Both the position numbers and the translations under genes were made by a program. Shown here in pieces: positions 1-64,000 of a DNA stretch of 64,000 nucleotides. The number at the start of each line of letters is the position of its first letter. Within the stretch, counting starts at the first letter, position 1. This DNA is from Podarcis pityusensis. Taxonomy: Eukaryota. The notes beneath the pieces are model-generated. The model ran no database searches. It was not told where the DNA came from and was given only the letters and a program-made list of their open reading frames with translations. The stretch lies in NCBI GenBank assembly GCA_964106645.2, contig OZ067045.1. The stretch is one strand, 5' to 3'.

Positions 1-12297: not shown

Positions 12298-13504
12298 TTA
12301 GCTTAAAAATGTTCCAAAATAAAATCAGGAGTTCTACAAGATACATATACATACATACATAGCAGATAGGGATTTTGACGATTAAGTGGTATATAAATGC
12401 TGTTGCATATTTTTTTTACTTGTTGTTTTTAAAAACAACAATATTTTCCATATGCAAATAAAGTTGCTTTAAATAAAGCCTCTTCATTGAAGTTTGTATT
12501 TATGGTGATGTATTTATTAGTCAGTTACTCAGGAAAAATCCAGGTCTCTGAAGTTATTCCCGAAGGCATGTGCTTCAAAAAGGCTGGAGAGAGAGAAAAA
12601 AAGAGGGAGGGAGGAAAATAAAAGGCATTAAAGAAGAGTTAAAGAGATGTAAATGTGCTAACTGACAAGAGAAAGGTTTTCCAGAAGTGAAAATCTAACA
12701 TGTACACACAATTTTCAGAGGCCATGAATGGACCTGAGGGATGTTTTACGGGTGTGATTCCAAGATGAGCTAGATCTGAGCCACACCTCCTGAACCAGGG
12801 TCAGAAAACATCCAACCCATGAGTCTAAATGAGCCAGATTAAAGCTCTGGTTTATCCATTAGGTTTAGAGGGCTGCCTCAGGTGATGGTGATGTTTGAGA
12901 AGCCACTGGTGCTCAATGTCACCTGTTCTAAGACAATATACCTGTGATTCACAAATGCTGGAGTATGGCTGGGGGAGAGGAGTTTGTGGCCTAGAGAAAC
13001 TCCTGAGGACCAGACAGACATACTCGAGGGCTGCATTTGTCCCCTGGTCCTGAAGCTCTCTACCTCAAAGGTTGCATGTCTCCACACGTTTACTGCACGA
13101 TACAATGTGACCTTTTGGGAAAAGGGCCTCCTATTGCCTTCATCCCACTGCTATCTTTGGAACCATTTTGCGAGCTGTGTCTATTATTTGGATCCTGCTG
13201 TTGCAGGCATAGTTTTAAGTAGCTTGAAGATTTGCATGGATGGCAGGTTGCTTGTCGTTCCATGTGATCCGATGTTCCCTAGAGGTCAGCCGAGGAGTGA
13301 GATGAGAAACAAACAGGCTGAGAAATGAAGAGACAGACAAGCCTTCACCGTTCAGATAAAATTCTGAAAGCCCACAGGGCCCAGAAGCTTTCATTTTTCA
13401 CCCAGATTTTCGAGTTCTAGAATTGCTAAGAATTTGCATTCAGGATATAAAGCCGGAGCCCAAAATAAACACAGACATGACCGTAGCGATCGCCTACGCA
13501 GTAT

Positions 13505-13809
13505 CAGACCCTCCAAGCGTCCCTATTTTCCAGGGGTACCCCTGATTTAGAGAAGCCATCCTGGTTTCTGATTTGATCCCAGAATGTCCCACTTTTCCTT
13601 AGGACATTCTATTTTCAGTGGAGAATTGTTGGAGGCTATGGAGTTATCTGACCCCCTGAACCGTCCAAAGGCAATCCTGTATAGGAAAGGGTTGTTTTTT
13701 TTTGGTAATGTTTAAAGTTTTATTGTAAGATGTGTGGGGTATAAATAGTAAAATTATCATTATGGAATGGGATGTCCCTATTTTCATTGGATCAATGTTG
13801 GAGGGTATG
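13505..13809. mobile_element. hAT-like MITE, same family as 9928
   Basis: Same TIRs and body; flanks CAGTAT / CAGTAG. Confidence 0.75.
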
Positions 13810-13877
13810 CAGTAGCCCTCAGCATTTATGCAGCTGTTTTAAGTCACATCCATACCACCTTACATTTAAAGCACTCT

Positions 13878-14208
13878 AATAATAAAATTATTATTATTAT
13901 TTATACCCCGCCCATCTGGCTGGGTTTCCCCAGCCACTCTGGGTGGCTTCCACCAAAATATTAAAATACAATAATTCATCAAATATTAAAAGCTTCCCTA
14001 AACAGGGCTGCCTTCAGATGTCTTCTAAAAGTCAGATAGTTGTTTATTTCTTGGACATCTGGTGGGAGGGTGGGAGCCACAACCGAGAAGGCCCTCTGCC
14101 TGGTTCCCTGTAACTTCGCTTCTCACAGGGAGAGAACCGCCAGAAGGCCCTCGACGCTGGACCTCAGTGTCTGGGCAGAACGATGGGGGTGGAGATGCTC
14201 CTTCAGGT
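13878..14208 (-). mobile_element. L2 LINE 3' end
   Basis: (ATT)n tail and TTTATACCCCGCCCATCTGGCTGGG; minus strand encodes an RQRAFSVVAP-type L2 C-terminus. Confidence 0.8.
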
Positions 14209-15599
14209 AGCCACTTTAACAGTCGTGGCATCCCCCAAGGAATCCTGGGAGCTGTAATTTGTTAAGGGCATTGAGTATCCCCTGTTCCCCACCTAGAACG
14301 ACAATTCCTGGAGTTCACTGGTAAGAGGGATTGATTGTGAAGCCACTGTGGGAATTGTAGCTTGTGATGGGAATAGGGGTCTCCTCACATTTCTCAGTAC
14401 TATTATCAAACTACACTTCCCAAGTTTCTTGGGGGGGGGGGGAGAAGGCATAACTGTTTAAAGTGATGTAAGAGTGCTTTTAACATCTAGTCAAGATGGG
14501 GGGCCAGAGTTACAATTTCCAGCACCTTTAATAAACTACAGTTCCCATGGTTATTTGAGGGATATAGAGTGGAATATAGCACATGTATGTATATTTGATA
14601 TTTGAAAAAAAACCCCACAAAACCCATTGGCAAATAATGTGGAAATGAGTAGTATACTTGCACTGTATTCCACTATATTTCTAGAAGAAGCTTTTGCATT
14701 GTGTGAAAGCTCAAATATAATGTGAAAATTAACAGGGGAATGTTGGTAAAACAGGATAAACTGTCATGTGAATGTAGCCAAAGCCCATATCTGGAGGGCA
14801 AAGGCTCATCACCCCTGTTCCAAAATGTGTACCAGGTTTCAAGTGAGGCAGAGAAATCATTTTTCTTGAAATGGTAGCTAAATGTGCTGCTTGGCTTAGA
14901 GCTGGGGTGTATTTATTTAGCACTCATTTCTATGAATGCATTCATTGATTTTTTAATTAAGATTTAGAGGTTAACCACTGTGTTTTTCAAAGAACAGTAA
15001 TATATGGTCTCATCTGCTGTTATGGCTAGCTGTAAACTATCAGTATATAATAATTTTATTTGCAGAGCGTTCTGCCCTTCACCCGACACACACTCTCCCT
15101 CCCACTCATAATAATAATATTTTTTGTTGTTGTTTCATCTGTTTAAACAGCTATAATATCAGTTTGAGCCATTTAAGACTTCCTCTCATTAAACCCAGGA
15201 GTTATGTCACCATCAGTCATTTTCTAAGGTGTAATCACTTAAACGATAAAAATAGCTTATTATAGCAGCAAGTTCAGGCCGCTGGAGTAAAAGGAGTCTC
15301 AGCATTTCCCATTACAAATCTCATTATTGAGGAGTTTACAGCTTGGTTGTTAAAAAATAAATAAAATAAAGTGAGAGGAAAAATGAAATATGTCACATGC
15401 TGGGACTCTTATTGTCTTGCTCTAGAGGTGATGTATTAATCTACCCCATCCCATTACAACCGCTTCGAACAAAAGCCGTGAAGGGCCCTAACTCCCCTTC
15501 TGCCCAATAAAATTACCGAGAGAAGATGAAGAGCTGCAGTTGGAACGAACAGGACAGCAACATACAGGGACACTGTCAATGAAGGCCATTGTGGGAATG

Positions 15600-16000
15600 G
15601 AGAAACATCTATGCATGATATGGAGAAAGTGGATGGAGAAAAGGTTTCTCTCTCTCATAACACTAGAACATCCATCTAACAGGACTGAATGTTGGAAGAT
15701 GGACTTCTTCATGGAGCACATAGACTATGGAATGAGCTCCCACAGGAGGCAGTGATGGCCACCAACTTGGATGGCTTTAAAGAAGGACTGGACAAATTCG
15801 TGGAGAGGGCTGTCAAAGGCTACTAGCCATGATAGCTATGCACAGTCAGAGGGAACAATGCTTTTGAATACCAGTTTCTTGAAACTCCAGGAGGTCTCTT
15901 GTGCTCAGCTCCTGGTTGCAGGTTTCTGGCCAATGAGGAACAGGACACAGGACTGGATGGTCCACTGGCCTCATCCAACAGGCTTTTCTCATGTTCTTAG
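15600..16000 (+). mobile_element. CR1 LINE 3' fragment
   Basis: CTATGGAATGAGCTCCCACAGGAGGCAGTGATGGCCACCAACTTGGATGGCTTTAAAG; ATGTTCTTA tail. Confidence 0.8.
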
Positions 16001-19000
16001 GTTAAGGATGGAGGAGATTTTTTTTACAGTTCACTTTTAAGAGCTTAAGAAGAGCCAACCGTGGAGGTAGAGCACGGCTATTGTGGCTAGCAGCTATTGG
16101 TTTAAGGGTAAAATTGCCAAATCCACACTTTCTTAAACAATCTGCGAACCACCACCTGTCATAACACACTTGTCTCTGACTGTTCCAGCCAAACAATGTC
16201 TGCAAATGAACACATTTGGGGGTCAAGCGTGCATAAGAATGCACACATTAGGGGAAAGAAGATTCCAAAATGAATTTTATTCAGGGCCATTGCTTTGCAA
16301 ACACACGTATATTAGAGGAAATTCACACAAAAAGACTGATGAATTTTCACAAGGGCTTCATTTTTAAATCACAGTGATGTGGAGAACTGAACTTAAGAAT
16401 GGAACAGGGGAAAACGGAGAGAAATGGAAACCGAAAGATTTGCCCACCACTCTCTTCCATGTGTTTACATGGAAGTAAGCCACATTCAGTTCAACGGCAC
16501 TCTCAGGTATGTGTCTCTAAGACTGCAGTCTTAGTTGCCTTTTTATGTATATGCATAATAACCAGAACAATGATAATGACCAAGTAGTATTTGAGAGTGT
16601 CTGCTGCATGGAGATGGTAGGCAGAATAGGGGAGGGAAAAATAAATAGATTTTGACTGACTAATCTTTTGCTTTCTGATGTGGCTTTTACACTTTGAAAT
16701 ATTCAAGGCTCCCACATGTTGCTGGGGAAAGTGGTGCACGCCACACAGCCCGTTGATCCTTATACTTTAATCTCTCTTTAATTGCTGTGGTCAAGTTACC
16801 CCACACTTAATAACCCGCAGCTTGGTATATTATTTAATATGGTTGACACATACTTTGTCTGAAATGTCAGCGCCGGTAGAAGCCCCGGAGTTGGAAACGC
16901 CGCTCATGATGGATGGCAGAAGAGCTGCATCATCTGTTCTTTGTCTGCAATGTTATGTTAGCTGCAACATTTTTTTGTTTTAATACTGTGACACTCAAGT
17001 TGGTGCCAAAGTCAAAGCTACTGAGCGAGTAATGTTATCCCCTTGCTTCTGACGTTGGCAGCTAAACATTCTCCACTTCCTTGGCTGTGGTTTCCCCTCC
17101 CCACTTCTTCTTCTTCTTCTCTTCCTCGTCTTCTTCTTCTTCCCAGGAACGTGTAATGGTATATCGCTCAAGTCTCCAGCATTGTTTCAAACAGGTTGAT
17201 TTAATTATTTCTTCACCCGGTGGCTCCCCACCCCCTCTTTTTGTTATGAAATGGCTTACACCATGCCATACTTTTTGTCTCATTATGTTATTTACACCAG
17301 AGACAGGAATAGCATCTGTTGGGCAAAGAATATACACTTGTAAAGTGGCCTGGATACTAATTTGCACAAACAGCAACTGAGACCTGGGGAAGGCTGTTAA
17401 ATTTCAGCACGTCAGTTTCTTGTATGTTTCAAACATGGCTTTGCCTTTCCTTATTGCCACAAACCAATCAACCAGAAAAGAGTGAGGAAGCAGATACCAT
17501 GTTCTAGGCCTGTATTAATATAGATGTCAATGACACTATAGATTAGGGCTCTAGCCCAGCGGTAGCCAAGGGGGTGCCCTCCATATGCTGTTGGACTACA
17601 ACTCCCATAATCCCAGTTCATTGGCCACACTGGCTGGGGATGATAGGAGTTGTAGTCCACACCTGAAGGGCACCATGTTGACAATCCTGTTCTAGGTAAA
17701 CCAGATCACCTGTTCCATTCACTCTCTATTGTCCACAGACCAGAACTTTTCTACTCAGTCACTCGCTGATGACATATTTTCTTTCCAAATATGGGATGAA
17801 TACCACTGATGGTGCTGCTTATGAGATTTCTAAAATGCAAATCAGCTGCCAATCTTGAAAGAGTCAAGGAAAGCAGGTTAAACTCACCAGCTAAAAAATC
17901 AAGACTACAAAATTGGAGAGCATCAAGAAAGTGTGTAGCGGGATTATTTACCATTTTATTTCTTTTGAATACTGGGATCTCACCTTCAAGTTTTGAGAGG
18001 ATCTCTGGGGCCACCATACATTAAAACAAAGTTGGGGCTTTTACCACTACATTCAGCTGCACACAGAGGCAGCTGTGACTATCCATTCTTTTTAATTCTA
18101 AATTTTAATTTGTTGTAACCCATCCTGGGACTTGCCAGTGAAGGAGGGTAATAAATATAATCATAATCATAACCGTGTTCTAAGGAGAATGTTGTCACAC
18201 TTCTGTGTCAGTACACTGCTTAAAAAACCCCCAAAACATTTCTCCTATTGTTTTATTTATTAGCTTCCCTCCCACTTTTTATCCCCCCTTTCAGACAATT
18301 ATTGTCTCCCAATAATTGGGAAATGCTGATGCCCTCATTCCTCACCACCATGCTTCAACATTTGACCCAGACTTGTGTGAAGCATCTCCTCTAAAATGGT
18401 TTACATATAAAGTGATGTGGAATTGCACCGAAGACCCCATTCATGCACCATTGGCATACGCAGGTCACCACTTGGTGCTGCTGTTCTCAACTGATGAACA
18501 GGCATGCATGGAGCTGAGTCAGCCAAGAATAGAGGTGGCTAACCTGTGGCTGTGCAGAAGTTGTGGGACTAAAACTCTCATCATCCCTAACCACTGCTGA
18601 GCGAAGACAACACCATGCTGGAATGCCTGTAGAGTTGCAGAACAATTTATTCAGTAGCTTTTACAGATATCTAGAATATATCTAGAATATATTCCAAACA
18701 TCTCACAATGCTGATGTGTTTTTAGTTTACAGCTGGTTTTAATTTTCTGAATCTTGTAATTGCTTTCTGTAAGCTGCTTTGAGGCTTCTTCTTCTTGCAA
18801 TTGAGCAGTACATAAATTCTATGAAATAAATAATAAAAACCTTCAGTGCCACCGGTTAGCCATCCACGAACTAGAGAAATGCACGCAATATCCGCTGGAG
18901 AAATGTTGGCAAAGTATGCGTAAAGCGGGAGGGGAGCTTGAAGAACAATGAGATGGGGATAGAAAGACATAAAAGCAGATCTGTCTGGAAACGAAAGAGG

Positions 19001-19704
19001 TCACTTTCAGTGGTGTAGCTATCAGTGCAAAGAAGAGGAGAAAGTGTAACAGGAGCAAAGGAAGATAACTGTAGGGAGGTGACATTGATACTGCACTTGC
19101 AAAATCTTGCCTAACAGGTGGGTGGAGTGGAGTTGACTTAGATGGGCACAGAGTTAAGGTGTTTGCAAGAATAGCTTAGACTGTGGGAAAAGAGGATTAG
19201 AAAATTAGTGCAATCCAATATATGTTTACTCAAAAGTAAACCCCATTGACTTCATTGTGGCTTACTCCCAGGTAAGGACACTGGAGCTTTGAATGCATTC
19301 CCCAGTCAACATTCCCTTTAACCAGACTCTTGCCTTTTACATACAACTTGTGTGCATTTAACGTATGCACAGTCAGCTTTACACATGTGACAATATTTTA
19401 AAAATAAAATTAAAAGGGCGTGGGGTTCTGGGGAAAATGACTTTGGCAACCCCACCTGCCACTGAACCCAAGAGGTCTTGACTATACATGAGTTTGACTT
19501 TAGGAGTGATCCACAGAATGTAAACCACCCCCTGTGTAAATTGTAAGCCTAATATATACTATATGTTATATGACAACCTCAGTTTCCAAAGTTTATTTCC
19601 ATCCTCTAGCTTTCCCTGCCTGCTCTCTCAAGCTTCCTTGTTCCAAGGAAGGGCATTCTGCTGACACTGAGAGCAGCTCTCCATGTCCAAGAGACTTAAG
19701 TTTC

Positions 19705-19970
19705 TCCCAACCCTAAGTGGAGATGCCGAGGATTGAACCTGAGACCTTTTGCATTCAGAACAAATGCTCTACCACTGAGCTACGGCCCTTTCACTTAATG
19801 TGCAGCATTGCATTAGAATAGGAACATAGAAAGCTGCCTTATACTGAGTCAGACCATTGGTCCATCTTACTCAGTATTGTCTACACTGATTGGCAGCAAC
19901 TCTCCAGGTTTTCATTCAGGCAGGTGTTTCTCTCAACCCAACCTAGAGATTGAACCTGAGACCTTCTTCA
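19705..19970 (-). mobile_element. Two adjacent Squam3-like SINE fragments
   Basis: GGATTGAACCTGAGACC occurs with CCACTGAGCTACGGCCC at ~19730-19790; a second copy begins GGAACATAGAAAGCTGCCTTATACTGAGTC at ~19821. Confidence 0.75.
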
Positions 19971-21990
19971 CGTAATACCTTCTTCACTCCAATTGTCGCT
20001 ATTTTGCCAGGACAGCCACTACCATGGATTCTGTCTTTATCATAGAAAGTGCCTGATTAAGAGAACTCTATACTATAATAGGTAAGGCAAAGTGGGGTCA
20101 GGTGGTGGGCAAGTGGTGTTGCCACTGCTCCCCGTTGCTGGGTCCTGCCACCAGCAAAGCAGCCCCCCTGCCATTGCTTCCGCTGCCTCTTCCCTCCTTC
20201 TCCAGCCACCCTGTCCTGATTTTCTTTGCCCAAATGTTGGAAGGTGCGTGGGAGCCCTAATGGCATGGAATTTTCCTAGCCATCAGCCAAGGTACCAAAG
20301 GCCACACAAGAAAGCTGTTCCCTTGCCTTCTGGGAAGAATATCATGGCAAGGTGGAGACCAACTGGGCTTTGTCAGTTACCCAGAGAAGGAGATGCTGCA
20401 GGGAACTTGCTCCCCACCTCTCTTCCTGGAAAGAAAACTCACAAAAACTTTGAACCATACTCAAGTTCCAGAGATTGCTTTTTACCTCATCCCTCTCATT
20501 TCCTTTTCCTTTTGTGTTGCGTCTTTTAGACTGTAGGCCTTACGGTAAGAACTGTTATACTAATGATCTCTGTAAGCTGCTCTGGCAGCCTTTCCCCCCC
20601 TCTGAAGAGCAGGTTAAAAATACTACTTAAGTAGCTAAGTAACTACTTTTTTTTTGCCAATAAGGAAACATCTGTGCCTCTGACAGTGTTTTAAAGGGCT
20701 AACAAAAAACTGAACCCAGACAGCATGGCATAAAAATAGCTGGACTATTGCTTCTTTGACCCCTCTTTTATTAAAATAAAATTTATTAGTATGGAAGTGT
20801 GTGTGTTTTTTATAAAAGAAAAAGTGTTGCAAAACCTGTTCTCCACCACACTCCTGGTTTGCTAGCACCCATCACGCAAAAACAAATTATTGTGTTTTTT
20901 AAAAAGAAAGGTAGAAACATTTGTGTTTGATTTGCTAACTTCAGCATAATCCGGCAAAAACATCAGCACCACCTGTGATATGAGAATCAGATTTATTATC
21001 ATCTTCGTGGGGATTGCGACAGACTTGCCTGGCCCCACCCGCCTCTTAATAAATCAGGTGCTGAAACTACTTCTAAGGAGTGCAGTGCTGGGAAGAGAGC
21101 AGGGGGATCAAAGACACCAACTCAGCTGAAGTGGCCACTTGACCTTTTCTCAGAGCCAAAAGGGTGCAGAGAATTACAAAAAAAGGCTTGAGATCATTCA
21201 CAATGGGCATGATTGTAAGATTCAAGAGATTATAGACTAATTCAGGGAAGAGAGGAGGCAACTAGCTATGATACAGAATGGCAAAAATGCATGATCCTGA
21301 CTTGTCAGGATGGAAAAGCTGTGGTTCTCTGGATGTTGTTTGACTCCAGCTCCCACCAGCCAGCGTGGCCAATGGTCATGGTTATGGGAGTTGTAGTCCA
21401 GCAACAGCTAGAGAGCCACATCCTGCTAAAATGTTCCTAGGAGGTATGCCACTTGATGTGGGCCACTGGTGAGAAACCATGGTGGTGTTGACTTCATATT
21501 TTGCTTGTTGATTTCCTGGAGTCATCTGACGGTCTGCTGTTGGAAGCATGTTGCTAGGCTAGAGCGTATCTTTTGATCCCACCCAGCTGAGCTCTTGTTG
21601 TGACTGAAAGGAGTGAAGCAGGTTGAAATGTTGGAATTAAGACCAAATAGCATTGAAATGCAAGAACTGAAATGGCTTACTATCTCACATTGACCAATGA
21701 TTATTTTTTGCAGAGAATAAACTTGGTTTGCACACATGCTTAAACACCTGTTGTGGGGATTCATTGAGGAAGGGGAAAACAATGTAAGCTACCCTTGAGC
21801 TCCTTGGGGGTTAAGGTGACAAATAAATGCAATATTTATCAGCATCTAACATCAATTGACCAATTATGCACCAGTGGTGATCCAGCACTTCTCCTTCTCC
21901 TTCATCTGTAAGCTGACTTGCAGAAAGAACATTTATATGGTGGCAACTTTACAGGGATCATATTTTCACAGGCATTAGCTGTACTTCAAA

Positions 21991-22082
21991 CATAGCTGTC
22001 AACGTTTCCCCTTTTTTTAAAGGGAAATTCCCTTATTTTGAATAGGATTCCTTGCAAGAAGAGGGAAAAGTTGACAGCTATG
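21991..22082. mobile_element. 92-bp hAT MITE
   Basis: Perfect 13-bp TIR CATAGCTGTCAAC / GTTGACAGCTATG; TSD ACTTCAAA / ACTTCAAC. Confidence 0.85.
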
Positions 22083-22672
22083 ACTTCAACATTATACACC
22101 ACACAAACACACACACACAGACAGCATCAACAGGCTTTTCCTCCATGTCACTGAGTCTCCCATTTTTGTTTGAGTTCTTCACGTTCTTTGACTAGAGGGT
22201 TGTGACAGGAGACAAGCTGTTGTGATGAGTCTTGCCTTTGTGTTAGCTGTGCTTTTCAATTACAGAGAGAGCCAGCTCAATTAAAAGAAGAATATTCTGT
22301 ACCCACATATGCATCAACCGGGCAATAACATTAATTTATCCTCTGCTTGTCATAAGCAGGGATGGGCCACTGCATTCCATGTTCTCCAGGTCTGATGTAC
22401 TCTGCAAACAATGCTACAGAAACAAGAAAAGTGTTCAGAAGCACAGACGAAAACCCACAAGGTGCTCAGGCTCTGGCTTAACCAAATGGGCACCACTGAA
22501 TGGTCTATTTGCTGAATGGATCAGGACACATCCAACCAAGATATTTAAAGCACTCTTATAGCATTTTAATGGTCATGGCCTCCCTGCAAAATCATGGGAA
22601 CTCACATTAGTTAAGGGTGCTGACCACACAGAGATACAGTTCCCAGCACCCTTAGCACCTCATGGAGCTTTC

Positions 22673-22815
22673 TGGGATAGTTCAGTCAATAGAGCATGAG
22701 ACTCTTAATCTCAGGGTCATGGGTTTAAGCTCCATGTTGGGCAAAAAGATTCCTGCATTGCAAGTAGTTGGACTAGATGACCCTTATAGTCCTTTCCAAC
22801 TCTTCAATTATATGA
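22673..22815 (+). mobile_element. tRNA-Lys(CTT)-derived SINE with CR1-type tail
   Basis: TAGAGCATGAGACTCTTAATCTCAGGGTCATGGGTTTAAGCTCCATGTTGGGC matches tRNA-Lys(CTT); followed by GGACTAGATGACCC...CCAACTCT CR1-like 3' end. Confidence 0.8.
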
Positions 22816-22974
22816 CTGCAGTTCCCAGGATCCTCCATGACTGTTAGAGGGGTAAAAATGATACACAATAAAATTTTGATATCTCTACCACATCTCCCTC
22901 CCCCCCTCTCTCTGTGTGTGCATATAATAAAAATATAAGAATGACATCACACTGTATTTCACTTGGACACAGAA

Positions 22975-23405
22975 TCAGGACAGATAAAAGTGCTTCTTCA
23001 CACAGCACATAAACAGAAGGCAGTGATGACCACCAACCTGGATGGGTTTAAAAGAGGAGTATACCAGTCCATGGAGGGAGGATAGCTCTATTAGTGGGTC
23101 CTAGCCCATTTATGCCCTGCCTCCATGTTTGGTGGCAATAATGCTTCTGAATACCAGTTGCTGGAAACCACAGGACAGTGGGAGAGTGCTCTTGTGTTCA
23201 GGTCCTGCTTGTGGGGTTCCCACAGGCAACAGGTTGGCCCCTAGGAGAACAAGATTCTCGACTAGATGGCGCACTGGCCTAACCCAGCAGACTCTTCTGA
23301 TGTTTTTATGTTCTTCATGAATTGGTCTAATCTGCTTCTGAAGCCATCCAAGTTGGCGGCCATCACTGCTTCTTGTTGGAGCGAATTCCAAAGTTCCACA
23401 GTGCA
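22975..23405. mobile_element. Two CR1 3' fragments in opposite orientation
   Basis: Plus copy to ~23316, immediately followed by a minus-strand piece 23317-23405. Confidence 0.75.
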
Positions 23406-24539
23406 CTTTGTCAATTTGGGACACATTGTGATTGCAACACGCCTCCCTTCCCACCACCTTGTCCCTCCCCTTCCAAGTAATCAACAGCTTCGAGATAAGT
23501 GCCAGGGCTTCATATGAGAAGCAAAAGCAGGTCCTATGCCAGCAGTTTTTCCCCCCTTGCCAGGAACAGCAGCCCCATCTGAAGCACCGACAGAGGGCTG
23601 AGCCCATTTTTCCCACTCTTTTGAAGGAAGCCAACCTAAATATCTTGGCACATCCATCCCTGTGTAGGTGGTGAGAACATGAGCAAAGACAACACCATGC
23701 TGGAATGCCTGGAGAGTCGCAGAGCAATTTATTCAGTAGCTTTTACAGATCATAATGTACTTTAGAAAAGAAAAGAAAAGAATATTGGGTGTCCTTCTCT
23801 GAATTTTGTAATGCAGTTCTCCAGCCAAGTAATGTGTACCCAAAAGCATATTCTAGCACAACATGTGCATATAAACACATCTATTTCTGAAAGCAACATA
23901 CAAGAATGCAACACATTAGGGAAAATTGAATTGCAAACAATGTGTACTTTGGAGGAAATCCCATACAGTGTATTTTTTTGGGAGAAATTTGCATCAAAAC
24001 ACTAATGAATTTTCATGATGATTTTTAAAAAGCAAAGTGATGTGGAAATCTAGAGTAGGAAAATGAGGAACTGAAATTGACATATTTGCCCATCTGTCTC
24101 CTGACACTCCTTGAATAATTCCCAATATCATGCAAATCTCTCCACTCTTGATGATTTCACAGCATTGCAGTGTTCAAAACTAACAGTCCAATCCTACACC
24201 TATTAACTTACGCAGAAGAAAATATTCACCAAAATAATGTAACACTTAACATGGGAGCAAGCCCCACTGAACGAAGTGGGACATACTTTGAAGAAACATG
24301 CATAAACGTACCCTGTCAACAAAGGGCAGTAACAGCCATCATACATTTATACAGGATCCTTATTCTCCCATGAAGCCTACATAGTGTCACAGCAAATTAA
24401 AAATTATTTCAGACATCCAGAAATAGGTGAGTTATTTGAAATATTCTAAAATGGCCACTGGTTCCAGGAGGATTTGGTTTTTTTAAAAAAGCATTGCAGA
24501 ATGAAAGCTTAATGCACTCTTAAGAAATAGTAATAATAA

Positions 24540-26446
24540 CACTGGTCAACAACAAATTTGTTGTCTGCGTTTTTTCAGTTGATTTAGGATGAATCTGATG
24601 CACTGAATCAAAAAATCACATTGGTTTTGCTCAATCAGGTCAAGTTTCTGAGCTATGGCCACATGTCGTTTTTTTACGTTTTTGTTCACATGGACGCTTG
24701 TGTGGAGCATTTTAGAAGAAGTTGGTGGGGGTAAAATGCCATGTCGAATAATTGTTTTGATTGGAAATGATTATTTTAATGACAAGAAGTATTCAGGTCC
24801 GATAGTTCTGGGTGATTATGTCGAAAAGGGAACAGTTTGAAGTCATAAAACCTCGAAATCTTCCATAAATTGGTGCACTGTTGATGTGACTGGGATCAAC
24901 AGAAAGAACCGGAGCAGCCTCAAGTATTCTGATCTTCAATCAGCACGTTGTCCTGTAGCTCATTGTGATGAAATTCCAGTGCCTATTTTCGGAGAACTTC
25001 CTGACATTAGTGACGAAGATGCCTCCAGTGTTGAAGGACATGAAGAAAAAGAAGTGGTTCTTGAAGATGATGCTCCACATCCATTTTCCCAAAAGGAGTT
25101 GAATGATCTAGTTCGCGACCTCAGCTTGTCAAAGGACTCTGCCGAACTGTTGGCATCCAGATTGAAGGGAAAAAACCTCTTTTCTGACAGTGCTCGCATC
25201 AGCTTCTTCCGCAACAGGCATCAAGAGTACCTCCGTTTTTTCTTGGAAGAGAAGGACTTGGTGTACTGTGCAGATATTGCACAGCTTCTGCTCAAGCTTG
25301 GAGTGCCACAGTACGAACGCAAAGATTGGAGACTGTTCATTAACAGCAGCAAGCGATCACTGAAATGTGTTCTGCTACACAACGGCAACCAGTTTGCCTC
25401 TATATCCCTGGCTCACTCGAGTACACCGAAGGCGAACTATGAAGCGGTGAAGTATTTGCTGGAGAAAATTGGTTATGATCAGCATAAGTGGTTTATTTGT
25501 GTTGACCTGAAGATGGTGAACTTCTTGTTGGGACAACAGTCTGGCTTCACCAAGTACCCATGTTTTCTGTGCATGTGGGATAGTAGGGACCGTGCTCAGC
25601 ACTACACGAAGAAGGACTGGCCTGTGCGGGAGGAACTGGTGCCTTGCAAAAAAAGGAACGTCATCAATGACCCTTTGGTGGACAGAGACAGAATACTCTT
25701 CCCACTGCTGCACATCAAGCTCGGCTTAATCAAGCAGTTCACCAAGGCTCTGGACAAGGATGGTTACTGCTTCACTTACTTGTGCCAGGCTTTTCCAGGA
25801 TTGACCATGGAGAAGTTGAAAGGTGGCATCTTTGACGGTCCTCAGATCCGTCAGCTCATCAGAGATCCAGAGTTCAGAAACTCAATGAACGAAGTGGAAC
25901 TGGAAGCGTGGAAGGCATTTGTTCTGGTAGTGAAGAACTTTCTTGGCAACAATAAGGCCAGAAACTATGAAGAACTTGTCAACAAGATGCTGACTGCTTT
26001 CAGAAACCTGGGCTGCAACATGAGCGTCAAGATGCATTACCTATTTTCAAAAATGGACCGGTTTCCTGAGAACCTGGGTTCAATGAGTGACGAGCAGGGG
26101 GAGAGATTCTATCAGGACATGAAAGAGATGGAGACCAGGTATCAGGGTCGCTGGGACGCAGTCATGATGGCTGACTACTGTTGGACTCTGAAGAGAGACC
26201 TCCCTGCCACTGAGCATTCCAGGAGTTCCAAGAAACGGAAGTTCAAGCCCTGAAGTTTGAAAAATGGTGAAGCAACATGCAATTTATGTGTACTTAGCTT
26301 TATCAATGCCCACCATTCAGTTTACAGTAAACCTGACCTGATGGAGAGAAACGGATGCCATTTCCTGATTCAGCAGTGCAAAAATACCCTAAATCAGTTG
26401 TAGAAATCTAGACAACATTCAAAAAGTAAAAAATTGTTGCCCAGTG
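24540..26446 (+). mobile_element. Chapaev3-type (CMC superfamily) DNA transposon, both ends intact
   Basis: Left end CACTGGTCAACAA; the right end reads CACTGGGCAACAA on the minus strand. TAA flanks both sides (24537-39, 26447-49). Degenerate inverted similarity extends ~110 bp inward. Encloses a transposase ORF. Confidence 0.93.
24874..26253 (+). pseudogene. Chapaev3 DDE transposase; frame open but N-terminally truncated and probably inactive
   Basis: 455-aa ORF 24886-26253 with motifs ELNDLVRDLSLSKDSAELLASRL, WRLFI(N)SSKRSLKCVLLHNGN, ICVDLKMVNFLLGQQSGFTKYPCFLCMWD, PLLHIKLGL, GIFDGPQIR, SDEQGERF(Y)QD, basic C-terminus SKKRKF. Starts at GTG; first ATG is codon 210; in-frame TGA upstream at 24838-40. 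Confidence 0.88.
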
Positions 26447-27946
26447 TAATCCATAAAACAAACAACAAAGAAAATCAATCTTCCATCCAACTTAATTAAT
26501 TGGTTGTTTGTTTAATTACAAATGCAGGTTTGTTCTTGTTTTCATAAAATAAAAGCTCATCTCATGCCTTTTGAAGTATACAGTAATTAAGATCTGTCAC
26601 CCTTAGTCCATGCTGGTAAAATTAAATGTGCTGAACAAAAAATAAAATGTGGGGATTGGACTATCAAATAGGATTGTGATATCAAAGTCTACAGGAAAAG
26701 ATGGGCTGAAGCAGAAACAGTCACACCACGAAGCAAATCCCTTCTGCAGACTTGGTTGGTATACAGCCAGCTTTTAAAAATAATAATAAGAAGAAAAAAG
26801 TGCTTCTTTCTCTTTAAAACCCAGAAGGGGAAACTTGACATCTTTTATCAAAAAGACAGACAATTCTTATCCCGTGACAATTTGAGATTATGGATCCCAA
26901 GAGGCTTCCCTTACATTGGTATTTTATCACTGAAATCACAGCCGGCGCTGTTTATTTTCTGTACCTCCACATAGTTTTCAAGGTGTTGCCAGCAGGACCT
27001 CGACTGACACTGACATGTGTTGTCATATTGCAAGATCTGAAAGAAAACACCAGATAAATAAATATCAAGGGGTTCTTGATCTCCTGTTGCTTGCTGAGTT
27101 TTCGGAGACACCAGCGCTAGCTGATGCTCAAACCTTCTGTGTTTTGCTGGGCTCTCAAATGCACCAGTCTCAACTTCTCTGGGAAATTAATTATTTCCCA
27201 GAGTTTTGCCGGCCTTTCCCCCTCGATTGTTTTCCTTTTCCCTTAAGGAGCTACATAGGTACAACTACTTAGTTGTAAGCTAAGTGGACTGGCTGACAAC
27301 TTCATTGGAATGTTTGGTGGCAAGGTAAGTGAGATGAGTCTGGAGAAGATTTGTTCACCCTGGACATTGCTGGATTCACATTAGCCCTAGCCAGTGTGGC
27401 TAATGGTCAGAAATGATAGGTGTTGAGGTCCAGTAGCACTTGGAAGGCAGGCACCAGGGTGATGAAAGATGGCCTGGAAGCATGACTTTGGCCAAGACCA
27501 TGGTCAATTGACCAACTGGGCATTCTTCCAGTTCTTGGTCCCCATCTATAAACATGGTGTAGATGTGGGAAACCTCAGCACCATTAAGCATGGTCAACAG
27601 ACAGGGGCTCCGACTATAATCATCATCATCATCATCATCTCAAAATTTTTTACAACAATAAATAAATCCTAGAATGATAGAATTGTAGAACTGGAAGGAA
27701 TCCCAAGAGTCATCTATTCCACCCCCTTGAAATGCAGGAATCGCAACAAGTGCTGGCCACTTGGAGTCAGAAGCAACCAGAACAAAACTAAAATAGAATA
27801 AAGTCAAAAGCTCGTTTGTATTTTTAAAAGGCAGGACTAAAACACACCACCCACTGAAGGAAGTTGCAGCTTAGTAACATCTGGAAAACCAAGAGGATCC
27901 CACACTTGTAGCAGTGGCTGTGTATGAATAGATACATGTTCTAAAT

Positions 27947-28269
27947 TAGGGGCAGGCAATGTCAGGGCCGAGACCCAAATGCAGCCCTCCAAGTCTTTCT
28001 ATCTGGTCCCTCCATCATCTTCCTGGTCACATCCCCTCTCTCAACATCTCTCACCAACCTTGCCTTGCACCTTCATTGAGAATTCTTGAATTCTGAGAAT
28101 GCCTCTTGCTTGCCTGAACAGAGGACAGAGAGAGGGTGAGAAGTCTCCTGTCTCCTGTAATATTTACATTAGATGTTCCCGTTGCTGCAGTCACCACTTG
28201 CATGCAACCTCTGGAATGTTGCTTAGAATGGAATACAACCCTTAGACTGAAAAGAGTTCCCCACCTCTG
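27947..28269. mobile_element. hAT (Charlie-like) MITE
   Basis: Perfect 8-bp TSD TTCTAAAT (27939-46, 28270-77). A related copy lies in inverse orientation at ~44896-45245. Confidence 0.8.
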
Positions 28270-28384
28270 TTCTAAATTAACTTTGGAACTAACTACTGAT
28301 GGAGAGAGCAGACTACCCACTCTTTGCACCTACTTTCTTCCTAGGATGGGTATCTGCTGTATTGCAATATATGATGGATAATAT

Positions 28385-28600
28385 ATGAACATAAGAAACA
28401 ACCTTATATTGAGACAGGCTATTGGTCCATTTAGCTATTGACCCATTAGTCATTTAGCTATGGGTCCATTCAGCCATTGATACATTAGTCTTGTTTTGAT
28501 CCATTTAGCCATTGATCCACACTGGTCCACTTAGCCACTGGTCCATATGAACATATGAAACTACCATATATTTACACAGGTTTTGGTCCATTTAGCCTTG
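28385..28600. repeat. Degenerate ~15-bp minisatellite (TGGTCCATTTAGCCA)
   Basis: About 8-10 imperfect units within two SINE/CR1 tail starts (GAACATAAGAAAC, GAACATATGAAAC). Confidence 0.7.
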
Positions 28601-30747
28601 TTTTGTCTACTTTGAGATCCTTTTAACTGGACTCACCAGACTGATCCTAGGGCATTCTGGAGGCAAATCAGGTCCTCTGCTCTTGAACTAAGGAACAGAC
28701 CCCGGTGTTGCTCAACTACAACTCTTATCATTCCATGTTGGTTGGATTGGTGGGAGTTATAACCCAACGTTTGTAGGATCAGACCTTCCCTGCTTCTGAT
28801 GCTACCAGTGGCTGCTTCCATGGATCTCTATCTCCCATCTATCCATTTGCCAATAAAATAAGTGAAGTCTTGACCCTATTCCACCTCCAAACTCCAACAA
28901 TCTGGTGCTCTGATCTTAGGAATGTTCCTTTGTGGCTGCAAAGGACCATTATTCACAAGGAGCAACCAACCCTGTGCACCAAGTCCTGCCAAGAAAAATG
29001 CCTCACCACCCACCATCCTGCCTCTAAGTTGTAATAGTTCATACAGACAACCATTTATTAAGTGATAACATGATTATGGCATACATGCAGCCACTGGGTA
29101 AGCTGGTTTTCTGTGTTGTCTTGCCAGTTGATGAATAAACTCTGACTGTGTTGATGTTTTTGGTGCAATACTCCCTGGAAAATAAAAGGGGGAAGGATAT
29201 GACCTTTCACTATGAAATGTGGAGACTTCTTTCCTTTTCTTGGCAAAGCACTGGTCAAAAGGATGTGAGGGATGCCGCTGGTATCTCAGTCACTTTGAGA
29301 GACTGAAGGATTCGGTCAGGCAGTGCAGATGGCTGCTAGCCGAACCATTTTGCCTCTGTTTCCCCTAACCAAAGATTGCTGAAATTGTGTATGGACCCCA
29401 CCTATACCAGCTGTATTTTGTCAGGAATCCAAATAAACAGGATGTGGTGGGTTGGCTCCCTCTCCCTCTCCAGCAGTGGTCTCATCTGCACTATACATTT
29501 AAAGCAGAATTTGCTGTCCCAGAGCTACAATTCCCAGAGTTTCTTGGGAAGAGGGACTGATAGCTAAACCACTCTGAGAATTGCAGCTGTAGGAGGGGAA
29601 TAAGGGGTCTCCTAGTGACTCTTGCACCTTTAACAAATGAGAGCTCTCGGAATTCCTTGGGGGAAGCCCATGTAAGGCATGAATACGACTTGGGTTTGTT
29701 CATATTCAGTCGATAAGCCTCCCACAAATGTCTAAGCAGGACACAATCTTCATTTTTATTCACCCTCACCTACCCTTAGTTTATTTCTCAACATTTATAT
29801 CTCACTTATTTATTTTAAAGGAAGTATCCCAATTGCCAAACAACGCCAAGGCAAAGAAAGTACCCTACACAAACAAAGAGACGGAAACCATGGCTGTTTA
29901 AAATGGAATCATAGTGGTTGAAATGTATGGAATGAATGTGGCCTTAGTTAGATCCATGAATTTGAATATCACCTTTAAAAAACCAAAACAAAAAAACCCC
30001 AAACCTTTTTTCAAAAGGTTGAGAAGTGTCCTGATTTCTTTGGAAAGGTTGGGTTATAAATGTAAACATGCAAATGTACAAATAATTCAACAACAACAAC
30101 AGCAGCAATGCTTTGTCCTAGGGTTGGAAGCAACGGTAGTGATGCAACCAAACCCAGCACACAGCGGAGAAGCTGTCTCTGCTACTCCTCGATGTGTCAG
30201 TTGAAATGTCACTCAGGTATCTTCCCTCTGGATTTTTCTCCCTCTTGGGATCGAGTAGTACACAAGAATGACCCATCCCCGGCGTACTGGTATTCTGAAA
30301 CTCATGATTTGTCATGGTTGCAAACCTCAAAAGCCAGGCTTGAGCTGTGTGAGAACAGCAGGTTCTACATGGCGGCTCCCCTGTGGCTTCACCAGCTTTG
30401 CTTTGCTGACTATCAGGAGGGAGGGATAGAGGCTTTGGTTCTCTTTCCTTTTATGTGTTGTTTTTTTTCCAAAGATCTAACTCTTTGAAAAAAAATGGGG
30501 GTGGGGGGTAAGGAAGGCTTTCACCTGAGCTGGCTTTCCTGATACTCTTTGTAGCTTTTGTATATAAGGGGGCACTTTTGAAGTGATGTACAAAGAAAGT
30601 GCATGTTCACGGATCGATAATGCTTTAGTTTCTCATAAAGGTGGGGAGCTGGACCAGAAGCAGCTTTTGGTGATTTACAGGGTGACCTAATTTACCCCTA
30701 CAGCCTTGGTGAAAAAACCCAACAGTAAGTTGCTTAGATGTCAGCAT

Positions 30748-31020
30748 AGAACATAAGAAGAGGCTGCTGTATCAGGCAAATGGGCCATCTAGTCAAGCAT
30801 TCTGTTCCCACAGTGGCCAAATAGATGATCTAGTGACCAACCAGATTATTTTGGGGGGTTCACAGACAGGGCATGAAAGCAACAGCCCTTCCTTCCTATT
30901 ACTCACAAGAACATTTGAGGAGCCCTACTGGATCAGACCAAAACCCATCTAATCCAGCATCCTGTTTCCAAAGTGGCCAATCAGATGCCTATGGAAATCC
31001 TTAAGCAAAGCCCAAGAACA
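30748..31020 (-). mobile_element. Two tandem CR1 3' tails
   Basis: AGAACATAAGAAGAGG...CAGTGGCCAA at ~30748 and a similar tail at ~30907. Confidence 0.7.
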
Positions 31021-31367
31021 ACACCCAGTAGGGTGGGTCTTGGATAAGGTGGGTGCCCAGGCAATTTCTGGCACTTCCTTGTTTGCAGCTAGTCTTAGGC
31101 CAGTCTGCATTGTGGTTGTGTAAGCTTGGTGGAGCCTCTTATTGTCATGACAGTTTTGCAGCAGGAGGTCCTTGTGCTGGGGTTATGTAGGAGACGGTGA
31201 CATATGCATGCATGCAGGGAGACGGTAGCAATGGTGTGGTCTGCATGGTACTATGTGGCATAGGCATCCCATGCTCTGCCTAGGCTCAATGACCACTTGA
31301 ATAGAAGATGAGTCACGCAGTGCTTCACACTCTAAGGATGGAGGAAACTGCATTCTACCAGGTCAGG

Positions 31368-31560
31368 GGAAGGGCAATGGCTCAATGGTAGAGCACCGAC
31401 ATTTTCATGCAGAAGGTCATAGGTTCAATCTCCAGCATTTTCAGGTAGCGCTGGGATAAGACCCCTGTCTGAAAATTCTAGAGACCTGCTGCCAGTCAGC
31501 ATGTAGACAATGCTGAGCTAGAGGGACCAATGGTCTGACTCAGTATAAGGCAGCTTCATG
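31368..31560 (+). mobile_element. tRNA-derived SINE (Squam3-like)
   Basis: GGCTCAATGGTAGAGCA...GGTTCAATCTCC...GACTCAGTATAAGGCAGCTTC. Confidence 0.8.
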
Positions 31561-33266
31561 AGTTTTCCCCAACTTATTCGGCATCTTCATTATGCAGCTG
31601 AAGACACACTTCCCCCCAGTTTTTGACATTTAAGATGCATATTTTTAGGACCCACCTTATTTCAGAGATCAGAACTGTGGTGCTGGGCTTTATGCTTGTG
31701 CATATGCAGGCAAGAATCTTCATGTGCAGAATACAGAGTTTAGAACTGACCTTCAGGCCACTTTCATCCAGTTTGGGGCCTTTTCGAATTCCGAGTGGTA
31801 ACAGGGAGAAAGGAAGATCATTTCTGTCTCATGTGTTGAATGCAGCACTCAGCCCTTCTTGCAACACGTCCTCCTCAGCACTCTTTACACACATTAGCTA
31901 ATGATCCTTATTTCTAATTAGTAGAAATTGACTATGGTCAAAAGGGACACTTGAGTCAATTAGCCAAATTATATATTCAAATCTCTGAGCTCCTGACCCG
32001 GAGCTTTTGAACAGCTGATGAAGACATCACTAGGCAACTGTACAGCACCCAAATTAAAGTCTCTTGACTAAAGTGTAGCAGGGTGAAGAATACGACTGTA
32101 AGAAAGTGTATCTAATCTTATCATTCTGGAATGAAAGCTTTCCCCTTGAGACGGAAGCATGAAAAAGGAAAGGTCTGGTTCAGAAATCCCTCTATTCATA
32201 ACCACTTGTCCCATTTCAGTCACTTCATATTAAATTCTTTTCCATATTTAGTGTGGGGGGGGGCGTGTCAGTAGATGGTCAATAGGCCATGGCACCTAGG
32301 CATAAGGAGGAGTCATTGAGAGCATTTTGCCAACTTCAGAGACTGGAAAGTCCTGTTCTGGCATTGTTTAAAGCAGGAAGTGGTAAGAAGTAGGTAAGTA
32401 ATTTTCCATTCTAGAATTAAAACTTCCCTCCTCACTTTAAATTTGGTGTGGGGTCCTTCAAATGTTGTTGGGGTCCATGGGCCATAGTCAGGGAATGTGG
32501 AAGCCATAGTCAAACCACACCCAGATGGTGACAATTTCCCTATCACCCACTTTCAATGATAGTTTGCTGATGCATGCATATGGCTTGACTTTTGCTACCG
32601 TTGATCCTTGTAACCTTGGTGGCAGAAAATACATTTTCTTTTGGATGCAAAAACTGGACCTTAGCAAGCAGTCTCATCATGAAATGGACCAAGGCCATCA
32701 TCAGTTGGTCTGCCAACAATTCCATGTCATATCAAACGTCACCTGACTGGTACATATTTATTGTGCCAACCTTGATCTTTGTTTGCTAGACAGTTTATTT
32801 GACTCTACAAAACCCCCAAAATCAATAAAGGGGCATACCTAGATTTTGAAGGCATTGGTGAATGTAATACTCATAAATGTGCGTAGTTTATCTTAATCCA
32901 CTATAAGTGCTTTTAAAATGCAGGTAGTATCATCCTCAACTAATTATGATCTGTATCTCCCTAGAGAGGCAATTTTGCTTTGGCATTTGCACTATTTCCT
33001 TTCATAATTATACATTATAATTGACTCAGGAGAGTAAACAGTAAAGGGCTGGCTCATGTTTGTTCTAGATAGTGCAGGGATGGGAACCTGTGGCCCTTCA
33101 GAAGCTGCTGGACTACAAGTCTCATAATCCCTGACCATCACCCTTCACCAGTGGCCATGTTGGCTGGGGCTGATGGGCATTTGAACTCAACATCTGGAAG
33201 GCTATAGGCTCTCCATCCCCAAGAAAGTGTTTTCATCCAGCTGATTTCCTGATAAAACTGCTAGCA

Positions 33267-33365
33267 AAGCTAAGCAGGGTCCTGCATGGTTTCAAATTGG
33301 ATGGGAGACCACGTGTTGAGATGATGACCCTTGAAGTCCCTTGTAACTCTACAGTTTAATGATTC
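33267..33365 (+). mobile_element. 5S rRNA-derived segment joined to a CR1-type tail (SINE3-like)
   Basis: AAGCTAAGCAGGGTC (33267-81) and TTGGATGGGAGACC (33297-310) match the 5S box A and box C regions; then GATGACCCTTGAAGTCCCTTGTAACTCT. Confidence 0.6.
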
Positions 33366-36217
33366 AATGTTTGCATCACTAGAATAACAAATCTGTTGAT
33401 ATTTGGTTGTCATATTTTTTCCTAAAATATATTATTTGGTTATTCCTTAGGTTTTCCAACAATGGTACAAGCAAGAACAAAACAAAAGAACCACATCTTG
33501 TACAACCCATTGTGGTATGGCCTCCTTTGTCATAAGGCAATAAAGCAATGTCACCACTCTCCAAAACTATTGGTGAGACTAAGTGCTACTTTGAAGTACG
33601 CTTGGTTGCAGTTTTGCCAAATTAAATAAAAAGTCTCCCACTTCCCCATATGGGAAGAAGACAAGAGCCAATGTTAAAATGTTTAGTGTTCTTTGGACAA
33701 CAGGACACTAGAAATAAGCAATGTAGTGCTGGACTGAAAATTCTCCGGGGTTTTCCTTCTTCTTTTGACCATTTACTGAAAGTTCAGTTCAGTTTGCGTT
33801 GAGAATTTATCTAATTTGTGCACTCCTAAACAATGCACAAACCCAACTGCAGCTGTTTGCTGCAATTCTCACTGTCCTGACTTTTGTGATGCATTCCTCC
33901 AACTCAAAGCTGTGCGTAATTAATGCTTGCAAAAATTATTGCTTGCCTTACCAGTAGCTTCTTGTATGCTGCTATTTCCACATCTTCTCTGAGAAGATCT
34001 TAGTCAAGTAATAAATGGGCATGTAAGAAGAAATGCACACTCAAGTGGGGACTAATCTTCAAGTGGACTATATTAAAAATCACAAACTGATGTGGAATGT
34101 GGAAGATTGGAAAAATGGGTAATGAAGAGAGGGGCAGGGAGTAGGAGAGAGAAATTAAGACTCCCCCACTTCTCCTGCTACCCCCCTGTTGTTGCTGCCC
34201 ATTGCTGTTCCTTCCTGTTCAGCTGCCTACTTTGAGCATGGAAGCAAACAGTAGCAAGAGTGAAGAGACTGAAAAGGATTTCCTGCCTACCTTGTGCTCA
34301 CTTTGCTGGGTAGTTGTAAATAGAGTGCTTGAAATGGACAGAAATGGCAAAGAGGAAGGAGAGGCTCCTGCTGGCCTCCTATCCAATCCTGAATTCACCC
34401 CTGGTGGTAAGTTAGCAATTTATGTGAAGAGCTATAAGGAGATGACTTGTTTATGTTGCAGGAAGAGTGAATACTTTAACCCTGAACAACAGTTTGTGTA
34501 CTCCAGGAGATTAATATCTACATTGCACGGGCTTGCTGTGAATAAATTAACTCTTGAATACACAATTACTGTCTTAGCGGTGTTCATTGCAGACAATTAC
34601 ATGGTGCATACGATATTTAATGTAGTTTTGTGATGAATTTCGGAAATGATAGAGTCAGATGACAGAGCCTCATTCCGTGTCACACTAGGACACCAATAAG
34701 CTGCTGATTATCTGTAAGGAGAAATGTAAATCATCTGTTCTCTTTGTAATGAGAACAATACTGGGCTAATCATTCATAAAGAATAATTTATCTCCCCATT
34801 TATTTACTTATTTAGTTCCCCTTTACTACTTTGGCCTACAGACCATTGATCATTCATCTGGTAGTTGGTTCCAAAGATGCTGAGGAGATGGGATTAAAGA
34901 TAGCACCAAGCAGGCAAGCAAGCAAGCAAAAAACCCACACCAGCAATTACAACTTTGCCATATTATTATGGTGTGTAAATATTCATTGGCAAGTCTTAGT
35001 TATATATCTATCTTTCAGGGGACAGAGTATGGAGGAGGAAAATTAACATATTGTTATCTGAGCTGAGCACTTAAAGTCGCTTTTGATCCCTGTAAATAAG
35101 TAATAAGATAAAGCAAACACCTGGACATGAATAAATATTCCCTCTCTCTCTGGGGTAGACAATCCAGTATCCTCCAGAGGTTGCTAAACTTCAGCTTACA
35201 TCAGCCCTAGTCAGCATTACCAATAGTCAGGGGATGATGGGAAACATAATGAAACAATATTTTGAGGGTGCTATGTTAGTTATCACCTATCTGCCTATCT
35301 GTCAGGAATATTTGTTTGTTTGTATTTGCTTTCTTTCACTTACTTATTTAATTACTTACTGGAGATAGTTGGCTACTGAAGGACAGTTTGTCTGAAAATA
35401 AATAAAACAAACAATACTCAGCCTACATCACTTCTGGAAGATCCAAGAGTTCAAGCTTTGGCGAGTCTCTAATGAAAGAAAGAACCTAAATTCCAAAGGT
35501 GTTTTTTAAAAAGGTTTTTAAAAAACAACCCCCCCCAAAAAACCTCCCCTTTAATCCAAATCTATTATTCTGATCATAGTCAACCCCAATGCTAAAACCA
35601 ACCCACTGTTTCCTTCTTCTAGCATGAGACTCACCATTCCCTTGCTGCTACTTCAGGAGACTTTTACGGCACAGCGCTGCATGTAAAGTTCACCGTCTTG
35701 CCATGACCTTTCCTCTTTTAAATTGTTTCATCATTGTGACCGACATGAACCAAAGGGAAGATGTAAAAATGTTAAGGAAGTTCATTTCTAAGAAGGTTAA
35801 GCAACTCTTGCAGTGCCCTTTCCACATTATCCAGGACCTCCTAGAGGCACCATAACATGATAATGATGGTTTCTTTAATTGCATTTTGTTGTCAAAGAAG
35901 GCATGTTTGAAATGGATGGCAATTAAACATTCTGCTTCTCAAGGATCATCTCTGTAGTTTCATCCAGGATCACAGAGTTCAAAGGTTCTCTGGTTTTCTG
36001 GAGTAACAATGAAAGAAAAAACAAAAAAGTCTGGCATTCAAGAAAATGCAATACTTGGTAATGTATATTATATTTATCTATATTTAAATACAGAAAAGGA
36101 ATTCATCCAATCTGATGTTTCCAAACTTCCATGTGGATCAAAACTCCCAGTTGGATTATTCACTCCTTTGGATGTTGTGATGCAGTTTTGGTGCAAAAGG
36201 TGCACCCAAACCATGTA

Positions 36218-36459
36218 CAGTGGTACCTCGGGTTACATATGCTTCAGGTTACATATGCTTCAGGTTACACACTCCGCTAACCTAGAAATAGTGCTTCAGG
36301 TTAAGAACTTTGCTTCAGGATAAGAACAGAAATCGGGCTCCGGTGGCGCGGCGGCAGCAGGAGGCCCCATTAGCTAAAGTGGTGCTTCAGGTTAAGAACA
36401 GTTTCAGGTTAAGTACGGACCTCCGGAATGAATTAAGTACTTAACCTGAGGTACCACTG
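36218..36459. mobile_element. 242-bp Tigger/pogo-like MITE (same family as 10537, opposite orientation)
   Basis: TA-CAGTGGTACCTCGG...CTGAGGTACCACTG-TA; CpGs retained. Confidence 0.9.
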
Positions 36460-38026
36460 TATTATTCATTAACCAATTTACACAAAATGTGAATTTCACA
36501 GAAAATGTGTAGTTTTCATACAGAGTGCCAACACGAACGCAAAGGTTATGCTGCCAATGTGCACAATGTGTGTACATTTTAATTGCAGACTTTTTGTGCA
36601 CACAAAATGGGACAGGATCTATGACCGAGTGCCCGTGAAGCTGAAACAGAACAGCAGTTCATCCCTATTTATATCCTGCCTCTCCATTGTCCTACTTCAG
36701 GTAGCAATAAACCACAAAAAAATTACACAGAGTAATTAGAAGAAACCAATACAAAACATAATCTTGATAATCCAGTGAAAAAATGAACAGCCGCTGACAA
36801 CTGTTCATCTTCTATCAACCGTTTTAATGAACTTAAAGAAGTTGAATTAATCATCTTAGATCAAAGAACTCAAATTAAAGACATGCAGATTTCACATGCT
36901 GCCACCAAATGCAAGTGTGGAAATAGCTCTTCCATTCAATTTCTTCCCTCCTTTAAAAGGAATAATTTATTGAAACAAATTTTGAGAAATACACTGGTAT
37001 AAGAAGCCCAAGTAATGATACATATGTTCACGTAAAGCTATACTTTTTTTTTGTTAAGCAGAGCAGACCTTGTAGATATGGACCAGTGGTGAGCATTTTG
37101 TATTTTGATCCCCAACCAATTCCCCATCTCTGAAAAGTCAGGAACAAAGCTAGTGTGTGATATCCAAAGCTTGTCCTACTCAGAGTATACCCATTGAAGT
37201 TAATAGACAATGTTTTGCTTCAGTATTCAGGAGATGGTAATATGTTCTGAACCTAGTCTGATTGGTTTTCAGTTACATTCTTGAGTCTGCGGGTTCACTT
37301 CACTCTGTGACTCACTGGCTGGTTGACGTGCAAATGTGAACCCTGATTAGAACTGCAAATTAACAATTTGGACAAATTAAGAACTTGAAAGGTGACTATG
37401 CATGAGTTCATAAGGCTTAGATGTCCTTGTACTGTTCCATTTTCAAGACTGATTTGTTTCTTCCATTTTCATTGTAAATGGAAGGATGAACATTTTAACA
37501 TGTGTACAGAGTTTATTTTCTTGTCACTGTTACCACTTTTCTAATTTAGGGCCCCTTCAAATGTCCTTTTTATTGTGCATTCAGAATTATTTGTGCTCAT
37601 GAAGGTACAGGTTTTGTAAAACATACAATCCCACTTTCAATGCTGTTTATGCCTGCAAATGTTCTGGGGCAGACATAATGCTTCATTACCAATTGGTACA
37701 TGTCACATAGTCTCCTGATGAAATCTTGCAACTTTTCATATCACATTTTTTTTAAAAAAAAATATCTTGCTTTTGTTGTGCTAAAGTGCAAGAGTGCCCT
37801 CCCAGAAAGCAATTGTGCAGCAACACTGGGGAAACACCACAGAATAACGAATAAAGCGGAATGTGGTGTGGACAGTTCCGAATATATCCACAAACAAAAC
37901 AAAACAAAACTCTCCAAGCTAGAGGGGCCCTCATTACACACAACCTGGTTTTTAAAACTTATCTGGTTTCACCTGTTTGTTGACTTAGCGAACTGATACA
38001 TTTCCACTGGCAAAGAACTATTCAAT

Positions 38027-38136
38027 GGGTTGTATGCAATGCTAGTTCTATTCAGAGTCGAGCCATTTAAATCATGGACATAACTTGCAGGTTCATTAAT
38101 TTCTATGCGTCTACTCTGAGTAGTTGGATACAACCC
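38027..38136. mobile_element. Short palindromic MITE
   Basis: TIR GGGTTGTATGCAA / TTGGATACAACCC. Related pieces near 6440, 9690-9780, 37160. Confidence 0.65.
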
Positions 38137-38814
38137 AGTCTTTCCACAGTGCGCAATGCCATTAGGATCTGTAGTTTTTGTTTTCGTTGGACACCTCTAC
38201 GAAGACCTTGAGCATAGATTTATGCAAAACAAAACCTCACCCACTGATGATCCTACGCTGGGAACAATGCAGTGTGAAACTTCAGGTTGGCATGACAATG
38301 CAGTAGAATGTCCACTTCCCACTCAGACAGGATGGATGGTTTCTGTGAAATCTTTTTGGGTTGGGTGTGGGAGTTTCATGGAACACATTGTTTGTGAACT
38401 GCCACAACTGGGCCAAAGAGGCTGCCAGGCTCTTTGATACAACATGAATCACATCTCCCTGGAGCTCTGTGGCCAAGAATGTTGATGAGTGGTTGGCACT
38501 GAGCTTCCAAACAAATTAGAATGTAACGAGAAGTACATGGATCAGTACATAATGGCAGGCTGCCTCTGCATACTTTCATATATCACAACCACTTTATTTG
38601 TGTTTGCAAAACAAGGGCAAAGGCTTCTTTTCCCCCTCTCTCTTTTTTAAATGGTGCACCCAGGCTCCACATAGTCATACCATTCAAAAATGCCTGTTTA
38701 ACTGTACAAGTGCCAAAACACGTTCTCCAATTTCTCAAAAGTTTCCTTCCATTGCAAAATAGGAAGATTTCTTCACAGAACTCTAGCCCAATGGTTGCCA
38801 TCAATTTGAACTGA

Positions 38815-38930
38815 ACTGATTTTATAATGAATTGATTTTAGAATGCTGTATTATTTTACTGTTGTTAGCCGCTCTGAGCCCGGCTTCGGCTGGGGAGGGC
38901 GGGATATAAATAAAATATTATTATTAGTAG
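38815..38930 (+). mobile_element. Young L2-type 3' tail
   Basis: TTAGCCGCTCTGAGCCCGGCTTCGGCTGGGGAGGGCGGGATATAAATAAAATATTATTATT with CpGs intact. Confidence 0.65.
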
Positions 38931-39991
38931 TAGTATTAAAAGAGATTTCCAATTTTTCTGCCTCATTCTCAGGACACTTCAGAATTTCTTGAAATTATTG
39001 GTGGGTTCTGAGGTTCCCTCATTGTTGTACGGTGGCCGAAGGCATGGATGGGTAGGAGGGTTAGATGGAGAAACAATCCAGAATTTGGACTGAAAAGTGG
39101 ACTCACCTGATTTGATCTGGGTGGATCGTGACTCAGATCAGATTGTGAATCCATTTTAGGGTTCATCCAGACTTCTCTTTCTCCCACAATTTCTTCTATT
39201 TGCTAGGCATGGGCCTGAGAGGTTTTTCTTCTCTTCCTGCAACTTTCCACAGTAAAACCTACTGTTTAGTGCTGTAATGGAACAGACGTTAATCTGCTGG
39301 TTGATGTTTGCTCCAAATCAACTGTAAACAGCGGGTTTACAGGTAAAAGTGGAGGTACCAAAGAAAACCCTCTCAGACCCATGCCTAGAAGCCATGGACC
39401 AAACAGAAGTATGGACAAGCCCTTAGTCTGCTTTAGACTCTGCAGTCCTGCAGATCCCATTACTGCATGGTCTGAAGGCAACAATGCTGAATTTGTCCAT
39501 TCTCTTTCCCCTCCCCTTTTCCAAAGCTCCAGAAGTCATCCAGGCACGGACAGCCTGAAGTAGCTAGCGCAGGAGGCTTCTTGCTGTTAAATGTTAATAG
39601 AACAGAGCATGTCCTCATGGGAGTGATGTTTCATTGTTCTCAGAGGGAACTGTACAGAAAAAGCCCATGGCTGTCCCCTTATAAACTTGGGGCTTATATG
39701 CTCCTCCTCCTCTGTTTCTTTCTGATGCAGCCACAAGAAGGAGATTGGAAGCTTCTGCTTCCATTTTTATCTAACCACTGTAAAGCATCATGCCAAAATT
39801 CTGATAAATTGTGCTTTGTTTTAACTATGGGTTGTAGAAATACACCAGTTTCAAACCATGGTTTATTATGCTTGTTTGTTTCTGTGAACCTATAGTTAGT
39901 TAAAAACAGAAGCAACAAGACCCATGTTCAACCACGTAGTGTATAGTGTTGCTTACAGTTACACCATAGCAGGGCCCTGAGACTCTGAAAA

Positions 39992-40123
39992 NNNNNNNNN
40001 NNNNNNNNNNNNNNNNNNNNNNNNNNNNNNNNNNNNNNNNNNNNNNNNNNNNNNNNNNNNNNNNNNNNNNNNNNNNNNNNNNNNNNNNNNNNNNNNNNNN
40101 NNNNNNNNNNNNNNNNNNNNNNN
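39992..40123. other. Assembly gap (132 N)
   Basis: Run of N. Confidence 1.
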
Positions 40124-41315
40124 CTGATCAAAGTTTTCCCCCCAATGTAGTTAAAGAATATGTTTCTGATAATCTAATTGGCAGCATTTTTGTCAGCTCT
40201 TAAAACTTTTTAGAAGCACTTTTTCCTCATCATGTACAGGTTATTAAGAGTTGCGCAATGAAAGTGAGAAAAATGAAACAAATAGGACAAATGAAAGACA
40301 TTTAGTCATGGGTTCTTGCAGTTAGCCTTCTTTGACTCCTTGCTTCTGGGACAAGTGACTTGAGGGAGAGGTTAACCCTACAGAATTCTTACCAGGTTTT
40401 CCACTGAGCTCAGTGCATGCTGGGAGAAGCTTTAGGGGATTAGTCCGCGCCGTGTGACCACAGATGAGGTACAGATGTGATCAATAAGGCTCATGCTTTA
40501 TGTACTACCCTATCGACGCTCAACTCCCTCGATTTCTGAAGTTCTCCAGTAACCTAGGACAGAACATTTTTCGCCTCACAGGGATGCTGTGTGGATTAAA
40601 TCATTAATGATGGGAAAGGGCTTTGAAGTCTGAAACACTCTTTCTGCCAAGTGTTAAGTACTAATATGTCCTAAGTCACCTCCCCCCACCCCCTCTCCAC
40701 GTCCGCCACTAACTTCTTAAATGGCCACACACCCTACAGAGGCTGAGCTTCAAGGCAGCTAGATATTCAACCCTGAGCTCCAGTTAGTCTGCAGCTGGTG
40801 GAGCTCATGCAAATGTTCTCCAGCTGAGATTTTTTTACCTCTCAAATCTCCACCAAGTAGATGAAATCAAAACCTTTGCCAAAAAAATAAACAAAAAAGG
40901 CTATGACATTTTCCTTTCCATTTTATCCAACCGGCTGCTTTTAAACATATTTCTGCCCCCTCTTTTTATGGCATTAACTTCTGCCCCTTAAAGTCCTGCA
41001 CTGAACATTCTCTAGGAGGGCTTATGGGGCATTGCAGGAGCCACCCACAAGGCTTCATCACAGCTTTTGTAACAATCCTGCATTCAAGTTCACTTGTACT
41101 GCAGCCCTATGCAAAGTTCCTCAGAAGAAAGTCTCAGTCGACTCAACTTACTTCCAAGATTAGAGCTGAAAAATGTGGAATCTCTTCACTTACAGAATAT
41201 GGCATTAGTTTAAGGGAGGACTTTACCATCATCATTTATCAGCTGAACCTTTTCACCTATCTAGAAGCAATCTTCTGAAGGCTTGACTATTGGTTTAGCA
41301 GGTTGCTGGTGAGTA

Positions 41316-41574
41316 CTGTATTTTTCGGTCTATAAGATGCACCAGACCACAAGACGCACCTAGTTTTTGGAGGAGGAAAACAAGAAAAAATATATTCTGA
41401 ATCTCAGAAGCCAGAACAGCAAGAGGGATCGCTGTGCAGTGAAAGCAGCAATCCCTCTTGCTGTTCTGGCTTCTGTGATAGCTGTGCAGCCTGCATTCGC
41501 TCCATAAGACGCACACACATTTCCCCTTACTTTTTAGGAGGGAAAAAGTGAGTCTTATAGAGCAAAAAATACGG
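41316..41574. mobile_element. Tc2/pogo-like MITE with internal hairpin
   Basis: TA-CTGTATTTTTCGGTCTATAAGA...TCTTATAGAGCAAAAAATACGG-TA; internal inverted arms CAGAAGCCAGAACAGCAAGAGGGAT / ATCCCTCTTGCTGTTCTGGCTTCTG. Confidence 0.85.
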
Positions 41575-41754
41575 TATTTTTCAATAGCTGTGAGGTGGAA
41601 CAAGAAAATCCTGATTTTGTTGGACGATAGCATAACATGCATGAGAATCCTTTATGCTAGCCTTCCTTGGGTCAGTTCCTAGATCAGTTGCCTTGAAAAC
41701 TGCAGGGTTGGTGAGTCTGTGCTTTACTTCAGCAATATCTACTTAGGCATGTGC

Positions 41755-42080
41755 CTTAAGAATGTAAGAACCCTGCTGGATAAGGCTAAAGGCCCACCTG
41801 GTCCAGAATCCTGTCTCCACAGTGGCCAATCAGATGCCCGTGGGAAACTTGCAAGCATGACCTGGGTGCAAAGGCACTCTCCCCTCTTGTCATTCCCAGC
41901 AACTGATATTCAGAGGCGTTCTCTTTCCGACAGTGGAGAAAGAACATAACCACCATGGCTAGCAGCCAACGAGAGCCTTATCTTCTAATAATTTGCCTAA
42001 CCCTCTTTCATAGACACCCAAGTTGATAGCCATTGCTACATCTTACAGGAGCAAATTCCATAGTTTAACTATGCGCTGTG
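41755..42080 (-). mobile_element. CR1 LINE 3' fragment
   Basis: Reverse complement of the same CR1 3' end (AAATTCCATAGTTTAACTATGCGCTGTG). Confidence 0.8.
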
Positions 42081-43419
42081 AGGAGGAGGAGAAGCTGAAA
42101 TCGAGATACGAGTCATTCTATAGGCTGGGTCTGACTTTGCTAACCTGATGCCCACAGCTCTTCAAAATCTGTGCTGGCTGGGGCAGAAGGGAGTCGTAGT
42201 TCAAAACATCTGGAGGGCATCAGGTGGGCAAAGGCTGGGCTAGATGATGGAGCAACCTCCCAATGCCTCCTCACACTACATATCAGCTGTGGGAGAGAAA
42301 CAGAAGCCAGTGTAAATTTGTCTAGCGTAATTGGGCATAATTCTGGAAGTCTCATGCGGGTTGTGCAAGAGCGTCATATGCTTGCAACAATAAATATCTC
42401 CTTGCAGATCATGATGTGCTGACAACAGAGGAGAAGCAACAATCTGGGCATGGCCCAAGTTAATAATGTACATTCAAAGAGATTATACAGATACCGGGAG
42501 CATGTTTAGCAAAGCCTCTATTGTTTAGCTTACCAGTTTCCCTGGTGACAATGGAGTAATGCGAAGCAGTAGGAGGAGAAGCAAGGGCTGCCTTAGTTGA
42601 TTGCTATCTGTGGCCAGGTGGGGCTCTTGGCAGATGTGTGTTTACAGAGTGCTTTAAATGAATTTAAGTAATTGTTGAGATTGTTTGTGTGTGTCAAGAA
42701 GGTAGCCTACAAAAGCATTTCCGATCATGCTACTTACAACAGTGATTACTTTGGAGGAGGAAGTAATATGGAGAGAGGATTCTTGCAAACATGGTTTTAC
42801 TTTGTTTTGCAAGGGTGCTTAAAGGGGCAGCTGGAGATACGTATGGGAAAGAAACTCAATTCAGTTTGCACTCAAAGGCAAACCTACCTCATTTGTGTAG
42901 GAAACTGTAGTCAGACATAACTATGCATGAGTGTTAATTAGTGCATGAAGGGGTTAAAATCATAGAACTGTGTTCCTAGACCCAGTTAGGTCATGCCCAC
43001 CTTCTCTTCCTGTTCTCTCTCTCTCTCCCCATGCCATGTAACTGACCAAGATATGTCTAAGTTTTGCTCCAAGCTTAGAACACATGATTGAAGTTATCTC
43101 TGTATATTTTATACCCAAGACTTTTTTTAACCTGTGTTCTCCTTGCTGCTGCTTGAAAAAATGGAATTTGTAAGTAAAGCATTTAAACTTACTTAACAGT
43201 GTGGTCTGTTCATTGCAGGAATAGAAAGAGGGGAGTACTTGGCACACTACTAAACAGGATAAAAGGATTTAACAATCTATATTCCTAGTGCTATACCACT
43301 GCTTGACTTTTGTGCTACTAGCGGCTCTCGCCTGCTGAAGAATGAATTTAGCCCTGAATTTTGAATCCAGACACCCAGCTGATTCTTTCCACACATATGG
43401 GCCACAAGGATTCATATTT

Positions 43420-43841
43420 TTTCATCCCACAATTTGCACTTCCCTAAACAATTCACAAACTGAAGCATAGCCATTCTCCAAGATGTGCATTTCTTTCTTA
43501 AGATAAATAATTTTAAAAGGGAAAAAGAAATTTGCACTTCTCTGAATTTTGTACTGCAGTTCTCTAGCCAAGCAATGTATACAGAAATGCATATGGCAGG
43601 GTACAGTGTGCATAAAAATACATGTATTTGTGAAAATAACATGCAAAAGTGCATTCTTTTGGGGAAATTGGTTTGAAAAAACGATGTGTATGTTAGGAGA
43701 AATTTGCACTAAAATGATGAATTTTCGCAATGATTCTCTCCCCCCCCAAATAAATAAATTGCAAAGTAAGGTGGAAATGTGGAGAACCGAAAAACATTGG
43801 ATACCGAGAGAAACTAAAATTGACAGACTCGCTCATCCTAG
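43420..43841. mobile_element. Old AT-rich non-autonomous DNA transposon family
   Basis: Similar AT-rich sequence (GTGATGTGGAAAT-like core, CATCC(C)TA end) recurs near 5130-5450, 16120-16450, 23790-24090, 33780-34160, 56450-56775 and 57551-58695. Confidence 0.55.
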
Positions 43842-43926
43842 CCTGAGGGGAGGGAGCAGGTGCCACACTGAGCATTCCATGTACAGGAGCGGGCCACACT
43901 AGCAGCTGAAACTTGTTTTAATATTA

Positions 43927-44078
43927 GGAACATAGGAGGTGAGTCAGACCATTGATCCATCTATACTGATTGCCAGTGGCTCTCCAGGCTTTCAGACAGA
44001 GGACACTCCCTGGAGATTGAACCTAGGACCTTCCACATGCAAGGTTGATACTCTGCCACTGAGCTATGGCCCTTTCCC
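43927..44078 (-). mobile_element. tRNA-derived SINE (Squam3-like)
   Basis: GGAACATAGG tail, GATTGAACCTAGGACC, CCACTGAGCTATGGCCC head. Confidence 0.75.
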
Positions 44079-44895
44079 ATTAGGGGAATTAGAATAGGAT
44101 AGTTTCCTCCACTGCACTTAAGGAGTGCAGGCCAGTCATGGGGTTGCAGATGCTTCGCATGGCACACAGCCCTGTTCTCCAAGCAAAGGGTGCAGTCAGG
44201 AAGAACGGCTGCTGCTCCTGCCCCCAAAATCCGCCACTTGTGACTGATGCCTCACTCTGCTTCATAGGAGAGCTGGCCCTGTGTATGTAAAGTGTCATCT
44301 TTTCACTGTTTTTTCCTTACTGTGGAAAGCAATACTTTGGACTAAGGAATTTGAACCAAGCTCTTTCGAAGCCAACCATTTATTGACAGAATCATGGCAA
44401 AATTAAAATGCTAAGTCATGTGCAAATTTGGGGAGGGTGGGAGAAAAAAGGCCAAAATAAAGGCATATATGCTGCAGAGGATTGTGGGCTCAAACTCTAC
44501 AGGGCAAAATTCAGATTGGATCTAGAAACCGAGTGGAAGGCATGAAAACCATGGAGGACAAAGTGATCGATGGCTATCCTTGTGGGCAGTAGTTCTTCTG
44601 AATTCCAGTTGTTGGGAACCACAGAAGGGAAAGGTACTCTTGTGCCCAGATCCTGATTACTGGTTTCCCACAGGCATCCAGTTGACCACTAGCCTGATCC
44701 AGCAGCTGTGCTCTGTCCTAATCCAACACATTAACCACAACTCCCTAATGATAAATGCAAGTGGCCGTTTGTTTAATGTGAGACAGGAGCACAGCTAGTC
44801 ATATGACAGAGCCACCTAGCTTAGTCCCATCAATGCAGTGGCTCTCCAGAATTGCAAGTGGGGGTCTTTTCCAGCCTTGCTTGTAGACCCCAGGG

Positions 44896-45245
44896 TAGGA
44901 GTGGGGAACATTTTCCAGTCGAGGGTCACATCCTCTTCTGTGGGCCACAAATCACTGGTGGGCAGGGGCAGAGGCAAAAGTGGATAGAAGAAGGGATGTA
45001 AATTTCACCTTTGTATAGTTTCTAGACACAGGGACACACACCTCCATCCAGGTAAGTAAGAAGCATTATCAGAGTTTAAGGACTCATTCCCGCCAGGTCA
45101 AAAACATGCAAGGAGGACCCAGAACAGGGCTGGTGAGAAGTGTGGCCTAGGGAGAAGGTGTGTGGCTTGGGGAGAGTCTTGAGGGCCAGATAGCGAGGTC
45201 TGGAGGGCCACATCTTGCCTCTGGGCCTAAGGTTCCCCACCCCTG
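44896..45245. mobile_element. hAT (Charlie-like) MITE, degraded
   Basis: TAGGAGTGGGGAAC...GTTCCCCACCCCTG termini; TSD weak. Confidence 0.65.
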
Positions 45246-45688
45246 CACTAGTGAATGCAAAGGAGACACTCTACGGCCTGCAAAGTGTTCCTCCTCGCAC
45301 ACAACCACCAGACTGGTGTCAAGCCTCATCTACCATTGCTTCACTTTCTTCTGACTAGAGTAGTTTCCAATGTTCCTGGCACCCAGATGCTAGCTAAAGA
45401 ACACCTGCAAGGGGAGGCCAGGACAGCATTTATAGAAGGTGGTGGAAAGCCTCTCATTCCTTACCTTGGGCTGACGTCAGCTTAATTCGTTTAATTCGTT
45501 TAATTCATTTGTATCGTTTAATTGACTGAAATTAAGCCACCACTGGGCAAAACAAAGCAAAGCACAACCTTTCAGTGAGGACTGCGTGCTACCAGTTTAA
45601 TTTCTTAAATGGGACGGGGTGGGGGGTGGCATGGTGCCAAAAGCACAGGCTGCTTCTTTACAAGCACGGTCCTGTGGGGAGGGTGGAG

Positions 45689-45689
<1 letters not shown>

Positions 45690-45732
<43 letters not shown>
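45690..45732. repeat. (ATT)n microsatellite
   Basis: Direct inspection. Confidence 0.95.
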
Positions 45733-45734
<2 letters not shown>

Positions 45735-45959
45735 TTACAAGTGGTGTGGTCTCCCCTTGCTGCTTAAAGCTAGAATTTCAAATAGTTTTTTGTCTCGCGC
45801 TTGCTCTAAAACCTGCTCACAAATCAGGAATGCTGCTTTTCTTCTGGTTTGTTAAAGTGTGGAAATAATAATGGAGGGGGGGGGAGAGTTCGCTACTCTA
45901 TTTCCCACCAACCCCCCCACTCCCACCCTGTTTCCCAAACTCTGTTCTGAGAAGGTGGT

Positions 45960-46560
45960 AGTTTGGTGTCATGATTTACAGCTCCTATTTTGTGTTTTTA
46001 ATTGGGAGTTTACACGATAATTTGTGGCTACACCGATTACACTGAGATTATCTTATAAAACGATCTAGGACAGTTGTTTTGGAAACCCTAGGGGCACATA
46101 CCAGCTTCTCCTGCTATTCAGCCAACTGCTGTTGAATTGTTTTTTTTCTTTTTTCTTTTAAGAGGGAGAGAAACAGGGAGAGGGAGAGAAGTAGGCCTTT
46201 CAGAAGTGGTTTGATCTTTTTTGGAAAGGTCAAAGGTCAAATGACTCATAAATGAAGACAGAGTGGTTAAATCCAGAGAACCTTGTGCTGTTATTGTAAA
46301 ACAATATTCACCCACGACGGGGAAAATGCTGTATAAATGACAAACTGTGTAGTAATGGGAGTTGTTATTACATCACCCAGATCTTCACCTGTGCTACATT
46401 TATGACTCCATAAACATAGGTTTATTTAACAGCTGCGGGGACACCTATGGCCACTTTGTGCGAAAGGTCAATGGTCCTAAATTTCAGTCTTGCACACTCG
46501 ACTTTGAGGTTGGGATGCTGCGTTCATAAAATGCGATGCCTCGTATTAAAACACACACAA
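45960..46560. promoter_or_regulatory. Candidate developmental enhancer (motif cluster)
   Basis: TGTCA+TGATTTAC (45967-79), perfect DR1 AGGTCAAAGGTCA (46227-39), TGACTCA (46242-48), several TTTATGA/CATAAA sites; no recognisable repeats. Confidence 0.45.
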
Positions 46561-47213
46561 CTATACATAAATTCTTTTTTAAATGGTGACAAGATAATAC
46601 TAGGAGATGATCGCTAACCATTTTAGTTTTGTCCAAACATGCTTGTCTTGAGTCAGGCCTAGTGTCTGACTTTGAAGCAGGGGTGGCTTGGCATGGTAAT
46701 GAGGATGGGGTCCCACTCCAACAACACCCCAAATCAGGGCAGGATCAAGCCCTCTTGTAGTGATCATGGCTGCAGCTGTCATTGCTGTGGCACTACTGCC
46801 ACATTGGTGGTGGCAGCAGTGCCACTCCTGCTCCAGTGGCAGGCAATTCTTTTGAATAGGTACTAAGATGATTTCCCATACATGGTGCCTGCCTTCCATC
46901 TTGAGTTACCCAGAATGCAATGTCCCAGCCTGTAGATGGGCAGAGGGCATCACATTACAAGCAACTTAAAATGGCTGCTGGCCAGAGTGATGGAATCTTA
47001 GCTTGACTGCCTTTCGAAAGCAACAAAGTAGTCTCTCCCAGCTCTACCTGGAGATGCCAAGCATTGGACCAGGTAAGTGGGTTTGTTGCAGAAAACTCCC
47101 AATCAACTATAATTACAGAACCTGAATTTTCCAGTATGTGATTAAATCTCATCCCCAAACAGTGACAGTCTGGAAGGGCCCTCGGCCAGAATACTGAACC
47201 TTCCAGCTCAGCA

Positions 47214-47938
47214 CAGTGGTACCTTGGTAGTAGAACATTTTGGCTTCCGAACAAATCAGCTCCTGAACGTTGCAAACCTAGAAGTGAGTATTCTGGTTTG
47301 CGAATGTTTTTCGGAAGTTGAACGTCTGACGTGGCTTTCAATTGAGTGCAGGAAGCTCCTGCAGCCAATTGAAAGCCGTGCCTTGGTTTCCAAACCGTTT
47401 CAGGAGTTGAACAGACTCCTGGAATGGACTGATGTATTTTTCCATGTATAAGACGATATTCTTTCCTTAGAAAAAATAGGCAAAAATTGCGGGTCGTCTT
47501 ATACACGGAAAGCAGAGGGGGGATGGCCGATTGGTGGCAACATCCAGCAGGAGATTGGCAGCGGCGATTGGGTGTGTGATTGGTTGCTGCGGCAAGGCCT
47601 ACTGACGATTGGCTGTGGCTGCGGCAACTGGGCGGTTGATTTACAGCAGCGGCGAAGTGAATGTGCAATCGGCTGTGGTTGCGTTGAGTGGGCAGGTGGG
47701 CTTTTGGCTGTGAGTGTGCAGACGATTGGTGGTCACGTCGATGTGTGCGATTTTTAGTTGCGGCCATGCTGTAGAGCAATTGGCGGCAGTGGACCCCCCC
47801 CTCAAAAGCTCAACAACTCTGGGCAATCTCCCCCTCAAAGTTTTTTTTGTTGCAGTCCCAAAAAATAGGGTTTGTATTATACATGGGGGGGGGGGGGTGT
47901 TATACATGGAAAGATATGTAAGAACCAAGGTACCACTG
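47214..47938. mobile_element. Tigger-like MITE carrying a nested Tc2-like element
   Basis: TIR CAGTGGTACCTTGG / CCAAGGTACCACTG; CA on both flanks. Confidence 0.8.
47433..47918. mobile_element. Tc2/pogo-like non-autonomous element with GATTGG-rich internal repeats
   Basis: Ends TGTATTTTTCCATGTATAA...TTATACATGGAAAGATATG-TA; repeated GATTGG/GCGGC units at 47529-47770. Confidence 0.65.
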
Positions 47939-49407
47939 CATTGTCAACTGAGACAGGCCTGGTAGAAGACACACTTTCACTCCCCTCCACACATGTGGGA
48001 AGATGGACTATGGGACAGGAATCACCTAACCTGGCCCTTGGTTGTTTCTGCAGCCACAGATAATCATGGTAACCTTATTTTGCCCCTCACAGAACCAGAG
48101 TTCCCAGCACCTTTAACAGACCACGGTCCCCAGAATTCTTTGGTGGAAGTGGTGGGGTGGGATAGGAGGAGATGTGCTTTAAATGTGCATTCAACATATG
48201 GTGTATATGCAGCCTAACAAAGCTTTCCACTCTGGTTTATGTAAATAGCATTTCTTTAAGAGGATCCAATAAGACTAAGTCACCTAGCAGCTCTGTTAAA
48301 GTAACCTCCCTCATAAGGTTCTAGTGAATCAGGTTTAAACACTTGGGGGGGGGGGTAGTCAGTTTCCTTTGTATTTAAAGATTGAACTGCCTACTGAGAG
48401 ATGTAACAAGCTGGCTCTTATTTGGCATTGTTTAGAGCTCCCCCCACCCCGCCCCAGTAATGCCACAGACACATATCTAGCACAATGTTCTCTTGCCATC
48501 CCCACCCATCTTGTTGCTTCAGGTGTTGCCCTGTTGCTCAGTCATTGTTAGCAGATTCTGAACAAATTTGCAACAACAGTCCAGCCTTCCAAAAGGGATT
48601 ATGATGACTAAACCAATAAACCCTTGTCGGCTTTCACGGCCTTCTAGTTTAACAAACTTTCCACGCTATATGGTTTGATGCCAATTTGCTTATATTTTGG
48701 ATTATTATAATTTTTTGGCCTGTCTGTTTGGTGATCACTTATTACTCCAAGATTATGAGATAATTACTGGTGTTTTTTTAAGGGTGGAGTATTTTTTTTA
48801 TTGTGTATGTGTGTGTGGGTAGTTGTAGAACACAGATGCGATCAGATTTTTATTTTTTTAAGGGACAAAAGGACATGAAGCAATCAAGCAGCTGTCATGA
48901 AGCAATGGTAGACATATCTTTCTTCAGCAGCGTTTGATAACTCGAGCTGTAATCTTGGCAGTGGTGATATAATTAAGGATGTTGATGACACTCCCTTTAG
49001 TCTTTTTTATGACTGCTTGTTGCTGTGAATCTACTTAAGAGCAATAGACTGTAATTAGCAATGAATCTGCTGATATGCAAATACGAGATTGAGCATGGTG
49101 ATTTTGCAAGGCTAGTCTTGTTCTTTCCTCATTTGCCTGCCTTCTACCTGGGGAAAGTTTAGAACCCAAGCAAAATGTGTTCACTAGCCTCAAAGAGGAC
49201 CATGATTTGAATCACATTTCCTTCTGCACAAGTTTCCAGGCTGCCCAAGCCAGTAGTGGGTTGGACCAGGGGCATAAGTGAGAAAAATAAACACTCCCTC
49301 ACAAAAGCAGAGCAATGAATTTATTTTAAACTGTGGGATCTTCAATATGCAGTCAATAGCTTCTGCTTCTCCATAGCCTGTTCCACAAGTGGAGCAGTTC
49401 TATATGA

Positions 49408-62653: not shown

Positions 62654-64000
62654 ACATATATGTTGTAGGGGCTCACAGTGTTAACACTCCATCAGACCCT
62701 CCTCATTAGGCTTCCAGGCAGGGCACCAACACCTCCCACCAGGTGAGGGAGGAGAAGACCTGCCCCTTCCATCTGGAGGCAACTGGCTAGCTGTTTCTAT
62801 GGCAACACACCTATATCTGACCAACTCTTTAGACTCATAAAAAGGATGTTTAGCGGATTTGGCTAGGGCTATTAACTTAACAAAAAGACCAGTTTGACCA
62901 CTTCAGCTGTTGCTTCTACTGGACACTCACATCTTACAGATACAATACCACAGACTTAGGCCCAAGGATATCATCAGACCCCCCAAACTAATCCCAGAAC
63001 AGTATTTAAATCGGTTCAAAACAAATTATGGTCACAAGAAAAGAGTGGCTCCAGAGGTGGTTTTAGGTTGCACAGGGCGGCATGCTGCAGGGGTACCGCT
63101 ACAATGCTGTTGAATGGAGCGCAAGAGGTAAGGAACACTGAATTTTAGTGTCACACAGAGCGCCTCTGCAATTTGAGAGCCCTAAGTCTGCCACTGGTGG
63201 GTCCATACATTTCAGGTGTCAAAGGCCACTTTATGACTGGCAGTTGAATGTGTAGACTGACTCCATGGATGTTCATAACAGTGGTTGAAATGATGAAGCA
63301 AGATTAGAAAGTCAGACTGATAGAGTTGAGCAGGACTTCAAAGGTAATCAAGTCCAAACCCCCTACCGCAGCAACCTTGATAATGAGTCAGTTAGCCTAA
63401 AATGTAGCTGAAATCTCCTTTTTTCAATCCTAATTTAAGCAAAGGAAGGAGACCCTGCAGGAACCAGGGAAGGCCTCTCTGTGTGAATGTGCATCCATAG
63501 ATGCCATGTTGGCAACCCTTGTTCTGACATACATTTGGTGTATCCAGTCACCTTCTCCAGTCTGACCAACCACATGCTGGATCTTTGTCATAAACCCTGA
63601 GGAATTCCTATTCTGTCTTTCACACTTCTTTCTAAGGTTGTGGAGAATATAACTTTCATAGCAACTAAAGAGTTTTCAAACTGGAGAGACAAGAAAAAGG
63701 TCTCCTTTCTTTCTTATTTCATTTCCTGTCGTGATACTTGACCCCCTGGTCTTCTTCAGCTGGCTTGACACTTGCAATATTTTAATGGAGGTGAGCGAAG
63801 GCAGCCTTCACAACTGCGTTTCATCTCTTGCCTGGTCTGAATCCCTGTTTAGAGTACATTCACCCCAAGGTGCCCTTTTTCTTCTCTGATTGAAACGCTC
63901 CTGGGAAACTGAGCCCCCGCAGGCATTTTCTGGGTTTGTCTGTTTAGCTGACAGCAGAACTGGAGAAGAGAAATATGAATGTCTTTTTATCCAGATTACA

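Follow-up and report, generated by a model that had tools for sequence, protein, structure and literature searches.

Does the 1,907-bp element at 24540-26446 of a 64,000-nucleotide stretch of lizard DNA (the whole of this stretch is referred to as the window) represent a young, intact transposon that recently crossed between species, or the decaying remains of one? The element is a Chapaev3 copy with intact ends and a truncated, mutated transposase, and as such it is defective. We regard it as probable that its family entered a lacertid-type lineage horizontally and that the copy has since decayed there, free of selection, for millions of years.

The element has Chapaev3 ends and a duplicated target site

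Chapaev3 elements are defined by CAC..GTG ends, a TWA target-site duplication lying between A and T, and the transposase motifs C(2)C, LH and H(4)H (PMC4079192). The element carries 5'-CAC and GTG-3' in its terminal inverted repeats and is flanked by a 3-bp TWA duplication in the arrangement A-TAA...TAA-T; TAG and TTA duplications were found in its relatives. The initial annotation had described CACTGG..CCAGTG termini and a TAA duplication, and both were recovered here: the ends are 13 bp long and complementary at 12 of 13 positions, TAA is present on both sides, and a looser inverted similarity extends across about 120 bp (Table 1). Within the window, the pattern A[T][AT]A-CACTG occurs twice and CAGTG-T[AT]AT once. 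No second copy of the element was found within the 64-kb window; an end-like match at 45541-45556 was rejected as weak and at chance level. An assembly gap of 132 N occupies 39992-40123.

Table 1. Features of the Chapaev3 element and of its transposase frame (positions refer to the window).
Feature	Position	Strand	Remark
Left target-site duplication, TAA	24537..24539	+	A just before, as in the A-TWA-T rule of PMC4079192
Left terminal inverted repeat, 13 bp, 5' CAC, CACTGGTCAACAA	24540..24552	+	
Left subterminal region	24553..24691	+	Resembles the right end imperfectly, in inverted orientation; about 80% identical to the left ends of metagenome relatives
Non-coding stretch	24692..24873	+	Mostly without match among 25 loci
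Truncated transposase frame, 459 codons and stop	24874..26253	+	Equals residues 98-556 of full-length relatives
D168N	25342..25344	+	Asn here, Asp in 108/108 relatives; first strand of predicted RNase H-like sheet
D222, retained	25504..25506	+	Likely second catalytic Asp, from the structure model
C(2)C motif, retained	25561..25572	+	From the 108-relative alignment
H(4)H motif, second His to Lys (H404K)	26035..26052	+	His in 107/108 relatives
E418 and E421, both retained	26092..26103	+	One of them likely the catalytic Glu
3' non-coding region	26254..26433	+	Near 26329, about 165-175 bp shorter than relatives with complete right end
Right terminal inverted repeat, 3' GTG, TTGTTGCCCAGTG	26434..26446	+	
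Right target-site duplication, TAA	26447..26449	+	T just after

The transposase frame is open from stop to stop over 470 codons (24841-26253), and 459 of these, from 24874 onwards, are homologous to transposase, which is close to the 455 codons without stop or frameshift first counted. The frame begins without an ATG and corresponds to the 556-aa relative P0129 only from residue 98 onwards. The first 97 codons, which encode the N-terminal cysteine-rich region of the 556-aa relatives, are gone. A Chapa zinc-finger domain has been placed in the N-terminus (PMC4411706), and the missing region, in which CxxCG is present in 86 of 108 aligned rows, is likely to be this domain. The non-coding stretch at 24692-24873 is probably the family's 5' untranslated DNA, which a deletion would have joined directly to codon 98. 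A Pfam search of the window frame returned 0 families. The description of the element as intact-ended with an open frame holds for its ends, whereas the frame is that of a truncated pseudogene and is no sign of an intact element.

Relatives and predicted fold place the frame among Chapaev3 transposases

A protein search yielded 1,772 relatives, and among the best 120, which were listed, none had a functional name. The C(2)C, LH and H(4)H motifs and the DDE core are shared by 107-108 of 108 aligned relatives, including the nearest protein, P0002, and the window frame follows the printed Garfield_BM protein (PMC4079192) motif by motif when compared by eye. Ends, TAA duplication, motifs and transposase relatives all fit the Chapaev3 identity originally proposed.

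The predicted structure of full-length P0129 (mean pLDDT 86.9, pTM 0.64) found its best fold matches in HzTransib (6pqx, E 3.7e-08) and RAG1 (E about 1e-06); the sequence identity of these solved structures to the model is 9-14%. A Transib/RAG1-like fold is expected for the Chapaev3 group (PMC4411706, PMC12730594). An Atlas search gave clusters without names and a lead to the RAG1 RNase H with a value under 0.9, and a PDB sequence search gave a single chance-level match.

As DNA relatives we collected 25 metagenome loci, the closest of which is 87.8% identical to the element over 1,448 bp. The ends of these relatives match those of the element, their left ends being about 80% identical to its own and their right ends reading CCCAGTG or CTCAGTG. 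The N-terminal coding region is absent from 6 of 9 aligned relatives (L003, L004, L006, L010, L011 and L012), in three different structures whose frames begin again near codons 83-94. The Chapa region may have been lost repeatedly in Chapaev3; search patterns taken from the retained part bias the sample toward short forms. Conan_ET (461 aa) and Chapaev3-1_AC (485 aa) fall in the same short size class as the N-terminally deleted relatives.

A few features of the relatives were observed in passing. In L001, L002 and L017 a pyrimidine-rich stretch ending in AG lies a few bases upstream of the ATG, which suggests that full-length elements have an intron in their 5' untranslated region, and in L002 (2380-2690) the right end is present twice in tandem. 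Four fish gene models named NACHT/LRR/PYD-12-like (P0182, P0332, P0333 and P0360) contain Chapaev3 transposase sequence, which would reflect mis-annotation or fusion.

The element is likely to belong to a sister family of Conan

The printed ends of Merrow, Garfield, Conan, Chapaev3-1_AC and Chapaev3-2_AC all differ from those of the window element (PMC4079192, PMC3014272). Merrow and Garfield share with it the C(2)C, LH and H(4)H motifs and a history of repeated horizontal transfer, and their transposases measure 556-562 aa. However, they are encoded in two coding exons (PMC4079192), whereas the window element's close relatives have single 556-aa frames; identity with either family was rejected on this ground and on the ends, compared by eye. 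The Anolis families Chapaev3-1_AC and Chapaev3-2_AC have a lizard host, the TWA duplication and CAC ends in common with the element, and Chapaev3-1_AC is 1,910 bp long. Their printed ends, CACTGRWAAACA and CACTAGGAAACACAATTT, nevertheless differ (for Chapaev3-1_AC, 11 and 10 of 12 bases match by eye), and their copies lie 11-12% from consensus (PMC3014272), whereas the window copy is about 2% from its nearest relative.

A Chapaev3 transfer into a lizard has already been published, with tenrec and Anolis as the Conan hosts and a Conan transfer involving the lizard (PMC4079192). The element could be a member of the Conan group in a broad sense, in which case both the family and its transfer into lizards would already be described under the names Chapaev3-1_ET and Conan_AC. 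Conan is a Chapaev3 family with a TWA duplication, a length of about 1.9 kb and a single frame of about 460 codons, and Conan_ET in particular, at 1,865 bp with one 461-aa frame, closely resembles the 1,907 bp and 459 codons found here (PMC4079192). Furthermore, one of the 25 loci, L001, contains the printed 16-nt Conan end exactly (1407-1422) and has an N-terminally complete frame; across 1,457 bp it shares 83.5% identity with the window element, which exceeds the 80% limit for a family applied in PMC4079192. Judged from this one end, L001 may be Conan-like and full-length, with a CpG-rich host, but its protein falls outside the clade of the window copy. Against membership in Conan, the window end does not match the 16-nt motif within 3 mismatches, and by eye 20 of 30 printed bases match at one end while the other diverges after 13; this comparison covers the printed ends (PMC4079192). 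Among the Conan members published, identity is 87.6-98.3% and the ends are nearly the same (PMC4079192). We therefore consider it unlikely that the element is Conan itself, and the window family is more probably a sister family to it.

Literature titles and abstract openings named no lacertid Chapaev3 family, most subscription papers and Repbase Reports lying outside this scope, and neither Podarcis nor Lacerta appears in the supplementary tables of the large vertebrate survey. The undescribed family suggested by the initial annotation is a possibility, given that the ends differ from those printed for five families.

Tree, protein identity and dS point to horizontal entry

A quick tree built from 48 selected proteins, with SH-aLRT support only, placed the window copy in a 20-row clade (SH-aLRT 100) whose sole named member is the prawn Macrobrachium nipponense, and within which most forks lack firm support. 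The Rhineura protein, the only one with a squamate name among the matches listed, grouped with Hydra, far outside this clade. The element tree is thus incongruent with the host tree, the lizard copy lying with a prawn protein and Rhineura with Hydra. The nearest named relative among the matches listed is likewise that of M. nipponense (XP_064120350.1), at 89.6% identity to the window frame (251/280), followed by Lates (87.6% of 314), Pycnogonum (87.2% of 226), Myripristis (85.7% of 238) and Pyrocoelia (78.7%), whereas Rhineura reaches 56.9% (260/457). P0002 is 94.3% identical to the prawn protein (230/244). XP_064120350.1 and P0123, P0124, P0128, P0129 and P0136 form one clade with the window frame at 89.6-92% identity.

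Codon alignments with 10 metagenome loci gave a dS of 0.33-0.37 and a dN/dS of 0.21-0.26 for the six closest, five of which represent one orthologous insertion and count once; for two other loci dS was about 0.5, and for two about 1.9. By comparison, the dS of EF-1alpha among insects alone is 0.57-3.49 or saturated (PMC4079192). CpG observed/expected ratios were 0.71-1.13 in 7 of 8 measured metagenome flanks, unlike in the lizard window, while the flank of L017 had a vertebrate-like ratio of 0.38, which counts against transfer. The orthologous insertion just mentioned comprises L004, L005, L007, L010 and L011, which are 99% alike, share the same flank and TAG duplication and have mutual dN/dS values of 0.6-1.3; it is a neutrally decaying insertion sampled from related sources.

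Alternatively, the family could have been inherited vertically from early squamates or amniotes, its likeness to invertebrate sequences being due to strong constraint. Chapaev3 families do occur in Anolis, snakes, turtles and Rhineura, and purifying selection acts on the transposases when hosts are compared (dN/dS 0.09-0.26). Constraint would, however, not account for the dS of 0.33 by which the element differs from copies on CpG-rich contigs, a value below the range quoted above for insect EF-1alpha, nor for non-coding ends that are also about 80% alike; moreover, the window copy is neutral, so constraint cannot keep it near the prawn sequence, and the protein of Rhineura, at just 57% identity, belongs to another clade. 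Vertical descent is therefore very unlikely.

Several observations limit how the transfer can be read. Chapaev3 is present in Anolis and at least six snakes (30 of 33 survey rows), and therefore squamates are not free of the group. The missing squamate names among the close matches are weak evidence, because broken transposon copies are rarely annotated as proteins. The link to the prawn is one of protein over 280 residues, and the prawn need not be the donor. The source of P0002 and the ten organisms whose sequencing runs share words with the element (see below) could all be lizards, or the donor could be among them. Viral contigs, prokaryote genomes and phage records contained no relatives and so gave no evidence of a vector. 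Taking tree, protein identities and dS together, the horizontal transfer suggested for this locus is likely, and from these sequence comparisons we hold entry of the family into the lizard lineage by this route to be highly probable.

The truncated copy has probably decayed without selection

Across 460 residues the window frame shares 91-92% identity with full-length relatives, which are 556-560 aa long. At six positions the frame differs from residues that are fixed in 107-108 of 108 aligned relatives (D168N, P189S, E198A, P289L, H404K and H424Y). D168 corresponds to D254 of the P0129 model, in strand 249-255, the first of the RNase H-like sheet, and because of this modelled position it is likely to have been the first catalytic Asp; a second invariant Asp directly follows strand 304-306 of the model. 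XP_064120350.1 and the full-length relatives keep the Chapa region and the catalytic Asp, both of which the window copy has lost. Lacking a start codon and a Chapa domain and carrying D168N and H404K, the copy is not an autonomous element, and we infer that it can no longer make a working transposase.

P0002, a protein of 424 aa from a 1,839-bp contig, differs from the window frame at 20 of 423 residues (tree branch length 0). Six of these differences fall in 123 highly conserved columns, where 5.8 are expected if changes are blind to conservation. In contrast, pairs of intact proteins showed 0/10, 0/17, 0/18 and 0/48 changes at conserved columns, although these pairs share sequences and are not independent. 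The changes are blind to conservation and therefore indicate neutral decay of about 2%. This corresponds to the published pattern in which DNA transposons are neutral within hosts and under purifying selection across transfers (PMC7070016). In a neutral simulation, about 2.2% nucleotide change was needed for 20 amino-acid differences; with that much change, 36% of runs kept the frame without stops, and 3-11%, depending on the indel rates assumed, kept it without either stops or frameshifts. P0002 begins at residue 47 and its contig measures only 1,839 bp, which suggests that it shares the truncated structure and that both would be copies of an amplified derivative.

These data also bear on the possibility of a gene that is still intact and recently active, or domesticated, or of a truncated regulatory product kept open by selection. 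With a simulated chance of 0.03-0.11, the 459 unbroken codons are a mild oddity, and N-terminally deleted forms recur among the relatives. Yet the open frame is what singled this copy out, which inflates the oddity; the frame has neither start codon nor Chapa domain, and the six substitutions at fixed residues together with the conservation-blind changes speak against an intact or domesticated gene, a reading rejected on these grounds. Selection on the frame in any of these forms is highly improbable. That foreign DNA was joined to lizard sequence in assembly, by contamination or as a chimera, is scarcely credible, since although no indexed run holds more than 0.56 of the element's words, the element sits between exact TAA duplications in CpG-poor, lizard-type flanks, 3 of 21 conserved CpGs have decayed to TG or CA, and about 2% of neutral decay has accumulated.

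The CpG observed/expected ratio is 0.453 in the element and 0.216 in the rest of the window, where only 2 of 292 tiles, which overlap, reach or exceed the element's value. The ratio in the coding sequence of relatives is itself only 0.43-0.57 (8 loci at 84-89% identity), and for this reason retention is better measured by counting conserved CpGs: the element keeps 17 of the 21 that at least 3 of 4 relatives share. The retention of CpGs against CpG-poor flanks, including both examples first quoted for it, is thereby borne out.

Sequencing runs from ten organisms and 10 studies contained 0.41-0.56 of the element's sampled 31-mers (among the runs listed, 20 of 24), equivalent to 97.2-98.2% identity. 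One further run (X21, organism K), with a share of 0.01, was left out and is no proof of absence. At a slower substitution rate of 1e-9, a change of 1.9-2.8% corresponds to 19-28 My. Placed on one branch at the published lacertid rate of 2.56e-9 per site per year (PMC12001565), the same change corresponds to 7-11 My. Both ranges are younger than the crowns of Lacertini (37.6 Ma) and Lacertidae (86.6 Ma; PMC6733905). Very roughly, decay has thus lasted about 7-28 My, and the element is young, as the initial annotation had it, only in the relative sense of about 2% decay, its age being one of millions of years.

A possible history of the copy

Our preferred reading, horizontal entry followed by unselected decay, could have unfolded as follows. 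The invader of the germ line would have been a full-length element, about 2.4-2.5 kb long, with a 556-aa DDE transposase; a deletion would then have removed its Chapa zinc-finger region. The resulting 1.9-kb derivative still had both ends, and the full-length enzyme probably mobilized it in trans, inserting it at an A-TAA-T site, where it would have accumulated about 2% of random substitutions.

More tentatively, an undescribed family circulating in crustaceans and other aquatic animals might have invaded lacertids during the past 7-28 My, in an event separate from the arrival of the families in Anolis and snakes, and spread there as a 1.9-kb derivative without the Chapa region. The ten organisms with copies 97-98% identical would then include non-lizards and mark a recent wave through many hosts, and Chapa loss might be a recurrent route to non-autonomy. 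We consider this wider scenario possible but doubtful.

If confirmed, the locus would place a date on the transfer of a little-studied transposon group into a family of lizards missing from the tables of the vertebrate survey, and the natural full-length relatives at 91-92% identity could be used for Chapaev3 biochemistry. Other transposon transfers into lacertids have already been published (PMC12001565), and the overall picture is unchanged by what would be a new case of a known process.

Other repeats in the window

Of 166 window frames of 75 or more aa, 150 were scanned and contained no convincing host gene; 4 weak matches lay below the cut-off. A CpG-richer composite repeat at 47250-47950 overlaps a 284-codon minus-strand frame (46955-47809) without Pfam match. 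On the minus strand, 59077-59805 holds a 243-codon open 3' part of an L1-like ORF2 with 12 matches, of which the named ones are all from Podarcis (best 83% and 91%). The lizard host first proposed is supported by this fragment, and a lizard of lacertid type is likely. Three tRNA-like matches, at 9116-9173, 19718-19789 and 22678-22735, are likely to be heads of SINEs, and one of them presumably resembles Squam3. Finally, two 246-bp copies in opposite orientation (10535-10780 and 36216-36461), 91% alike and with a 16-bp internal repeat, look like a non-autonomous DNA transposon with TA flanks.
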